From the IMG/VR virus record IMGVR_UViG_3300028920_000001, positions 124,001 to 188,000 of that record: DNA of 64,000 nt, one strand, 5' to 3'. Positions 1-64,000 of this stretch are shown piece by piece. Each line of letters starts with the position of its first letter. The first letter of the stretch is position 1. The position numbers and the translations under genes were made by a program. Below the pieces are notes generated by a model. That model did no database searches and was not told the DNA's origin. It saw only the letters and a program-made list of their open reading frames with translations.

Positions 1-287
1 CCACAAATAGGTGAGCATATTTTGTCCAACACAATCCAATTGAAATTGTATATGGATCTAATCGACAGTATGAAATAAATAAACAACCATTTTTCTTATT
101 TAACTTCAAAAGAGCTCTGGCTACGTTCAAAATTAAGCTTGATTCTTCCCATGGCGTCATAAGTGATCGAAATCGTTTTCCATTTGGAGCAATGGTTACG
201 TCAATCCATTTATTTTCATCCCAACTAAAACCAATAATTGATTTTCCCTCTTCCCAATCATAAATGGCAGACCCAGGCCCAATACAA

Positions 288-815
288 TCAGTCCACAGCT
301 TCATCTAAAATTCTCCGAGCCCAACGCTGCATCCATTCAGGATAGAGATTCTCATCACCTTTCTCAAGGGGCATTATACCATCTTTACAATACGGACAAT
401 CAATGTACTTAGGCGTTCCTTTAGGGGGAGCTAAATGTTTGCATTGATCAACAGCTTTTTGCAGAGCTTTATCAAGTTTAGCTCTGTCTTCTAAGTCAAC
501 TATTGGCTCTTCCCAAAATTTAGTAGCATCAGGATTGACAATTTTGGCTGAGACTCTAACACAACCATCAATCTTGTCTTTCACACCTAGTTCTACTTGA
601 AATTGTTCTTCTAATCTAAAAACTTCATCCAACCATGGCTTCCATGCAGGATTGAGAGGCTGAGCCGGAATTTTGTACATATCACCTTCAGGCTTAACAC
701 TAAATCTGTGATCAACAGGAGCCTCACCTGGTTCCACTTGCGGGCTAAAATTACAATGAGGACATGGTTTTTCAAAAACAAATCGGGCTTCTCTAATAAC
801 TTGATCCATAATCAA
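288..815 (-). CDS. hypothetical protein with two CxxC motifs
   Basis: 175-aa ORF; CPHC and CPYC motifs. Confidence 0.7.
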   Translation of the reverse strand: MIMDQVIREARFVFEKPCPHCNFSPQVEPGEAPVDHRFSVKPEGDMYKIPAQPLNPAWKPWLDEVFRLEEQFQVELGVKDKIDGCVRVSAKIVNPDATKFWEEPIVDLEDRAKLDKALQKAVDQCKHLAPPKGTPKYIDCPYCKDGIMPLEKGDENLYPEWMQRWARRILDEAVD

Positions 816-841
816 ATCTACACTTAAATTTGTTAAAAATC

Positions 842-917
842 TGGGGTGACCGACGAGAATCGAACTCGCTTACCCTGAGTCACAGTCAGGTACATTTACC
901 AATATGATACGGTCACC
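842..917 (-). tRNA. tRNA-His(GTG)
   Basis: Cloverleaf; anticodon arm CCTGA-CTGTGAC-TCAGG; G-1; encoded CCA. Confidence 0.92.
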
Positions 918-952
918 ATAAATTTGCCTGAATTTGACTAAATTGTTGGCGG

Positions 953-1024
953 TCGGGATGGTGAGACTCGAACCCACATAGTCTCCGCCCCAAACGGAGT
1001 GGCTTGCCATTCACCCACACCCCG
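953..1024 (-). tRNA. tRNA-Pro(TGG)
   Basis: Cloverleaf; CTCCG-TTTGGGG-CGGAG; 3' end reads A-CCG. Confidence 0.9.
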
Positions 1025-1028
1025 AATT

Positions 1029-1050
1029 CTGACAGATAACGCCCTGTCAG
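1029..1050. terminator. small hairpin between tuf and tRNA-Pro
   Basis: CTGACAG-N8-CTGTCAG inverted repeat; no clear U-tract. Confidence 0.3.
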
Positions 1051-1068
1051 CACGGCGGGGCCAGTAGG

Positions 1069-2247
1069 CTAGGCTACTTCAGTTACGATTCCGGCACCAA
1101 CGGTGTGTCCACCCTCTCGAATGGCGAACCGCATGCCAGACTCGATCCCGACAGCCTTTTGCAGGTTGAAGCTTACCTGAGAGTTATCGCCAGGCTTCAC
1201 CATTTGGTTATTCTCGACGGTAATCTCACCAGTCACATCAGTTGTTCCGAAGAAAAACTGCGGACTGTAACCGCTGAAGAATGGAGTGTGACGTCCACCT
1301 TCTTTGGCTTTCAGGATGTAGACCTCAGCTTTGCCTTGAAGATGAGGCTTTACGCTGTTGGGGGCAGTGATGACTTGCCCACGTACAACCTCATCTTTTG
1401 CGACACCACGAAGCAGCAAACCAACATTTAAGCCAGCCTTCGCTTCGGGGATATCCTTGTGGAACATTTGGACTCCGGTGACGACAACCTGGCGAGGCTT
1501 CTGGTCCTCGTCCACCAGTCCCACAATTTCGACCGACTCTCCTTTAGTGAGTGTACCTCGCGATACCCGACCGGTGACCACAGTCCCCCGGCCCGGAATG
1601 CTGTGAGTGTCCTCGATCGGCATGAAGAAGGGAGCAGTGTAGTCCCGTGGAGGCTCAACGATATGCTCGTCGAGGGCCTTCACGAGCTCTACGATGCACT
1701 CTGTGTCTGCACCTAGTGCACCCGCTTCGATGGTCCGAAGCGCCAAGAGGGCGGACCCCTTGACCATGGGAGTACCCTCGTAGCCTTGACTCTCGAGCAT
1801 CTCCTTGGTTTCCATCTCGACCAGCTCCACCAACTCAGCATCAGGAGCTGCATCGATCTTGTTGAGGAAGACCACCATCTGGCTGACCCCAACTTGGCGG
1901 GCCAATAGGATATGCTCTCGAGTCTGTTGCTGCGGACCTTGTGATGCATCCACGAGAAGAATGGCACCATCCATTTGAGAGGCGCCAGTAATCATGTTCT
2001 TCACGTAGTCCGCATGCCCAGGACAATCGATATGGGCGTAGTGGCGCGTTGCAGAGTTATACTCCACATGGGCGGTGTTGATGGTTACGCCCCGCAGTTT
2101 CTCCTCCGGGGCTTTATCGATTTGGTCGAAGTCTACAGGTCTACCGCCGTGAATCGCTGCCATCACCTTCGTGATGGCCGCAGTCAAGGTAGTTTTCCCA
2201 TGATCGACGTGGCCAATCGTTCCGATATTGATGTGCACCGTATTCAT
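1069..2247 (-). CDS. tuf: elongation factor Tu (divergent)
   Basis: [27 protein letters not shown] motifs and domain II/III signatures; start set at MNTVH (2247) after AGGAGA RBS. Confidence 0.97.
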
Positions 2248-2314
2248 GACGGTATCTCCTGTTATCACCTATCCACCATGGATGGGCAAGTCTGTATTTG
2301 ATTGTTGTATTTGA

Positions 2315-2680
2315 TTGAGAATGCCTTATGTACAACAATCAGACATCGAAATCACTGAAATAAATGACACTATTTTTAAAGTAAATTATCTAAATAAATT
2401 TGATGTCTTCCTTTTAAAAAATGTGATGTTTGAAATCAACCCGACTGATGCAATACTGGATTGCATCTTAGAACATAAAAACAATATAGCTTCACTTTAT
2501 GATATTTTCGATGATTATTTCTGGAGCGGTGATGATTCCTATCCTGCTTGGGGAACTAAACCAAAATCTGCATTTTTATATGAATACCTGAGAGAAGTAG
2601 CAGATATAATCGTGACTATGACTAAGTCACAGCCTTGGTATCTAGAATGGAAATTAATTAAAAATATCATGGAATCATAA
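2315..2680 (+). CDS. hypothetical protein, C-terminal motif
   Basis: 121 aa; ends LIKNIMES*; start may be ATG at 2321. Confidence 0.75.
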   Translation: MRMPYVQQSDIEITEINDTIFKVNYLNKFDVFLLKNVMFEINPTDAILDCILEHKNNIASLYDIFDDYFWSGDDSYPAWGTKPKSAFLYEYLREVADIIVTMTKSQPWYLEWKLIKNIMES

Positions 2681-2687
2681 AAAGATC

Positions 2688-3098
2688 TTATGATTCCATA
2701 ATTTCAGATACGATTACATAATCCGGTATGCAATTTGTTGGTCGTAATTGAGGGTCTTTGCTAGGATCATTCCGATGTGGACACATCGGATAAAGTTCAG
2801 TTGAGCGAAAATCGCAATCATGAAGAAAACAATAATCATACATCCAATCTGAAGCATCTGGATCTTCTTCAACTTCTAAAGTAACAATATCTAATTTACC
2901 GGATGACCAGATTTTCTTCAGGCAACGTTCAGCAGATCGTCTGGTTTCATAAACTCGAGCTCGAGCATAACGTTTGGTGAACACAGGAACAGAAACAAAT
3001 GTCTCATCATCTCCATCCCATTGAGGAGCAAATTGTGCAGCCCAATGACTAAAGTATTCATTTCTATCATTAATGATTATGGATAATTTTCGCATCAA
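2688..3098 (-). CDS. hypothetical protein, C-terminal motif
   Basis: 136 aa; ends IVSEIMES*. Confidence 0.8.
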   Translation of the reverse strand: MMRKLSIIINDRNEYFSHWAAQFAPQWDGDDETFVSVPVFTKRYARARVYETRRSAERCLKKIWSSGKLDIVTLEVEEDPDASDWMYDYCFLHDCDFRSTELYPMCPHRNDPSKDPQLRPTNCIPDYVIVSEIMES

Positions 3099-3126
3099 TC
3101 TTCCATAATATTATAACACTTAAATT

Positions 3127-3315
3127 TTATCTTTCCATTATCTCAGCTACCATAAATTCCTCTTTAGAAACTATTCTTTCTTGAGAAACGAAATTAGTAA
3201 ATTTATAGCATGTTTTACACATGACATGATATTTATCTCCAATGCATATGTAATAATCAGGTGTTCCTTCACAATTAGGAAAACCTTGTCCATAGTTGGT
3301 ACACCTAATTGACAT
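3127..3315 (-). CDS. small Cys-rich protein, C-terminal motif
   Basis: 62 aa; CxxC; ends MVAEIMER*. Confidence 0.75.
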   Translation of the reverse strand: MSIRCTNYGQGFPNCEGTPDYYICIGDKYHVMCKTCYKFTNFVSQERIVSKEEFMVAEIMER

Positions 3316-3316
3316 A

Positions 3317-4558
3317 CTACCCTTTTACACAGATGATTTGCCGAAGTTCATGCTTAATCTCTACTAAATCCTTTTGGGCTTCCATCACTGCATCAATATC
3401 TTTGTACGCACCCGGAGTTTCGTCCAATACATCCTTGTCCTTACGACATTCAATGCCTTCAGTCGCCTGACGATGATCCTTGAGAGTGAATTGCTGTCGT
3501 GCTTGAGTGCGGCTCATCAAACGACCAGCGCCATGTGAAGCACTGGTGAAAGATTCCGGATTCCCAAGACCGCTAACAATGTAACTTCGTGCGCCCATCG
3601 ATCCTGGAATTATGCCGAGCTGTCCCTTTCGAGCTGAAATTGCGCCCTTCCGAGTGACCCAGATATTATGCTTGAAGTGATTTTCTCGAGTCACGTAATT
3701 ATGATGGCAGTTCACCTCTGTAACATCAGCATCAAATTTTGGAACCAGCTTTGATTTCCGAAGAGTTTTGACGATCGTCTCCATCATGAGTTCACGATTG
3801 ACCTGAGCGTAGCGTTGAGCCCATTGAACCGCTTTCATATATTGATCGAAATGCGGCGTTCCTTCCGGAAAGAACGATAAATCCATGTTAGGCAAATCAA
3901 CATAATATTTCTTCATAACATCCTTAGCTAGGCGAATAAAATAAGTACCAATTCGATTCCCGATTCCGCGAGATCCAGAGTGAAGCACAAGCCACACCTG
4001 ATCATTCTTGTCCAGGCACACTTCGATGAAATGATTGCCTGTGCCAAGCGTTCCAAGCTGCTTTTCTGGTCCTTTATGTTCACATGCTGGATTCGATTCT
4101 TTAATCTTTGTGTAACCAGGCTTAAGTTCCTCCCAAGCCACTTCAACTGCTACTGGCGGATTCTCCCATGAACCCGGATCACGTCCTTTAGCAAATCCGT
4201 GTGGAACCGCCTTTTCGATCAAAGCTCGAATTTTAGCCAAATCCTTGAGCATGGGAGCTCGAAGAGTAGTCTGCACGGCCATCATCCCACAACCTATATC
4301 GACCCCGACCGCCGAAGGAACCACTGCATCTTGGGTTGCAATCACGGTGCCGACTGTAGCACCAATCCCAGCATGCACATCCGGCATCACGGCAACATGT
4401 TTGTAAATGAAGGGAAGATCGGCTACGTAAGCAAGTTGGGCCTCAGCATAGTGCTCTACTGGAACACCAACTGTCCATCGCTTGATGAGATGCTTGTATC
4501 CCTTGGTGATTTCAATATTTCCATCGCGGAAAGTGTGTGGAACATTTTGATCAGTCAT
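3317..4558 (-). CDS. rtcB: RtcB family RNA ligase
   Basis: MPDVHAG, VGVDIGCG, LGTLGTGNHFIE, HSGSRG, HN, IIPGSMG, SHGAGR, DETPGAYK motifs. Confidence 0.97.
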   Translation of the reverse strand: MTDQNVPHTFRDGNIEITKGYKHLIKRWTVGVPVEHYAEAQLAYVADLPFIYKHVAVMPDVHAGIGATVGTVIATQDAVVPSAVGVDIGCGMMAVQTTLRAPMLKDLAKIRALIEKAVPHGFAKGRDPGSWENPPVAVEVAWEELKPGYTKIKESNPACEHKGPEKQLGTLGTGNHFIEVCLDKNDQVWLVLHSGSRGIGNRIGTYFIRLAKDVMKKYYVDLPNMDLSFFPEGTPHFDQYMKAVQWAQRYAQVNRELMMETIVKTLRKSKLVPKFDADVTEVNCHHNYVTRENHFKHNIWVTRKGAISARKGQLGIIPGSMGARSYIVSGLGNPESFTSASHGAGRLMSRTQARQQFTLKDHRQATEGIECRKDKDVLDETPGAYKDIDAVMEAQKDLVEIKHELRQIICVKG

Positions 4559-4566
4559 GGTATCCT

Positions 4567-4866
4567 CTATGAAAATTGTGCTCTATATACCTCAAATTCA
4601 TTCCGATTAAGAACTCTGTATTCAATTACGTCATCCCAGTTATGAATTTCATCTTCGCAGCATAATAAGAGATGATATTCTTTCATGTCATTATAAGTGA
4701 TGCAAAAGATTGGAATAGGACTATTACAAGCTTTAAAATCTACATCTATCATGCTGCAAAATGGGCATTCACGATTCAAATCAAATTTAGCAAGATCCTC
4801 ATCAGTAGGATGTATTAATACATCCTCACCAACCGGAATAATTAATTGTTGATTCTTAGTTGCCAT
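4567..4866 (-). CDS. hypothetical protein
   Basis: 99-aa ORF in coupled minus-strand run; CPFC. Confidence 0.7.
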   Translation of the reverse strand: MATKNQQLIIPVGEDVLIHPTDEDLAKFDLNRECPFCSMIDVDFKACNSPIPIFCITYNDMKEYHLLLCCEDEIHNWDDVIEYRVLNRNEFEVYRAQFS

Positions 4867-5056
4867 TGTTCCAAACGCAGTAATACTTTTTACATCGACC
4901 TTCAGTACACCTTATCCATTTCAATCCAAGAAACCAAGCCAGAGCATCGGAAATCCAACTAACTCGGGTTTCTAATCCTCCAGCTCCGCAATATGGACAA
5001 CGATAAGTCATCGCTTTTCCGAATGTTTTAATATTAGATGTAATGGACCGGAACAT
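4856..5056 (-). CDS. small zinc-finger/membrane protein
   Basis: CPYCG, hydrophobic segment, CxxxxC; true start likely MTYRC (~5011). Confidence 0.6.
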   Translation of the reverse strand: MFRSITSNIKTFGKAMTYRCPYCGAGGLETRVSWISDALAWFLGLKWIRCTEGRCKKYYCVWNNGN

Positions 5057-5250
5057 ACAAATTTATCATTATGATATACCGTAACTCGATCAATCCATCC
5101 CCACTTAAAAGGTTTTTCAGATAATTTCTTGGCTTTATTGACTGCACTTCTTACATGTAAAGCCTGTACTTCATAAGTATGGGTGTCAAATAAGTCATGG
5201 CCTTTAAAGCTCTCGTGCCCTTTTCTGATTTCCACTTTAAAAGTCTTCAT
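5008..5250 (-). CDS. hypothetical protein
   Basis: 80-aa ORF, coupled to neighbours. Confidence 0.7.
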   Translation of the reverse strand: MKTFKVEIRKGHESFKGHDLFDTHTYEVQALHVRSAVNKAKKLSEKPFKWGWIDRVTVYHNDKFVCSGPLHLILKHSEKR

Positions 5251-5416
5251 TGTCTTCTTCTTGAGCTTCCTGTCTTACCATTTCTACTCGGCTTGACATA
5301 ATATCTAGTATACCCTCAAGAGTCTCGAGCCATTCTTGTTTTGATTGGTCTTTAAGAAGACTGAGTTCCTCCAATTCAGTATAAAATTGTTCAAATTTTG
5401 ACTGAGCTTCTTCCAT
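5237..5416 (-). CDS. small acidic protein (59 aa, below ORF-track cutoff)
   Basis: MEEAQSKFEQF...EEDNEDF*; fills the gap and is coupled to both neighbours. Confidence 0.6.
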   Translation of the reverse strand: MEEAQSKFEQFYTELEELSLLKDQSKQEWLETLEGILDIMSSRVEMVRQEAQEEDNEDF

Positions 5417-5769
5417 TACTCCGGAAAATCCTTAGGAAGTGTTTCAAACAAATCATTCAACGCGATGGTTGCTTTTTCAAACAGCTTTTCCATAGTTGAT
5501 TCACGGATGGTCATTGAAATTTCAATGCCCGGTTGAAGCCTTAAGTCGAATTCCCAGTTGATAGAAAGCGAATAGGCGTCCCGGTCTCCATCTTTTGAAT
5601 TTAACCAACGCATGAGATGAAGAGTAATGCGTTCATCTCGAAAATACCAATTGGCCCATTGGGCATCATCATGACGGGCCAACTTGAGTTTATGTCCTTG
5701 CCATTCAACAACTTCAGGAAGCCGAATCTTAGTTCGAGCCCATTTAACAGTGCGGTATTTCATGATCAC
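5416..5769 (-). CDS. hypothetical protein, paralog of 5766..6134
   Basis: Ends KATIALNDLFETLPKDFPE*. Confidence 0.75.
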   Translation of the reverse strand: MIMKYRTVKWARTKIRLPEVVEWQGHKLKLARHDDAQWANWYFRDERITLHLMRWLNSKDGDRDAYSLSINWEFDLRLQPGIEISMTIRESTMEKLFEKATIALNDLFETLPKDFPE

Positions 5770-6134
5770 TCCGGAAAATGTCTGGCCAATGAATTATAAA
5801 GTTTATTCAAACCCTTGGTTGCTACTTCAACTAGTTCTTCTAGAGAGTCTGCCGAATATTGAATGGGCCAATCTAAAAAATTAAATTCAATTAAAATACT
5901 CCAATCTTTCCTGTCTTTTTTATTCACGTATAAACTTGTCGGCCAATAATGTATTGATCTTTTTGGCCAAAAACGAATTGCAATTTTTAGTTGTTTAGAT
6001 CTGTCTTCCACATCTGAAAGCCATACAGCATTTAGATTAGGCCATGGTTGCAATTTTAGAATATGTCCTTGAAAATTAATTTTGGATGGGACTTTATATT
6101 TTTCTTTGTTGATGACGATGGTACGAAGTCTCAT
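5766..6134 (-). CDS. hypothetical protein, paralog of 5416..5769
   Basis: Ends VATKGLNKLYNSLARHFPE*; leaderless start after promoter motif. Confidence 0.75.
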   Translation of the reverse strand: MRLRTIVINKEKYKVPSKINFQGHILKLQPWPNLNAVWLSDVEDRSKQLKIAIRFWPKRSIHYWPTSLYVNKKDRKDWSILIEFNFLDWPIQYSADSLEELVEVATKGLNKLYNSLARHFPE

Positions 6135-6140
6135 ATTTTA

Positions 6141-6168
6141 ATATACAAACCGCACTCAGTTATTTACT
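6141..6168 (-). promoter_or_regulatory. phage promoter-like motif
   Basis: AGTAAA-N13-TTTGTATAT, ATG 6 nt downstream. Confidence 0.6.
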
Positions 6169-6172
6169 TGTT

Positions 6173-6395
6173 GGGTGAGACAGTTTAGTCTCACCCGGAA
6201 ATTCGATATCTACAGAAGAACCTAAGCTGATCTGTAAAAACCGAACTCCAGGTGTCTTGAGGGCCAATAACTTGATTGGCCCTCGGCTACCCGGCATTTA
6301 CAGAGAAAGATAAATTTATCTGCAAAAGCCGAGGCCGAGAGATGGTTCCACCACCCTAGCATCTACTGACTAACCATAACCAGTAGAAGCTAGGG
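6173..6395 (-). ncRNA. structured non-coding RNA candidate (five hairpins)
   Basis: Stems at 6173-6196, 6204-6243, 6259-6284, 6292-6331, 6354-6395 directly 3' of tRNA-Phe. Confidence 0.55.
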
Positions 6396-6404
6396 TAGGT
6401 GTAG

Positions 6405-6477
6405 TGCTCCCGGCCGGAATCGAACCAGCGACGCCGAGCTCTTCAGGCTCGCGCTCTACCAACTGAGCTACAGGAGC
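6405..6477 (-). tRNA. tRNA-Phe(GAA)
   Basis: Cloverleaf; CGAGC-CTGAAGA-GCTCG; 3' A-CTA. Confidence 0.92.
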
Positions 6478-6494
6478 TGGAAAACCTTGACGGG

Positions 6495-6534
6495 CGGTGT
6501 CTATGGAAGAACCGAAGCTGATCCATAGAAACCG
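6495..6534 (-). repeat. 40-nt hairpin motif copy C
   Basis: CGGTTTCTATGGA-N14-TCCATAGACACCG with C(TTCG)G tetraloop; related to 6204, 6292, 13602. Confidence 0.7.
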
Positions 6535-6551
6535 CAGCTTTGCCGCCAAGG

Positions 6552-6626
6552 TGGTGACCGCAGGGGGAATTGAACCCGCCGTTGTCGGTGTGAAAAACCG
6601 ATTTCCTACCATTAGAAGATGCGGCC
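6552..6626 (-). tRNA. tRNA-Glu(TTC)
   Basis: Cloverleaf; TCGGT-TTTTCAC-ACCGA; encoded CCA. Confidence 0.92.
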
Positions 6627-6678
6627 GAACCTGTTTTTTAAAACAGATTGATTGAACCTGTTATGAAAAAGAAAATTC

Positions 6679-7230
6679 GTGAAGACTAAACGACGAATAA
6701 GAAAATGGAATACGGACTATTGGAGAAAACAATATATTATTAGAAAAGTTAAAGCAATTGAATATAAAGGAGGAAAATGTATAAAATGTGGATATAACAA
6801 ATGTTATGGAGCTTTAGAATTTCATCATAGAAATCCAAAAGAAAAAGAGTATGTGTGGTATAAATTAAGAAAAAGGAGTTGGAGAAATATTAAAGAAGAA
6901 TTAGATAAATGTGATTTAGTTTGTGCTAATTGTCATAGGGAAGCACATCATGATCCTTCTCTCTTAAAGAAAGCAAAGGAGTGGAGAGATAAAATTGATT
7001 CAAAAATCCCAATAATAGAAATAAACTGCAAAAATTGTGGAAAAGTATTTAGACCTGTGAGTCATAAAATCCAATTTTGTTCGCCTAAGTGTTCCGCTAA
7101 ATCTCAAGAAAGAGTTCAATGGCCAAAAAATTTGCCACTACTTGTAGCTAAGTTATCAAAAAGAGCGGTAGCATTCCAACTCGGTGTATCAGACAAAGCT
7201 GTAGCAAAAAGACTTCATAGCCATCATTAG
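6679..7230 (+). CDS. HNH endonuclease with Zn-finger and HTH tail
   Basis: CxxCGY..C..ALEFHH...CDLVCANCHREAH; GVSDKAVAKR HTH; GTG start. Confidence 0.88.
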   Translation: MKTKRRIRKWNTDYWRKQYIIRKVKAIEYKGGKCIKCGYNKCYGALEFHHRNPKEKEYVWYKLRKRSWRNIKEELDKCDLVCANCHREAHHDPSLLKKAKEWRDKIDSKIPIIEINCKNCGKVFRPVSHKIQFCSPKCSAKSQERVQWPKNLPLLVAKLSKRAVAFQLGVSDKAVAKRLHSHH

Positions 7231-7848
7231 TGTCCCGGGCGGGATTCGAATCCGCGCGTAAAGCAAAGGTCTCGTTTAGGAAACGCGCTTCCCGCTACGT
7301 AAATTTCACAACCTGCCATGGCGACTCCCGCCCACCCCTAGTTGTTACCAGTTAGCGTCTGGTGTAGAGTTGGAGGGTGAGCCAGATCGTCAAGAAGCTT
7401 GGCAATGGCGGGTCGAGGATCGCCTACCTGCTCAAGTCCGGGTACGTCTTGAAGGTCCACCGTTACAGAGCGACGAGGGATAACCAAGTCGAAGCCAGGA
7501 TTTACTATCTGGCTCAGAAGATGGGGGTCGGACACCACTTCGCTCGATGTCGGCTGAGTCCTCGTGGGCTCGTGATGGAGTACGTTGACACGTCGATACG
7601 AGACGACCCAGGGCGGGGCTTTCCTTGGTGGGTTCGTCTCATTGACAAGTATCAGGTGGGGCTCACCCGGGACGGTCGGCTGGTGGCCTACGACTACGCC
7701 AACCTGTGGCCCCAAGAGCCTACTATCTGGTACGACGGGTTGCGCTACTTCCTACTGAAAGAGGACTCGACGAAAGGACCCCTGGCGGACACTCTGCGCC
7801 TCTTTCCTGGTGTGAGTTTGAAGTGAGGTTCCTTTGAGCCACCGGGAC
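7231..7848 (-). ncRNA. tmRNA-like RNA with non-Ala acceptor stem
   Basis: Acceptor GTCCCGG/CCGGGAC-A; T-loop TTCGAAT; long discontinuous 5'/3' helix; pk1-like pseudoknot; GC-rich. Confidence 0.55.
7377..7826 (+). CDS. protein kinase-like protein (minimal/degenerate)
   Basis: GNGGSRIAY, VLKV, E, VMEYV, GRLVAYDYA motifs; GC3-rich codons; catalytic-loop region atypical. Confidence 0.55.
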   Translation: MSQIVKKLGNGGSRIAYLLKSGYVLKVHRYRATRDNQVEARIYYLAQKMGVGHHFARCRLSPRGLVMEYVDTSIRDDPGRGFPWWVRLIDKYQVGLTRDGRLVAYDYANLWPQEPTIWYDGLRYFLLKEDSTKGPLADTLRLFPGVSLK

Positions 7849-8085
7849 TTAACTCTCCATAATGAGAGTTACTAAAACTTCTTCGGGAGTAAGAATTATA
7901 AATCCAGACGTATAACCCGGCTTCATTTTTGCAATTCGTTCTATACACTGTTCACGGCTCGAGAAATGACAGGCATGTCTAATGCTGCTGGTATATTCAT
8001 ATTCATGCCCATCAGACCCTTTAATTAATTTTACATACCAGTTAGTCCCATATCCACCATTTTGAATCACCCATGGGTAGTTCAT
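7849..8085 (-). CDS. hypothetical protein, C-terminal motif
   Basis: Ends ILTPEEVLVTLIMES*. Confidence 0.8.
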   Translation of the reverse strand: MNYPWVIQNGGYGTNWYVKLIKGSDGHEYEYTSSIRHACHFSSREQCIERIAKMKPGYTSGFIILTPEEVLVTLIMES

Positions 8086-8828
8086 TAACCTAGCCGATTT
8101 TGAATAATGGGACGATTAAACCAATTATTATCGTCACTTTTAACTTTTTCAAATTCAGGACGTGATAATTTCATTCTACCAACCACCTTTTCATCATCCT
8201 CGATTCTGATATAAATTCCTTCCATCAAAATTGAATCATCAGTTCCTTCCAACGATTTCAAGTGTTTTTTCCAGTCGGGAGTCTTGAAATTAGAAGGACC
8301 AATGAATTGGGCGAAATTATTCACCTTGCCGAAGATTCCTTGGAAAAGAATCGGTGCAGTTGGTAATTCTGTTAAAGTAAATGCTTGACTGAGCAAAGCA
8401 TGCCGCTTTGGTGTCGAAAGAAACAAGTCATTTTCTTTATCATAAACATCATACTCGACAAAATAGCCAGGTAAAGCATCATAGAAGACACGATGCTTAG
8501 CATAGAGCCACTCACCAAATAAAAGATAACGAGTTCCAAGAATTCGCTCTAAATCAGTCTTTTTGGAATAAGACCATTGTTTGAATAAATTAAATTGGCG
8601 TTCTCTTGGTCCACCAACTAAATAATGGCCTCGACTTTGCAATACTAGCCTATCATCAACTTCGGTTTGAGGAACTTCAAAACTGATTCCAACATTAGCT
8701 CCGTCAAGCTTTTCAGTCACGTATACTTTAAGTTTACCCCATTCTTTATAAATGTCGTCTCGAAGAACTACCTCGAGCCGTTGAGTTTTCGGAAATTTAA
8801 TCATCTTCCTCCATAATATAATCAACAA
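8085..8828 (-). CDS. RNA ligase (Rnl2-like ATP-dependent nucleotidyltransferase)
   Basis: TEKLDGAN (motif I), FGEW, YDVYD, EGIYIR, RMKL; start likely MIKFPK (~8804). Confidence 0.88.
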   Translation of the reverse strand: MLIILWRKMIKFPKTQRLEVVLRDDIYKEWGKLKVYVTEKLDGANVGISFEVPQTEVDDRLVLQSRGHYLVGGPRERQFNLFKQWSYSKKTDLERILGTRYLLFGEWLYAKHRVFYDALPGYFVEYDVYDKENDLFLSTPKRHALLSQAFTLTELPTAPILFQGIFGKVNNFAQFIGPSNFKTPDWKKHLKSLEGTDDSILMEGIYIRIEDDEKVVGRMKLSRPEFEKVKSDDNNWFNRPIIQNRLG

Positions 8829-9111
8829 TTAATTCATAACCCATATGTTCAAGCTCATCATAATCATGACGTTCAGAGTCTATATACGCTCCGTCTTCAT
8901 TTATTCCAATATATTGGAAATAATTTTCATATAAACGAAGAGCTGTACGTATTTTTCCAACTTCATTATGAATTCGAACATGGCATAACACTTTAGACGG
9001 AATACTTTTAAAAATCCTTAACGCATTATCATCTGAAATTAAAACAGTTTCAGATCCGTGCTTTCTAAGCTGATCTCGAACATATTGAAATTTTGTTTCT
9101 GCAAGATTCAT
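8797..9111 (-). CDS. hypothetical protein, variant C-terminal motif
   Basis: Ends IVDYIMEEDD*. Confidence 0.75.
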   Translation of the reverse strand: MNLAETKFQYVRDQLRKHGSETVLISDDNALRIFKSIPSKVLCHVRIHNEVGKIRTALRLYENYFQYIGINEDGAYIDSERHDYDELEHMGYELIVDYIMEEDD

Positions 9112-9419
9112 TAGCTATCCATTATCAAAGCTACCATAGTTTCTTTTGGACCAAGGACTTCAAAATCTGAGAACGGATACTGTTTACTTACATCTGCTCT
9201 CCATCTTTCCAATTCAGATGTAAGAAGCATCAAAGCTTCATTTTCATCTAAGAAAAACGTAGCATTATAAATGTTACCTACAAATTTCATTCCTGTATTC
9301 GATCGTGCAAAATATACTTGCGCGCTTGGTTCATAACCACCAATTACTTTCCATTTTCCATTATATTTAATTACATAACCATAACCTTCGTCATGGGCTT
9401 TAAAATGAGCATCAGACAT
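9111..9419 (-). CDS. hypothetical protein, C-terminal motif
   Basis: Ends VLGPKETMVALIMDS*. Confidence 0.8.
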   Translation of the reverse strand: MSDAHFKAHDEGYGYVIKYNGKWKVIGGYEPSAQVYFARSNTGMKFVGNIYNATFFLDENEALMLLTSELERWRADVSKQYPFSDFEVLGPKETMVALIMDS

Positions 9420-9658
9420 TATGATTCCATCAATCTGGCTATCATAACCTCTGCTGGGTTTAAAATAGTGAAATCTGAACGTATACTATCTTCGTCAACT
9501 AACGCATCCTCAATAATTCTTTCACACACAAATTGGCTAGAAAATAAAGCTGCTTTAGCAATTTCATTTATATAATTCTCAGCAGCTCTATAACTATGTG
9601 TAAAATAACCTAGATCTTTATGCCTAATCACCCACTTATCACCCCAATTACACATCAC
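9419..9658 (-). CDS. hypothetical protein, C-terminal motif
   Basis: Ends ILNPAEVMIARLMES*. Confidence 0.8.
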   Translation of the reverse strand: MMCNWGDKWVIRHKDLGYFTHSYRAAENYINEIAKAALFSSQFVCERIIEDALVDEDSIRSDFTILNPAEVMIARLMES

Positions 9659-9921
9659 GACTCCATTACCGAAAGTAATAACACCTTTTCAGGAGCATAA
9701 ATCTCAAAATCGTTAGCAAGTAATCGTAGATTCCGTGACTTATACCATTTAATAGCTTGCTGAGCTTCTACATAGGACGAATAATGAGTAGCATCTTCAA
9801 TTCTGGGCACTAGGAAAAAAGTGCCGGTAGCATTATGACCAAAGTACCCATCATACCCATCTCCGTCAAAATAAACAATATAACCTATACCAATTTCCAT
9901 TTTATCAAATTTTAAGCCCAT
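9655..9921 (-). CDS. hypothetical protein, C-terminal motif
   Basis: Ends IYAPEKVLLLSVMES*; ORF-track start lies inside tRNA-Thr so moved to the first downstream ATG. Confidence 0.75.
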   Translation of the reverse strand: MGLKFDKMEIGIGYIVYFDGDGYDGYFGHNATGTFFLVPRIEDATHYSSYVEAQQAIKWYKSRNLRLLANDFEIYAPEKVLLLSVMES

Positions 9922-9937
9922 AGTGTAATTTACATAG

Positions 9938-10008
9938 AGCCACCCCAGAGAATCGAACTCCAATCAGTTGTTTACGAAACAACTGCTCTACCATTGAGCT
10001 ACGGTGGC
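9938..10008 (-). tRNA. tRNA-Thr(CGT)
   Basis: Cloverleaf; GTTGT-TTCGTAA-ACAAC; G7.G66 mismatch; 3' T-CTA. Confidence 0.88.
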
Positions 10009-10012
10009 ATAG

Positions 10013-10084
10013 CGCCCCTGAAGAGAATCGAACTCTCCTCGTCTGATCGACAGTCAGATAGCCTCACCAGATGCTTACAGGGGC
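10013..10084 (-). tRNA. tRNA-Asp(GTC)
   Basis: Cloverleaf; TCTGA-CTGTCGA-TCAGA; 3' G-CTA. Confidence 0.9.
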
Positions 10085-10746
10085 ATATTTAAAGCTTGTT
10101 GTTTAGCCCAGTATCCGACAGGAGGGGTTTTGATTCCTCGCTTGTCGCAACGTTTCTTAATGGCTTTGTCAGAAACGCCAAATTTCTTAGCCAACGTGGT
10201 GACAGGTGTTTTCCAAATTAATTTTGCCAATTGGACGTCAGATGGCCACTTAGTCTTTTCAGTAATATGATCAATATTGTGATTAAATTTCTTAGCCATC
10301 TTTTTATAACATTGTCTACTACAAAATGGATATTTAAGGTTTTTCTTATGAGATCTCTTAAACTGTTTTCCACAATTACTGCAAGTTAACTCTTCAGCTT
10401 CTTGCCTTCTATATTTTTCTATCTTCATACGTTGTTTTTCTATTAGTTTTTGTCGAAGCTCGTCATGAATTTCTCTATGACAATTGGCGCAAACCAATTC
10501 ACATTTATCCAATTCTTTTTTAATTCTCTCAAATGATCTAGAATCTCCTTTAGAAATCCTAAGTTCCTTCTTAGTTGGATCTCTATGATGAAAATCAAGA
10601 GCTACTAGACACTTACAATATCCACATCGTTCACATTTACCACCTTTATACTGAACTGCCCTTTCTTTAATTTTTCTTCGATGTTCAGCTACTCGTAGTC
10701 TAGCCAGTTCTTGCTTTAGTTTTAAATCCATACTAAATTTAACCAC
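10075..10746 (-). CDS. HNH endonuclease with Zn-finger and HTH tail
   Basis: Paralog of 6679..7230 (ALDFHH...CELVCANCHREIH; GVSDKAIKKR); stop overlaps tRNA-Asp 5' end. Confidence 0.88.
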   Translation of the reverse strand: MVKFSMDLKLKQELARLRVAEHRRKIKERAVQYKGGKCERCGYCKCLVALDFHHRDPTKKELRISKGDSRSFERIKKELDKCELVCANCHREIHDELRQKLIEKQRMKIEKYRRQEAEELTCSNCGKQFKRSHKKNLKYPFCSRQCYKKMAKKFNHNIDHITEKTKWPSDVQLAKLIWKTPVTTLAKKFGVSDKAIKKRCDKRGIKTPPVGYWAKQQALNMPL

Positions 10747-10779
10747 AAAATCGAACTTGTGTCAATTTTGCATTACAGG

Positions 10780-10852
10780 CCCCGAGGGAAGGATTCGAAC
10801 CCTCAATCAAACGGGTAACAACCGTCCGGCTTGCCAATTTGCCTACCTCGGG
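10780..10852 (-). tRNA. tRNA-Asn(GTT) copy 1
   Basis: Cloverleaf; GACGG-TTGTTAC-CCGTT. Confidence 0.88.
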
Positions 10853-10861
10853 AAAATTTGA

Positions 10862-10933
10862 AGGCCCCTCTCAGAATTGCACTGAGGACCCGCAGGTTAA
10901 CGGCCTGCCGCTCTGCTGCTGAGCTAAGGAGCC
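10862..10933 (-). tRNA. tRNA-Asn(GTT) copy 2, atypical T-loop
   Basis: GCAGG-CCGTTAA-CCTGC; T-loop TGCAATT; D-loop lacks GG. Confidence 0.75.
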
Positions 10934-10938
10934 ACTAT

Positions 10939-10967
10939 ATTCTTGACGTGAGTTCACGTCAAAAGAA
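10939..10967. terminator. hairpin upstream of tRNA-Asn cluster
   Basis: TTGACGTG-AGTT-CACGTCAA inverted repeat. Confidence 0.35.
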
Positions 10968-11019
10968 TCGTTTGTTTAATGATAAATTGATAAAATTATG
11001 CAGTCTTGAATGGGTTCTT

Positions 11020-11238
11020 TCATGTTTTCATCACCATATCAATAGTTATTTTTCCTTGAGTTTCTTCACAAGTTTCAGGACAAGGCTCACCGCCATGCAC
11101 TGGATGATAAGGTTCTTCTACCATGTAGCGTATTTGATTCTCATCGTCTCTGAGTTGCATAGTCAGCACACCACAATGCTCACATGTTGCAACTATAACT
11201 TTAGAAGTTCTTCTGATTGTTTTCCATTTGTGTTTCAT
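11020..11238 (-). CDS. small HxW/CxxC zinc protein, C-terminal motif
   Basis: MKHKW...CEHCG...C; ends TIDMVMKT*. Confidence 0.8.
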   Translation of the reverse strand: MKHKWKTIRRTSKVIVATCEHCGVLTMQLRDDENQIRYMVEEPYHPVHGGEPCPETCEETQGKITIDMVMKT

Positions 11239-11471
11239 AACGTCATGATTCGCTTAACTAATTCTTCGTCACAGTCAAGCGAAACTTTATATAAATCTAA
11301 TTCATCATCTGTGGGTGGAAAACAAGTATATTTCTCCCCACTGACATGATATCGACTTGTGACAAAATTACCACCACACCTATTACATCCAAATTTAATC
11401 TTCATCCAATGTGGAGCATGAGCTTCATCTGGTGGAATTTCTCGAGGCTGTCTCTTCCAATCATGGTTCAT
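11235..11471 (-). CDS. small HxW/CxxC zinc protein, C-terminal motif
   Basis: MNHDW...CNRCG...DC; ends LVKRIMTL*. Confidence 0.8.
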   Translation of the reverse strand: MNHDWKRQPREIPPDEAHAPHWMKIKFGCNRCGGNFVTSRYHVSGEKYTCFPPTDDELDLYKVSLDCDEELVKRIMTL

Positions 11472-11662
11472 TTTGTAATAATTTTCTTAGGGGTCTTTGT
11501 GGTCACTTCCGCTATCTCATCCAGTATTCTAAATATCTCCGCATCTTCATTAGCTTGGGCTTCTGCTTTAAATAAACAAGATGCACAGATTCTTTTAGAT
11601 TTATCCTGTGGATTTGAGGTAAATCTGGTAAACCCATGGATTGGACAATATTGTGAACTCAT
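11468..11662 (-). CDS. small CxxHG/CxxC protein
   Basis: YCPIHG...ICASC; paralog of 11659..11841. Confidence 0.75.
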   Translation of the reverse strand: MSSQYCPIHGFTRFTSNPQDKSKRICASCLFKAEAQANEDAEIFRILDEIAEVTTKTPKKIITK

Positions 11663-11841
11663 CGGGTCATGATTTTCTTTATAAGTGAAGTTTTGGTTTG
11701 CATTGAAACAGCCAAACAGACTACACAGATTGGATCAGTATACAGTGGCTTTTCATCAATTGATTGTGGAAGCCGAACATGCTTAGTGTTCCCATGTTTT
11801 TGACAATAACGAATACCAACAGATTTCAGTCTGGCAGTCAT
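11659..11841 (-). CDS. small CxxHG/CxxC protein, C-terminal motif
   Basis: YCQKHG...ICVVC; ends LIKKIMTR*. Confidence 0.75.
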   Translation of the reverse strand: MTARLKSVGIRYCQKHGNTKHVRLPQSIDEKPLYTDPICVVCLAVSMQTKTSLIKKIMTR

Positions 11842-12332
11842 AATTGCATAATGTCCTGAATAAACATACGCCGAAAGGCATCAAGTAAAAGCTCAGCAGT
11901 TAAATCTATCAATTGGCAATCAATCGGAACTACGGTATCTCTGAACTCCGAACTAGAACACCAATAATACCGTTTAAAAAATTCACGCTGGCGATTCAAT
12001 AAAGTTTGGCGGCAGTATTCCTCAAGAAAGAAATATGGTCCCAGTCCAATCCGGCCACGGTCATATTCGAATTGAAATTTAATTAGTCTACCATTCCAGT
12101 CATCCCCGATTATCACTCGATCTCCATCATACGACCCTGCCATCATGGCCTTCGTCTTTTCAAAAAACGGGTCACTGATGGAAAGGAAACGGATACGTTG
12201 GATGATCTTCTTTAGTCTTGGGATAGCTTCTTCCTCATGGAAGATGAGCCATTCCTCCGGGTCCGGTCGAACAATTTTTCCCATGATTGCCTCGATAAGT
12301 GAGACAAACAGGGGGACCTCGGCATAGATCAA
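11838..12332 (-). CDS. hypothetical protein, C-terminal motif
   Basis: Ends FIQDIMQL*. Confidence 0.75.
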   Translation of the reverse strand: MIYAEVPLFVSLIEAIMGKIVRPDPEEWLIFHEEEAIPRLKKIIQRIRFLSISDPFFEKTKAMMAGSYDGDRVIIGDDWNGRLIKFQFEYDRGRIGLGPYFFLEEYCRQTLLNRQREFFKRYYWCSSSEFRDTVVPIDCQLIDLTAELLLDAFRRMFIQDIMQL

Positions 12333-12353
12333 TCATCACCTTGAATTATACAA

Positions 12354-12977
12354 TCAAGCTCTAGATTTCCAGATTTCAATAATATTAGAATGATATCTCT
12401 CTAGACGATTCCCTAAAGATTCGGAATGTGGTTTTTGCTTTGGCTGAAGATGGACAGCATCTTCACCTAAATAGCAAAGATAATCTGCAATCATACTTCG
12501 ATGGCACTTCCACCATAAGCATTCACAGCACATGATTCCAAGATGCTGAGATTTGGATCGTTCAATCAATTTATCGATCCCATCCAAAAATTCTGGCAGA
12601 GTCATAAACCAACTATAGTCCCACAAGCCCTGATTCCACCAATAAGGCTGATCAGATGGTTGATTATTCTTACCTATCCGTTGTTTAGGGAATTTTCCAT
12701 TGGAATAAGCTCGAACATCAACTAGATGAGCTTCCATCTGATCAGCTAAATAAAGATGCTGATTATTCCATCCACCTAATTCAGGCCAGAATTCATAATT
12801 GATATTGGCTTCAGGAAGCCAATACTCGAGCTCCGCTTTTTTAAATTGATCCCAACGGCTAGTTGGATGTGATCTCACATCAACAATTACCTCAATCGGT
12901 TCAGCTAACTTGAGGAATTCGTCTTTTTCTAGCTTAGAATGTCCTATTGTATAAATCATATTTCCATCACCAACCAA
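12354..12977 (-). CDS. DUF488 family protein
   Basis: IYTIGHS, DVRSHP.SR, MCCECLWWKCHR motifs; start likely MIYTIG (~12959). Confidence 0.85.
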   Translation of the reverse strand: MVGDGNMIYTIGHSKLEKDEFLKLAEPIEVIVDVRSHPTSRWDQFKKAELEYWLPEANINYEFWPELGGWNNQHLYLADQMEAHLVDVRAYSNGKFPKQRIGKNNQPSDQPYWWNQGLWDYSWFMTLPEFLDGIDKLIERSKSQHLGIMCCECLWWKCHRSMIADYLCYLGEDAVHLQPKQKPHSESLGNRLERYHSNIIEIWKSRA

Positions 12978-13270
12978 ACCAAAAGATCTGGTTCTAAATC
13001 AGAATCTAATCTACTGGACCAGCCCATCAAGCGACTATCTAGATAATCTCCACCGCCTTGTTCATATACCCTAATTTTAGCTTGATAGCCTACTTTAGGT
13101 AAGTGGCTAATACGATCTCCATAGACTCGATACTGACCCTCCATAGTAATCACGTCCGCTGTAACCCAGTCAAGAGTGTCTATATCTTTGAAATTTATTA
13201 TGATCCCTCGTAATTCTTGATACCTTCCAACTCTATCAGCTGGATATTCAAGATTAGGATCAAAAATCAT
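12956..13270 (-). CDS. hypothetical protein, C-terminal motif
   Basis: Ends LVWLVMEI*. Confidence 0.75.
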   Translation of the reverse strand: MIFDPNLEYPADRVGRYQELRGIIINFKDIDTLDWVTADVITMEGQYRVYGDRISHLPKVGYQAKIRVYEQGGGDYLDSRLMGWSSRLDSDLEPDLLVWLVMEI

Positions 13271-13479
13271 TATTCCTCCATAAATCTAGCTATCTGACCA
13301 AGTATACATTCTTCTTCAGTGTGAAATCTTGAAATCACGAAACAACCACAATAAATGCATTCCGATAGATATTTAGTCGTTTCAGGTCCGAGAATTCCAT
13401 CGGGTTTAATACCAACTTTATGCTGATATCCTGCAGTTATTCCTGCTCTTACATCATCTAAATAAGTAACATAACTCAC
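13270..13479 (-). CDS. small protein with peptidoglycan-binding-like segment, C-terminal motif
   Basis: YQHKVGIKPDGILGPET resembles PG-binding repeat; CIYC; ends QIARFMEE*; start moved out of tRNA-like gene to GTG 13479. Confidence 0.6.
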   Translation of the reverse strand: MSYVTYLDDVRAGITAGYQHKVGIKPDGILGPETTKYLSECIYCGCFVISRFHTEEECILGQIARFMEE

Positions 13480-13496
13480 GATTGAATTTACATTAG

Positions 13497-13682
13497 TACC
13501 CCGGACGGGAATCGAACCCGCTCCGCACCCGTGGTAGGGCACAACCCGTGGCCTTCAAGGCGATCAACTCTCTATCTCCAGCGGGCAAAGACCACGCTAT
13601 CCGACATTTACAGGTGAACTCGAGCTCATCTGTAAAAGCCGTTTAACCTGACCTAAAGCTCTGACCGTTAAGCTACCGAGGT
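13497..13682 (-). ncRNA. tRNA-like RNA with ~125-nt structured insertion replacing the anticodon loop
   Basis: Acceptor ACCTCGG/CCGGGGT-A, D-arm GCTT-AACGGTCA-GAGC, T-arm GCGGG-TTCGATT-CCCGT; 186 nt. Confidence 0.75.
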
Positions 13683-13685
13683 ATT

Positions 13686-13761
13686 TGGCACCCCACAGGA
13701 GACTTGAACTCCTATCTTGTGATCGAGAATCACAAATCCTGAGCCATTAGACGAGTGGGGC
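13686..13761 (-). tRNA. tRNA-Glu(CTC)
   Basis: Cloverleaf; TGTGA-TTCTCGA-TCACA; encoded CCA. Confidence 0.92.
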
Positions 13762-13776
13762 ATTGTAAAATCTTGT

Positions 13777-14133
13777 ATGTATGATCTTCGTATTCAAGTA
13801 ACTTTAAAAAGAACAGGTGAAAAACCCAAAACTAGAACTTTCAAAGGAAATAGCGCTAAAAGATTAACTGAGGTTTTGAAAGAAATCGTAGATAATGAAG
13901 ATAAACTTCAATCTGATCCTGATCGACTAAAATCATGGCGAGATGGACATAAATTCAAAAAATTGAAGGAAATTGGAGAAAAAGAATACTACCAGTGTCG
14001 ACAGTGCCAAGCCGAAGTAAATTTCCCTAAGAACTTTAATGATTTCCAAAGACGATTGACTTTAGCATTTCATCATATGCGTACTTGTGCGGAGTGGATG
14101 AGTTCAACCGTAAGTAAAGTGATGGAAAGCTGA
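13777..14133 (+). CDS. hypothetical protein, C-terminal motif
   Basis: CRQC...HxxxC; ends TVSKVMES*. Confidence 0.8.
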   Translation: MYDLRIQVTLKRTGEKPKTRTFKGNSAKRLTEVLKEIVDNEDKLQSDPDRLKSWRDGHKFKKLKEIGEKEYYQCRQCQAEVNFPKNFNDFQRRLTLAFHHMRTCAEWMSSTVSKVMES

Positions 14134-14558
14134 TGTCTGAAAATTTCGATTTATGGCCCGAATTCGGGGAAACTGTTCTCAATGATGTAAATCTAGAAGT
14201 CGTTCCTAGAATGACGCTACCTTGTCCAGAATGCCTGAAATCCGTTGAATGGAAAAACATGAGAGCGATTTTGAATCGTTCTAATAATCAAACTGTCATC
14301 AGAGTGTGTTGCAAAGGATGTATCGCACAAAATCCGCCTCTTGATCAGACTGCACTTTCCGATGACATCAATTGGATTAGTAGATACCAATCTGATAATT
14401 ATCGAATTATAAATGCAGATCAAATTACCAAGCTCGCTATTTTAGCTAAGGAAAGACAAATCCGGACTTTAGCCACCGAACTTCTTCAGAAGGTTAGTCC
14501 TGATCAACTAAAATTTGTTATTGATCAAGCAATTGTTGAGTCAATCATGAAATCTTAG
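14133..14558 (+). CDS. hypothetical protein, C-terminal motif
   Basis: CPEC, CKGC; ends IVESIMKS*. Confidence 0.8.
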   Translation: MSENFDLWPEFGETVLNDVNLEVVPRMTLPCPECLKSVEWKNMRAILNRSNNQTVIRVCCKGCIAQNPPLDQTALSDDINWISRYQSDNYRIINADQITKLAILAKERQIRTLATELLQKVSPDQLKFVIDQAIVESIMKS

Positions 14559-14648
14559 CTAAACCAGTGATGGAAAGTTAATCATCCCAGGTGGCGAATA
14601 GTATTAAAAAAGCCATTACTATTAACAGAATTAACACAATCCACAATT

Positions 14649-14870
14649 TTAACTTTTCATAATACTTTCGACGATGGCTTCTTCATACACTTCATTAAAT
14701 AAATCTCGAGTTTTTTCTAATGAAAGACCTTGTTTTTTCATTTCTTTTAAAAATGCACGAACTCGAATTTTAGCAATTGAATCTAATTGATCCAGTATGG
14801 TCTTTAAATCATCACCATCCGGCAATTCTTCAGGACTGCCGTCCCAGGGAGAAAATTCTTGTATGGCCAT
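14649..14870 (-). CDS. hypothetical protein, C-terminal motif
   Basis: Ends EAIVESIMKS* (same last 9 aa as convergent 14133..14558, different codons). Confidence 0.8.
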   Translation of the reverse strand: MAIQEFSPWDGSPEELPDGDDLKTILDQLDSIAKIRVRAFLKEMKKQGLSLEKTRDLFNEVYEEAIVESIMKS

Positions 14871-15391
14871 CAGGCTTCCATGACCTTATAAACAATTACT
14901 AGATTCCGAGCTTCTGGCCATTGCATGATTTTGAATTTACGATCATCAATAATCTGCATAGCCTGTGCTAAATTATAAGTCTGCTTTTTCCCGATACAAT
15001 GGGAGGAATTACCAATCACTACTTCAAAAGTCGCGATCTGAGGAACTTCATTATGAGCCACTTCGAGTGCCTTTTCCGCATTTAAAACAAAATGAGCAGC
15101 TTGCTCAGCAGTAAAATATCCGGATTGAAGAGCTGCTTCCAAAACTTGTTGAACGAATTGTTGTTGATTACTCCATCCTAAAATATCTTCATAGTCACGT
15201 TTGTTCATGAAAATCTTTGAAGCTTTTAAATCAGAATTGTAGACCTGTTGCAAAACGGAATTTAAATCAGAAGTAATACCCATGTTGCATTTTACAGCAA
15301 AATCAACGAGAGGAGTGGATGCCCTGCTACGCACAGACCGTTTCTCTCCCCATTGAGAGGCGTATTCCAATACGAACTTTTCGGCGTACAA
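14870..15391 (-). CDS. hypothetical protein, C-terminal motif
   Basis: Ends IVYKVMEA*; start uncertain (TTG). Confidence 0.7.
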   Translation of the reverse strand: MYAEKFVLEYASQWGEKRSVRSRASTPLVDFAVKCNMGITSDLNSVLQQVYNSDLKASKIFMNKRDYEDILGWSNQQQFVQQVLEAALQSGYFTAEQAAHFVLNAEKALEVAHNEVPQIATFEVVIGNSSHCIGKKQTYNLAQAMQIIDDRKFKIMQWPEARNLVIVYKVMEA

Positions 15392-15483
15392 CCCTTAGGA
15401 GGCGGTACTTAGATGCCGTGGGCATCCACCCCAAGTCGCAGTCAAGTTGTCAATGAGCGGGCCCCCGAAGGAACCGTTCGCAG

Positions 15484-15554
15484 CACCGGGTGAAGGAATC
15501 GAACCCTCCTTTGCAGAACCAGAATCTGCCGCCTTACCACTGGGCTAACCCGGT
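15484..15554 (-). tRNA. tRNA-Gln(CTG)
   Basis: Cloverleaf; GCAGA-TTCTGGT-TCTGC. Confidence 0.88.
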
Positions 15555-15669
15555 ATGTTTGCACACTTCTCTATTGATCACCTCTCAGGTGTTGAACCAC
15601 AAACTCCCCGTAGACCGAGACCGGTCTTTGTTACTTCAGGTTGTTTTCGAGGTTACTTCATGTAACCGG

Positions 15670-15741
15670 TGGGTGAGGCGAGGATCGAACTCGCAATCGC
15701 TGGATTAAGAATCCAGAGCTTTACCATTTAGCTACTCACCC
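15670..15741 (-). tRNA. tRNA-Lys(CTT)
   Basis: Cloverleaf; CTGGA-TTCTTAA-TCCAG. Confidence 0.9.
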
Positions 15742-15750
15742 GGCCTTTAG

Positions 15751-15821
15751 TGGGTCCACCCGGATTCGAACCGAGATCTACCGGTTAAAGGCCGGCGGCT
15801 CTACCCTTGAGCTATAGACCC
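15751..15821 (-). tRNA. tRNA-Lys(TTT)
   Basis: Cloverleaf; GCCGG-CCTTTAA-CCGGT; 3' A-CTA. Confidence 0.9.
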
Positions 15822-15885
15822 TCTTTTCTCAAGCCAAGCTTGTGTTTGTGTTTTCGTTTCATTTGTTTTCCTTTTCCTTTCTTAG

Positions 15886-15972
15886 TGGTGCGCAGTGGAA
15901 TCGAACCACACAGCCAAAGGCAACGAGTTTACAGCCCGCCGGAAGCTTGCCGAGTCTCCCTAGTTACGCACC
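15886..15972 (-). tRNA. tRNA-Tyr(GTA), atypical fold
   Basis: GCGGG-CTGTAAA-CTCGT; long variable arm; possible 8-bp acceptor/4-bp T stem; 3' A-CTA. Confidence 0.8.
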
Positions 15973-16029
15973 GTGCAACAAACTGTGTGCGCGCGTGCGC
16001 TGCGGGATAGGTTATACGTTTTAGTGAGG

Positions 16030-16290
16030 TCATCGTTCTGTGTTCCAAAATGCTTGAGGCCGCCAGGAATTTCTTCCGGGCGGCCTCAGATCCTTTGCAG
16101 GTAAATCTTTTGGCCGCCCTTATGTATCCTCCTCCAGATTGGCTGCGGGCTGACGGCTTGAGGAGGTTCCTTCAATGGGATATTCGCCGCCACCCATGGC
16201 ACACAAAAACGCCGACACGACGGGCTGCTTATCCCGTTGCCAGGCTCTTGGTGTCGTATGTTTGGGGGCGAACATCGGAACTCTCTACTC
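16030..16290 (-). ncRNA. GC-rich structured RNA candidate upstream of tRNA cluster
   Basis: Several long stems, GCAA tetraloops, mutually exclusive GGCCGCC pairings; downstream of tandem promoters. Confidence 0.5.
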
Positions 16291-16334
16291 TCTTTCGATT
16301 ATTGTAGCACGTCTTTCTACTCTACGCAAGTTCA

Positions 16335-16362
16335 TTTTACACTGAAGCATAAAGAACTTACG
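16335..16362 (-). promoter_or_regulatory. phage promoter-like motif (tandem P2)
   Basis: CGTAAG-N13-AGTGTAAAA. Confidence 0.55.
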
Positions 16363-16373
16363 ATCTTACTCTA

Positions 16374-16401
16374 CCTTACAACGGACAACAGAAGACTTAC
16401 G
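16374..16401 (-). promoter_or_regulatory. phage promoter-like motif (tandem P1)
   Basis: CGTAAG-N13-GTTGTAAGG. Confidence 0.55.
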
Positions 16402-16414
16402 TTTGTTTCTATAC

Positions 16415-17059
16415 CTATGATCGTAACATTACAATCGTGCCCATTTTAGTTCCTGAATGATCCCCGGTCCCATTATACTCGTAATATTGTTCATTAAAAG
16501 GAATCCATTTCTGATAAGCCCACCAGGGAATTTTCTTTCCAAGTCTGGTAATAAAATCATCAATAGAAGAGCGATGGCTATAACAAGAGAGTACCACGTT
16601 AGCGATGAAAAGAATTGGAGTCTCTTCTACTCGAGAAAGTAATCGAAAAATCTTCGCAAATTGGTTAGCAGCTTCAGTCGGCATATTTACAGAATCGAAA
16701 TTGACTGCCGCTGGATTAAATTCTCTAGTATGCTTATGATTCAACATAACTTCATAAAAATCTCCTTGCCAGAAATGTCCTTGAGGAAGAGACATATTTT
16801 CTAAATGAATATCAGGATTGATTTCTACTCCATTAAACTGTTCAGGTTTAATCAGACCAGACTTAATTAATTGATCAAATTCAGTACCTGAACCAATTGA
16901 TCTTCCGCACAATGTCCAGTATTGACGATTCTCAGGAATTTTATTTCCAAACACCTGATGGATTGTATCAATAATAGTATCATCCCGTGTTCTAATTTTA
17001 CGAGGATGATTCCAGGTTTTATCTGGAAGCGAAATTCCTAGGCGGCTATGCGGCGACAT
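16415..17059 (-). CDS. hypothetical protein, possibly SAM-dependent methyltransferase fold
   Basis: GVEINP, GDF and VNFD segments resemble Rossmann MTase motifs; weak. Confidence 0.45.
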   Translation of the reverse strand: MSPHSRLGISLPDKTWNHPRKIRTRDDTIIDTIHQVFGNKIPENRQYWTLCGRSIGSGTEFDQLIKSGLIKPEQFNGVEINPDIHLENMSLPQGHFWQGDFYEVMLNHKHTREFNPAAVNFDSVNMPTEAANQFAKIFRLLSRVEETPILFIANVVLSCYSHRSSIDDFITRLGKKIPWWAYQKWIPFNEQYYEYNGTGDHSGTKMGTIVMLRS

Positions 17060-17552
17060 TTTCTCTACTACAAATGGGACACCACTTTTCTTTAGCTTCG
17101 TTTAGAGTTGCTTTCCATTGATGACCCTCAGAGCATTTCCATTCAAATTTTTTAGTATTAAGAAAACGTTTAAAATCAGAATTAGAAACAGTTAAACAAT
17201 TACCTTTAAAACTTTTAGCGATTTTGTGACATTCCAATAAACTAGATGCTCTATTATCACAATAAGGGCAGCATATTTTACCACTTTTAATTAGGATTTG
17301 CATATAACTATAATTTTCGGACCATTGATGACCCTCAGAGCATTTCCATTTCAAATTTTCAGTACGATTTGTATATATAGTACTTAAACATTTCCCATTA
17401 AAATTTGTCGCTAATTTCTTACAGTCTTGAATTGTTATTTTACGCCAACATATCGGACACCATGATCCCTGTTTAATACTAGAATATAGTGCTTTCCATT
17501 CGTGACCTTTAGCACAACGCCATCTGAGTTTAGTATTACTGCTTATTTTCAT
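17046..17552 (-). CDS. zinc-ribbon repeat protein (3 x WxCxxGHxW...WCPxC)
   Basis: WRCAKGHEW, WKCSEGHQW x2. Confidence 0.85.
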   Translation of the reverse strand: MKISSNTKLRWRCAKGHEWKALYSSIKQGSWCPICWRKITIQDCKKLATNFNGKCLSTIYTNRTENLKWKCSEGHQWSENYSYMQILIKSGKICCPYCDNRASSLLECHKIAKSFKGNCLTVSNSDFKRFLNTKKFEWKCSEGHQWKATLNEAKEKWCPICSRENVAA

Positions 17553-17673
17553 CAGGAGATTTTCCTACAAATATCTTTTTAGCGCAATATGGGCACCATC
17601 TTCCTCGTTTTATGCTATTGTAAGTGGCTTTCCATTCATGACCCTTATTACAACGCCATTTTTTAGTTTTCAT
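17536..17673 (-). CDS. single zinc-ribbon repeat (45 aa)
   Basis: MKTKKWRCNKGHEWKATYNSIKRGRWCPYC. Confidence 0.5.
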   Translation of the reverse strand: MKTKKWRCNKGHEWKATYNSIKRGRWCPYCAKKIFVGKSPDENKQ

Positions 17674-17704
17674 TTCTGGAAAATACAGCAAACATGACTC
17701 AATT

Positions 17705-17886
17705 TCCGTCTAGGCGACCTTCTTCCTAGAACAGATTTGACACCAGTTTCCATGACTATCCATTCATGACCTTCATCACAGCGCCTTAATAGCAGAATTT
17801 ATTTTTAATATGACTATGTGTGGCTCTCCATTCATGACCTTTGGCACAGCGCCATTTTAATTTAGTGATAGTGCTATTTATTTCAT
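17705..17886 (-). pseudogene. two frameshifted zinc-ribbon repeats
   Basis: WRCAKGHEW, RCDEGHEW and WCQICSRKKVA* readable only across frameshifts. Confidence 0.65.
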
Positions 17887-18266
17887 TAAGCGACTTTCTT
17901 TGCATTATTTCTTCCTACTTTATAGGATGGATAAATTAATCGATGGCATCTTCCACATGTACAAATCGGACACCAAACTCCGGATTTAACACTAATGTAT
18001 GATGCTCGAAATTTATGCCCTTTACTACATTCCCAAACCGTTTTATTATATCCAACGTAGTGAATTTTCTTACTCAAACATTTTCCATCATATCTTGCAG
18101 CTAATAAGTTATAATCATCAGTTGTCTTTTTCTTATTACCTGCACAAATACGGCACCACGAACCTTGCTGAATCATATTATAAGTAGCCGTCCATCTATG
18201 GCCTTTGGCACAGCGCCATTTTAATTTAGTATCACTTTTTATTTTCATTTCTTTTCCTAACTTCAT
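17886..18266 (-). CDS. zinc-ribbon repeat protein (2 repeats)
   Basis: WRCAKGHRW...WCRIC; WECSKGHKF...WCPIC. Confidence 0.8.
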   Translation of the reverse strand: MKLGKEMKIKSDTKLKWRCAKGHRWTATYNMIQQGSWCRICAGNKKKTTDDYNLLAARYDGKCLSKKIHYVGYNKTVWECSKGHKFRASYISVKSGVWCPICTCGRCHRLIYPSYKVGRNNAKKVA

Positions 18267-18377
18267 ACACTTTTTAGCAATAGAAATCTTTTTTCCATTT
18301 TCAATACGCGCACAATATCGACACCAAGTTCCTCCTTTGATGCTTGATTATTCTACCAGAATAAACAGGGCACCAAC

Positions 18378-20207
18378 TTATATAGATATTCCTAGACATT
18401 CACCACCTCGTTCTTTAGCTAACGCTTGACAATCTTCGAATGTGATACAACGATTAGGGATTACTGCACGAATATCTCTAAATGTATAACCACCAACTTT
18501 TCCAGAAGTGTAACGAAGTAAAGCTTTGAACGGATTTTGAACTTCTTCAAGTAATTCAATATTAATAGTTTTTACGTCAATACCCTTCTTCTTGATTGTT
18601 TTACGGCACCACTCATACCATAATTGATCACGAACAAGCTTAGCATACTTAATTTGAATATCCCTTTCTTTTAATTCATCAACTACAATTTCAAGAAGTA
18701 GCTTCTTTAATTGAACTTTATCCATGTTTTCAACATGATGATTCTTAATTTGATCAATAATATTCACTCGAAATGCATGTTGATCATTGGAATCAGGAAG
18801 CAAATCTTGCAATTTAGTAAGAGTTTTTACTTGTCTCCCAGTCTTTTTCCCTCGCTTAGTCTTAAAGGCAATCTTAAGTGGACAAAATACGTTTTCCAAC
18901 ATCATGGAACATAGGACTGCTTTAAGCCAGTCATTTAAATCGGATCGATGTTGCTCTTTCTTAGCCTGGTTGAAAGTAAATGGAAGTAAGTGAATTAAAC
19001 GAATCTTTTTTTTACCAGGAAAATCGCGCATTAATCTTCCCAATTTTTGAATAATTCCTGGCAAAGAATAACGAGGACCAATTACCACTGCTGTATCAGC
19101 TCGTTTCCAATTGGCTCCCTCCTCCATCATGTTCATAGTAAAGATAGCATTTACGTCTAAATTCGGATCTTCAATTAGTCGCTGTTTACGCTCCTCACGG
19201 CCTTGCTCATGTACTAAATCTAAATCAGTCCAATCTCTCCATAATTCACCACGAATCGATTCTACATCATAAGTCTTAGTGCCTAATGAAGCTGCTTGGC
19301 CAGTCTTTGGAATATAAAAAATGACTCTATTATCTTTAGTAAGTAATCCTTCTTTAATTAAATGAGCAATGGCTTTGTGATGCAGTCCATCATATAAAGC
19401 GAAATCGTATGAAAGATACTGAATTTGCAATGTATCGAAATATTTATCAAATGGATAGTCATATCGACTAAAATTATCGTATTGTTTATCCGTTAAAATT
19501 TCAACTCGATCACCTCGAGCATAAGTAGCAGTGGTCATAGTTATACCAATGCCATGCTTAATAGCATAACTGGTTAAAACGCCAAGCTGATTTTTAACTG
19601 GAATTCCATGAATAGTCTCACCATTCTGAATATGATGGGCTTCATCAATAAATAAATGAATATCACTAAATAGGTGACTCTTCTCCTGTTGTTGCAAGAT
19701 CTGAAATGCTCTAACCAAAGCTGAATGGGTACAAACCAGAGTTGGATCTTCTTCAGGCATTCTTAAAAAGTTGAGGATCTTACTAATAACTTGATTGACT
19801 TCAACATCACATAAATTATTTGAAACGTCCCAATTGTACTCTGGACAACCCGGGAGTTTTAAAGTCAATTCTTCAATAAAACCGCTGGCAATTACATCTT
19901 GTGGAACTGCTATAATTGCTCGTCTAAATTGCTTCTTTTGCAGACCATAAGCAGCCAGACAACAAACCTCAATTGTCTTTCCGCTGCCGGTCGGCATGTT
20001 GATGATTCGATACTTCTTTTTCTTCAAAGAGTCAAAACACTCACGCTGGCAATCTCGAGGGGATACCCATCCCTTTCGTTTAGGACCAAAGTCCAATTGA
20101 AGAGGATACGGGATTTTTAGTCCGGGTGCCCGTTTTGATCGAATCAAAACGACATTCGGTTTAACATCAACTTCCGTTTGCATACTTTCCCATGGTCTGA
20201 TGGGCAC
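18378..20207 (-). CDS. SF2 (DEAD/DEAH, Res-III-like) helicase
   Basis: PTGSGKT, IDEAHH, TAT, EGANW, QKLGRLMR motifs; C-terminus begins a zinc-ribbon-type repeat. Confidence 0.88.
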   Translation of the reverse strand: MPIRPWESMQTEVDVKPNVVLIRSKRAPGLKIPYPLQLDFGPKRKGWVSPRDCQRECFDSLKKKKYRIINMPTGSGKTIEVCCLAAYGLQKKQFRRAIIAVPQDVIASGFIEELTLKLPGCPEYNWDVSNNLCDVEVNQVISKILNFLRMPEEDPTLVCTHSALVRAFQILQQQEKSHLFSDIHLFIDEAHHIQNGETIHGIPVKNQLGVLTSYAIKHGIGITMTTATYARGDRVEILTDKQYDNFSRYDYPFDKYFDTLQIQYLSYDFALYDGLHHKAIAHLIKEGLLTKDNRVIFYIPKTGQAASLGTKTYDVESIRGELWRDWTDLDLVHEQGREERKQRLIEDPNLDVNAIFTMNMMEEGANWKRADTAVVIGPRYSLPGIIQKLGRLMRDFPGKKKIRLIHLLPFTFNQAKKEQHRSDLNDWLKAVLCSMMLENVFCPLKIAFKTKRGKKTGRQVKTLTKLQDLLPDSNDQHAFRVNIIDQIKNHHVENMDKVQLKKLLLEIVVDELKERDIQIKYAKLVRDQLWYEWCRKTIKKKGIDVKTINIELLEEVQNPFKALLRYTSGKVGGYTFRDIRAVIPNRCITFEDCQALAKERGGECLGISI

Positions 20208-20331
20208 GCCATGCCGCTACCGTTTGACGAGGAACTAACAGAGATTCAGCTACTTCTTCAGCAGTCAATCCCTGGTTTAGCAAACTAAGAGCCACATTAC
20301 GTAGGTATACCTTGAGCTCAGACTCTGACAT
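20167..20331 (-). CDS. small HTH DNA-binding protein
   Basis: GLTAEEVAESLLVPRQTVAAW; start MSESE after AGGAGA. Confidence 0.7.
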   Translation of the reverse strand: MSESELKVYLRNVALSLLNQGLTAEEVAESLLVPRQTVAAWRAHQTMGKYANGS

Positions 20332-20353
20332 GTTGATTCTCCTGTTGATTAGG

Positions 20354-20380
20354 ATTATGAGTTGGATTTGCAAATTTACG
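20354..20380 (-). promoter_or_regulatory. phage promoter-like motif (divergent pair, left)
   Basis: CGTAAA-N13-CTCATAAT. Confidence 0.5.
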
Positions 20381-20382
20381 AA

Positions 20383-20410
20383 TGCAAATTAGACACTCTA
20401 GAACGTACAC
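20383..20410 (+). promoter_or_regulatory. phage promoter-like motif (divergent pair, right)
   Basis: TGCAAA-N13-AACGTACAC, ATG 6 nt downstream. Confidence 0.55.
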
Positions 20411-20416
20411 TGTAGA

Positions 20417-20668
20417 ATGACAAAGGATGAATTAACTGAAGTTCTTGGATATTGTCTTTATCGAGCCAGATTCAGTCCTAAAATTGAAAGAAAAATATCT
20501 GAAAATGTATTTGAAATGGCTTGTGCAAATAACATCACTTGGCGAGACGTAAGAAAACAAGAACAGGGGATGTTTGATTTCTCAAAAGAAGTGTGGCTAG
20601 AAGCAGAAGACTTATACGAAAGATTTGCTCACGGCGATGAAATTATCGAAAGAATTATGCAGTTATGA
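20417..20668 (+). CDS. hypothetical protein, C-terminal motif
   Basis: Ends IIERIMQL*; paralog-like to 20665..20967. Confidence 0.8.
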   Translation: MTKDELTEVLGYCLYRARFSPKIERKISENVFEMACANNITWRDVRKQEQGMFDFSKEVWLEAEDLYERFAHGDEIIERIMQL

Positions 20669-20967
20669 CTAAAGAAGAGCAAGCTCAATCACTTGCTTTT
20701 TGCATGGTGCGGGCCTATCATATTTCTCCTAAAAGTAAAGATGGATGGCCAACCCATGATAATGAAATTTATTGGTATACTCGAGAATCTGCTCTCAAAA
20801 TAGCCCGAAATCTTAGTATTCCTTGGACCAAAATTATGAAGGAATATACTAATACTTGCGCTTTAACTTATGATAAATTATCCAAGGATCAAATTCAGGA
20901 ATCCGAAGCCTTTTGGCCTGATGTGGCCCATCCCGATTTAATTATCGGAGAAGTCATGGAATCGTAA
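20665..20967 (+). CDS. hypothetical protein, C-terminal motif
   Basis: Ends IIGEVMES*. Confidence 0.8.
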   Translation: MTKEEQAQSLAFCMVRAYHISPKSKDGWPTHDNEIYWYTRESALKIARNLSIPWTKIMKEYTNTCALTYDKLSKDQIQESEAFWPDVAHPDLIIGEVMES

Positions 20968-21249
20968 AAGCGGTAGAGTTGCAATGTAAAATCTTTACAG
21001 CAATTCAGCATAACTATCGAGAATGTAAGATTATAATGCTATTCAGACGACACAAAGATCTGAACACAGCAGCCCTTTTATGGGTTAAAATTAGGGAAGC
21101 AATTGGAATAAGATATGGTCCAGATATTTGAATCTAAGATGACCTATCCTACAGACAACGATTAATTCCAAAATCATATTCTCTCAGGAGAAAATATCTC
21201 CTGCCATATCAATATCCCAACCTAGAAAATTGCCACCCAAGGAAAAGAA

Positions 21250-21783
21250 ATGAACGATCAAGCTGAACAAGCCGTTGAGAATCAGAATGAATCTGCAGCA
21301 AAGGAGCCTGAAAACGAAGATCGTGCTCCGTTTGAAGATGATGTCCTTTTGGAGGAAATGGTAAGAGCATTAGTTACTTATCCAGAAGATGTTGAAGTCA
21401 AACAAACTATAGATGGTGAACGGAAAGAACTCATGGTCTATTGTAATTCCGATGATGTCGGAAAGGTCATTGGAAAACATGGACGTGTAGTCAATATGAT
21501 CAATGATTTCTTCGGAGTAATTGGATTCCGAAATGGATATCAGGTTACCGTTCAGGTCCAAGGAGATACCAACTTCTTCCGGAAGAATCCTGGAGTGCGT
21601 CCTCCCCAGCAACGCCATCCTGCACCATATCCACCGCAGCAGCAGCCTCCTTATTACCCACCTCCTCAAGCTTATGGGTATCCTCCTCCAGGTCCTCCGC
21701 CACAACGTCATTATCGCCGTCAACCCCAGGTAGAGTACCAGGGAAGACAAAATGGTGGTGGCTTCCGAAGGAATAACGACTAG
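21250..21783 (+). CDS. KhpA-like KH-domain RNA-binding protein with P/Q/Y-rich tail
   Basis: LVTYPEDVEV...DDVGKVIGKHGR (GxxG loop); low-complexity C-terminus. Confidence 0.85.
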   Translation: MNDQAEQAVENQNESAAKEPENEDRAPFEDDVLLEEMVRALVTYPEDVEVKQTIDGERKELMVYCNSDDVGKVIGKHGRVVNMINDFFGVIGFRNGYQVTVQVQGDTNFFRKNPGVRPPQQRHPAPYPPQQQPPYYPPPQAYGYPPPGPPPQRHYRRQPQVEYQGRQNGGGFRRNND

Positions 21784-22099
21784 TTACCTCCTTAAGAGGA
21801 TTCTTGGCTGGTATGCCGATTCTAGAAATTGGGTACCAGCCAAGAAACCTGAATTTAGCCTGACTAGGCCAAATCGAGTAATTCAAAAAGATAAAACTCG
21901 ATTCGCCCGATTGGCGCTCGAGACCCAATCAACTGGGCAATTGATCTCCTTAGTATGTGATGCTTATGGTATATCTTTAACCCATTTAGCTAAACGATCA
22001 AATATATCTCAACCTAGAATGTACGATATTGTAAATGGATGTGAGTTAACAGAAGCCGAATCAGTTTCAATTCGAGGAATTTTTGACATAATTGATTGA
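21752..22099 (+). CDS. XRE-like HTH protein
   Basis: GISLTHLAKRSNISQPRMYDIVNG; start uncertain. Confidence 0.65.
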   Translation: MVVASEGITTSYLLKRILGWYADSRNWVPAKKPEFSLTRPNRVIQKDKTRFARLALETQSTGQLISLVCDAYGISLTHLAKRSNISQPRMYDIVNGCELTEAESVSIRGIFDIID

Positions 22100-22111
22100 T
22101 GAATCAATTTC

Positions 22112-22309
22112 GTGTTATCATACAAGATTACGATGGAGAAAAAAGAGGGAATAGAACTCTCGCCTCTAAGTGAGGAAAGAGTCAAATTGAAGTCGCAGAT
22201 CAAAGAATTGCGTGCAGAGATTGATGCTCAAATCAATCTTCAATCAGTTCAATCCTTGATCAATTCACCTGCTTATGAATTCTTGAGTAAACCACTTAAG
22301 AATTCATAA
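22112..22309 (+). CDS. small coiled-coil protein
   Basis: 65-aa ORF; ERVKLKSQIKELRAEID. Confidence 0.6.
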   Translation: MLSYKITMEKKEGIELSPLSEERVKLKSQIKELRAEIDAQINLQSVQSLINSPAYEFLSKPLKNS

Positions 22310-22583
22310 TCTTATATACAATGAATTGATTGGGATCAAAGAATTCCCTATTAAATTTGTGTACTTCATACACGGGAGGATAATCACAGACTGTGATTCT
22401 AAGCTCCCCTTTATATACAATAACTTGATATTTATTTATATAGGCTTGATTAACTAAAGTCTCGAGTAAATGGGTTAATACAGATTCAGTTTGCCTAATG
22501 TCTTCAAAAATTTGATAGGGTTCATCATATGCTCTACACAAACATCGATATATCTCGTCTTGGAGCTCTATGAAAATAATCAT
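22296..22583 (-). CDS. hypothetical protein, C-terminal motif
   Basis: Ends IVYKIMNS*. Confidence 0.8.
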   Translation of the reverse strand: MIIFIELQDEIYRCLCRAYDEPYQIFEDIRQTESVLTHLLETLVNQAYINKYQVIVYKGELRITVCDYPPVYEVHKFNREFFDPNQFIVYKIMNS

Positions 22584-22759
22584 CTGTCAACTTCAAATTC
22601 CATTCTCCAAAGCCACTCATGAAAGGCTTTAGGCGGTGGTTGATCTTGCATCCACATTTTAGCTAACTTTAAGCAACGAACATGAAAATGAGAAGTGCCA
22701 TGTTCATCCGACACTATCTCTGTCGGCTCTTTTCCTTCACACCATGCACATTTAGGCAT
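22580..22759 (-). CDS. small zinc-finger protein (59 aa, below cutoff)
   Basis: MPKCAWCEG...FHVRC; GGAGG RBS; coupled both sides. Confidence 0.6.
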   Translation of the reverse strand: MPKCAWCEGKEPTEIVSDEHGTSHFHVRCLKLAKMWMQDQPPPKAFHEWLWRMEFEVDR

Positions 22760-22957
22760 TCATTCCTCCATGATCAGTCTAACCAAATTGTCTTCACATT
22801 CAGTTGGGTAAGTAGGAGGAAGCACATCATTGAGTTCATCTCGAATCCAATACTGTGCTTCAATCATGGATTCGATCTGGCACACACTGCATTTTACTTT
22901 GACCTGAAGCGAGCCTGGAGTCGGAGCTAAATCAAAAATCTCCCACTTATGATTCAT
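22760..22957 (-). CDS. small HxW/CxxC zinc protein, C-terminal motif
   Basis: MNHKW...CSVC...EC; ends LVRLIMEE*. Confidence 0.8.
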   Translation of the reverse strand: MNHKWEIFDLAPTPGSLQVKVKCSVCQIESMIEAQYWIRDELNDVLPPTYPTECEDNLVRLIMEE

Positions 22958-23189
22958 GAATTTCTCTAATTAACTGTAAATTACAATCCCCTTCCATATA
23001 CCAATCACAGTGAACAGTGTTATCCTCAAGCCTATTGGCTACTGTCCAAACTTCGGCACCACAATTTTCACATTGAACTTTATAAATAGTTTCTATTGCA
23101 TTTGCTTTTGGGTATTTAGGACTAATGCCACAATATGGAATTGATCCACCTTCATTTACCTGTTCTAGAATTTTCCAGTCATGTTTCAC
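22947..23189 (-). CDS. small HxW/CxxC zinc protein, variant motif
   Basis: (M)KHDW...CENCG...DC; ends LIREIHES*; start moved to GTG 23189. Confidence 0.7.
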   Translation of the reverse strand: MKHDWKILEQVNEGGSIPYCGISPKYPKANAIETIYKVQCENCGAEVWTVANRLEDNTVHCDWYMEGDCNLQLIREIHES

Positions 23190-23439
23190 GAGTTCGATTC
23201 CAGTCAAATTCTGCGTCTTCCGCTTCGATTTCTTCAATTCCTTTAATGGCAGCATCAGCAAGTGCTACTGCCGATTCAGCACAACTATAGGAATGCTCAT
23301 TAGCCAGGTCGGATCGAGCTTTACCTTGCCCCATTTGCCAACTAGCTCGATACAGACCATCGATGTCAGCTACAAAGGCGGCAGCAAAAGTGGCATTCCA
23401 GATTGCCTGTTTCCTTTGTTCATCCATGATTACCCACAA
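23179..23439 (-). CDS. Ala-rich helical protein
   Basis: 86-aa ORF; start likely MDEQRK. Confidence 0.7.
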   Translation of the reverse strand: MWVIMDEQRKQAIWNATFAAAFVADIDGLYRASWQMGQGKARSDLANEHSYSCAESAVALADAAIKGIEEIEAEDAEFDWNRTRET

Positions 23440-23998
23440 CTTCAGGATCTGAATCGTCTGGAATTAAAGTTCTTTCCACCATTCCCTCAGAGGCTAAAGC
23501 AATCATCAAAAAATCAACAACTTCTTCTAACTCATCTCCTGAATCCTCCATGAGGAGTTTGCCATCGACCCAGATTTTCTGCCTAATCAAATTGTCGATT
23601 CGAGTTTGGATTTCATCCTTTGGGGTTTTAGTAAATTCACTAATTTTATCTACATCATCTTGGAAATACATAAGCATACTAAAAAGCGTGACTAATGCGT
23701 CAAATCCCAATTCTCCAGGATTAGCTAACTCTAAAGCTAATCCATGTACGTAGCCAAGATTAGGGGAAGATTGCAAACAAGCAAAACAACGATGTTTTCC
23801 ATCAACCTTCATCATGCAATGCTCATGAGCCCACTGTTCACATCCCCGGCAGAATCTTCTATATCTAGCATAGGGTTCAGGTTGTTCAATGGTAGGATCA
23901 AGATCTGCACTATAATAAACAGTTGTTCCACATACCGGACATTCTGGATATGGAGCGACTATGATTGGTCTGCCGTCTGATCCTTTAGTATATACCAT
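23420..23998 (-). CDS. protein with PHD-like C4HC3 finger and helical C-terminal domain
   Basis: CPVC...CRGCEQWAHEHC...CFAC. Confidence 0.7.
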   Translation of the reverse strand: MVYTKGSDGRPIIVAPYPECPVCGTTVYYSADLDPTIEQPEPYARYRRFCRGCEQWAHEHCMMKVDGKHRCFACLQSSPNLGYVHGLALELANPGELGFDALVTLFSMLMYFQDDVDKISEFTKTPKDEIQTRIDNLIRQKIWVDGKLLMEDSGDELEEVVDFLMIALASEGMVERTLIPDDSDPEVVGNHG

Positions 23999-24007
23999 AT
24001 ATTTCTT

Positions 24008-24796
24008 TCATATTGTATATATACTTGAATAAATAACACCTTTTTTAGCGAAACCAAGAAATCCATCATCTTTCGCCCGTTTTTCAAATTCCTCATTCAC
24101 ATTATCTTGATAATGAGTTAACAACATCTTAGCTTTAATTTCATCTGGCAAAGTTTTAAGCTGGTCATAATGGGCATGAACACCCGATTGATAAGGAGCC
24201 GTTTCACAATCATGAATAATCAAATCAGCTTCCTGATAAAAAGCCTTCATTGAAGTCTCTGGTGCAAACTGAACATCGGTCGTAATATAAATTCGCTTAC
24301 CGCTATCCGGGTCTGTGAACATCAGTCCGTAAGAATCAACTAAGGTATATTTAGCAGTGATATGAACAGATTGCACTAAGAAGAATTCAATTCCTTCCCA
24401 AATAAAGGATTCATCTTTCCAGATCACGGGAGCATCAAAATACGTCTCGAGAGTGGCATCCACACCCTGAAGTCCTTCAAGTCCACCTTTTAAAGTGTGG
24501 TCCCATAAATCAAGTAACAATTGCCGTTCAGCAAAAAACTTCGGCTTACCCTGGTATCGAGGATCAAAATAACTCCCAAAAGCCAGCCATTCCACACCGC
24601 CACAATGATCAGCATGGGCATGGGAAATATAAACTGCGTCAATATCTAAATAAGTGAGTCCAGCTTCTTTGACAGAGAACCGAGCATCAGTGCCGCAGTC
24701 CACCATCATGTTTTTACCGTTTCGCTTAATAAGATAATTGGTCTGAAAATTATTTAAACAAAAAGCACTTCCGGTTCCAAGGGCGTAGATTTCCAT
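24008..24796 (-). CDS. metallo-beta-lactamase fold hydrolase (RNase Z-like)
   Basis: LGTGSA, VDCG, SHAHADH, TTD, IHDC, H, THY motifs. Confidence 0.9.
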   Translation of the reverse strand: MEIYALGTGSAFCLNNFQTNYLIKRNGKNMMVDCGTDARFSVKEAGLTYLDIDAVYISHAHADHCGGVEWLAFGSYFDPRYQGKPKFFAERQLLLDLWDHTLKGGLEGLQGVDATLETYFDAPVIWKDESFIWEGIEFFLVQSVHITAKYTLVDSYGLMFTDPDSGKRIYITTDVQFAPETSMKAFYQEADLIIHDCETAPYQSGVHAHYDQLKTLPDEIKAKMLLTHYQDNVNEEFEKRAKDDGFLGFAKKGVIYSSIYTI

Positions 24797-24804
24797 GATT
24801 TAGT

Positions 24805-25104
24805 TTACATCTCCATGAGCGTAGCCACTTCAACTTCATCTAAATCCACTAGTTCAAATTCATCATGATGATAAGCTGAATCACCTATCCAGTAAGGAAC
24901 AATAGCCCTGATAATAAACCAATTACAATCGCAAGTCTTGCCTTTACATTTTTTACAAACCCCATAGGTAGGACGTTTTTCAATATCAATAATCTTCCCG
25001 TATACTTGTTGCTCAAAAGCAATATTATCAAAATGTTTGCTGGGATCCTTAACTCTAACTGTTTGACGAACCCACCTTCGATACAATGGTGATACAAGTT
25101 TCAT
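24805..25104 (-). CDS. hypothetical protein, C-terminal motif
   Basis: CKKC..C.C; ends EVATLMEM*. Confidence 0.75.
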   Translation of the reverse strand: MKLVSPLYRRWVRQTVRVKDPSKHFDNIAFEQQVYGKIIDIEKRPTYGVCKKCKGKTCDCNWFIIRAIVPYWIGDSAYHHDEFELVDLDEVEVATLMEM

Positions 25105-25406
25105 TCTTCCATCACCTCAGCCACATATTGTGCATCATGCCAAGCAATCCAATTTCGAGGATTATTTATGACATCTGTTTCTTTGGTCCAAAATTCCTCC
25201 CATAATTTAGCAGCCTCAAGTAAAATGGTCCGCCGTTCTTCCCAAGTTAAGTCCTCTTTGATGCTTAAAGTTTCTTTAGGGTAAGCTTCAGGTCGATGCC
25301 TTAACACTTCATAAATACGACAAGAAGCATTCGGACTAAATTCAATTGTTACTAAGTATGACTCTAAATGTGATCTAATCCACAAGAATTTTTGAAAAAT
25401 TCTCAC
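25101..25406 (-). CDS. hypothetical protein, C-terminal motif
   Basis: Ends YVAEVMEE*. Confidence 0.75.
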   Translation of the reverse strand: MRIFQKFLWIRSHLESYLVTIEFSPNASCRIYEVLRHRPEAYPKETLSIKEDLTWEERRTILLEAAKLWEEFWTKETDVINNPRNWIAWHDAQYVAEVMEE

Positions 25407-25603
25407 GATTGCATCACCTTAGCTACTTCAACTTCTTCTTTAGAAACTATTCTGATTTCATTTTCCCCTAAATTAACAGAACTTCCATTAGAAAGAATAA
25501 CTTCATGGTAACTAATAGTATATCCACGTTCATCTGACATTACTAAGCCATATGAACCACAATCCACTCCACAGGTTACTTTGATATAATCACCCTTCTT
25601 CAT
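25403..25603 (-). CDS. small KOW/SH3-like protein, C-terminal motif
   Basis: MKKGDYIKVT.G...YGLV; ends EVAKVMQS*. Confidence 0.75.
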   Translation of the reverse strand: MKKGDYIKVTCGVDCGSYGLVMSDERGYTISYHEVILSNGSSVNLGENEIRIVSKEEVEVAKVMQS

Positions 25604-25677
25604 GATTGCATAACCTGAACAATTTTCTTGTTATTAGCATTAGCAATCGAGTTAAATAAAATAGAGGCTTCAGCATT
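25600..25677 (-). pseudogene. gene remnant ending in the C-terminal motif
   Basis: Frame reads ...NNKKIVQVMQS* but has an in-frame TAG and no start; ATG after the promoter is in another frame. Confidence 0.45.
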
Positions 25678-25685
25678 CTACGTAT

Positions 25686-25713
25686 AAATACAACAACGCT
25701 AGACCAATTTACG
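25686..25713 (-). promoter_or_regulatory. phage promoter-like motif
   Basis: CGTAAA-N13-GTTGTATTT. Confidence 0.6.
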
Positions 25714-25735
25714 AAACTAAGTCATTTATGATCAT

Positions 25736-26830
25736 TTAGTGAACCATAATTTCAAAATTATCTAATGAAAATGCATGGTTGGCGTACCTCATCGCAGCAT
25801 GATATTCTAAATCACCAATTCTCTCATAAGGATTGAAATCACCCATCACAGTTTTGAGAGCACCGATGTGTGGAAGAATATGAGCCTCTCTTTCATCATA
25901 AATTAAACCTGACTTACAAGTTTCAAAGCGTTCTTCAGAAATAATATCTTCCATTTTTTGACTGAAGAAATCATTGAAAACTTTAATCAATTCGTCTTTA
26001 GTCTGTTCACGAGTTTCTGCTCCGACTAATGGAACAATGCGATTACCCATCACGCATTCGTACGCGCCCACTCCATAAGCTAAGCCGCGCTTTTCTCGCA
26101 CTTCTTGATATAGCGGGGACTCCAGTCCTTCACTGATGCAACTGGAAATCAAACTAGTGATAGCAGCAGCACCCAATCCTAATGGCTTCCTGTGAACTAG
26201 AAATACGATTGCTTGTTCTTCTTTAGGAACAGTCTCGAGCTCTAAATCGTAGGTAGAAAATTCCACCGGATTCGGGATATCAGGTGTTTTAAATTCACCA
26301 TCAAAAGATACATCATGATTACCAACAGTGCAAATTAAACGAGGATTTTGAAATAATTCTTTAGCCAATTCAAGAGAATCTTCATAAGTGAATCCCTCAA
26401 TATCTGAACGAATTCCAATGGGTCCTCCATATTTATAATGTTTACGCATTAAATTATAATAAGTACCACCAAGTTGATGATTAAAACAAACTCCATACTC
26501 TTGCAAAACGACTTTCTTTTCGTTATCGAATTGTTCTTCAGTCCATAATTTTTCTTGTTTAGTCAATCTATCCAACATAATTTGAGAAAATTTGGACAAA
26601 CACTCATCAAGACCACGAGCCCAAAACACTACTCGATTATCAGTTGTGACAGCATTATCGACTACGTTATGCCTTCTCATTTCAGGATAAAGATCTTGAT
26701 AAGTCTTGCACATCAAATGTTCCATCAAATGACTGCAACCCCTGCGTCCAGGCTGTTCCCAGATACCGCCAGCATTGAAAACTACGCCAAAGTAACTCAT
26801 CCCGATGAAACTATCGATCTTTTTATGCAT
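25736..26830 (-). CDS. M16 (insulinase/pitrilysin family) zinc peptidase
   Basis: Inverted zinc motif HLMEH, NAVT, EKKVVLQE, LYQEVREKRGLAYGV. Confidence 0.9.
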   Translation of the reverse strand: MHKKIDSFIGMSYFGVVFNAGGIWEQPGRRGCSHLMEHLMCKTYQDLYPEMRRHNVVDNAVTTDNRVVFWARGLDECLSKFSQIMLDRLTKQEKLWTEEQFDNEKKVVLQEYGVCFNHQLGGTYYNLMRKHYKYGGPIGIRSDIEGFTYEDSLELAKELFQNPRLICTVGNHDVSFDGEFKTPDIPNPVEFSTYDLELETVPKEEQAIVFLVHRKPLGLGAAAITSLISSCISEGLESPLYQEVREKRGLAYGVGAYECVMGNRIVPLVGAETREQTKDELIKVFNDFFSQKMEDIISEERFETCKSGLIYDEREAHILPHIGALKTVMGDFNPYERIGDLEYHAAMRYANHAFSLDNFEIMVH

Positions 26831-26851
26831 GGTCTATATTACACCACCAGC

Positions 26852-27427
26852 TTATTCGTAATTTAGTGTGGCCTCATGAAAGCCACTTTCGGTTACTCGA
26901 TATTCAGTAGGACGATTATCTTCCAAGTATTCTCGATGATTCTTTTTGGCCTCATCATTCGGAAGTAAATCTGGATCAATATTATATACAATGATCTTTT
27001 CAAAATTCTCTGGAATAACTAAGATTTCATCATCTTTCAAATCTTCACTTCGAATCAATTCTAAAGGAACATAGGTGCTCCAGTGTTCAGGTCCAGGCCG
27101 TCCGTCGGAAAGCAATTGATGACGGAATCCGTCATTACATGAATCTAATTGCACTAGATCATAGACCCATGATTCAAATTCTTCTCCGAAATATTCATCG
27201 GAATAAGTTGATCCGGTAGAAGCTTCACGAGGAAACAATCCGGTACGCGTAGTTCCCAACCAGGCATTTAAGTATTCAATTAGAAGGTCGTTAGCCAGAC
27301 TCTTAACAGCCTGTTCTGGAGTCTCTGCTTCAGCTGGAACCACATCATCATAATTAGTGATCCACATTATGGATGTGATTTGTGCAGTTTCAACATACCC
27401 ACCCGTAGAAACAATGCAATAAATCAT
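26852..27427 (-). CDS. hypothetical acidic protein
   Basis: 191-aa ORF. Confidence 0.7.
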   Translation of the reverse strand: MIYCIVSTGGYVETAQITSIMWITNYDDVVPAEAETPEQAVKSLANDLLIEYLNAWLGTTRTGLFPREASTGSTYSDEYFGEEFESWVYDLVQLDSCNDGFRHQLLSDGRPGPEHWSTYVPLELIRSEDLKDDEILVIPENFEKIIVYNIDPDLLPNDEAKKNHREYLEDNRPTEYRVTESGFHEATLNYE

Positions 27428-27443
27428 ACCTAATACACTTACT

Positions 27444-27480
27444 CAATGGCCCATGGATTTTATAAATCCATGGGCCATTG
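27444..27480. terminator. perfect 17-bp inverted repeat
   Basis: CAATGGCCCATGGATTT-TAT-AAATCCATGGGCCATTG just 3' of 27504..28214. Confidence 0.6.
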
Positions 27481-27503
27481 AAAGTTCGACCGAACACTTC
27501 AAC

Positions 27504-28214
27504 TCAAGTTGGGAACTTGAGTGCTGGAGCAACTCGGACCACACTCTGAGCGAGAATAGTCTGCACGTCTTCCGTGGTCTTCTCGATCTCGGCTTCGTAA
27601 TTCTTGGTTGTCTTGACCTTGACCTTGGTCTCGAACAACTTCTCCATGCTGTTAGTGACCTCAGCATCATTCAAACCGGCAACCTCCTTTAGGAGGTTAC
27701 GAATGAGATCCTCAGCATCACCGCGCAGGGTCTTGGTCGTCTCTTCCTCGAACAGCTTGTCGTAAGTCTCCCCAAGCTCCGGCTTGAAATTGAGGACAGC
27801 CTCCTGCTCGACCGAATACTTGTTAGTGCAGACCACCTGAACTACGCGCGTTTCACGACCCGGGGTAGCCGAATCTTCGTCCTTCGGAACCTCAATCGTG
27901 TACGGCACACCGACCGTAGTCACATTGGTCTTGAACGCCTTGTTGTAGCCCTTGCGCTTGTCCGCACCGTAGTCTCGAAGCTCAGCCTGAGCCACCTTGA
28001 AATCGGCTTCGGCCTGCTCGAGTGCCGCCTTCAAATTGGCGCAATACTTGGCTCGATCGGTAATCTTGGGATCGACCCCCAAGTGAACCGTATTCTTTTC
28101 TCGCTTGGCGCCCTTCAGGGCCGGGTCATCGAGTCCCGCGATCAGGGAACCGGTGCCAGCAGGAGCGGGCTTGTCAGTAGCGAGAGCCTTAAGTGCATCG
28201 AGTGCATTTCCCAT
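27504..28214 (-). CDS. hypothetical protein, GC3-rich (likely highly expressed)
   Basis: 236 aa; strong codon bias; AGAGGA RBS; own promoter and hairpin. Confidence 0.85.
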   Translation of the reverse strand: MGNALDALKALATDKPAPAGTGSLIAGLDDPALKGAKREKNTVHLGVDPKITDRAKYCANLKAALEQAEADFKVAQAELRDYGADKRKGYNKAFKTNVTTVGVPYTIEVPKDEDSATPGRETRVVQVVCTNKYSVEQEAVLNFKPELGETYDKLFEEETTKTLRGDAEDLIRNLLKEVAGLNDAEVTNSMEKLFETKVKVKTTKNYEAEIEKTTEDVQTILAQSVVRVAPALKFPT

Positions 28215-28316
28215 TTTGTCCTCTTGTTTGGAAAGGGATCCTCGGCTTAGTCCACCCTAGCATTAGCCCCAATGCTAACGGTAGTGAAGACGAGCCCTTG
28301 ATCTTTCCACTCTGGA

Positions 28317-28344
28317 TCTTACATCCGGAGAGATTCGATTTACG
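28317..28344 (-). promoter_or_regulatory. phage promoter-like motif
   Basis: CGTAAA-N13-GATGTAAGA; upstream block overlaps stop of 28340..28924. Confidence 0.55.
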
Positions 28345-28924
28345 TGTCCATCACCTTCTGGACCTGAGTCTCGCGCCAGGTCATGAGAATATCCCCTTCA
28401 CTACATCCTAATAGATCCAAGGACTTTAGGACTTTTCGAAGCTCATTAAGCTTATGGTTTCTAGCATCATCCAATCTTGACCGAAATTCGGCGCTTTCCT
28501 TATACTTTTCCAAAGCCTGAAGACTTTTGGTTTCAATTTCATTTAATTTAGATTTTAAGGCAACCTTCATGATTGCAATTACATCATCTTTCTTTCTAAC
28601 AAAATGACCGAAATTTAAAATTAGATCACCTATGAAATCCCCATAATTTGAATCAAAATCTACATGGATTCCACCAAATTTTCCACTCTTTTCTTGATAT
28701 ATTACCTCCATGGAAAATTCGAGCCAAAACACTTCGTCATCATGAATACTGACGTAGATTCTAAATTTATCAGTAAGAATCCGATTAATTGATTGATACA
28801 GCTGAGCCAACTGACGAATATCAGCTTCAACCCGAGTAGTTGCCCACTGTGGATTTGCGAGCAAAACTTCTTCGATTCGACGTTTTGCTTCAAAGAAGTT
28901 TCTACGCTTGTGACTCCGACTCAT
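28340..28924 (-). CDS. hypothetical protein, extended C-terminal motif
   Basis: Ends WRETQVQKVMDT*. Confidence 0.8.
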   Translation of the reverse strand: MSRSHKRRNFFEAKRRIEEVLLANPQWATTRVEADIRQLAQLYQSINRILTDKFRIYVSIHDDEVFWLEFSMEVIYQEKSGKFGGIHVDFDSNYGDFIGDLILNFGHFVRKKDDVIAIMKVALKSKLNEIETKSLQALEKYKESAEFRSRLDDARNHKLNELRKVLKSLDLLGCSEGDILMTWRETQVQKVMDT

Positions 28925-29150
28925 GACCCTTCTTCCGGTCTCGATTTCGCTGGAAACGTTCCAGTTGGGACAAATCGTTCACCAGAGGAAGCCATGCCAA
29001 ATGCCACTTCTCGCCTCGGTCTTCGAGATATTGCACAGCTTGGCGAGTCTGTTGAATAGCTTCATCCAGCTCTCTATCCGTGATGTGGTCGCCTCGGCCG
29101 TACTTTTCCCAGACCTTCTTCATGTTGACTTTCGTGTTCTGATTAGCCAT
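28902..29150 (-). CDS. hypothetical helical protein
   Basis: 82 aa; leaderless after promoter motif. Confidence 0.75.
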   Translation of the reverse strand: MANQNTKVNMKKVWEKYGRGDHITDRELDEAIQQTRQAVQYLEDRGEKWHLAWLPLVNDLSQLERFQRNRDRKKGHESESQA

Positions 29151-29156
29151 ACGTTG

Positions 29157-29184
29157 AAGTACGACTCAGATTTGTAGATTTACG
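29157..29184 (-). promoter_or_regulatory. phage promoter-like motif
   Basis: CGTAAA-N13-GTCGTACTT, ATG 6 nt downstream. Confidence 0.65.
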
Positions 29185-29260
29185 AACTGGCTGTGTAATA
29201 ACCGAATGTGTTAACAGCCTGGATAATTATAATGATATTAATTGCCTTACTCGAAACTCA

Positions 29261-29581
29261 CTAATCATCCATCACTTTATAAATTTCTTTCATATGTCGA
29301 AAATCTTCAACACTAATTATTCTAAGACTCGGAGTAAAATTTCTCCAACATGCTGGACTTAATGTCTTTAAAGCCTTATCTCCGTGAAGATCACGTTCAG
29401 CATCTTCTTCAGAATCATATAAATTTGCATACATTAATTCGGCTTCATCAAATTTAGACATCATCCCCCAACTGCTTTTATCAGCTTTAAAAATCCAACC
29501 ACAACCTTCACTAGTGATTATGAACTTCTTGCTGACATCGACAACATTTTTGCTTTCGTCTTTCTTCCTTTCGAAGAGCAT
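29261..29581 (-). CDS. hypothetical protein, C-terminal motif
   Basis: Ends EIYKVMDD*; start uncertain. Confidence 0.7.
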   Translation of the reverse strand: MLFERKKDESKNVVDVSKKFIITSEGCGWIFKADKSSWGMMSKFDEAELMYANLYDSEEDAERDLHGDKALKTLSPACWRNFTPSLRIISVEDFRHMKEIYKVMDD

Positions 29582-29879
29582 CAGCTTCCCTCCGATAGCG
29601 TTGGAAATTGGACCAGTCAGGAGTTACCCAACCTAAAGGTCGTGGCCCTTCTAAAATCTTTACTTTAAACCAACGGATGCCAACAAATTCAGGATTTTTA
29701 TGTGGGATGTACTGACCTACAACCCATAAAGGTGGATATGGTTTCTCACCAGGGCGATTGGGGCGATAAGCATTCTTATTGCATTTCCACATCTTCCAGA
29801 GAGTTGTGCCTGTGGGAATAGAGCACGAATACTCTCCCATCGAATCCAACTCCCAAGGAAAAAGACGAATTTCGTTCAC
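29511..29879 (-). CDS. Trp/Pro-rich hypothetical protein
   Basis: 122 aa; GTG start coupled to upstream stop. Confidence 0.7.
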   Translation of the reverse strand: MNEIRLFPWELDSMGEYSCSIPTGTTLWKMWKCNKNAYRPNRPGEKPYPPLWVVGQYIPHKNPEFVGIRWFKVKILEGPRPLGWVTPDWSNFQRYRREADALRKEERRKQKCCRCQQEVHNH

Positions 29880-30268
29880 TTACCGTCCCAATGCTTCACC
29901 ACCACGGGCTTTCCGATATCCATCTTAAGCTTGAGTCGACGAAGTCGCTTACCAAGAGATTCCGTTCTCTTTCTAAGATTGCATACCTTAGCAAGGGAAA
30001 AGGTAGAAAGGACCAGGTGCTCTGTTCGCTGATCCCATAAATCTTGAGAGTTTAAAGGCGAAAGAACCACATAATTAGTATCAGAACAATAATTATGCTC
30101 ACATCGAGCTTTGGCGTCGATTGCGCATAAGAGTTCTTCAAATTCCCCGTCGATTCCGCTGAAATCGAAGGTCTTACCATTAAAGGTAATCTGTTCATCT
30201 TCATCTATATTCTCAGCGATTAGATGAGTAAGAAGAATGACGTATCCTACGTTTATGTTGTCGCTCAT
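29876..30268 (-). CDS. hypothetical protein
   Basis: 130 aa; leaderless after promoter motif. Confidence 0.7.
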   Translation of the reverse strand: MSDNINVGYVILLTHLIAENIDEDEQITFNGKTFDFSGIDGEFEELLCAIDAKARCEHNYCSDTNYVVLSPLNSQDLWDQRTEHLVLSTFSLAKVCNLRKRTESLGKRLRRLKLKMDIGKPVVVKHWDGK

Positions 30269-30274
30269 GTTGTT

Positions 30275-30302
30275 ATATACAAACTAATAACTAAGACTTC
30301 CA
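30275..30302 (-). promoter_or_regulatory. phage promoter-like motif
   Basis: TGGAAG-N13-TTTGTATAT, ATG 6 nt downstream. Confidence 0.5.
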
Positions 30303-30878
30303 CAGCTCCTTAGTCACAACCTCTTCTTGTACTAAACGAAATCCGATAATTTTAATTTCACAACCGAACTTATAATTCTTCCACACTTCAGTAAATTTCT
30401 TGGCTCTAGTCATTAAGAAACCAAGAGTTTCAATTGACGGACGTTCATGAAAGAACATAGCTACGCTTTGATATGATGAATGCTTACTGGGCATTGCCGT
30501 ATCAGCATCTTTGTCTTTCATACCACCAGATGTCATTTGATATTCTCTAATTGTTTCACGATATTTATCAATAGTATGCTGTTTTCCATGTTCTAAATCG
30601 GGGTACTCATTACCCATCCCATCATTCCAAAAACCGGGAGTAGGATAAATGCTAGTAGGACGATGACAACCGTGCTCATCAGGCACCTGAGCTACGATAT
30701 TATACATCAATTTCGTAAAATCAGGGAATTCTTCTTTAAAGAGCGCAGCATGCTCTTTTCCTTTTTCGCATTCACCAATAATTCCAGTACAATAAGCAGT
30801 CATTTCTCGTTCGAAATTACCTGCGTATTGCTCAGTATCAACCACAAAGATAAATAAATCTTCTTGTTCGTATCTCAT
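30291..30878 (-). CDS. hypothetical protein
   Basis: 195 aa; FVVDTEQYAGNFEREMTAYCTG. Confidence 0.8.
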   Translation of the reverse strand: MRYEQEDLFIFVVDTEQYAGNFEREMTAYCTGIIGECEKGKEHAALFKEEFPDFTKLMYNIVAQVPDEHGCHRPTSIYPTPGFWNDGMGNEYPDLEHGKQHTIDKYRETIREYQMTSGGMKDKDADTAMPSKHSSYQSVAMFFHERPSIETLGFLMTRAKKFTEVWKNYKFGCEIKIIGFRLVQEEVVTKELWKS

Positions 30879-31288
30879 TTCTTTTTCGCCCTTAATTCTG
30901 CTTTGACTTCATCGATAGTTTTGTGAATTTCGTACTGAATATTATTCACTTCATGTAATTTAGCCCAAAATCTTCCACCAGGAAATTTATCTTCCATAAT
31001 TGCTTCAACTTTTTTATCGCGAGCTTTATCTTTCTTAGATTTATAGGTCCGAAATGTGATAGAGTCATAGCTATCTTCATTAGACTTACTCTTATTGAAT
31101 TGTCTAATATAAACTCGATCAATAGTTAAAATAGTTCCTGCTTTAACCGTAACAGAAATGGGTTCCCTTCCTTGCACTCCGTATGACTTTCGAAATTCAT
31201 GATTGCGCATTTCATTATAACAGGTAAAAGTCCAATCTTCAGTTAATTTAATCTGAACTCCACATGACGGGATAAACATTTGCGACAT
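30875..31288 (-). CDS. hypothetical protein
   Basis: Start moved to MSQMFIP to remove overlap; TIDRVYIR, FWAKL. Confidence 0.75.
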   Translation of the reverse strand: MSQMFIPSCGVQIKLTEDWTFTCYNEMRNHEFRKSYGVQGREPISVTVKAGTILTIDRVYIRQFNKSKSNEDSYDSITFRTYKSKKDKARDKKVEAIMEDKFPGGRFWAKLHEVNNIQYEIHKTIDEVKAELRAKKK

Positions 31289-31289
31289 T

Positions 31290-31541
31290 TTATTTTTCCT
31301 CAGGAAAGGCGCTTCGAATGGCTCGAGAAATGAGTCTCCAAATTGAATAAGAATGACGTGGAAAATCGTACACTCGGCCACGTCGATTGACTCGACTGGT
31401 TGAGCCTCGTCTAAACACTTCTACATTATAATTACCACGACTAAAATCAGTTGAAGTACAATCATTACTAACATGCATCCGACCTAATTCTGTAATTTTA
31501 CCAGTTCGGGCACTGTGTAATTCGACTTTAACTATGATCAT
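31290..31541 (-). CDS. hypothetical protein
   Basis: 83 aa; MIIVKVELHSARTG. Confidence 0.75.
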   Translation of the reverse strand: MIIVKVELHSARTGKITELGRMHVSNDCTSTDFSRGNYNVEVFRRGSTSRVNRRGRVYDFPRHSYSIWRLISRAIRSAFPEEK

Positions 31542-31909
31542 AGATTCATCACCGATAGAACCAAGGCATGATCTCGAGCTTCATGTAGTAATTCTCTAAA
31601 ACGTTCCCACAAAGGTCCATACTGCTTAGCAACTTCCGGTCCATCGTGCTCAAAAGTGAAATCACTGGCGTATCGATTAGCTTCCTCATAATCGCCTTCA
31701 ATAATTTTTTCGATGGCACCCTCTCCTAAACCAACAGCAAATATACCATGTTGTTTGATCTTATGTAATTCCACACTAAGTTCAATTACATATTTTAATC
31801 GTAATTTACGTTCGGTTCTATCAGCTAAGAACCAAGATCTTTTGAGCGATTCTATATAGTATCGCTCAAAATTTTTCATCATAGCCGCTTTTATTTCATC
31901 CTGATTCAA
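31538..31909 (-). CDS. hypothetical protein, C-terminal motif
   Basis: Ends LVLSVMNL*. Confidence 0.75.
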   Translation of the reverse strand: MNQDEIKAAMMKNFERYYIESLKRSWFLADRTERKLRLKYVIELSVELHKIKQHGIFAVGLGEGAIEKIIEGDYEEANRYASDFTFEHDGPEVAKQYGPLWERFRELLHEARDHALVLSVMNL

Positions 31910-32276
31910 ATTCTTCCGTGCTCACTGAGCTTGCTGTTGGTTTAAATGTGTATTTGCCAACGAAGTTCTTATGTCCAGCTATGGCCTGTAGTTCATTTGA
32001 GTATCTTAATTCATCAACAGAATGACCGGATGGGAGAAAAACCTGAGTTTCAAATGGATAGCTGTCAATATCTGAATCAATGATCCCTAATTCAGCATAA
32101 GGCAAACGCACTGTAGAAACAAGATACCCATTCACCCTTGTTTTCGCAATAATTCGTTTATCCTTAGGAAGCCGGGTATCACCAAATAAGTGATTTAAAT
32201 TAGCTTGCCATTTATGCCGGTAGCGCCAGGCCAACCAAAATCCAATAAGAACAACAATACCCCAAAAGATATTCAT
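31896..32276 (-). CDS. membrane-anchored hypothetical protein
   Basis: N-terminal hydrophobic helix; VSTV...FETQVF. Confidence 0.75.
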   Translation of the reverse strand: MNIFWGIVVLIGFWLAWRYRHKWQANLNHLFGDTRLPKDKRIIAKTRVNGYLVSTVRLPYAELGIIDSDIDSYPFETQVFLPSGHSVDELRYSNELQAIAGHKNFVGKYTFKPTASSVSTEEFESG

Positions 32277-32291
32277 GTCTAACCCTATAGT

Positions 32292-32552
32292 TTACAGTCC
32301 CATCACTTCGAGCAGAGCAATTTCTTCTTTAGTTAATCGATATTTAGTAATTTTATCCCAATAATCTACAACTTGGTGTCGATGCATATTACATCGAGAG
32401 ACAATCCAGGCTGTTTCAGTTCCTGTCTGCCAGCCGTCCCCAATCATCCAGACATGCTTACATATACCGCCACAGATTTGACATTGACGGAGTGCTAATA
32501 AATCTGCGTCGGTCAATTTAAAATTCAATAAGATATTAGAAGGAATGGTCAT
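32292..32552 (-). CDS. small CxxC/CxxH zinc protein, C-terminal motif
   Basis: CQICG...RCNMH; ends ALLEVMGL*. Confidence 0.75.
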   Translation of the reverse strand: MTIPSNILLNFKLTDADLLALRQCQICGGICKHVWMIGDGWQTGTETAWIVSRCNMHRHQVVDYWDKITKYRLTKEEIALLEVMGL

Positions 32553-32803
32553 TCATTGAGAGCCCGTAATTCTTCAAGCATTTGTTGTTTTTCTTCTTCA
32601 ATTCTATTAAGATCAATCTCAAAAAAATCTGCTAACAATTTTTGAATTGATGTCCGGACCGGGGCGTAATCATTATATTTATCTGGTTCACAAAGCTGAA
32701 TCTGAGATTCACTAAGCCAATCAACAAACTCCCCAATTTTCTGACTAAACTGGCTGATAGCTTTTAGCTTAATATGCTCGGGATACCTAGTCTCTTCGTC
32801 CAT
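32549..32803 (-). CDS. hypothetical protein
   Basis: Start moved to MDEETRYPEH, 6 nt after promoter motif; FFEID...E.EK. Confidence 0.75.
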   Translation of the reverse strand: MDEETRYPEHIKLKAISQFSQKIGEFVDWLSESQIQLCEPDKYNDYAPVRTSIQKLLADFFEIDLNRIEEEKQQMLEELRALNE

Positions 32804-32809
32804 ACACAA

Positions 32810-32837
32810 ATATACAAAACTCAAGCCGGCATTTACA
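32810..32837 (-). promoter_or_regulatory. phage promoter-like motif
   Basis: TGTAAA-N13-TTTGTATAT. Confidence 0.6.
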
Positions 32838-32861
32838 ATTTTGGTAAAATTTAATTAGTAT

Positions 32862-33059
32862 ATGACCAAATCCAACACAGCCTTTTTCCTGAGAAATTTA
32901 AAAGACTGGGCTGCCGAATTACAGGCTAGGTATCAATGCCCAGTATCTATCTCTCGAGATAGAACTGGTTATGTATTTGTGATACAAACAGAATATAATA
33001 TAGATATTCCTAAAATATATAGGAATATTCCGGTTCGACGTCAACTTATTGCAGGCTAA
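32862..33059 (+). CDS. small hypothetical protein
   Basis: 65-aa ORF filling an intergenic gap. Confidence 0.5.
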   Translation: MTKSNTAFFLRNLKDWAAELQARYQCPVSISRDRTGYVFVIQTEYNIDIPKIYRNIPVRRQLIAG

Positions 33060-33465
33060 TCTTACCTATTTGATCAGGTGTAGGAGTAATAATCCCCGCT
33101 TCAGCAGCGGTTAGACGCTTCAAGATTTCTTGTCCTTCGGCAATAATTTTATAGTGTTTGCGCCGATCATTTTCATGCATGTCCTCGAAAAAGATGAGAA
33201 GCTCAGGAATCACATAAGTGGTTGCCGGATGAATGCTAACTCCATAAGGAGTTAGCTGTGGAATTCGGCCAACCTTGACCTTTCCATCCGGAGTTTCTCC
33301 TACTTGAACCACCTGAATTTGAAATTCAAAAATATCGTGAATCTCAAGTGGTTGATGATTGTTCCACTTCTTTATGGCTTCATCCTTAGATTCTGCAATT
33401 TTGCCAATCCAGCGTCCATTGGAAGTCTCAATGATTGCGTAATTACCTTTAATTTTATCTGACAT
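33046..33465 (-). CDS. hypothetical beta-rich protein
   Basis: 139 aa. Confidence 0.75.
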   Translation of the reverse strand: MSDKIKGNYAIIETSNGRWIGKIAESKDEAIKKWNNHQPLEIHDIFEFQIQVVQVGETPDGKVKVGRIPQLTPYGVSIHPATTYVIPELLIFFEDMHENDRRKHYKIIAEGQEILKRLTAAEAGIITPTPDQIGKISLQ

Positions 33466-33483
33466 AGAGGAACGATACCACGC

Positions 33484-33936
33484 TCAATCAGTCATGATTC
33501 TTTCAACAAAATAAAAATCTGTGGCCTCTTTCACATTTTTCTCGCTAATCCTAAACCAATTAAACAAATCTAGATACTTAAATACGATTCCTTTATTGAT
33601 TAATTCAGAGCCCTCCTTAACAAATGCTCTGATCTCCATCAGAGCATTGAAATCAAGTACATAATGATTATCAAGAATAGCTATAATGACTTCGACGTTA
33701 GCCTCTAAAGAAGTCGGGTCATACCTTAGACCATTGTATCCATCAAGATGATTACCATGAAAGCTAAATCCATAAAACTTTTCATCATTAGTTTTGATCA
33801 GCTCTATCCTACCTTCACTTCTTGACTTCAAATGAAGAGTTACCAACCTATTTTCAAATGCGCCACCAATACCAGTCTGTGAATAATAGGTCCGCTTAAA
33901 ACCGGTAATTTCGCGTTTTTGATGAAACGGAGTCAT
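33484..33936 (-). CDS. hypothetical protein, C-terminal motif
   Basis: Ends FVERIMTD*. Confidence 0.8.
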   Translation of the reverse strand: MTPFHQKREITGFKRTYYSQTGIGGAFENRLVTLHLKSRSEGRIELIKTNDEKFYGFSFHGNHLDGYNGLRYDPTSLEANVEVIIAILDNHYVLDFNALMEIRAFVKEGSELINKGIVFKYLDLFNWFRISEKNVKEATDFYFVERIMTD

Positions 33937-34382
33937 GATTCCATCACGTGACTCACTACATTTCTACGTTTAATCATTCTAGTGATTTCTGTCCGGTGTT
34001 GCTTCCACCACTCGGTCTGTTTAATTGCAGTCCCTACATTTTTCAGATGCAGTTTGTTAAAATAAATACTGTTAATACCGATTTCTTTAATCAGGCTGCT
34101 AACAGCTTGGTTGTCCTGTTGATCACGGAATACTACTAATACAGCAGTAAACCATTTACTATTAAATTCTTTGAATGAATTTCCCTTCGAGTCCTCAAAA
34201 TAACCAGCTTTATTAATATGAAGATCATGAAACCAAGTTCCAAGATCTAATGATGAAGAAGAAACAAGAGTTTCTATCTTCAGTCCAGCTAAGGTCTTTT
34301 CAAGAGCACGGAGAGTCTCCGGCTGCTTCAACATCCATCTTAGCATAACAGCATTTTCATTTATCATGGATATCCATTCCAT
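33933..34382 (-). CDS. hypothetical protein, C-terminal motif
   Basis: Ends VVSHVMES*; shares LKQTEWWK..H..I.R with 45210..45647. Confidence 0.8.
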   Translation of the reverse strand: MEWISMINENAVMLRWMLKQPETLRALEKTLAGLKIETLVSSSSLDLGTWFHDLHINKAGYFEDSKGNSFKEFNSKWFTAVLVVFRDQQDNQAVSSLIKEIGINSIYFNKLHLKNVGTAIKQTEWWKQHRTEITRMIKRRNVVSHVMES

Positions 34383-34824
34383 TCAATTCAGCTAGTTGCT
34401 TCATCGCATCGTAAAATGGAGATAATTTCATAAGCTCTAACGGTCTAACCGCACAATAGGATCGAGTCTTCAGCATATTAATACGAATTTCATCCACCGG
34501 TACAGCGTAGCTACGCAGGTGCTCATGCTCCCGGTCGGGATCAAGGGTCAAGTCCACCGTCTCGCCGTCCACGATAAGCCACGCGTGCTCGATCGGAATG
34601 ATGGACATCACATAACCCTCCCGATATTCGACATCGAGCGGAAGTTGATATCTGTCCACATCAATTGCAAATCGCTGACAATTGGCAAAGCATTCCTTAA
34701 TACCAGGAACTAGGCCAATTTCATCCAGAGTATCCTGAACCTTCTTAGGAAGATGGTCCGTTCGAGCCGGATAAAACCCATCCCGAAGATAAATAACAAT
34801 TTGCTCTTCAGCAGTCATCGTCAT
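34357..34824 (-). CDS. hypothetical protein (C..N...Y.EG...HAW family)
   Basis: ECFANC...YREGY...IEHAW...VDLT resembles a permuted papain/transglutaminase-like core; weak. Confidence 0.7.
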   Translation of the reverse strand: MTMTAEEQIVIYLRDGFYPARTDHLPKKVQDTLDEIGLVPGIKECFANCQRFAIDVDRYQLPLDVEYREGYVMSIIPIEHAWLIVDGETVDLTLDPDREHEHLRSYAVPVDEIRINMLKTRSYCAVRPLELMKLSPFYDAMKQLAELNGMDIHDK

Positions 34825-34931
34825 GGCTCACCGACCACAATCAGTCGGATAATGGTCATAACTAAGGCTAATGATCCGCCGACTAAAAATCCCCCGATCA
34901 TCCAGCGGATTATTTTAGTTTGGGTATCCAT
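34821..34931 (-). CDS. small membrane peptide (36 aa)
   Basis: MDTQTKIIRWMIGGFLVGGSLALVMTIIRLIVVGEP*; ATGA-coupled. Confidence 0.45.
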   Translation of the reverse strand: MDTQTKIIRWMIGGFLVGGSLALVMTIIRLIVVGEP

Positions 34932-34947
34932 ATTTTTATATATGTGA

Positions 34948-34976
34948 CCCCGGCCGGTCTTATGACCGGCTCGGGG
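34948..34976. terminator. GC-rich hairpin
   Basis: CCCCGGCCGGTC-TTAT-GACCGGCTCGGGG 3' of 34990..35796. Confidence 0.55.
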
Positions 34977-34989
34977 CTCTTGTTTAGTC

Positions 34990-35796
34990 TTAACTTCGGG
35001 CGCGGATCTTATGTGCCTCTCCGTCCTTTTTCACTACGCATCCTTCGTAGTGCTTGACCAGGAGGTCCCAGAGTGCCCGGCGATTGGTCAGAGGCTCTCC
35101 GTTGGGCCCGGGGACGGCAGAAAGACGCTGCTTCATCTTATCCCCCACATGGTCAGGATGGTAAATAGGTACGATCATACCCCGATCTTCTTTAGAATAG
35201 AATGCTCCGTTCAGATCTTGCTTCACGTCCCGGCTCCAGCTCCAAGTCCATTCACTCTTCTTGACCCAGACCTTGATGCAACCCGGATGATTCTTGGCGT
35301 CAGTAATACTCACGACTGCCAGGGTATTTCGAAGCAGGGAAGCCATCTTCCGGTGGCCCAGAGATTCCACGGCGTCACAGCATGCCGAGAAAACCTTTTC
35401 GTTTCCAGTCCGATGGTAGGCACGTCCACGTGGCCGATTCAAGGAACAAACCCGAACCAAGCCATTTACGAGCCCTCGGATACCGAGTGGCTTGTAGTGC
35501 TCCGTCAAGAACTCCACCAACTCCGGGAATTCAGCCAAGTCAATCATGGCCTGCATCTCATCGCCATCCACTGGCTCCTCGGAATAGCCCTTACGACTGC
35601 ACCGTGGCCCCAATGATCTTTGGACACTAATACTATCTGTTAATGCCATTCCGCAATGAGCACACTGAATAGCAACACCAGCCAATATTAGATTTCGGTG
35701 AGGAATTTTTACGGTAGTGAGATGATTAAGATCAGGATGGGACTCACAATCAGTTGGTTCCGAGAGTTGTTCAGCCAATGCTGTTGCTGTATTCAT
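34990..35796 (-). CDS. DUF6011-like zinc-finger domain protein
   Basis: CAHCG..LTD..S...LGP.C motif; AT-rich 5' part, GC-rich 3' part. Confidence 0.75.
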   Translation of the reverse strand: MNTATALAEQLSEPTDCESHPDLNHLTTVKIPHRNLILAGVAIQCAHCGMALTDSISVQRSLGPRCSRKGYSEEPVDGDEMQAMIDLAEFPELVEFLTEHYKPLGIRGLVNGLVRVCSLNRPRGRAYHRTGNEKVFSACCDAVESLGHRKMASLLRNTLAVVSITDAKNHPGCIKVWVKKSEWTWSWSRDVKQDLNGAFYSKEDRGMIVPIYHPDHVGDKMKQRLSAVPGPNGEPLTNRRALWDLLVKHYEGCVVKKDGEAHKIRARS

Positions 35797-35813
35797 CTGT
35801 TCACCTCGATCAG

Positions 35814-35841
35814 GAGTACGATCTGATCGGACTGATTTCCG
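35814..35841 (-). promoter_or_regulatory. phage promoter-like motif
   Basis: CGGAAA-N13-ATCGTACTC. Confidence 0.55.
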
Positions 35842-35908
35842 TATTTCATTATCTTTAAAGGAAACCTAGTCATTTAATCTTATAATTGGTTAACGTGTGT
35901 AGAATACA

Positions 35909-36994
35909 ATGATAAATTTAATAGGTCAGAAATTCAATAAACTCACTATTCTGGAAAGACATGGGAGTACTCAGCAACAAAAAGCACTCTGGAGATGTCG
36001 TTGTGATTGTGGAAATATAGTTATTACCACAACTGGAGTTCTCAAATCTGGTAAAACTAAATCATGTGGCTGTCTTCGTAAAATTACTGCACAAAGATTG
36101 GGTTTATCAAGAAGAAAAATTAATTATAATAACATTCAATGTCACATTTGTGGTAAAAGTTTATCCTATCGGTTTCTTAATTCAGACGGGTCATTAAAAA
36201 GGCCACTTTGTGAAAAGAAAATTAATAGTTTAGTTTGTAAACCATGTCACAAACTAATTTCTAAAAAGAATGGTCATAAAGTTGCAGATTTAAATTCTAA
36301 TATTCCAATCTCAAATCTTCAAATAGAAATTATATTAGGATCAATTTTAGGCGACGGACATTTAGAAAAAAGCCCAGCCGGAAAATTATCTAATTATGGC
36401 CTCTCTGTAAAACATGGACTACAACAAGAAAAATACTGTTTATGGAAAGCTTCATTACTGGGTGATTTAATCACTAAAATCGATTATCCACGCAATAGAA
36501 TTAGATTTAGAACTAAGAAACACAAATTAATTAGAAACATTGCGAAACAATTTATGGTGAATGGGAGAAAAACCATCACTTATGATGCCATTAAAAACAT
36601 CGGACCCATAGGTCTTTTGATTTGGTATTTAGATGACGGAAGCTTACTTCCATATCGAATTAGTAAAAAAGGCAAAACTCGAAAGCCTGAAATTAGATTT
36701 TCTACCAATTGTTTCACAGACGAAGAAAATCTAATTATTCGTAAGGTGCTTAAGGAAAGAATGGATATTGAATCGACCAAGTGCAGCTGGAAAGCTACCA
36801 GAAATTTTAGAGGAGAAAAATTAAAAGAGCCAAAACGCTATTATGGTATTCGACTTTATGGGAAAAATGCTGAAAAATTTATAGATTTTGTACGACCTCA
36901 TGCTGATTTAAATAAATCAGGAATGGCTTACAAATTCGACCTTACCCTTAGAGGTCCACTTGATAACAAGCACACAAGACCACGAATAAACTAG
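35909..36994 (+). mobile_element. free-standing LAGLIDADG homing endonuclease gene
   Basis: ILGSILGDGHL and LLIWYLDDGS motifs; N-terminal WRCRCDCG...SCGC module; AT-rich, opposite strand. Confidence 0.88.
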
Positions 36995-37554
36995 TCTACA
37001 TCTTCAGACATGATTTCAGATTCATCAATGCTAGGCAATTCGTTTATTTTATTTTCAATAAGATGAGCTGCTTCCACTGGGTCATCTGATTGGGCCATGC
37101 TGTCAACCACTTGAGCAGCTCCTTCCCAATTATACTCATCTAAAACCTCAGTCTTAGCCATTGATTTACAAGCATCACCAAGAGCTAAAAGAACTTCTCG
37201 AATCGATTTAGATACAGCAGGAGATTCACCTTGTTCACCTGAAGATTGAATCATTAACAATATTTGTTCTACAGTATGACCCCTATCAAGAAGATGTATC
37301 AATTCCCCTTGTAGGTTACCTGTCTTCAAGAAAGATGCAGTCACAACTCGTAAAATGTCCTTGACATTAAAATAAGCGAGTGACTTGAAAACAAATTCTG
37401 ATGCGGATTTAGGTCTAGTATCTACATTTTCAATATCATCACTATCATCAAGATCAGTGTGAGTTGATTCAGCGTCTGGATCAGGCCCTTCAGTCACACT
37501 TTCAAGCCCACACTCCTCAGCCATTTCGCTGGCCATCTTGATAAGATCCACCAT
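36991..37554 (-). CDS. acidic hypothetical protein
   Basis: 187 aa. Confidence 0.75.
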   Translation of the reverse strand: MVDLIKMASEMAEECGLESVTEGPDPDAESTHTDLDDSDDIENVDTRPKSASEFVFKSLAYFNVKDILRVVTASFLKTGNLQGELIHLLDRGHTVEQILLMIQSSGEQGESPAVSKSIREVLLALGDACKSMAKTEVLDEYNWEGAAQVVDSMAQSDDPVEAAHLIENKINELPSIDESEIMSEDVD

Positions 37555-37577
37555 ATAAAATGGTGGCTATCAATATT

Positions 37578-37793
37578 TTAAACTAGAGGTCGGAATCGAA
37601 AATAACCACTACCGCGAATACCCTTCACAGGCTTGACGTAAATTTGCACCAACTCACGTCTTCCGGAAGGGAAAAATCGCTCCCAAGCTGAGAACCCTGA
37701 TGATGCTTGACACCAAACAGCTTCGGTAGCCGTAGTGATTACGCTCTCCTGAGCATGGAGAGGAATACAGACGTTTGGAACGATATGCTCCAC
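37578..37793 (-). CDS. small hypothetical protein
   Basis: 71 aa; GGAG RBS. Confidence 0.6.
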   Translation of the reverse strand: MEHIVPNVCIPLHAQESVITTATEAVWCQASSGFSAWERFFPSGRRELVQIYVKPVKGIRGSGYFRFRPLV

Positions 37794-37800
37794 AGGTTGA

Positions 37801-38145
37801 CTAAGCCTGCATCAAGGACGCAAACTGTTCAATCAATGGCTGTAATTTATCATAGGCGTCCTGGTCGTTCGGATTCTCAAACAGGGCATCCTTGTGTTTG
37901 GCGATTTCTTGAGCGAGCTCCGTAACCTGAGTCATCTTAGCCTTTTGCTCTTCATCATCACCCGCCAGAGCTTGCCGGAATCGCTCCATGTTGGAGGCTG
38001 CGCTATCCTTCGGGAGTAGTTCATCCTTCTTGCGAAGGTACTGAGCCCTCAAGGTATCGCCTTCTCTCAAGAGATCTGGGCTTGCTTCAGGGTTCTGCTT
38101 CTGAATCTCGGACCAGGGAAGATCATGAGTTGCGGTGTCTGACAT
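37801..38145 (-). CDS. helical hypothetical protein
   Basis: 114 aa; GGAG RBS; own promoter motif. Confidence 0.8.
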   Translation of the reverse strand: MSDTATHDLPWSEIQKQNPEASPDLLREGDTLRAQYLRKKDELLPKDSAASNMERFRQALAGDDEEQKAKMTQVTELAQEIAKHKDALFENPNDQDAYDKLQPLIEQFASLMQA

Positions 38146-38175
38146 TATTTGCTCCGGTTAGAGTATACACTCAGC

Positions 38176-38203
38176 CTATACATCTAAGAATGGTGGATTT
38201 TCG
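38176..38203 (-). promoter_or_regulatory. phage promoter-like motif
   Basis: CGAAAA-N13-GATGTATAG. Confidence 0.5.
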
Positions 38204-38453
38204 CTACTTCGAGTTCTTTCTCAAGTTGGGGGATATTAAATACCCAATGGTAATATGGTTGTTCAACTATCAATTTAATCAATTTTTCACAAGCTTCCGA
38301 GAAGTCCTTTCCTTCAGCTATAGCAATATCCATATTTCGTTCACTTGCACTTGTAGTTAAAGTATTACCACTTTCAGAAAAAATATGTGCCCTAGTCATT
38401 GTAGGAGGACTTTGTTTGGTACTCCAAGTACCAACTAGATAAGCTTTTCTCAT
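38184..38453 (-). CDS. hypothetical protein
   Basis: 89 aa. Confidence 0.7.
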   Translation of the reverse strand: MRKAYLVGTWSTKQSPPTMTRAHIFSESGNTLTTSASERNMDIAIAEGKDFSEACEKLIKLIVEQPYYHWVFNIPQLEKELEVAKIHHS

Positions 38454-38454
38454 A

Positions 38455-39045
38455 TTAGCTCTTCATGATGTTTTTAGCCATGAAAAAATCGCATACCTCT
38501 TGAGTGTGACCACGACGCTTCTTGCCATGCCGACCCTTACCAGCAATCGGTGATCCACACCGTTGGCAAACGTGAGTACCCTTCTTAGCGAATTTATCGG
38601 TCGCACGCTTCTGCTGGGTAGTTAACGTGATAGTGGTGGGAACTTTATCTGGAGCAATAACTTGCCGGTTCCAGAATTGACGCTCGCGTATCTCTCCTGG
38701 GAGAGAACCATCACGATGCCATGGCAAACGCATGTGAACGAGTTTGGAATCGTAACAAAGCTTACCATCAATCTTGAATTTAATCGGCACTGACTTAGAA
38801 ATCTGAAATATGATTTTATCCTTTTTGACATAAGGATTGACAGCGAAAAACTCATAAAATTTCAAATATTTGAAAACAGCTTCGCTTTCCTTGAGTGAAG
38901 GATTAGGAACAATCTCGAGGCAAATATTGTAAATTTTGTGGATCCAATCTTTGCGATATAAGCTGTTATAGGTGTACTTACCCTGATTTCCCGTGAAACG
39001 GGAAATCACTTCATCGCAGATCTTCTTCCACCGATCGGAAATCAT
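38455..39045 (-). CDS. hypothetical protein with C-terminal CxxC, C-terminal motif
   Basis: CQRCG...H...C; ends MAKNIMKS*. Confidence 0.8.
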   Translation of the reverse strand: MISDRWKKICDEVISRFTGNQGKYTYNSLYRKDWIHKIYNICLEIVPNPSLKESEAVFKYLKFYEFFAVNPYVKKDKIIFQISKSVPIKFKIDGKLCYDSKLVHMRLPWHRDGSLPGEIRERQFWNRQVIAPDKVPTTITLTTQQKRATDKFAKKGTHVCQRCGSPIAGKGRHGKKRRGHTQEVCDFFMAKNIMKS

Positions 39046-39056
39046 CAGTTAATCAA

Positions 39057-39084
39057 ACATACAAAGAAACCGCCCGGATTTACG
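39057..39084 (-). promoter_or_regulatory. phage promoter-like motif
   Basis: CGTAAA-N13-TTTGTATGT. Confidence 0.6.
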
Positions 39085-39102
39085 GATCAATTGTTTTAGA
39101 AG

Positions 39103-40200
39103 TTATTCATCCATCACGGTACTTACCGTAAATTCATCAATCCATTCATGAATTTCATCGATGGAAAATTCCCTCACTGCCGGTTCGAGCCAATGACGAA
39201 GTTGACTTTTAACTTCTCTCCGATGTGCTTTCTTTTTTTGATCTTCAAAAATTGGTTCAATTCTAGCAATAAAGTTTGGTGCTTTAGCTCGAACGTCTCC
39301 GGCTTTCATTGTTCTATCAATAGAATGCTCTGTTAAATATTCAACCAACAAACTTAAAATATCGGGCACCAAATCTTCAAACCGTTTGTTATTGCCCGCA
39401 TTTTCTAACTTAAAAGTTTTCTTACTTAAATCAAGTCCATACATTTCTGGCCATCTAAATTCCATGTCAAAGATTGTACTGTTATCCCAATCTTTTCTCC
39501 ACGAAGTAGATTCATATTTAATACCATTAATCCATTTCCATACTTGATTCATCGCCCGATTTTGTGCTTTAGGCAACTCTCTCTGTATTGCTTTTTCATA
39601 ATTAGGTAAATGGCTCCCGAATATTTTTGGCACTTCCCAACTGTCTAGATCAGAGCCCCTCCGGAAACGCATCAATTTTTTGACGGGAATGTCCTGAAAA
39701 AGAGCTTCAAATGCATCACTAACTGATTCTTGAAGATGCTGAGCAACTATATTTACATCCCTAGTATAGGGCACACACAATTCACCAAGATAGGATAAGC
39801 CCCAGATTTTAAAGGCTAGCCAAATTAGATTCTGTCCATTAATATACCTGACTCCAACAAATCGAATCCTTTTATAGGATTCCTCGAGCTGAGTTTTGAA
39901 CGATTCAGGAGAGATATACCATTCAGTTCCATCTTTTAGAACCACATCATGACCACAGTCTTTATAGAAATGATTCGGATCATCATCGATTTTCTTAATT
40001 TGATTATATTTAGATAACTTCAATATTGGAGGATCTTCTTCGTGATTCATCAAATTAAAATAGTATCCTCCTTCGTGAAGGAGTAGACCTGAATTATTCC
40101 AATCCTTTTTGCATACACCATGCTTTCCAATAAAATCAAGGTAAGCCCGTTCACAACGAGCTTGTTGCCTTTGAAGTTTTCTACGAATTCGAGTAGTCAC
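39103..40200 (-). CDS. hypothetical protein, extended C-terminal motif
   Basis: 365 aa; ends IDEFTVSTVMDE*. Confidence 0.85.
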   Translation of the reverse strand: MTTRIRRKLQRQQARCERAYLDFIGKHGVCKKDWNNSGLLLHEGGYYFNLMNHEEDPPILKLSKYNQIKKIDDDPNHFYKDCGHDVVLKDGTEWYISPESFKTQLEESYKRIRFVGVRYINGQNLIWLAFKIWGLSYLGELCVPYTRDVNIVAQHLQESVSDAFEALFQDIPVKKLMRFRRGSDLDSWEVPKIFGSHLPNYEKAIQRELPKAQNRAMNQVWKWINGIKYESTSWRKDWDNSTIFDMEFRWPEMYGLDLSKKTFKLENAGNNKRFEDLVPDILSLLVEYLTEHSIDRTMKAGDVRAKAPNFIARIEPIFEDQKKKAHRREVKSQLRHWLEPAVREFSIDEIHEWIDEFTVSTVMDE

Positions 40201-40883
40201 TGTTCCATCGTTACTTTAACAATGCATTGATTTAGAATTTCACGCAATCGATCGGCAGAGGCACCATGTTTTAGTGCATACGTAGCCATGGTCTGAAATT
40301 TATGAGTTGCTGATTTCTTAATGTGAGTACTTTGTACCTGAGGCAGCTGATTTTGAACAATCAAATCGAATTTATCCTTATTCCTTTCCCAAATAGAGGG
40401 GATCGACTTAGCAATGGCCGCTCGAACAAATTCAATTGTAAAGATACGAACTTCAATATGCGTACTTCCATCATCTTCAATATCAGCTTGTTTCATGAAT
40501 TCTGCTAATGAAATATAAGGACGCTCGACTTTATGCATCAAAGCAAGTGCAAGTCCAACTTGTTCCATTAGTCCTTCAATAGTACGGAAAGATTCACTAA
40601 CTCCATTACTCTCAAAAGGAGGAAGAGATATATAAAACACTGGAATCCGATCAGCCCGCACACTAGCTTTTACCATACTTCCAGTCGGATTTGGTTTCAT
40701 ATTATAAAGATTAGTTTTACTTAGCAATTCATGGAAATCATTAATTTGCTCCTGCCACGGAGGAGTGCTATAAATACGACGTGTTTCTTGAACGACCTTA
40801 TTATTCAAGGTCGGATAATAGTTTCCAAGACTCCAGCGAGAATAAACCCTATGAGTAATTTCAAGTAAATTTTGCTGGGCCAT
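40197..40883 (-). CDS. hypothetical protein, extended C-terminal motif
   Basis: Ends LNQCIVKVTMEQ*. Confidence 0.8.
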   Translation of the reverse strand: MAQQNLLEITHRVYSRWSLGNYYPTLNNKVVQETRRIYSTPPWQEQINDFHELLSKTNLYNMKPNPTGSMVKASVRADRIPVFYISLPPFESNGVSESFRTIEGLMEQVGLALALMHKVERPYISLAEFMKQADIEDDGSTHIEVRIFTIEFVRAAIAKSIPSIWERNKDKFDLIVQNQLPQVQSTHIKKSATHKFQTMATYALKHGASADRLREILNQCIVKVTMEQ

Positions 40884-41131
40884 CAGTCCTCATAGTCCGC
40901 CGTATAGTCGGGGTTAGTCAGGGTGTCGGGTGCATCGTCCTCGTCTACGAAGTTGTTATACTGCTCCGTATTGCGCCGAGCTGGATCTGCGTATTGAGCC
41001 TTTTCAATCTTCTCGCAGAAACCCTCAAGGCCAACCACCCGTTGTGTCAGAAGCTCAAGCTTCTCCTCAAGTACTTTCACACGCTCTCCCAAAAGCACTA
41101 TCAAGCGTTCGTTTGCACGTTCTAGATACAT
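40883..41131 (-). CDS. coiled-coil/acidic small protein
   Basis: 82 aa; GGAG RBS. Confidence 0.7.
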   Translation of the reverse strand: MYLERANERLIVLLGERVKVLEEKLELLTQRVVGLEGFCEKIEKAQYADPARRNTEQYNNFVDEDDAPDTLTNPDYTADYED

Positions 41132-41158
41132 TTCACACTCCGACGTTTGATTTAGATA

Positions 41159-41899
41159 TTACGAATCCATGACTGTTTCAACGGTAGTGATGGACCTCGC
41201 ATGATCTAACATCTCATTAAACCACTTAAAGACATAATCTTCAGCAATCCAATCACCGAGCTTTTGTTCCAACTCAATGATTTTGGTTGGTTTATTTTCG
41301 TATGATGTACCATTTAAGATAAGATGATAAGCAACGTCCTCAGCAAACTTGAAGATTGATTCTTCGGCTAAAATTTGGTCTCGGTACAATTTATAAACTG
41401 GAACATACCTACGTTCACTTTTAAACGTAGCGGCTCCGTTTTTCTTAATCCGGACATACCCAATAATTGATTCCCGACTCCTTAAGTTTTTGACTGTAAC
41501 CTTTCCATTATTATCATCAATATAAATAATACGTGATCTTACTTTAACTGTGAATTCCCTGAATTTAGTCCCGGCATAGCTATTTTCATGAGTTGAGCCC
41601 AACACTAATTTCATATGCTTATAGCCAGGAAAGTCTTTACGAGTGACCCCTTGGCGATGAACAACTCCAGAACAAGAACCTAAACGAGCATCATGTACGC
41701 CAGTATTCTTATCCCATCCATCCCGGACCCAAATATACGGGAAGGATTTGTTAAATTCTTTTCCTTGCTCAATAGCAGCTAAAGCTCGTCTTGCCCGATC
41801 TCCAAGTCTAACCAAGATGCGAAGACCTTGGACAATCTTCTCCATCTCCTGCGGTTCAGCAGTGTCACCCAGGACTAGCTTGTCAAAATCAATCTTCAT
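41159..41899 (-). CDS. hypothetical protein, extended C-terminal motif
   Basis: Ends TVETVMDS*. Confidence 0.8.
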   Translation of the reverse strand: MKIDFDKLVLGDTAEPQEMEKIVQGLRILVRLGDRARRALAAIEQGKEFNKSFPYIWVRDGWDKNTGVHDARLGSCSGVVHRQGVTRKDFPGYKHMKLVLGSTHENSYAGTKFREFTVKVRSRIIYIDDNNGKVTVKNLRSRESIIGYVRIKKNGAATFKSERRYVPVYKLYRDQILAEESIFKFAEDVAYHLILNGTSYENKPTKIIELEQKLGDWIAEDYVFKWFNEMLDHARSITTVETVMDS

Positions 41900-42243
41900 G
41901 AATCCATTACGTCTTCAACCTTAAGTAGCTTAATACCGTCTTCTACGTCCTTCTGAGAAAGGCGGGACATAGAGGCAGTAAATTTATCCAGCAAATCAGT
42001 GTACTTCTCAAGTTTTTCAAGCTCAGATTCCTTAGGTCCAAGATAAGGATCCCAACATTCAACTTCAATAGCAATAGCTAAGCCATTCACAAAATTCAAT
42101 ATCCGTAGATAAGCTTCTGCAGTAGACTTCTCCTTATCGGAAGCCATCACCCGAGGATCAAAATCATCATCCTCAGCCACGCTTCTTCCCCAACTTAGGA
42201 AGTCTGTCTGTGATTTTATCCCAATCCTTACGGCACCTATCAA
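41896..42243 (-). CDS. hypothetical protein, C-terminal motif
   Basis: Ends KVEDVMDS*; start probably downstream of the ORF-track start. Confidence 0.75.
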   Translation of the reverse strand: MIGAVRIGIKSQTDFLSWGRSVAEDDDFDPRVMASDKEKSTAEAYLRILNFVNGLAIAIEVECWDPYLGPKESELEKLEKYTDLLDKFTASMSRLSQKDVEDGIKLLKVEDVMDS

Positions 42244-42370
42244 GAACGGTCTTATCTCCGGGCTCTAGTTGCCTAGGTCCGTCTCCTTGAGCGAAATTGT
42301 AAGCTATATTACTGAGAGCGTAACCAGCCAAAATTAGTCTTTCGTATTCAGCCTTTTTGATGTAGGGCAC
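42173..42370 (-). CDS. small hypothetical protein
   Basis: 65 aa; GTG start after AGGAGA. Confidence 0.6.
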   Translation of the reverse strand: MPYIKKAEYERLILAGYALSNIAYNFAQGDGPRQLEPGDKTVLDRCRKDWDKITDRLPKLGKKRG

Positions 42371-42394
42371 CGGATGTCTCCTAGAGGGTGAAGA

Positions 42395-42742
42395 TCAAAA
42401 ATCGGGATCGACGATGGAATCCTCGGCGTTCTGCATGATCATCTCGTAAAACTTGGCTTCACTGATGATCTTGGTGCCATTGGCCTCTGCCTTGCGAAGC
42501 TTGTTGGACTTGCCGCCCTTGACAGCACCAGCATTCCAATCCGCATTAGTAATCAAATAGTTGGTGCCATAGGTCGGCTGCTTTTCGTAAACACCGCCAC
42601 ACTCTTCGATGATCTTGACGATATCAACGCGCTTGCGGCCGAGGTGCCCTGTGATGCTGAAGCGCTTTCCCTTCAGGGCATTGCCAGGCTCCATAATCTC
42701 TATGACAGTCGCCGTGTCGGTATTGCTGTTTACTCTCGCCAT
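42395..42742 (-). CDS. stand-alone BRCT-domain protein
   Basis: LKGKRFSITG...GG...TNYLI...K..KA...GTKIISE; start moved to leaderless ATG 42742. Confidence 0.85.
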   Translation of the reverse strand: MARVNSNTDTATVIEIMEPGNALKGKRFSITGHLGRKRVDIVKIIEECGGVYEKQPTYGTNYLITNADWNAGAVKGGKSNKLRKAEANGTKIISEAKFYEMIMQNAEDSIVDPDF

Positions 42743-42748
42743 ATCGAA

Positions 42749-42776
42749 TTGTACGTCGGCCAAAGCCGGACTTACG
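42749..42776 (-). promoter_or_regulatory. phage promoter-like motif
   Basis: CGTAAG-N13-GACGTACAA; upstream block overlaps stop of 42772..42987. Confidence 0.6.
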
Positions 42777-42987
42777 TGTTCATCACTTGGGCAATTTTCT
42801 CTAAATCACAATCCGGGTTTATACCATCGTCTTCTAAATCTATTGGAAGAGGATGATATGTAACTTGTCCATTCACATCACACGAAGGAGACATGGTGCA
42901 AGCACCACAACCATCACATCTATAATGAATGGTAGTTCCTATCGCACTTTTATGCGAGCCCCAGGACTTCCATTCATGGTTTTTCAT
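42772..42987 (-). CDS. small HxW/CxxC zinc protein, C-terminal motif
   Basis: NHEW...CDGCG...DC; ends KIAQVMNT*. Confidence 0.8.
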   Translation of the reverse strand: MKNHEWKSWGSHKSAIGTTIHYRCDGCGACTMSPSCDVNGQVTYHPLPIDLEDDGINPDCDLEKIAQVMNT

Positions 42988-44430
42988 CTAATAAATTAGC
43001 CCTGGTTCTTCAATAAATCCAGCTGCAAGAAGTTGTTGTTTGATAGAATTCCAGTCCCCACGAATCTCAAAAATAGCTTCAGCAGTCTGGACTAGAGTCT
43101 GCGGTACATATTGATTTACCCAATTTGCATCAATGTCCTGTTCATATTGACATTGTTCACGTTCCCACCACATCTTAGGACACATTATTACTGTGTTGGG
43201 ATCATAATTCGAATTACCGGATAAAGTGACTCCAAATAACATATCTGATGGCTTCAACGTACTAAAGTCGATAAAAGTAGGCCCATCTGGCCCTTCCCCA
43301 AGAATTGCTGGCTCTTCGACAAAGCCAGCCGCAAGCAACTTTTGTCTAAGCGGCTCCCAGTCACAGTTAAAATGGAAAAGAGACTCACAGGCTTGATTCA
43401 TTTCAGATGGAACGTATTGCTTCACCCAATTATAATCAATATCAGTGTCATGTACACAATGCTCTCTCTCGAAGTATTCTCGAGCCACCATGTAGACGCC
43501 CTCCTCCGTATGTCGTGCAAACAGCATGTCTGATGGCTGAATCTTGCTATAATCCGGAACCCAGAACACGCCATCTACCTTCAACACACTGTTAGGGCCA
43601 GGTGCAGTTTGAGGAGGGGTGTACGGAGTGCCCTGACCGGCAGTTTTAAGCGCAGGATTGTGCACAAACCCGATTTGACTCAAATCGTGAGTAATCATTT
43701 TGATAGCGCCCTGTGGCGTAAAAGACTGGCCTGGGGCAAAATTTTCATAAGCTGCTTCAGCTATATCGGGATCAATCTCATACATAGCTTCCATTTCTTC
43801 GTACAAATAGTCAGGCCAGTGAACTTGATCACAAACGTACTCCAACAGTGGAGATTGATCATAAAGACAATGATGCTGATCGAAATGAACCCTAGGCGCT
43901 AACGCCACGCTAAGACCATCAGGAGTATTATCAACATCAAAATAGAAATCCGCTGGTTCCAATTTTGACCAGGCCACTGCTTCCACGCCAATTGGCCCTA
44001 ACTTTGCCAAATCCGGGTCTTCCAATGTCTTATCATCAATATCCCACGGCGCAGGAACCTTCTGGACGATTTCGTCGGGGACTCTTTTGGGATCGACGTC
44101 CGCACCTCCTAATTCCGGATTCGGCTCGGGCGGAGCAAAAGCTAGACCAAAACGACCATCATTGAAACTATCCTTACGACCGCTATGATCCATAACGAGC
44201 TTGTGATGCAAATTGACTTGAAGTAATGCAACCTCCCCTTCATCTGCTTCAAATCCGTTGCTCATCGCCGTAGCGTGTTCAGAACAGAATCCGAACAATT
44301 TCACTTTAGTCACGGTAGGAACCACTCGATAATTGGTGGTTTCCTTCCCGCAAACCAAACATTTCTTTGAAAGATCATAAAACTCAAGAACACGTGACCA
44401 ATCCAGATCAAAAATATTCGTCGGTTCCAT
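42988..44430 (-). CDS. acidic protein with N-terminal Zn finger and three internal repeats
   Basis: CLVCG...CSEH; repeats PxDxxF...E..C..D.D...W...YVP...E..F...LLAAGF. Confidence 0.85.
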   Translation of the reverse strand: MEPTNIFDLDWSRVLEFYDLSKKCLVCGKETTNYRVVPTVTKVKLFGFCSEHATAMSNGFEADEGEVALLQVNLHHKLVMDHSGRKDSFNDGRFGLAFAPPEPNPELGGADVDPKRVPDEIVQKVPAPWDIDDKTLEDPDLAKLGPIGVEAVAWSKLEPADFYFDVDNTPDGLSVALAPRVHFDQHHCLYDQSPLLEYVCDQVHWPDYLYEEMEAMYEIDPDIAEAAYENFAPGQSFTPQGAIKMITHDLSQIGFVHNPALKTAGQGTPYTPPQTAPGPNSVLKVDGVFWVPDYSKIQPSDMLFARHTEEGVYMVAREYFEREHCVHDTDIDYNWVKQYVPSEMNQACESLFHFNCDWEPLRQKLLAAGFVEEPAILGEGPDGPTFIDFSTLKPSDMLFGVTLSGNSNYDPNTVIMCPKMWWEREQCQYEQDIDANWVNQYVPQTLVQTAEAIFEIRGDWNSIKQQLLAAGFIEEPGLIY

Positions 44431-44436
44431 ACCTAA

Positions 44437-44464
44437 AAGTACGACAAAAGTCAGCCAATTTACG
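44437..44464 (-). promoter_or_regulatory. phage promoter-like motif
   Basis: CGTAAA-N13-GTCGTACTT, ATG 6 nt downstream. Confidence 0.65.
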
Positions 44465-44529
44465 ATCCCATAATTTCTGCGATTTGGTTCAAACGCAGAC
44501 TGATCACGACAGTAAGAATTGCGTACATA

Positions 44530-45213
44530 TCATGACTCCATGAGTTTTCTTACTTGGGCTAGGTTTAAAGCTTCTTCCACATCATCTACTGTGAGAAAAT
44601 TAAGATCACTTTCATTACGATGGATGAATTTAGCTAAAATTTCGATTTCCTTAGCTCCGATATGCATAACTTTACAAATATGAATAGCATCCATTTCAAC
44701 CAGATTTGGACAAAATTTTAGAATTTCTACAAACTTCTTGCGGAAAGCTTTTTGATATTTAGGAGCCCCTTTAACAGAAAGTGTATCCCAAATTTGTTCT
44801 TTGTTTTTATCAATTCTCTGCCACTCCGTCTCTAATTGCTCAGTAAATTCTTTTACTCGATCTAGTTCGAGATAAGCTTGTTTTAAATCATCATATTGAA
44901 CATTATCTCCATGTCCATAATAATCATCGCAAATAAAACGATAGACAAATTTAGGAAGTCCATAATTAATAAAGGTTCCGTAACTTAAATCTCCAATCAA
45001 ATACTTGGAATGAAGCATTCTGATTCTTTGTTTTCCAAACACCAAGTGCACATTCGGAACGATGTACATTTGTTTATCTTCTAAAATAGTACCCTCCTGA
45101 GCCTTCTTCATTAATCGAGGCGTACCGATCACCAACTTGGCGTTATTGACAAACTCAGTCGCCATAGAGAATGCTCTAACGGTAGCTTCTCTAGTCAAAC
45201 GTTCTTTTCTCAC
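44530..45213 (-). CDS. hypothetical protein, extended C-terminal motif
   Basis: Ends QVRKLMES*. Confidence 0.8.
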   Translation of the reverse strand: MRKERLTREATVRAFSMATEFVNNAKLVIGTPRLMKKAQEGTILEDKQMYIVPNVHLVFGKQRIRMLHSKYLIGDLSYGTFINYGLPKFVYRFICDDYYGHGDNVQYDDLKQAYLELDRVKEFTEQLETEWQRIDKNKEQIWDTLSVKGAPKYQKAFRKKFVEILKFCPNLVEMDAIHICKVMHIGAKEIEILAKFIHRNESDLNFLTVDDVEEALNLAQVRKLMES

Positions 45214-45647
45214 AATTCCATCACTTTTTTAACTTGTTTAAAACGGCGTCTTGCTCGATTAATCTGTGTAAGATGTTCTCTCCACCATTTAGTCTTTTTT
45301 AGATAAGCACCAAGTGCCTCACAAATGTCATCTTCAATCCAATATTTTTGCCATTGAAGTTGAACCGGACGAAGATTTTGAACAAATGAAATACAAGGAT
45401 CTTTGGAACAAAATTCGTTAAATTTATTAACATAATCACTATGATCATTTAAAACTTTGCCAACATTGTAATTGTGATGATCTATAAATAATCCTACGTC
45501 AATTTCATCAGCTACAGAAGTTGTTGTATTAAACACATCTTCAGTATCAATCCAATAAGCAATGAAGCATAATTGTATAGAACGAACATTCGGTAATGTA
45601 GTAGACGTAATTGCTCTCAATAAGGATATAGCTTCAAGCTTGGACAT
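45210..45647 (-). CDS. hypothetical protein, C-terminal motif
   Basis: Ends QVKKVMEL*. Confidence 0.8.
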   Translation of the reverse strand: MSKLEAISLLRAITSTTLPNVRSIQLCFIAYWIDTEDVFNTTTSVADEIDVGLFIDHHNYNVGKVLNDHSDYVNKFNEFCSKDPCISFVQNLRPVQLQWQKYWIEDDICEALGAYLKKTKWWREHLTQINRARRRFKQVKKVMEL

Positions 45648-45657
45648 TTATAAGTGA

Positions 45658-45685
45658 AGATACAAATAAGAAAAACGAATTTACG
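45658..45685 (-). promoter_or_regulatory. phage promoter-like motif
   Basis: CGTAAA-N13-TTTGTATCT; upstream block overlaps stop of 45681..45977. Confidence 0.6.
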
Positions 45686-45977
45686 CAGTCATTATGCTAT
45701 AGGCTATAGCTTCATTCCGATCAATTTCCTCTAATAACACAACCACTGATAATTGTTTTCTTACCATAATTACACAATTATCACATAATCCAATTATTTC
45801 AGTCTTGTCTGTAACTAATTTATACTGTCGATCCGGTTTCTTATTACATCCAATGTAAGAACATTCCTCAAGAGGATCAGCTTGGAAATTCTTAAGATCA
45901 TTAGAACCAAATGGTAAACTTAAATGTTCAATGCTCCAGGTCACACTTGCAAATTCTGGCAGCTGGCGCATTGGCAT
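45681..45977 (-). CDS. small zinc-finger protein, C-terminal motif
   Basis: CSYIGC...LCDNC; ends IAYSIMTA*. Confidence 0.75.
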   Translation of the reverse strand: MPMRQLPEFASVTWSIEHLSLPFGSNDLKNFQADPLEECSYIGCNKKPDRQYKLVTDKTEIIGLCDNCVIMVRKQLSVVVLLEEIDRNEAIAYSIMTA

Positions 45978-45978
45978 T

Positions 45979-46407
45979 TTATTTCCCCTTATCTCTTCTC
46001 AATTTCTTAATTTGATTTAAATTTTTCTTAATAAAATTTGATCGCTTGACCATCGCGCCCAGTTCACTAATTATTTGCTTATTTACAAAATGGCGAGTCA
46101 TATCAACTTTATCTCGAATGGTTCCCTCCTTTCGGGCTCGAGTAGCTTGTTCAATCATATGCTTTAAAGTGGAATTGTGTTTACACAAATCCCAGAAATT
46201 TTGAATGGTTTTATCAACCGGAAAGCAGGTGGCTAATGCATTACCGAGATCAAAATCTACTCGACTTGTAAAATTAGATAAATCTGCTTTTTCTAAAGAT
46301 TTATGTATATGAAACTCTAAATCAGAATGCTGATCAAACCACCAAATAACGGCCGCAACTAGGATTGCTTCCGGTCCCGTTATTCTTCGAGAGCCGATGT
46401 CACGCAT
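45979..46407 (-). CDS. hypothetical protein, paralog of 58304..58708
   Basis: EAILVAAVIWW vs EAVIIAAIQFW; shared LG..(V/M)K.S. Confidence 0.8.
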   Translation of the reverse strand: MRDIGSRRITGPEAILVAAVIWWFDQHSDLEFHIHKSLEKADLSNFTSRVDFDLGNALATCFPVDKTIQNFWDLCKHNSTLKHMIEQATRARKEGTIRDKVDMTRHFVNKQIISELGAMVKRSNFIKKNLNQIKKLRRDKGK

Positions 46408-46687
46408 TCCTGAAAATAATACAATCTACACATCCGAAGAAGGCGTCGAATTTGAAATAATGGAGGGCCGCCTTACTATTTTCCATGAAAGCTGGTCCGG
46501 AGGATTATATATTGATACAGATGTTATTCAAAAATGGGATGCTAACCTACATAATCCAGAAAACCTTGAGTATTGGTATTGGCTCGATGGTAACCGCCAA
46601 AGCATGTCTCTAGGAAAAGCACAGTTAATCGCCAATGCCTTCAAGGAATCCGGCTTAAAAGATATTATTCAGATAATGCTGAGTTAA
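46397..46687 (+). CDS. hypothetical protein, C-terminal motif
   Basis: Ends DIIQIMLS*. Confidence 0.7.
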   Translation: MSRIPENNTIYTSEEGVEFEIMEGRLTIFHESWSGGLYIDTDVIQKWDANLHNPENLEYWYWLDGNRQSMSLGKAQLIANAFKESGLKDIIQIMLS

Positions 46688-46833
46688 TCTGGCTCGCCGT
46701 CGTCCTCAACAATAATTACATCTCCACGTTTCGAATAGTCTGGAAAAGCAGTTTGACTCTTTTCCTTGGGAGGGGGTGGAGGATTTGATGGAGGATGATA
46801 AGGAGAGGTAGATTTGTTGGTTCGGTTCCCCAT
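46684..46833 (-). CDS. small Pro-rich protein (49 aa)
   Basis: MGNRTNK...HPPSNPPPPPKEK...EPD*. Confidence 0.4.
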   Translation of the reverse strand: MGNRTNKSTSPYHPPSNPPPPPKEKSQTAFPDYSKRGDVIIVEDDGEPD

Positions 46834-46927
46834 ACAAGATCTCGTTATCAAAGCTTTCTTTAAAAATAAACCCGTCGTTCGACCAGTTTCACTTGCATAT
46901 TTATCTAAGATGTGTTAAACTTTTTGT

Positions 46928-47359
46928 ATGGCTACTGCAGCCACTATCGACTTTGGCCGATACCGGATTGTAAATCTTGGAAAGGTGAGATCTGATCTAA
47001 GGACCAAAGATAGCGTAGAAGCCGGAATATCCCTTGATAAAAAACAAGGGAATATGCGGCTAATCGAATATCGTCCCGGGAATGGTCGAACCTACAATCT
47101 TTTAATTAGTCATCTTTGTGATTTGAAAGAAAATGATATTCAGCAAGCTTTAGGGATTTCTGATAATTCCATACTTGTTTACGTTTTAGGAAAGGTCGGT
47201 AATTTTACTGTCAATTTGGATCGACCAATAGATTATAAATGGGTTCAGCAAGAACTCAACTGCTCCATTATTGATGCTGTAGTGATTTCGGAGTTAGTGG
47301 GTTCCCTTTATAATCTAAAATATATTTCGAGCTTAGATTACCTGGCCGGCACCCGATAA
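46928..47359 (+). CDS. hypothetical protein
   Basis: 143 aa. Confidence 0.7.
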   Translation: MATAATIDFGRYRIVNLGKVRSDLRTKDSVEAGISLDKKQGNMRLIEYRPGNGRTYNLLISHLCDLKENDIQQALGISDNSILVYVLGKVGNFTVNLDRPIDYKWVQQELNCSIIDAVVISELVGSLYNLKYISSLDYLAGTR

Positions 47360-47385
47360 GCTTCCTTTAACCAGCCATCAATAAG

Positions 47386-47787
47386 ATGGCTGACCAACTC
47401 ACTACTGCTACTTCCATCACCTACACCCCTCCTAAGGCAGCTGCCAATTCTGGGCAGAGCACCCTAGGCACTTCAGGTGTCTACAATGCCGCTGCAGTAG
47501 GTTCAATTGATGTTCCAAATGGGACGACAGTAGGCACAGTATTTAGTATCCCATTTAATTCGGTTGATAATGCCAAGACCGTAATTGTCCGAAATGACAT
47601 GACTTCAGATATCGGAATTAGACTGAACGGAGCAGTGGCCGATAATTTTGAATTAGCGCCATCAGGAGAAATGGTCATTAGCAATCCGGTTGCTCCCGGA
47701 ACTACACCAATTACTGCAGTTGATGTAGTTACTACAGCCGACCCAACTAATCTTGAAAGGTTGTTCTATTGGATCTTCGGCGACTAA
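47386..47787 (+). CDS. T/A/P/V-rich beta protein, possibly virion-associated
   Basis: Composition typical of structural/decoration proteins; inference only. Confidence 0.65.
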   Translation: MADQLTTATSITYTPPKAAANSGQSTLGTSGVYNAAAVGSIDVPNGTTVGTVFSIPFNSVDNAKTVIVRNDMTSDIGIRLNGAVADNFELAPSGEMVISNPVAPGTTPITAVDVVTTADPTNLERLFYWIFGD

Positions 47788-47814
47788 AATAATTTCACAA
47801 ACTCGAGCTTCTTC

Positions 47815-48048
47815 TCATTCATCCATTATTTGTTGAATCATATACTCTTGAATTGTGATTCTGGACCCGTGCATGAATTTCGCATGGTCCGCACAACAGA
47901 GAAATGGTCTCATTTCCACGATAGGGATTGCATTTTTATTTATGATTTTTGTTTTCATTGAATAAACAAATATGGCTTCACCCATACAGCGATAATAACC
48001 ACCAAAACAAGATGGTTGATATTCGCACATGTACTCCGGCAGTTTCAT
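47815..48048 (-). CDS. small Cys-rich protein, C-terminal motif
   Basis: Ends MIQQIMDE*. Confidence 0.75.
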   Translation of the reverse strand: MKLPEYMCEYQPSCFGGYYRCMGEAIFVYSMKTKIINKNAIPIVEMRPFLCCADHAKFMHGSRITIQEYMIQQIMDE

Positions 48049-48281
48049 GTCTCCATGACCTGAGAAACAAGAATTAAACCTTTTGCTTTCTTAATTAATT
48101 TCCGCTTTACTTTAATAGGAAACCAACAATAACTCCATCCATCATAACTAAAATTTCCCCGTTCCTTTGTGTAGACTTCAGGTTTATTGACATTAAATAC
48201 AACTTTGCAAGGCCACCCATCCCAAATTAGGCAAACCTCTGCGTAATCTTTATTACCCAATTTTTCTCGAGGCTTACCCAT
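48045..48281 (-). CDS. hypothetical protein, C-terminal motif
   Basis: Ends LVSQVMET*. Confidence 0.75.
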   Translation of the reverse strand: MGKPREKLGNKDYAEVCLIWDGWPCKVVFNVNKPEVYTKERGNFSYDGWSYCWFPIKVKRKLIKKAKGLILVSQVMET

Positions 48282-48568
48282 TATTCATCGAAAAGCTCAC
48301 GAAGTGAGAGTATATGTTTAACTTCTAACCACGGTACAAAGGTGACCGTTTCATCTCCCTTTGCCCTAAAATGTTCAACTGACATGTTAGCTAAATCCCA
48401 ATTCTGAAAAGCAATTTTATTAAAATCACGAAGTGCACACACCCAAAAACCATTACATCCTGTTGATAGAAACTCAGGATTATCTCCAACACCTTTTCGC
48501 ATCACAGCATAATTGCTAAATGGCATGTGCCACGATGGAGGTCTAGGCGGTTTTTCCCAGTCTGTCAT
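48281..48568 (-). CDS. hypothetical protein, variant motif
   Basis: YAVMRK...PEFLS paralog of 48565..48831; ends LRELFDE*. Confidence 0.75.
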   Translation of the reverse strand: MTDWEKPPRPPSWHMPFSNYAVMRKGVGDNPEFLSTGCNGFWVCALRDFNKIAFQNWDLANMSVEHFRAKGDETVTFVPWLEVKHILSLRELFDE

Positions 48569-48831
48569 TCTGCCATTAACCGGTAGACTTGAGCAATTTC
48601 TAAAAAATTAGACCATGTGATAATTTGAATAGAAGAGTCGCTCTTACGAAGGTTAGCAGCTTTTAACCCAGCTGAAATCTTTAAATATTTAGTAACAAAA
48701 GTATTCAACCTGAAATCAAACTTATCAAGCGGAATTGACCACCACGTGTCTTCTTGCCCAAAACTGTAATGCTGTGGAACTGACAAAAATTCTGGAATTC
48801 CATGGCTAGTTCTCATGATTACATACTTCAT
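48565..48831 (-). CDS. hypothetical protein, C-terminal motif
   Basis: MKYVIMR...PEFLS; ends QVYRLMAE*. Confidence 0.8.
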   Translation of the reverse strand: MKYVIMRTSHGIPEFLSVPQHYSFGQEDTWWSIPLDKFDFRLNTFVTKYLKISAGLKAANLRKSDSSIQIITWSNFLEIAQVYRLMAE

Positions 48832-49058
48832 GAATCCATCACTTTATTTACTATTATTGATTCATATGAAACAACATCTATATATGAAAAATTATGTCCA
48901 AACACTTGCTCAACAAAAGAGTGAACTTCTTTTTGAAGAAAAGTCTTAGCCTCTTCGACAACAGAAGTCCAACCATAATCTGGGCCCCAAGGGACGCCAT
49001 CGTCTTTATCGAGGATGCACAATAAATATCCATCTTTATTTTTAATTACATACTTCAT
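48828..49058 (-). CDS. hypothetical protein, C-terminal motif
   Basis: MKYVIK; ends IVNKVMDS*. Confidence 0.8.
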   Translation of the reverse strand: MKYVIKNKDGYLLCILDKDDGVPWGPDYGWTSVVEEAKTFLQKEVHSFVEQVFGHNFSYIDVVSYESIIVNKVMDS

Positions 49059-49258
49059 GAGTTCATTATCCTATTAACTAACCAAGTATCATATTCCCCG
49101 AGGGAAAGAACTCTGATATCGGGCCGAAAATAGAAATGTTTTGACTTCCTGTTTACATGTTTAGCACAACGAGCATAAACATGTTTCTCATTAAACAATA
49201 AAAATATTCCTGCAGGTCTGTCACAGATTTCACACTTATGTCGGACTACACACTTCAT
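49055..49258 (-). CDS. small CxxC/CxxH zinc protein, C-terminal motif
   Basis: CEICDRPA...RCAKH; ends LVNRIMNS*. Confidence 0.8.
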   Translation of the reverse strand: MKCVVRHKCEICDRPAGIFLLFNEKHVYARCAKHVNRKSKHFYFRPDIRVLSLGEYDTWLVNRIMNS

Positions 49259-49800
49259 TCAAGTTTACTTAATTCCGGGATCGCTTCAAATAATGTCTTG
49301 AAAAACTCTTCTTTGACTGACTCACCTAATGGATCTTGCCCCTCCTTCACATATATGACGTAAGTATTACTACCATATTCAAATTCAGTATGTGGGGTAG
49401 ATTTTACAATTACCTTCTTAAAGTTATCAAGGTCTGCTGTCTTATAGATGGTGAAATAGAGATAATTAAATTTTAGCGCATGTTCATAGCGCTTGATTTC
49501 GTAATTATATTCTTTTATGAAGGTGTCGTGTTGCTGCTTCTTCCATTCGAGAAAACCATTCGCCAGTGAAATGCGAACAGATTCATCTTTGAGATGGTTA
49601 CGAGCTTCTTCCACCGTATCAAATCCCAAAGCCTTAGCAGCTTTTTCACCAGCCACCGAAAGTGCCTTGATCAAAGTCTTTACATCATCCTTGGTCACTG
49701 GGACTAATTTCCCATCCCTGCGCCAAAACCAATCAACTTTGCCGCGCGTCTTGGTCAGGGCTTCCTTGTCCAGGATGTTCATATAGATGCTGTAGTCCAT
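49255..49800 (-). CDS. hypothetical protein
   Basis: 181 aa. Confidence 0.75.
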   Translation of the reverse strand: MDYSIYMNILDKEALTKTRGKVDWFWRRDGKLVPVTKDDVKTLIKALSVAGEKAAKALGFDTVEEARNHLKDESVRISLANGFLEWKKQQHDTFIKEYNYEIKRYEHALKFNYLYFTIYKTADLDNFKKVIVKSTPHTEFEYGSNTYVIYVKEGQDPLGESVKEEFFKTLFEAIPELSKLE

Positions 49801-49802
49801 CT

Positions 49803-50036
49803 TTACGACCTCATGATTGAAGAAACAGAATTAAGCTTATCGCATTCTGCTTGAGCTTCTTCATAAATATTAAACATCTGATCTTCAGTGGCTAATTTAC
49901 GTGAAAGAGCGTACTTTTTAGAGGTTATCCACACGATCCAATAAGACATCTTCTTACGAGGGCCACATCCTCTTCGAGGGATCTTCTTGGTGGAAGACTG
50001 TGGGACGTACACAGTATCTTCGTAGGGATTTTTCAT
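49803..50036 (-). CDS. hypothetical protein, C-terminal motif
   Basis: Ends SVSSIMRS*. Confidence 0.75.
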   Translation of the reverse strand: MKNPYEDTVYVPQSSTKKIPRRGCGPRKKMSYWIVWITSKKYALSRKLATEDQMFNIYEEAQAECDKLNSVSSIMRS

Positions 50037-50302
50037 GCAGTCATCACCTGCAGCATCGCGATTTCATCACGTGGAATTTTGATCACTTCGTCAGCATCCG
50101 CCCACGTGACGATTTTGCGATGACGAAAGCACCTGGCATGGATTTCCGGTTCTTGTCCTTCACGGAGGACTAAGAATGCGAAATCCACAGTTCGCTCGAA
50201 CTGAGAATTGCAATAGGGGCACTTGTTGATTTCTTCCACGCGAGAATGAGTGACCTGATGGCCACACACATCATAGCGCTTCAGCGTATCAAATACTGCC
50301 AT
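50033..50302 (-). CDS. small zinc protein, C-terminal motif
   Basis: CPYC...RCFRH; ends AMLQVMTA*; GAGGTG RBS. Confidence 0.8.
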   Translation of the reverse strand: MAVFDTLKRYDVCGHQVTHSRVEEINKCPYCNSQFERTVDFAFLVLREGQEPEIHARCFRHRKIVTWADADEVIKIPRDEIAMLQVMTA

Positions 50303-50310
50303 GGCTCACC

Positions 50311-51009
50311 TCATGTATATAGACGCATTGTCTCGGATACAGCTTTCGCTACAACAACACGTGGATCGACTCTTTTAATTTTCATTTTCTGCCTAACATT
50401 CTCAGGAAAATCTTCCACGGTGGCTGTAGCGATGCCTTCCACAATGAGATAATCTGCTCCTCGGCGCATAGCTCTGGAAGGACAATCTCCGCGGGCGGGT
50501 TCTTCACCTTCCTCATCTTGCTGAGGAGTAATGCCCCTGACCATGATTGTAGACTCCAGATACTCATCCCGAAGATCACGCACATGGTCAGGGTGACAGA
50601 CAAACCCAGTGATTCCCGCAGCAGAAACATCGGCCGCATCCTTCCTCCAATCACGATTGGGATCCAGAGAGACCAACACTTCCACTTCTTCACCAGCAGC
50701 TGCGACCGCTGCTGCAAAGACCTCAGGTGGATTATCAATATGAAGGCTCACGAAGGATACCTGATGCTCCTTCGCAAATTCAATATTTTGGCGAATTGCT
50801 TCGACGCCACCCTTATATTCCATATCCAGGAAAGTGTTGAGTGCACACTCCGGGGCAAGGTTGAGAATTGATTCCCCGGCGTTTTCGTACAGAGCTGCAG
50901 TGACCTGGATGATACCGATGTCCTCATGCAGATCCGACGTAAGGTCTACAGCCTCCAGCGTATCTTCAGGCAGAGGCAAAACAATTCTGCGGTAGGGGCG
51001 CATTTCCAT
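50311..51009 (-). CDS. OMP decarboxylase (PyrF)-like TIM barrel lacking catalytic residues
   Basis: FLDMEYKG replaces FLDLKxxD; IQV replaces xKV; retains VSLH, G.VC.P, GADYLIV. Confidence 0.7.
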   Translation of the reverse strand: MEMRPYRRIVLPLPEDTLEAVDLTSDLHEDIGIIQVTAALYENAGESILNLAPECALNTFLDMEYKGGVEAIRQNIEFAKEHQVSFVSLHIDNPPEVFAAAVAAAGEEVEVLVSLDPNRDWRKDAADVSAAGITGFVCHPDHVRDLRDEYLESTIMVRGITPQQDEEGEEPARGDCPSRAMRRGADYLIVEGIATATVEDFPENVRQKMKIKRVDPRVVVAKAVSETMRLYT

Positions 51010-51028
51010 AGATCAAATCTCCATGATC

Positions 51029-51056
51029 AAATACAGCGGAGCTGTAACGATTTACG
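51029..51056 (-). promoter_or_regulatory. phage promoter-like motif
   Basis: CGTAAA-N13-GCTGTATTT; upstream block overlaps stop of 51052..51423. Confidence 0.6.
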
Positions 51057-51423
51057 CCTCCATCACTTTTCTAACCATGGTCTCTTGGATTCGATGTACA
51101 ACTTCATCTGGCGGAATACCCGATTCAAGAATCATTTCTACTATCTCATCTAAACATTCATCAACATAAATTATAGCACGCTTGATACATTCTTTCTTAT
51201 TGGGATGGAAACTAAAAGCTCGGGGACCACTTGCCTCCCATTGTCTATCTTCCTCTCGGCGCAAGATTCTTACAGACCCACTATGAACTGAAACTGTGTC
51301 TCCTCTTTTAAACAACTTACCCAGTTCCTCTTTAGCCTCCGGGCTCATAAATCCACCCGCTGCCGCCCGCCTTTTCCAGAGTTCTCTTTCTTCCCTCTCT
51401 TCTTTAAGGGTCTTATATGTCAT
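51052..51423 (-). CDS. hypothetical protein, extended C-terminal motif
   Basis: Ends IQETMVRKVMEA*. Confidence 0.8.
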   Translation of the reverse strand: MTYKTLKEEREERELWKRRAAAGGFMSPEAKEELGKLFKRGDTVSVHSGSVRILRREEDRQWEASGPRAFSFHPNKKECIKRAIIYVDECLDEIVEMILESGIPPDEVVHRIQETMVRKVMEA

Positions 51424-51770
51424 GGGTCCATCACTTCATGAATCACAATTGTAGGAAACTTGGCTAAAAGCAGATTTTTGAAGGTTTCGTAGTGCTGTAC
51501 TACAACCACAACATATGTACTGCTTTTACCTACTCTGGTCTGTCCCCAGGTTAAATCCGGGGTGGCTTTAGACACATTATGAATAAATGTGTCTGTGCGC
51601 TTCATAATTGTCCTACTAAAACGTACAGAAGCTACACTATGCTGTTCAATCCATTTGCCTGCTTTATTACGAACATCCTCACGAGAATAAACCTGCTCTA
51701 ACAAATCATTAAATGCCGGATATCCTAACGGCACGTCACCAAGATCATTCCAATTACGTACAGCAGTCAT
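51420..51770 (-). CDS. hypothetical protein, C-terminal motif
   Basis: Ends VIHEVMDP*. Confidence 0.8.
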   Translation of the reverse strand: MTAVRNWNDLGDVPLGYPAFNDLLEQVYSREDVRNKAGKWIEQHSVASVRFSRTIMKRTDTFIHNVSKATPDLTWGQTRVGKSSTYVVVVVQHYETFKNLLLAKFPTIVIHEVMDP

Positions 51771-52324
51771 TTTTCCATAGTTTCTTTAACTTGAAGAAAA
51801 TCAAATTCTTCTTTAAAGAGTTCTTCAATTCTTCCAAGAGCAACGTGACTTCGGGCTCGTTTTAAGCCATCAGCAATTACATTTCGGGCCATTTTATCAT
51901 TATGGGCTTGGATTCGATCTTGATAATTGCTATTGAAAGATTTAATTTGTTCTTTAATACGCTGAATCAAATACTTGAAATAAGGATCCTTTTTCAGGGG
52001 CGCTTCAGATAAACAATAATTTCGATCGTAATCCTCAATCAGCTCCAAAATTTCATGAATAACAAAATCCCGACCTGTTTTCAGGTCTCTCTTGGAGAAT
52101 AGAAAACTATTTTGTTTGTAAGTAGGTTTGGTTGGATCTTTAAACTCATATCTTGATGCTTCGAGTACCTCATTTGCTGGCGGCCCGAATCCAAGAATAA
52201 AAGACACTCCGAGGTTATCTATATTTATTCCTTGTACATTCATTTCGTTACAGGCTTTTTCGAACAATTTTAAATTTTGATTTAGATAAAATTCTTCATT
52301 ATCCTTCTGAATTTTAATAGCCAT
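51767..52324 (-). CDS. hypothetical protein, extended C-terminal motif
   Basis: Ends QVKETMEK*. Confidence 0.8.
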   Translation of the reverse strand: MAIKIQKDNEEFYLNQNLKLFEKACNEMNVQGINIDNLGVSFILGFGPPANEVLEASRYEFKDPTKPTYKQNSFLFSKRDLKTGRDFVIHEILELIEDYDRNYCLSEAPLKKDPYFKYLIQRIKEQIKSFNSNYQDRIQAHNDKMARNVIADGLKRARSHVALGRIEELFKEEFDFLQVKETMEK

Positions 52325-52521
52325 TACGACACCATGAGTTGTCGAATCCAGTCCTCAGCACAATTACAAGAAGCTTTAGGTTTTTGACCAGACTTCACCA
52401 CCGCCCTTACATGACATTTCTTACAAATATATCTTTCCATCCAATCTTTAGTGACCGGATTCTGATATTGGCCATCTCGACGCCATTTGTGACGACCTTG
52501 AAATCGAAAATGACTCTTCAA
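52324..52521 (-). CDS. small HxW/CxxC zinc protein, C-terminal motif
   Basis: RHKW...CKKC...C.C; ends WIRQLMVS*. Confidence 0.75.
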   Translation of the reverse strand: MKSHFRFQGRHKWRRDGQYQNPVTKDWMERYICKKCHVRAVVKSGQKPKASCNCAEDWIRQLMVS

Positions 52522-53102
52522 GATTTCATCACTCCTTCAATAGTTAATTCTCTAATCACATCTTCCATCAATTCACAAATCTCAGTAAGCGGAATTTTAT
52601 TATCAAAACTCTTAGCATTTGCTTTAATAGACGCTCGAGCTTCTTGCTTGAGAATTTGATATTGTTGATCTTTTAAATCAATCTGACTAATGATTTGTTT
52701 TACCTGTGCTCTAGTGCGATTAAATGCATCTTTAAGCTCAGGTAGTGCATAAATGCGCTCAGTAAGCGCTTCATGTTGATTCTCTCGCAAACCCTTGATT
52801 TTCTTATCACCAAATCGGTTTTTACCATTAGCTATTTTCTGATAAAGAAACCCATCTAAGATAGATCCTCCGTAGTTATTTCGATTCAGCCACACATTTT
52901 CTTTAAAGGCTTTGAATTTTTGGGAAGCAGAAAAACTCAAGCAATTACTATTCCAGTCTCCTTGTGGCTTTTCTTTACTGCGAAATGGTCCTATGTAATA
53001 ATGGAAATAAGAACTACCAGAATAAACCTTATACGCTGATATATTTACTCTGGGTAAGAGCTTTTGGATCTTCTCGACTATTTCATCTACCTTAGTTCGC
53101 AT
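52518..53102 (-). CDS. hypothetical protein, extended C-terminal motif
   Basis: Ends TIEGVMKS*. Confidence 0.8.
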   Translation of the reverse strand: MRTKVDEIVEKIQKLLPRVNISAYKVYSGSSYFHYYIGPFRSKEKPQGDWNSNCLSFSASQKFKAFKENVWLNRNNYGGSILDGFLYQKIANGKNRFGDKKIKGLRENQHEALTERIYALPELKDAFNRTRAQVKQIISQIDLKDQQYQILKQEARASIKANAKSFDNKIPLTEICELMEDVIRELTIEGVMKS

Positions 53103-53599
53103 TAGCTGACGCTGTAGGTCTGAACCACCCGAGGCTTCCCGACCTTCTTGATGCCAAGTGACTTGAGCTTATTTCCAAGCTTCTCCAGAGCTTTAGCCTG
53201 AGCCACCACAGACTGATAGGTGACAGCTCCGCCAATCCGAAGATTGTGATTGATATCAAAATCTTCTTCAATTTGCTTCAAGGCAGGACGATTGAGACCA
53301 AAAATCACCCAACTTACGTCACCACTAACGAAATCACCGTAAACATGGTAATGACAGCCAGCTCTACTAGCAATGTCCTCGAGGAGTTCTTCTTCAGTTT
53401 CATAAGTGCCATCAAATTCATAGAACACTTCTTCGTCAGAATCGATGACTTTTTCCGGCTTGATCTCTTTGCCAGTTTTCTGATCCCAACGTGGCTCCAG
53501 ATGGGATTCCTCTGGCTTGATCTTTTCGAAGGGGCGAATCAACTCATAAAGATCAAAAACATAACCGACCTTGATTTCAACGCTGTATTCGACGCCCAT
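53102..53599 (-). CDS. acidic hypothetical protein
   Basis: 165 aa; coupled both sides. Confidence 0.8.
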   Translation of the reverse strand: MGVEYSVEIKVGYVFDLYELIRPFEKIKPEESHLEPRWDQKTGKEIKPEKVIDSDEEVFYEFDGTYETEEELLEDIASRAGCHYHVYGDFVSGDVSWVIFGLNRPALKQIEEDFDINHNLRIGGAVTYQSVVAQAKALEKLGNKLKSLGIKKVGKPRVVQTYSVS

Positions 53600-53997
53600 T
53601 ATCCTTTTCCTTTATGATTCTCGTTGGGACGATTCTCAGCTACTTTGCGAAATGGAATACCAGGGTCATTCATCAAGCGACCCATTTGACAAATTGCAGC
53701 CGAAAACAACCCGGAGTTATTCTGCCAGAAATGCTTATAATTTTCGCGATCCTTCACTGAATCAAATGATAAAATCTCGCATCCACTTTGCTTACCAGCG
53801 GCATTCTGCACACCCAAATATCGAACTGTTGATTCCTCACTACAGTCTGGGCAATGAGTAATTTTGCCGCCAGCTCTTCGCTTTTCAGGGCTGTGTAGGT
53901 CGAACTCGTCTCCACATTCAATACATACACGAATCTGGCTCATATTCAGTAATACGCGGAGGTTGAGCCAATCTACGACTCCATAATTTCTTCGCAC
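53599..53997 (-). CDS. zinc-ribbon protein
   Basis: CIECG...HCPDC; start likely MSQIRVC (53943). Confidence 0.75.
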   Translation of the reverse strand: MRRNYGVVDWLNLRVLLNMSQIRVCIECGDEFDLHSPEKRRAGGKITHCPDCSEESTVRYLGVQNAAGKQSGCEILSFDSVKDRENYKHFWQNNSGLFSAAICQMGRLMNDPGIPFRKVAENRPNENHKGKG

Positions 53998-54575
53998 TGA
54001 ATTTCACGCCACAGGTTTAATACTTCTTCTTTATCCCAGGCTGACTGATACAGCTTACGATAGAGTGCTTTAAGCTCATTTGACTGACGATCACGAATAC
54101 GACCTTTGAATTTTCTAATTTTGCTTTGAATAATTTCAATCTGATCAGGATCTTGCAAATATGATTTTACTGCATTATCCATATATTGCTTAAATCGGTT
54201 ATATTCAATTTCAAACTTAGGCTCTTCTAGAAAATCACGACATAGTTGATCGATAAAAGGTGAATTAAAATGATCACTTGGAACGAACGATCTCAACAAA
54301 TTAGGAAGAAAATATCCAGGTGTAATTGTGCGTTTGACTGATTTCTTTTTAGTCTCAAATGAAGTAGGCATCATACAAGAATATGTAACTCTTACCAATG
54401 ATGCAATTTGATTATCTCCTATCTCGTATATTTTTACGCCCACCTCCTTGAGATGAGCATAATTAATGAAATAGATCAATTTTAGGGACGCTTTTTTATA
54501 TTCTCCCCGCAGATTTTCGCCAGCAATTCGATTATTAACTATCCGCTCAATTAAACCAGATGAAACAACGCTCAT
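53973..54575 (-). CDS. hypothetical protein, extended C-terminal motif
   Basis: Ends WREIQCEEIMES*. Confidence 0.8.
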   Translation of the reverse strand: MSVVSSGLIERIVNNRIAGENLRGEYKKASLKLIYFINYAHLKEVGVKIYEIGDNQIASLVRVTYSCMMPTSFETKKKSVKRTITPGYFLPNLLRSFVPSDHFNSPFIDQLCRDFLEEPKFEIEYNRFKQYMDNAVKSYLQDPDQIEIIQSKIRKFKGRIRDRQSNELKALYRKLYQSAWDKEEVLNLWREIQCEEIMES

Positions 54576-54624
54576 CTCAGGATCTACACCTGAGCAGATC
54601 TTCAGTTAATACTAAGGGAAAACA

Positions 54625-55311
54625 TTAAGTTTCGAGAATATCCCCGATGACGAAGGTCTGTACGGCTCGCTTCATCGTATCATCACCGAGCCATGAGTAC
54701 TTCATCATGAGATTCTTAATCGATTCACAAGCAAACTGAGCCTGGGCTTCCTTTCTGGCTTGAAGCAAATCCTCAGACTTGCGCAATTTGATGATTTGAT
54801 TATAGAGGCGTTCCTTAGCAGCTTGAAACTCAGGAGCTTTTCGAATGATTTCATCCCAAAGCCACACGCCGAATGAAGGGATGTTAGCTTTCCCAGATTT
54901 ATAGGAAAATTCCTTTCCTTTCAAACAAACTTCCTTCAGGCAGTTAAAAGTGGGAACACCCTTATCTTTTCCAAGGCGAGAATGAACTACAGCTGTAGCA
55001 TCACTACTATTACCATCGTCAGATTCATGAAGAAGTTTATCTCGAGCCAATGCAATATTATCAGGCTGAATATTACTCAAAGTATCATCATCAAATGATT
55101 GAGAAATGGTGAACCTATCTCCAACAAACTTGAATTTGGTATGCACCTGCATTGAGGCTTCTCCAGTGCCCCATGCACCAGCTACCTCAAAAGTATAACT
55201 AACTACATTCAAAGTCTGAAGCTGATGTAGAATCCGATCCTGCAAAGCCTGTCCATCTGCAGTCTTCAACAACCTGGGGTACACCTTATTCGTGTAACTA
55301 GATGATGCCAC
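54625..55311 (-). CDS. hypothetical protein, variant motif
   Basis: Ends VIGDILET*; start moved to GTG 55311 after GGAGG and promoter. Confidence 0.8.
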   Translation of the reverse strand: MASSSYTNKVYPRLLKTADGQALQDRILHQLQTLNVVSYTFEVAGAWGTGEASMQVHTKFKFVGDRFTISQSFDDDTLSNIQPDNIALARDKLLHESDDGNSSDATAVVHSRLGKDKGVPTFNCLKEVCLKGKEFSYKSGKANIPSFGVWLWDEIIRKAPEFQAAKERLYNQIIKLRKSEDLLQARKEAQAQFACESIKNLMMKYSWLGDDTMKRAVQTFVIGDILET

Positions 55312-55327
55312 TATTACCTCCGATCCT

Positions 55328-55355
55328 GGATACGCAGGACGGCTAGCAATTTGCG
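55328..55355 (-). promoter_or_regulatory. phage promoter-like motif with shared leader
   Basis: CGCAAA-N13-TGCGTATCC followed by AGGATCGGAGGTA. Confidence 0.6.
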
Positions 55356-55401
55356 ATCCTAATGAACTCAAATATTCATCATTTTTTCTACAAGAAATGT
55401 G

Positions 55402-56400
55402 CTACCAGCGACCGTGCCCACACATCATATACATCATCATCGGATGGTAGCCGCCACGATCTTTTCCCGAGATGAAATCCCTTGCCATCTTCTCTGGATC
55501 CAGGGTCCATGATTCTGAAAGTTTTTTGATGAACTGCTCCTTATCCACCTCCGGGAAGGCCCGAAGATATTCACGAATGGTGTATGCGTCATTAACCTTA
55601 GTCATGTACTCATGCAAAGCTGTGACAGCAGCACCACCAATTTTCTTCAGCAGCTCAATATATTCCGAAGCCTTATGTCTTCCAAGGTGCTTCTCGAACC
55701 ACTTTTCCCAAAACTCAGGACGATTAAGTGATGGGACTCGTTCCAGAATATCGGAGAGTCGCTTTGTGCTTTCGACATTATCCCAATCACAACCCAACAG
55801 ACGAGCTTCCAAAGCCCTGGTACCTCTTGAATCATACTGTAGGGGAGACGGTCTTTCATCATTGAGACGAGCATCGAGATAAAAGCAAACTGTTTCGTGT
55901 CCAGCATGTCCCAAAATGACATCGTAAATCGAATCGAGAGACGCCCAGCCAAATCGTTCAACAGCAAATCGAGTAACTTCATTGATACCAGTCCAATGAC
56001 AATTACTAGGAACACTATGAGACTGCAAACTGTGAAGCAAAATCTGAGCCGAATCCTTGGCTCCGTGTTGAACGAAAATACCCAAGAACAACCAAAAAAC
56101 GTGACGGTTTTCCGTCAGTGGATAAGTGCTAGTCGGAACAGCACCCGGGTAAGCCTTGATAAGGCTCAACATGATGTACTCGTATTGATCGCGATCCGCC
56201 TCGATTAAATCAGTAACAACTTCACAAGCCTGGTCCAGAGTCAGATCCTTAGCTGTTTCATCATTCAACTGCTGATATAGCTTAGTACGATGTTCTCGCG
56301 CTGACTTCTGAGCCTCGGAAAAGAGCGTATAAAGTTCATTAACAGAATGTTTGGTGGTTTTCTTCGAAGACTTTTCGGTCTTGGTTGATCTCGGTGACAT
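55402..56400 (-). CDS. helical repeat-like hypothetical protein
   Basis: Start moved to leaderless MSPRST (56400); Met-rich C-terminus. Confidence 0.8.
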   Translation of the reverse strand: MSPRSTKTEKSSKKTTKHSVNELYTLFSEAQKSAREHRTKLYQQLNDETAKDLTLDQACEVVTDLIEADRDQYEYIMLSLIKAYPGAVPTSTYPLTENRHVFWLFLGIFVQHGAKDSAQILLHSLQSHSVPSNCHWTGINEVTRFAVERFGWASLDSIYDVILGHAGHETVCFYLDARLNDERPSPLQYDSRGTRALEARLLGCDWDNVESTKRLSDILERVPSLNRPEFWEKWFEKHLGRHKASEYIELLKKIGGAAVTALHEYMTKVNDAYTIREYLRAFPEVDKEQFIKKLSESWTLDPEKMARDFISGKDRGGYHPMMMYMMCGHGRW

Positions 56401-56406
56401 ATGTAA

Positions 56407-56434
56407 AATTACGGCGGAGAACTGCAAATTTTCG
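56407..56434 (-). promoter_or_regulatory. phage promoter-like motif (divergent pair, left)
   Basis: CGAAAA-N13-GCCGTAATT, ATG 6 nt downstream. Confidence 0.55.
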
Positions 56435-56451
56435 CATGCTCACAGCCGGCC

Positions 56452-56479
56452 CGTAAATCAAGTTAATCCTGTCGTATCC
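56452..56479 (+). promoter_or_regulatory. phage promoter-like motif (divergent pair, right)
   Basis: CGTAAA-N13-GTCGTATCC, ATG 7 nt downstream. Confidence 0.65.
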
Positions 56480-56483
56480 TCGT

Positions 56484-57023
56484 GTGATGGCCTGTAATGT
56501 GCTCATTCATCGGCTTAAGACGATCCATAAATCCGCTTCTAAGAAAAATTATGTGGTTAAAACTAATGCGTGTGGATGCAAGACTCATCGCATTCTAGTG
56601 GTAGACATTACACGAGGATATATCTCAGAAAAAGTAGATCTCACTCTTCAATTTGAATTATGTAAAGCTCATGCTGCAAAATTGGAACGTGAAGGGATTA
56701 ACTTTTTCAATAATCCAGAAGTAACTAATCAAACTAACAATCCTCAAGCACTAAAGGAATACTTTTCGAGTCCTGGTCATCGATATCGTCGTCATGTTTT
56801 TCGAAATTGGTATCGCATTTCCAGTATCAACTCTTATGAAATGACACCCATTGAGGATACGACTATTCCATCAAAACGAATTCAAAGACGGAATGCAGTT
56901 AAGGACCGGATCAAGCGTATGATGGACCAATCCAACACGAAGCTATTGACCGACCAGGATTGGTATGATGCTATGGAACTCGCTCTTAAAGAACATATGA
57001 TCGAACAAGTTATGAAATCCTAA
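56484..57023 (+). CDS. hypothetical protein, extended C-terminal motif
   Basis: Ends HMIEQVMKS*. Confidence 0.8.
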   Translation: MMACNVLIHRLKTIHKSASKKNYVVKTNACGCKTHRILVVDITRGYISEKVDLTLQFELCKAHAAKLEREGINFFNNPEVTNQTNNPQALKEYFSSPGHRYRRHVFRNWYRISSINSYEMTPIEDTTIPSKRIQRRNAVKDRIKRMMDQSNTKLLTDQDWYDAMELALKEHMIEQVMKS

Positions 57024-57031
57024 GATCTATA

Positions 57032-57253
57032 ATGTCCGTTATAGGAGGTATAAAAAGAAAACGCTGCGTAGTGTGTGGTAAACCAGCCACCCGCTTTTAT
57101 ATAGGTAAATCTGAAAAAACTGGCATTAATGATGAGTATGTTTACTTTATGAGTCCACGATGCACAGCGCATCTTCCTCCTGCGGATAATCCAATGCAGC
57201 TGAAGGAATGCTCGAGGGAAGAAATTATAACACTTGAAGTAATGGAATCATAA
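57032..57253 (+). CDS. small CxxC/CxxH zinc protein, C-terminal motif
   Basis: CVVCGKPA...RCTAH; ends ITLEVMES*. Confidence 0.8.
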   Translation: MSVIGGIKRKRCVVCGKPATRFYIGKSEKTGINDEYVYFMSPRCTAHLPPADNPMQLKECSREEIITLEVMES

Positions 57254-57254
57254 A

Positions 57255-57482
57255 GTGTCACATTCTAAAAAATATATAGTTGTTAATTGTAATGGACGAG
57301 GATTACTTTATCTCAAAAGAATGGGAGAAGGAAACCGTGTATGGTCTTACAATTTAGAATTAGCACAAAAATATAGCCGTTCTCAGATTTATGAAATCAT
57401 GCAGCATAGATTGTGGGTACCGAATCGGTGGAAAATCATGAGTGAAAAAAGGGCTCTGATTTATACTATTATGAATACCTAA
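57255..57482 (+). CDS. hypothetical protein, C-terminal motif
   Basis: KKYIVV...LAQKY; ends LIYTIMNT*. Confidence 0.75.
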   Translation: MSHSKKYIVVNCNGRGLLYLKRMGEGNRVWSYNLELAQKYSRSQIYEIMQHRLWVPNRWKIMSEKRALIYTIMNT

Positions 57483-57488
57483 ATACGT

Positions 57489-57520
57489 CTGAACCCGGGA
57501 TCGAGGGAGCCCGGGTTCAG
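57489..57520 (+). terminator. GC-rich hairpin
   Basis: CTGAACCCGGG-N10-CCCGGGTTCAG right after the 57482 stop. Confidence 0.55.
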
Positions 57521-57578
57521 TACGTCTCACACTGGCGATAGCCAAATGTACTCATATTTTACACTAAGAATCCATCAA

Positions 57579-57606
57579 CGTAAATATTGAATTTTTACGT
57601 GTACAG
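57579..57606 (+). promoter_or_regulatory. phage promoter-like motif
   Basis: CGTAAA-N13-CGTGTACAG, ATG 8 nt downstream. Confidence 0.55.
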
Positions 57607-57614
57607 TAGACTAC

Positions 57615-58307
57615 ATGACTTCGGTAACAGATTCAGAAATAGAACAAGAGATTCAATATTTAGAACGAATTAAACGGATAGATCAACAGATAGATCAAAT
57701 TGAATGCGTAAAGGATAGAATTTATAAAGACCTCGAATCGGACATTAATCAGGCTTGTGCAGAAATAGCCAAATTGATTCGAGATGCAAAACCAACCACA
57801 GCCAGTGTCATGGCTGGAGGTTCTACCATCCAATGTAGAGTCCGGGCCCTTGGAAGAATTTATCGTACTTCAGCCTGTGACGAATGGATTCGGGATGCTG
57901 ATTTATCTGTTTGGGGTAAAAATTTATTTATTGGTACCATAATTAGATTGTTTAAATTAGACAATCATTCAATCATTGACCCTCTCAGGAAAAAGGCTCT
58001 AGATTTAGCTACTGAACGAATTCCTAAAATTTCTGGGCATTTTCAATTTACCGATCAAATCAACTCATTTTTAGAAAAACCTGAAATTTATCCTGAATGT
58101 GAAAAATTAGTTAAAGAAATCTACGCCAAATTTCGGGTTGTGCTCTATCAAGGCAATCTCGAGCAAAAGAAACAGGCACACGAATTAAGAAAAGCTCTGA
58201 AGAAACTGAAACCAATTTTACTTGATGCGCTTAGAGCTGGTCTTACAGATGAAGACCTGCAGACTTTAGTTGATGAATCTCGGGTTGAGATCGTAATGAA
58301 AAGTTAA
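57615..58307 (+). CDS. hypothetical protein, extended C-terminal motif
   Basis: Ends AGLTDEDLQTLVDESRVEIVMKS*. Confidence 0.85.
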   Translation: MTSVTDSEIEQEIQYLERIKRIDQQIDQIECVKDRIYKDLESDINQACAEIAKLIRDAKPTTASVMAGGSTIQCRVRALGRIYRTSACDEWIRDADLSVWGKNLFIGTIIRLFKLDNHSIIDPLRKKALDLATERIPKISGHFQFTDQINSFLEKPEIYPECEKLVKEIYAKFRVVLYQGNLEQKKQAHELRKALKKLKPILLDALRAGLTDEDLQTLVDESRVEIVMKS

Positions 58308-58708
58308 GCAGCGGCTTTCTTTTGTTTCTTGGACTCCAGTTTAATAGTGGTTTCATTTACAACCCACCAATCGCTAGCCTTCATTCGCTTCCCAAGATGG
58401 GTACAAATTTGGTCACTTACAAAAGTGGATGGTAATCCAGGTTTGCCTGAAGCAAATTGCCTGAGGACCCACTTCAAATAAGGATTTCCATCGGCGAACT
58501 GCTGGAATTCCGTGACATAATCGCGGGTTTCGCATAGCGCCCGGCCCACGTCGCGGTCAGAGAACGCCGGAAAGCCTGTCACGTCACGCTCCATGCCGGT
58601 TTCCTCGATTGTCAGGTCGTCAATTCCAGCTTCATTCAGCCAGAACTGGATAGCAGCAATTATCACTGCTTCAATGCTGCTAGTACTTTTCGCATAGATA
58701 TTTTTCAT
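58304..58708 (-). CDS. hypothetical protein, paralog of 45979..46407
   Basis: 134 aa. Confidence 0.75.
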   Translation of the reverse strand: MKNIYAKSTSSIEAVIIAAIQFWLNEAGIDDLTIEETGMERDVTGFPAFSDRDVGRALCETRDYVTEFQQFADGNPYLKWVLRQFASGKPGLPSTFVSDQICTHLGKRMKASDWWVVNETTIKLESKKQKKAAA

Positions 58709-58857
58709 ATCTTCGTCTTTCTAAAATTGGTTGTGGCCGGAATTGCGACTGAATCCCGCCGGCAGCGGCAAATCCCAGAATTATTCTTAAAACATCAGTC
58801 TTATAAAATTTATAATACCGATTATACCTGCCCAAATTTATTATACAACGACGGATA

Positions 58858-59157
58858 TCAGTCTGTCATCAAGGCATGAACCTTGGCCAGCGGTGTTAGG
58901 GCCTCGGCTAAAACAATGGCTTCAAGATGATCTAAATTATAATCGACAATTTCTTCTTTATGTAGAGATCCCCAATCAACCCAAACATTGAATTGATTAC
59001 CGAAGGTCATGAAATGCCAATGGTCTTTACGATCAATTATATCAACCAAATAATAACGCTCATTCAGTTTAAACTCAAATTCCCAATGTGTAACTTCCTT
59101 AGTTTCACAGAGTAGAGTGGCTCGGGTGATCATTAGCTGTAGACTGGTGACGTACAA
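58858..59157 (-). CDS. hypothetical protein, C-terminal motif
   Basis: Ends KVHALMTD*; start uncertain. Confidence 0.7.
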   Translation of the reverse strand: MYVTSLQLMITRATLLCETKEVTHWEFEFKLNERYYLVDIIDRKDHWHFMTFGNQFNVWVDWGSLHKEEIVDYNLDHLEAIVLAEALTPLAKVHALMTD

Positions 59158-59465
59158 TTATGTCCAGTTTTACCATCGTAAACAAGTTTAGTACCTTGCC
59201 AAACCTGGCAGTTGGCTGATGCAAAAGTGATTTCCGTGTATGGATTGCGACTTGCAATTATATGTCCGATCAATAGCGCCCGAATTGGCCTAAAGGGCCC
59301 AATCACATATGACTCATTACGCCGAAAAGGTGACGGCTCTATTATAATCACCACTTTGCGCTTAGGATATCGGAATGTGTGATAAATAGCAACCACACAT
59401 TCCGACAGTGGACCTGCGAAGCAGATCAGGAGAAACACGCCTAGGGCAATCGGGAAACCAATCAC
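59133..59465 (-). CDS. membrane-anchored hypothetical protein
   Basis: N-terminal hydrophobic helix; coupled to vWA gene. Confidence 0.65.
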   Translation of the reverse strand: MIGFPIALGVFLLICFAGPLSECVVAIYHTFRYPKRKVVIIIEPSPFRRNESYVIGPFRPIRALLIGHIIASRNPYTEITFASANCQVWQGTKLVYDGKTGHNCTSPVYS

Positions 59466-60934
59466 ATCTTCTGTGGTCGGAGCGGAGCAACCCGTCCGAA
59501 AGTGGGCTTGTAGTTTGCATGATACTGGGTCAGGACCCAGACCACATCACATTTCGGAGCCAGCTCCTTCGGGATCTCGCCGCAGTAACCATCCGTCAAG
59601 ACGATCACACAGTCGAATTCATTCCCTAGGTGCTGCGGGAACTCCCGGAAGAAATCGTCGAAGACGGTGCCTCCGCGACCAACGACCTTGGTTCGCTTGA
59701 GGTCTTCCATGGAGTCAATCTTGGTGACTGCATTCCAGTCCGGGCTGGCATCCACCGGGACGACGTATCCCTCTGTGTTGCCAAGGCACTTGAGCTGGCT
59801 GATGCCATACACCAGATCATCGTCACTCATGCTGCCAGAGGTATCCAGCATCGCCAACCACCGTGGCTTGTGCGTGTGACGCTTGGGAAGGTACTGACGC
59901 ATCCGACCGCGAGCCGGTGTGATCCAGCGCTTGCGATAGCGCTTGTAATCGTTTTGCATGCCAGCGTCCTGCACCTTTTTCATGCAGGCACTTCGCACCA
60001 GGTCGGTGAATTTCAAGGTCGGCTTGATCAATTCGCCGAGATAGTCTTCGATTTCAGACGGGACAGTGCCTCGCATTTGCACGGCCTGTTCGGCTGCACG
60101 CATCACATCACTCTGGACTTCCTGCTTGGAGACAGCTGCGTCCATGTGATTGTCCATAGGAGCCGGCAAGCCATCTCCATAGCCCTGTCCTGAACTAGGG
60201 TCAATCGGCGAGCCACAATGCGGGCAGCACATACCCTTATGGTCACAGTTCGGCCGGTTTTTGCACGGCCCTGGAGGATTGGGCTTACCCGTCTTGGGAT
60301 CGATGGTCAGGGCAGCGCACTCTGGGCACTTACGGGGAGAATTCTCCCAGTGCCTCATGATCTCGTCGTAAATCTGCTCCGGAGGCCGGCCATATTGAGA
60401 CACATCAGCATAGCAGCAATCGCCCTTCGGAATATCACCTTGGCCATCGATGAAGGCCAGAAGGTCCTTCAGATGCCAGGGATCCCCAATATTCCCGCCC
60501 CAAAGCTTGCCCTTGCGTTGGGTCTTGACGTGATCACTTTCGATACACGAATTGACCACGTAGTCCATCGCAATATTGCATTTGCGAGGCTCTGCCGCGC
60601 GCATTCGCTTGGGATGGAGAAAGATGATGTGATAGGACTCGTGCTGCATGATGATCGGACATTCATCCCGGGACAATTTGAACAGGAATTCCGGATTCCA
60701 GTAATATCTCTTACCGTCTGTTGCAGCAGTAGTGAGTTTCTTACCACTGGGTAGGGTATCTCGCAGCTCGTGCGGCTTCGGGGCAGCCAGGCTGAACAAG
60801 AAAGGGTTGCCTCCGTTTTCGGGCTTGCGGAACATGCGCGTCATGCACGACGCCACCTTTTCCTGCAGCTCGTACATCTTTTGAGCGTCAGACACCAGAC
60901 CGTTGGGATCTGTGAGGCGGACTCCGATTTGCAT
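59462..60934 (-). CDS. DUF2201-like metallopeptidase/vWA domain protein
   Basis: TAATDG, HESYH (HExxH), NIAMDYVVN; C-terminal MIDAS DTSGSMS and GRGGT; Cys-rich insert. Confidence 0.9.
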   Translation of the reverse strand: MQIGVRLTDPNGLVSDAQKMYELQEKVASCMTRMFRKPENGGNPFLFSLAAPKPHELRDTLPSGKKLTTAATDGKRYYWNPEFLFKLSRDECPIIMQHESYHIIFLHPKRMRAAEPRKCNIAMDYVVNSCIESDHVKTQRKGKLWGGNIGDPWHLKDLLAFIDGQGDIPKGDCCYADVSQYGRPPEQIYDEIMRHWENSPRKCPECAALTIDPKTGKPNPPGPCKNRPNCDHKGMCCPHCGSPIDPSSGQGYGDGLPAPMDNHMDAAVSKQEVQSDVMRAAEQAVQMRGTVPSEIEDYLGELIKPTLKFTDLVRSACMKKVQDAGMQNDYKRYRKRWITPARGRMRQYLPKRHTHKPRWLAMLDTSGSMSDDDLVYGISQLKCLGNTEGYVVPVDASPDWNAVTKIDSMEDLKRTKVVGRGGTVFDDFFREFPQHLGNEFDCVIVLTDGYCGEIPKELAPKCDVVWVLTQYHANYKPTFGRVAPLRPQKM

Positions 60935-60953
60935 TTATGATACCTCCGATCCT

Positions 60954-60981
60954 GGATACAACGCGCGATGCCTGATTTACG
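60954..60981 (-). promoter_or_regulatory. phage promoter-like motif with shared leader
   Basis: CGTAAA-N13-GTTGTATCC followed by AGGATCGGAGGTA. Confidence 0.65.
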
Positions 60982-61005
60982 TAGCCAACCCTTCCCTAAG
61001 ACAAG

Positions 61006-61027
61006 TGAAGGGCCAAGTGGCCCTTCA
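61006..61027. terminator. hairpin upstream of vWA promoter
   Basis: TGAAGGGCC-AAGT-GGCCCTTCA. Confidence 0.4.
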
Positions 61028-61490
61028 ACTCGGTTAGCTTTGCCGGTCCCGGTTTCACACCCTATCATTCAGGGCATTAGTGATCCAGAATCTGCCCTCT
61101 CTAAGGTCATCGGGAGCTCGCCTTAGAGCAATGCAGAAACCTATTTGGCCGAATCGGCCCATCTCTTTATGGAAACGTGTCTACCAACATCTTCCATATC
61201 TTCCGTTCTAATAATCCCGATTTCACCTTTATAATTAGCCAGGATTTATTCCCCATGATGCCGTTGGGAATTCACAACATGGTGATATAAATCCATCGTA
61301 GCCGAGTAGGCTGACTATTTAGGGAAAAGTGTCTGGTTTCATTGTTTTATCCTTTGCCACGCAGAGTTTGAGTCTGCCCACCATTTCACTAACTAACTTT
61401 TCTACTTAGGTGTTTTTCCATCTGTTGGGCCATCGTGGTTTCACCCAAAAGCGGAAAAGAACCGCAGCCTTGAAGGCATTCTAAACATGC

Positions 61491-61952
61491 TTATTGCTTC
61501 ATAATGTCCATAACCGCACGCATTCCTATTTTCTTAGCGAGAATGAGAGCGGATTTTCGCACTTTCTCCGGTCTGTTTCTTCGGAAGGTCTTCTTATACT
61601 GACAATGACCCGTCCAGTCGACCCCACCTTCCTCGTCTATAGGAAGGACATGAACACTTACTTTCTGTTTATCAAAATTTACAGTGAATAAATACCGATT
61701 TTCGTCCTTTTCAATTACGGCTCGATATCCCATCTGAATTCCACCAGGGAAAGAAGGAGGAGCCAGAACCAATTTTTCAATAATAATCACCCCGTAAGTA
61801 GGACGAGTCAGGACGCTAAGATAGGTTTGCCCAATCTCTTCCGCCCACTTGTCACCCTTTCCTGCCATATTAGATGTTACGACTCGTAGACCGAGACTTA
61901 CATTGTGTGATTCAGATACCTCAAGATTATTCCATATTTTGAGATTAACCAT
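61491..61952 (-). CDS. hypothetical protein, C-terminal motif
   Basis: Ends AVMDIMKQ*. Confidence 0.75.
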   Translation of the reverse strand: MVNLKIWNNLEVSESHNVSLGLRVVTSNMAGKGDKWAEEIGQTYLSVLTRPTYGVIIIEKLVLAPPSFPGGIQMGYRAVIEKDENRYLFTVNFDKQKVSVHVLPIDEEGGVDWTGHCQYKKTFRRNRPEKVRKSALILAKKIGMRAVMDIMKQ

Positions 61953-62374
61953 TACATACTCATAATTGCATTAACATGATCATGATTGATGAGATTTTCA
62001 ATTTCATCAGCGATTCTTAAGAGACAATCTCTTTCAAGCCAAAACCCATTTCGATCACCTTTTCTTTTGATGATCTGTAGATAGTATTCATTATAAAATA
62101 ATTCATTCTCCTGAGAATCATTTAAATGAGGAGCGTCAACTTTAATCCGAGGACCTCTGGTCTCTGAATTATCATATAGAATACCGTAAGCTTTTTTATT
62201 CACAGCAGTCCGAATTGTCGAAATAAATTCCTGAGCTCGTTCTATTTCGAAACGAAATTTATAATCAGGATGGCCAATACTAATTTGAATATAATCTCCC
62301 ATCCACAATACTTCCATTCGACCATAATCCCAGTGCTCCCAAGAAGCACCAACAGTCTTGTCGATGGAAGGCAT
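61952..62374 (-). CDS. hypothetical protein, C-terminal motif
   Basis: Ends HVNAIMSM*. Confidence 0.75.
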   Translation of the reverse strand: MPSIDKTVGASWEHWDYGRMEVLWMGDYIQISIGHPDYKFRFEIERAQEFISTIRTAVNKKAYGILYDNSETRGPRIKVDAPHLNDSQENELFYNEYYLQIIKRKGDRNGFWLERDCLLRIADEIENLINHDHVNAIMSM

Positions 62375-62405
62375 GTTTATGTACTCTTCATTCTCACAAT
62401 ACGCG

Positions 62406-63140
62406 CTAACCTTTCATATTTACATCGTCTTCGTGACAACAATGACCATAAGCACCTATAGCAAAGTTACAATTATGACAAAGAACACGGTAGCCATCAG
62501 GAAAATTTTGTTCCATTAACCAAAGCCAAAAACTATGAGTTTTCTTACCAAGCTTTCTACGGTGTTTATTTCCTCCGCCATCAATATGATCTATACAAAG
62601 AAATCCAAGATGAGATTCCCCACAACAGGCACATTTTGGTGGATCACCACCATAATATTGAAAAACCGCAGTTTTAATTACTTCCCTTCTTCTCTTGCGA
62701 GATTCACGAAATTGCTCAGCTTTTTCGGGATGAGATTCAAGATATTGTTTATTGTACTCTAAACGTTTTTCTTTATTCTCTCTACCCCAATGTCTGGCCC
62801 ATTTCCTCCTTCTATCTTTCACTTCCGGACGTTCTAAATATTCTTTATCGCATAATTTGCACTTATCCTTGTAAATAGGTTTTCCTTTATATTCAAATGC
62901 CTTTTGTTTACGAAAATCATCAGAAGTAAGTTGTCCATGTTTAGAACAAAAATATCTTGGCTTTTCTTCTAATTTCTTCCCAGTTCGCTTTCTTTCGCGT
63001 TTTCTAACATCAGACTCAGCTGCACATAATCGACAACGATAACTATAAATAGGTTCTCCTGCTGAATTCGTACGAGCAACATATTTATAGTATGCATCAA
63101 TCAACTGCTCGCCATGGCGCTTACAGGTTCGAGTCTCCAT
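62406..63140 (-). CDS. HNH endonuclease with two N-terminal CxxHG/CxxC modules
   Basis: CACCGE...LCIDHIDGGG...VLCHNCN; TCKRHG and FCSKHG modules. Confidence 0.85.
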   Translation of the reverse strand: METRTCKRHGEQLIDAYYKYVARTNSAGEPIYSYRCRLCAAESDVRKRERKRTGKKLEEKPRYFCSKHGQLTSDDFRKQKAFEYKGKPIYKDKCKLCDKEYLERPEVKDRRRKWARHWGRENKEKRLEYNKQYLESHPEKAEQFRESRKRRREVIKTAVFQYYGGDPPKCACCGESHLGFLCIDHIDGGGNKHRRKLGKKTHSFWLWLMEQNFPDGYRVLCHNCNFAIGAYGHCCHEDDVNMKG

Positions 63141-63187
63141 ATTTTAAAATACATCTGAGTTAATTTCTCTCTCATGGTCTATATAGG

Positions 63188-63222
63188 TGAGCCTTCCATG
63201 GATTAAATCCATGGAAGGCTCA
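63188..63222. terminator. perfect 15-bp inverted repeat
   Basis: TGAGCCTTCCATGGA-TTAAA-TCCATGGAAGGCTCA 3' of AAA gene. Confidence 0.6.
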
Positions 63223-63228
63223 ATGAAC

Positions 63229-63256
63229 GACTAACCGTTGGAGGTGACTAACCGTT
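63229..63256. repeat. 11-bp direct repeat, 17-bp period
   Basis: GACTAACCGTT at 63229 and 63246. Confidence 0.6.
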
Positions 63257-63264
63257 CATGGTCG

Positions 63265-63999
63265 TCAATCATCCTTCATGGCTTTGCGTATCTTCATGTA
63301 CACATCCATGAAAGGCTGGTTCTTGGTGAGTTGGAAGTCCGCGATGACCTTCATGTTGAGAGTGGACTTGACCGCTCCGATGCACACCTCACCAGACAGT
63401 TCCTTCAGCCACTTGAAGACGTTCTCGGTGGTCTGATGAACCTGCTTCTTGTGATCCACCTTCTTGTCCTTGGGAGGATTCCGGGTGGCTTCCATGACCG
63501 CATTCACGCCAGCAATGGCGCAGACGAACAGACGGTCGAGAGTCATATCCTTGGGAGGATGCGTGCCCTTCAGGACCAGCGCATCGATCGCCGGCTGGAT
63601 ATGCCGGTAATGCTCGAGCCACACCTTGAACTTGGTTGCAGCACCGGTTCCGACGCGGCCGGCAACCAACAGTTCCTGGAACTCGATGGGATCGTTTGGC
63701 GAAGTGCCGTCCAGGTCACGGGCAGCCAGAGTCCAAGCACGTGGGCTCGGGTGGCAGTATGCCGTTTCGTCACCCTCTGGTGGCTTCTGCAGCAGGAAGT
63801 TGGTATTCCGTGAGAGGAATCCAACGATGAGAGGATTGACACCAGCAGGCACTGCCCAATCTTGCCATGCCTGGAAATCGTGGGTGACTCGGTAGACACC
63901 GCACCGATTCGTCAGGGCATGAGAGACCGTCTGCGAGTAGGCACCCTCGTCCGGCAGGTTGCCTGTCGCGAGGACTGCCTTGAACTTGAGCTTAGTCCC
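63265..63999 (-). CDS. MoxR/AAA_5-type ATPase, 3' part (5' end outside window)
   Basis: Frame open to the window edge: VLATGNLPDEGA (sensor 1), HALTNR (Arg finger), PSPRAW (sensor 2). Confidence 0.88.
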   Translation of the reverse strand, partial: GTKLKFKAVLATGNLPDEGAYSQTVSHALTNRCGVYRVTHDFQAWQDWAVPAGVNPLIVGFLSRNTNFLLQKPPEGDETAYCHPSPRAWTLAARDLDGTSPNDPIEFQELLVAGRVGTGAATKFKVWLEHYRHIQPAIDALVLKGTHPPKDMTLDRLFVCAIAGVNAVMEATRNPPKDKKVDHKKQVHQTTENVFKWLKELSGEVCIGAVKSTLNMKVIADFQLTKNQPFMDVYMKIRKAMKDD

Positions 64000-64000
64000 G

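What the first reader, a model, noticed from the sequence alone, without database searches (positions are those of the whole stretch)
13497..13682. tRNA whose anticodon loop is replaced by a ~125-nt multibranched domain
Seen: the acceptor, D-arm (with GG) and T-arm are canonical, but the gene is 186 nt long. The anticodon stem (TAGG/CCTA, extendable by CA/TG) opens into a junction holding the 40-nt repeat hairpin (13602-13641) and a CGTGGTC/GGCCACG stem. No anticodon can be assembled by simple excision, the insert is shorter than typical group I introns, and I see no clear P7 or bulge-helix-bulge. Inference: a tRNA-mimic ncRNA (for example an EF-Tu ligand, or a decoy for anticodon nucleases or T-box and uncharged-tRNA sensors), or a novel intron ligated by the phage's own RtcB/Rnl2.
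Basis: partly seen in the sequence, partly recalled or inferred. Interest (0 to 1): 0.75.

Follow-up and report, generated by a model that had tools for sequence, protein, structure and literature searches.

The report
tRNA-shaped Y RNA relative in megaphage
The 186-nt "overlong tRNA" is real and is most likely a rearranged member of a family of tRNA-bodied Y RNAs (partners of the Ro60/Rsr RNA-quality-control protein) that this 427-kb phage encodes; these RNAs keep normal tRNA ends, unlike the described bacterial Y RNA YrlA.

Summary
The gene exists at window 13497-13682 on the minus strand. It has a 7-bp acceptor stem, a D arm and a T arm, and starts 3 nt after the CCA of tRNA-Glu(CUC). It matches no Rfam family.

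The window is part of a 426,960-bp phage that encodes a full Ro60/Rsr protein, RtcB, an Rnl2-like ligase and EF-Tu. All on the tRNA strand, the phage carries at least three free Y-RNA hairpins, four clear RNAs with a Y module (three are elongated tRNAs with it on the 5' side of the anticodon arm), and one partial copy.

The same tRNA-topology chimeras sit beside Rsr genes in other phages, with strong covariation. A module-only model hits only Rsr loci.

X shares UCUUUGCCCG and GGAGAUA..GUUGAUCGCC with these modules (1 of 3000 random genome segments score as high). But X lacks one strand of the Ro-type hairpin, and the profile and covariance models miss its module. X also holds a copy of a 4-member hairpin repeat.

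Removing two segments (61 and 31 nt) leaves a canonical class II tRNA-Ser(UGA).

Best reading (0.5): a tRNA-scaffolded Y-like ncRNA. Rivals: a spliced tRNA-Ser, or a decaying gene. Expression and Rsr binding are untested.

The parts
13497..13682 (-). X: the whole 186-nt tRNA-shaped gene. RNA nt 1 = window 13682; the discriminator A = window 13497.
   Evidence: ARAGORN -i; sequence; CM R1 scores 25.2 bits over exactly this span.
13676..13682 (-). Acceptor stem, 5' strand ACCUCGG. It pairs with 13498-13504 (CCGGGGU).
13658..13673 (-). D arm GCUU-AACGGUCA-GAGC.
13596..13641 (-). Copy of a 4-member hairpin repeat (CGGCUUUUACAGAUGAGCUCGAGUUCACCUGUAAAUGUCGGAUAGC). It lies inside the 61-nt insertion between nt 26 and the anticodon stem.
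   Evidence: blastn and nhmmer within the genome; consensus fold of 16 pairs, 5 of them compensatory.
13591..13595 (-). GUGGU, candidate 5' strand of the anticodon stem. It pairs with GCCAC at 13548-13552.
13582..13591 (-). UCUUUGCCCG, the U-rich strand of the Ro-type helix. Identical to the one in element D and near-identical to those in C, Y2 and Y3.
13559..13581 (-). CUGGAGAUAGAGAGUUGAUCGCC, a remnant of the Y-RNA 5'-type strand (GNCGAA-like motif plus YUAY/GGUUAUCGCC motif). The CGGGC strand of the hairpin is missing.
   Evidence: Pairwise alignments to Y3 (27 of 34 identical), C and Y1. Not detected by the HMM or by CM R2.
13553..13559 (-). CUUGAAG, a 7-nt anticodon-like loop (U33, UGA, A37).
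13525..13542 (-). GUGCCC-UACCAC-GGGUGC, a long variable-arm-like hairpin. It overlaps ACGGGUGCGGAG (13521-13532), which resembles the Y 5'-strand motif with one extra base.
13505..13521 (-). T arm GCGGG-UUCGAUU-CCCGU.
   Evidence: (partial matches).
13686..13761 (-). tRNA-Glu(CUC). Its CCA end lies 3 nt upstream of X, so the two are probably co-transcribed.
3317..4558 (-). RtcB RNA ligase.
   Evidence: Pfam PF01139, 420.8 bits.
8190..8729 (-). Rnl2-type RNA ligase domain.
   Evidence: PF09414, 105.4 bits.
6204..6534 (-). The three other copies of the hairpin repeat (6204-6243, 6291-6331, 6495-6534), in the spacers around tRNA-Phe and tRNA-Glu(UUC).

Best explanation
X is a tRNA-scaffolded, Y-RNA-related noncoding RNA. 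It is a divergent, rearranged member of a family in which a Ro60/Rsr-type Y-RNA module is grafted onto the 5' side of the anticodon arm of an otherwise ordinary tRNA.

Shown:
- The phage encodes a complete Ro60/Rsr (TROVE plus vWA domains), RtcB and an Rnl2-like ligase.
- It carries free Y-RNA hairpins (Y1, Y2, Y3), four RNAs with a clear module (B, C, D, A2) and one partial copy (Y4), all on the strand of the tRNA array.
- The same chimeras lie next to Rsr genes in unrelated phages, with covariation across the acceptor stem that proves the tRNA topology.
- X has intact tRNA arms and shares module sequence with this family.

Inferred:
- X is cut out of the tRNA-array transcript by RNase P and 3' processing, and folds into the tRNA L-shape.
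- Its extra domain then recruits, or once recruited, the phage Rsr ring. The tRNA body would let the RNP engage tRNA-handling factors such as RtcB, PNPase or the CCA enzyme, for tRNA and RNA quality control or repair during infection. This is by analogy with YrlA and with the Thermus phage Ro60-Yrl-PNPase complex.
- In X the module is partly deleted, and a repeat hairpin has been added, so binding to Rsr may be weakened or remodelled.
For: - Rsr: TROVE 146.7 bits plus vWA_Ro60 210.4 bits in a 593-aa ORF at genome about 97.9-99.7 kb.
- Y1, B and A2 lie 1.7-2.1 kb downstream of Rsr on the same strand. Y2 and C are at 112.5-112.9 kb. Y3 was found de novo by an HMM, E = 7e-5. D is at 123.3 kb.
- Rfam YrlA gives sub-threshold hits (41 bits, E = 1e-5) to homologous arrays in L095 and L061. 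The L061 array abuts a Ro60 ORF.
- CM R1 finds 122-129-nt chimeras beside Rsr in L210, L222, L238 and L229, plus a 95-nt one in L228. Across 12 sequences 97.4% of cells are paired, 24 of 26 pairs change on both sides, and 0 of 500 shuffles reach this.
- Module-only CM R2: 10 hits in 0.38 Mb that is mostly Rsr-flanking DNA, and 0 in 1.3 Mb of RtcB-only loci.
- X against the modules: 1 of 3000 random genome segments reach its summed score, and 15 of 3000 reach its best single score. The match to the Y3 5' strand is 27 of 34 identical and collinear.
- Published biology: YrlA binds Rsr, mimics tRNA, and in M. smegmatis is cut by RNase P and given CCA (PMC4201824). A phage Ro60 binds phage Y-like RNAs and host PNPase (PMC12135203).
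Against: - X's module fails every profile test. The 5'-strand HMM does not list it at E <= 100. CM R2 with filters off finds nothing in X. The module part reaches only 2.9 bits with R1.
- X lacks the CGGG(C/U) strand of the hairpin next to GCCCG.
- X lies about 38 kb from Rsr, outside the 4-kb rule used for YrlA.
- No exact GNCGAA motif is present.
- No orthologue of X was found, so nothing shows that its odd parts are conserved.
- No RNA data are available.
Confidence: 0.5

Rival explanations
1. X is an interrupted tRNA-Ser(UGA) gene. The two inserted segments (61 nt between nt 26 and 27, and 31 nt between the anticodon stem and loop) are removed at the RNA level, and the exons are joined by the phage RtcB or Rnl2-like ligase. 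The product is a decoding tRNA.
For: - Removing RNA nt 27-87 and 93-123 gives a product that default ARAGORN calls tRNA-Ser(UGA), with a long variable arm.
- The default ARAGORN list for the genome has no tRNA-Ser, Cys or Tyr.
- Across the family, 8 of 16 members can re-form a perfect 5-bp anticodon stem with a 7-nt loop, against 5.75% in shuffles. The insertion point varies from 26/27 to 31/32, as it would for an intron.
- RtcB and an Rnl2-like ligase sit in the same tRNA array.
- The phage does use an intron-containing tRNA: a group I intron, RF00028 at 65 bits.
- Wang et al. raised the possibility that YrlA is processed towards tRNA (10.1101/312249).
Against: - No tRNA splicing endonuclease is present (PF01974: no hit).
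- No known ribozyme or intron family matches X at E <= 10.
- Two separate excisions are needed.
- The discriminator is A. From my own knowledge, unchecked here, the E. coli and T4 tRNA-Ser have G73.
- The D arm is class I-like.
- Family members D, L228 and L229_2 have no anticodon arm. C has A33. L222 and L238_1 have a GCU anticodon without a long variable arm. The module is therefore not generally an intron of a decoding tRNA.
- The same module exists as free-standing Y RNAs.
Confidence: 0.2
2. X is a decaying gene with no function of its own: a tRNA-Ser or Y-tRNA chimera that suffered a partial deletion of its Y module and the insertion of a mobile or duplicated hairpin repeat.
For: - One strand of the Ro-type hairpin is missing, and the profile models fail.
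- A repeat that otherwise lies only in intergenic spacers sits inside the gene.
- CCACGGGU is duplicated.
- No orthologue is known.
- Fold z-score is only -2.62.
Against: - All four tRNA helices are intact: the acceptor stem, D arm, T arm and the GUGGU/GCCAC stem.
- The loops are canonical, and a 6-7-bp variable arm is present.
- The gene keeps normal tRNA-array spacing, 3 nt after the upstream CCA.
- The hairpin repeat is itself under structural constraint.
Confidence: 0.22
3. X is a self-splicing or self-cleaving RNA of a known class (group I intron or small ribozyme), or a tmRNA-like molecule.
For: It lies in a tRNA. The phage has a true group I intron in another tRNA.
Against: - Rfam at E <= 10 gives no intron, ribozyme or tmRNA match beyond noise.
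- ARAGORN tmRNA mode finds nothing.
- The inserts, 61 and 31 nt (106 nt in ARAGORN's model), are far below group I size.
Confidence: 0.03

Closest known systems
YrlA (Rfam RF02553), the bacterial and phage Y RNA with a tRNA-like domain that is bound by Rsr/Ro60 (Chen et al. 2014, PMC4201824; Wang et al. 2018, 10.1101/312249)
   Same: - D and T arms of tRNA type.
- A Ro-type module with a GNCGAA-like 5'-strand motif and a YUAY/GGUUAUC motif.
- Genomic association with Rsr and RtcB, and presence in phages.
[quoted passage not shown]
   Different: - YrlA is circularly permuted: its ends lie in the Ro stem, its acceptor stem is closed by a loop, and its T arm comes before its D arm.
- B, C, D and X have the normal tRNA order and open acceptor ends. 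Their Ro helix is capped by a small loop inside the anticodon arm.
- X additionally lacks one strand of that helix, lies 38 kb from Rsr, and gets no RF02553 hit.
D. radiodurans Yrn1 and the YrlB-type simple Y RNAs
   Same: - Y2 of this phage has the Yrn1-like layout: the Ro stem at the termini, with D arm, anticodon arm and T arm inside.
- Y1 and Y3 are simple hairpin Y RNAs like YrlB.
- These show that the module shared with X is a Y-RNA module.
   Different: X is neither layout. Its termini form a tRNA acceptor stem.
"Enigmatic introns" in tRNA genes of Lak megaphages (Devoto et al. 2019, PMC6784885)
   Same: Overlong tRNA genes in huge phages that match no Rfam family, found only with intron-tolerant tRNA finders.
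   Different: The Lak inserts were not linked to Ro60 or Y RNA. No sequence comparison with them was made here.
Group I intron-containing tRNAs (RF00028)
   Same: An insert in the anticodon region of a phage tRNA. One true case is in this genome, at 194717-195065.
   Different: X has no group I core and no Rfam match. Its inserts are 31 and 61 nt.
Archaeal and algal BHB-intron and permuted tRNA genes
   Same: Inserts at non-canonical positions in the anticodon stem, with RtcB as the joining enzyme.
   Different: The phage has no splicing endonuclease. It carries a tmRNA, which points to a bacterial host. The BHB motif itself was not tested.

Membership tests
tRNA (RF00005) | Cloverleaf with a 7-bp acceptor stem, D arm and T arm with conserved loop bases. 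| tested here: met
   All three helices and the GG and UUCGAUU loops are present.
tRNA (RF00005) | Contiguous 5-bp anticodon stem with a 7-nt loop; total length 70-95 nt; reaches the Rfam gathering score. | tested here: not met
   No RF00005 hit at E <= 10, and default ARAGORN misses it. The stem and loop form only after 31 nt are left out.
YrlA / bacterial Y RNA (RF02553) | Reaches the Rfam model score. | tested here: not met
   No RF02553 match in window 13300-13900 at E <= 10. Relatives in L095 and L061 reach 35-41 bits against a gathering score of 69.
YrlA / bacterial Y RNA (RF02553) | Encoded within about 4 kb of Ro60/Rsr on the same strand (Chen et al. 2014). | tested here: not met
   Same strand, but X is about 38 kb from Rsr. 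B, Y1 and A2 meet the rule.
YrlA / bacterial Y RNA (RF02553) | GNCGAA(N0-1)G motif in the Ro-binding strand. | tested here: inconclusive
   The phage's own Y RNAs carry G(U/C)CGGAG. X has GCUGGAG and GUGCGGAG, each one change away. The HMM of this strand does not list X.
YrlA / bacterial Y RNA (RF02553) | Permuted topology: RNA ends in the Ro stem, and the acceptor stem closed by a loop. | tested here: not met
   X, B, C and D have open acceptor ends about 95-185 nt apart. Covariation of this stem in 12 relatives.
YrlA / bacterial Y RNA (RF02553) | Bound by Rsr/Ro60 in vivo. | not testable with these tools
   No RNA or RIP data; no RNA run was listed.
tRNA-topology Y-tRNA chimeras (the family defined here: B, C, D, L210 x3, L222, L238 x3, L229, L228, L103) | Capped Ro-type hairpin (U-rich GCCCG, loop, CGGGYCG) followed by GGUUAUC on the 5' side of the anticodon arm. 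| tested here: not met
   CM R2 with filters off finds nothing in X. X keeps UCUUUGCCCG and GUUGAUCGCC but lacks the CGGGY strand.
tRNA-topology Y-tRNA chimeras (the family defined here) | Sequence similarity of the insert to the modules beyond chance. | tested here: met
   Summed local scores are reached by 1 of 3000 random genome segments. Against C, z = 3.9; against Y1, z = 3.4.
Group I intron (RF00028) | P3-P9 catalytic core; Rfam score. | tested here: not met
   No match. Positive control in the same genome: 65 bits.
Archaeal-type protein-spliced tRNA intron | A splicing endonuclease (EndA) is available. | tested here: not met
   PF01974 is absent from the complete genome, and the control genomes score positive. 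The host genome is unknown.
tmRNA | tRNA-like domain plus a tag reading frame. | tested here: not met
   ARAGORN -m finds nothing in X. The phage's tmRNA is elsewhere, at genome 75832-76185.

The most novel reading that the evidence does not exclude
The Y modules in these phage tRNAs, X's included, are a new kind of tRNA intervening sequence. Rsr recognises the module, an unknown nuclease or the RNA itself cuts at its base, and RtcB seals the exons. Ro60, Y RNA and RtcB would then form a bacterial and phage tRNA splicing or licensing system, and YrlA would be its permuted derivative. That would explain why rsr, yrlA and rtcB travel together, and would account for some of the "enigmatic introns" of huge phages.
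Probability: 0.12. Interest if true: 0.9.

Novelty: new variant of a known kind. Interest (0 to 1): 0.6.

Why it matters
Y RNAs with tRNA-like domains (YrlA) are known only as circularly permuted tRNA mimics. Their origin, their partner and the reason they travel with RtcB are all open questions.

This phage and several others encode the non-permuted form. These are real tRNA genes, often with an intact anticodon stem-loop, that carry the Ro-type module as an extra arm. They occur both beside Rsr and scattered through the tRNA array.

If this holds, it would:
- supply the missing intermediate for the tRNA origin of YrlA;
- give a concrete substrate for testing whether Rsr, Y RNA and RtcB act on or through tRNA-shaped RNAs;
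- offer an identity for some unexplained "introns" in huge-phage tRNAs;
- warn annotators that overlong phage tRNAs may be Y RNAs rather than intron-containing tRNAs.

X itself shows how far such a chimera can be remodelled while keeping a complete tRNA frame.

Tried and rejected
- Known RNA families for X: none match.
- Phage GenBank blastn with 600 nt: no match.
- A splicing "rule" with a fixed insertion point at 29/30: abandoned. The insertion point varies from 26/27 to 31/32, and in many members the anticodon hairpin is local.
- Loose motif scan of IMG/VR: 118 matches, of which only 6 passed my context filter and 5 proved true family members. Stricter scans found only L020, L080 and L103.
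- X-specific pattern in IMG/VR: 0 hits.
- Neighbouring DUF488 protein as a synteny anchor: no relatives.
- blastn of X against five huge phage genomes: only T-arm fragments.
- RtcB-anchored loci (80 loci, 1.3 Mb): no Y modules by regex or by R2.
- CM R1 does not discriminate, because ordinary tRNAs score 30-60 bits by skipping the module. Only its long hits were used.
- R2 on five huge Rsr or RtcB phages: only weak hits.
- RNA-seq evidence: one DNA run (marine sediment) holds the locus fully, and no RNA run was listed.
- Two review papers on bacterial Y RNAs were not held. I could not check whether the non-permuted form has been described there.
- Complex prediction and structure tools were not used, since they give no verdict for protein-RNA pairs.

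Full report
**1. The observation**

Window 13497-13682 holds, on the minus strand, a 186-nt gene that starts 3 nt after the CCA of tRNA-Glu(CUC). Its parts are:
- an acceptor stem ACCUCGG/CCGGGGU;
- a D arm GCUU-AACGGUCA-GAGC;
- a T arm GCGGG-UUCGAUU-CCCGU;
- discriminator A.

Default ARAGORN and Rfam do not see it, either at gathering thresholds or at E <= 10. ARAGORN with introns calls a weak tRNA-Thr(UGU).

The MFE fold is -74.4 kcal/mol, z = -2.62. Forcing UAGG/CCUA costs about 10 kcal/mol. Single-sequence folding therefore does not settle the interior.

**2. The genome**

The window is bases 124001-188000 of a 426,960-bp IMG/VR phage with terminal repeats. The only run holding the locus fully is a marine sediment metagenome.

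The phage encodes 37 tRNAs and a tmRNA by default ARAGORN, with no Ser, Cys or Tyr. It also encodes:
- EF-Tu (window 1069-2268);
- RtcB (window 3317-4558);
- an Rnl2-type ligase (window 8190-8729);
- a 593-aa Ro60/Rsr protein with TROVE and Ro60-vWA domains, at genome about 97.9-99.7 kb.

One tRNA gene, at genome 194717-195065, holds a true group I intron (RF00028, 65 bits).

**3. Paralogues**

Intron-tolerant ARAGORN flags three more overlong tRNA genes on the same strand:
- B, 95979-96105;
- C, 112507-112633;
- D, 123258-123354.

All three carry U-rich GCCCG, a small loop, then CGGG(C/U)CG(G/U)AG .. GGAU .. GGUUAUCG on the 5' side of the anticodon arm.

The same two strands also occur as free-standing hairpin RNAs, with the helix at the termini:
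- Y1 (about 96110-96185), directly upstream of B and 1.7 kb downstream of Rsr;
- Y3 (about 118880-118945), found de novo by an HMM trained on the others, E = 7e-5;
- Y2 (about 112750-112880), where the terminal helix encloses a D arm, an anticodon arm and a T arm.

A2 (95822-95934) has the module plus a long hairpin. A partial copy, Y4, follows D.

**4. Identity of the module**

- In locus L061 an array of these units runs into an ORF that I read, from memory of Ro60 sequences, as Ro60-like (LGTDGGTYY motif; no domain search was run).
- Rfam YrlA gives sub-threshold hits there and in L095: 41 bits, E = 1e-5, against a gathering score of 69.
- The motifs correspond to the GNCGAA(N0-1)G and YUAY motifs that Chen et al. 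describe for YrlA (PMC4201824).
- A covariance model of tRNA plus module (R1) finds 122-129-nt genes within 1.5 kb of Rsr, on its strand, in independent phage contigs L210 (three genes), L222, L238 (three) and L229. It also finds a 95-nt one in L228. L210 is the contig of L020, and its Rsr is 51% identical to this phage's.
- On 12 sequences, 97.4% of cells pair, 24 of 26 pairs change on both sides, and 0 of 500 shuffles reach this. The acceptor stem that spans the whole gene is 100% paired, with double changes in all 7 pairs.
- A module-only model (R2) gives 10 hits in 0.38 Mb that is mostly Rsr-flanking DNA, and none in 1.3 Mb around RtcB genes that lack Rsr.
- A 359-kb Rsr phage (G007) has such genes scattered in its tRNA array, about 90 kb from its Rsr. 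It also has other overlong tRNAs of 115-177 nt.

The family is therefore real, is Rsr-associated, and has tRNA topology. That is the non-permuted counterpart of YrlA, which the literature I could read describes as a circularly permuted tRNA mimic (10.1101/312249).

**5. Where X fits**

X shares several features with the modules:
- UCUUUGCCCG, identical to D;
- CUGGAGAUAGAGAGUUGAUCGCCUUG, collinear with the Y3 5' strand, 27 of 34 identical;
- a second motif, ACGGGUGCGGAG, just 5' of the T arm.

Against 3000 random segments of the same genome, X's summed alignment score to the modules is reached once, and its best single score 15 times.

X nevertheless lacks the CGGG(C/U) strand next to GCCCG. 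The 5'-strand HMM does not list it, R2 with filters off finds nothing, and the module part scores 2.9 bits with R1.

GCCCG could instead pair with either of two downstream CGGGU copies. Pairing with the first copy is the MFE itself, -74.4; pairing with the second gives -69.6. Nothing tests this.

Between nt 26 and the anticodon stem, X also holds a 46-nt copy of a hairpin repeat. The other three copies lie in spacers around tRNA-Phe and tRNA-Glu(UUC). The repeat's fold has 5 compensatory pairs out of 16.

**6. A tRNA underneath**

Leaving out RNA nt 27-87 and 93-123 gives a 94-nt RNA. Default ARAGORN calls it tRNA-Ser(UGA) (95 nt as it delimits the gene), with stem GUGGU/GCCAC, loop CUUGAAG and a long variable arm.

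In the family, 8 of 16 members can re-form a perfect 5-bp stem with a 7-nt loop, against 5.75% of shuffles. Their anticodons differ.

Other features argue against decoding:
- the insertion point varies from 26/27 to 31/32;
- in many members the hairpin is simply local;
- C has A33;
- some members carry a GCU anticodon without a long arm;
- D, L228 and L229_2 have no anticodon arm at all.

The anticodon arm therefore looks inherited from tRNA ancestors, and corresponds to the "V" stem-loop of YrlA. It is not evidence that all members decode.

**7. Mechanism**

Most likely (0.5), X is a tRNA-framed Y-like RNA. It would be processed like a tRNA, and its extra domain would serve, or once served, to bind the phage Rsr ring. 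The tRNA body would address the RNP to tRNA-handling proteins.

This rests on analogy:
- YrlA binds Rsr and is modified by TruB and DusA. In M. smegmatis it is cut by RNase P and given CCA (PMC4201824).
- A Thermus phage Ro60 binds phage Y-like RNAs and host PNPase, and damps its activity (PMC12135203).
- rsr, Y RNA and rtcB form an RNA-repair operon induced by damaged tRNAs (PMC7790460).

None of this was tested for X.

Rivals:
- RNA-level removal of both inserts to give tRNA-Ser(UGA) (0.2). RtcB and Rnl2 are present, but there is no EndA and no ribozyme match.
- A decaying gene (0.22).
- A known intron, ribozyme or tmRNA class (0.03).

**8. Limits**

No orthologue of X was found, and no RNA data. 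The conservation, expression and Rsr binding of X are all unknown.

Two reviews on bacterial Y RNAs were not available. The claim that the non-permuted form is undescribed rests on the papers I could read.

Noticed in passing
Genome 194717-195065 (+), outside the window; locus L005:318-666: A class II tRNA (ARAGORN: Ser-CGA) interrupted by a true group I intron (RF00028, 65 bits, E = 2.9e-15).
   Followed up: partly
Window 6204-6243, 6291-6331, 6495-6534 and 13601-13641 (all minus strand): A four-copy family of roughly 41-nt hairpins (CGGYUUU..GAUCAGCUUNGGUUCUUC..). The consensus fold has 16 pairs, 5 of them compensatory. Three copies sit in tRNA spacers and one inside X. Function unknown: processing site, protein-binding site or small mobile element.
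   Followed up: partly
Genome 95822-96186, 112748-112882, 118878-118946 and 123150-123253 (minus strand), outside the window: Free-standing Y-like RNAs: Y1, Y3 (simple hairpins), Y2 (terminal Ro helix enclosing D, anticodon and T arms), A2 and a partial Y4. None reaches any Rfam family.
   Followed up: partly
Window 1069-2268 (-): A phage-encoded EF-Tu with all three domains (196.8, 68.1 and 106.9 bits), at the edge of the tRNA array.
   Followed up: no
Window 24008-24796 (-): Homologue of the anti-Pycsar protein Apyc1 (PF23023, 115.8 bits), a counter-defence phosphodiesterase.
   Followed up: no
Window 35909-36994 (+): LAGLIDADG homing endonuclease ORF (PF03161, 86.1 bits) on the strand opposite to most genes. 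Whether it sits in an intron or intein was not checked.
   Followed up: no
Genome 109783-113049 (minus strand), outside the window: Five tRNA-Leu genes of only 75-76 nt, so without the long variable arm expected of bacterial tRNA-Leu. Also a tRNA with anticodon UCA called SeC (genome 80541-80615), and a tmRNA (genome 75832-76185).
   Followed up: no
L242-L244 (G007, a 359-kb phage): 138447-138623 and 147933-148091: Other odd overlong tRNAs. One (177 nt) has an insertion of about 100 nt in the D loop. One (159 nt) has a second T-arm-containing tRNA-like unit nested in its variable region.
   Followed up: no
Window 13270-13542 (-): A 90-aa GTG-started ORF overlaps the 3' end of X. Its start is probably further downstream, or the ORF is spurious.
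   Followed up: no
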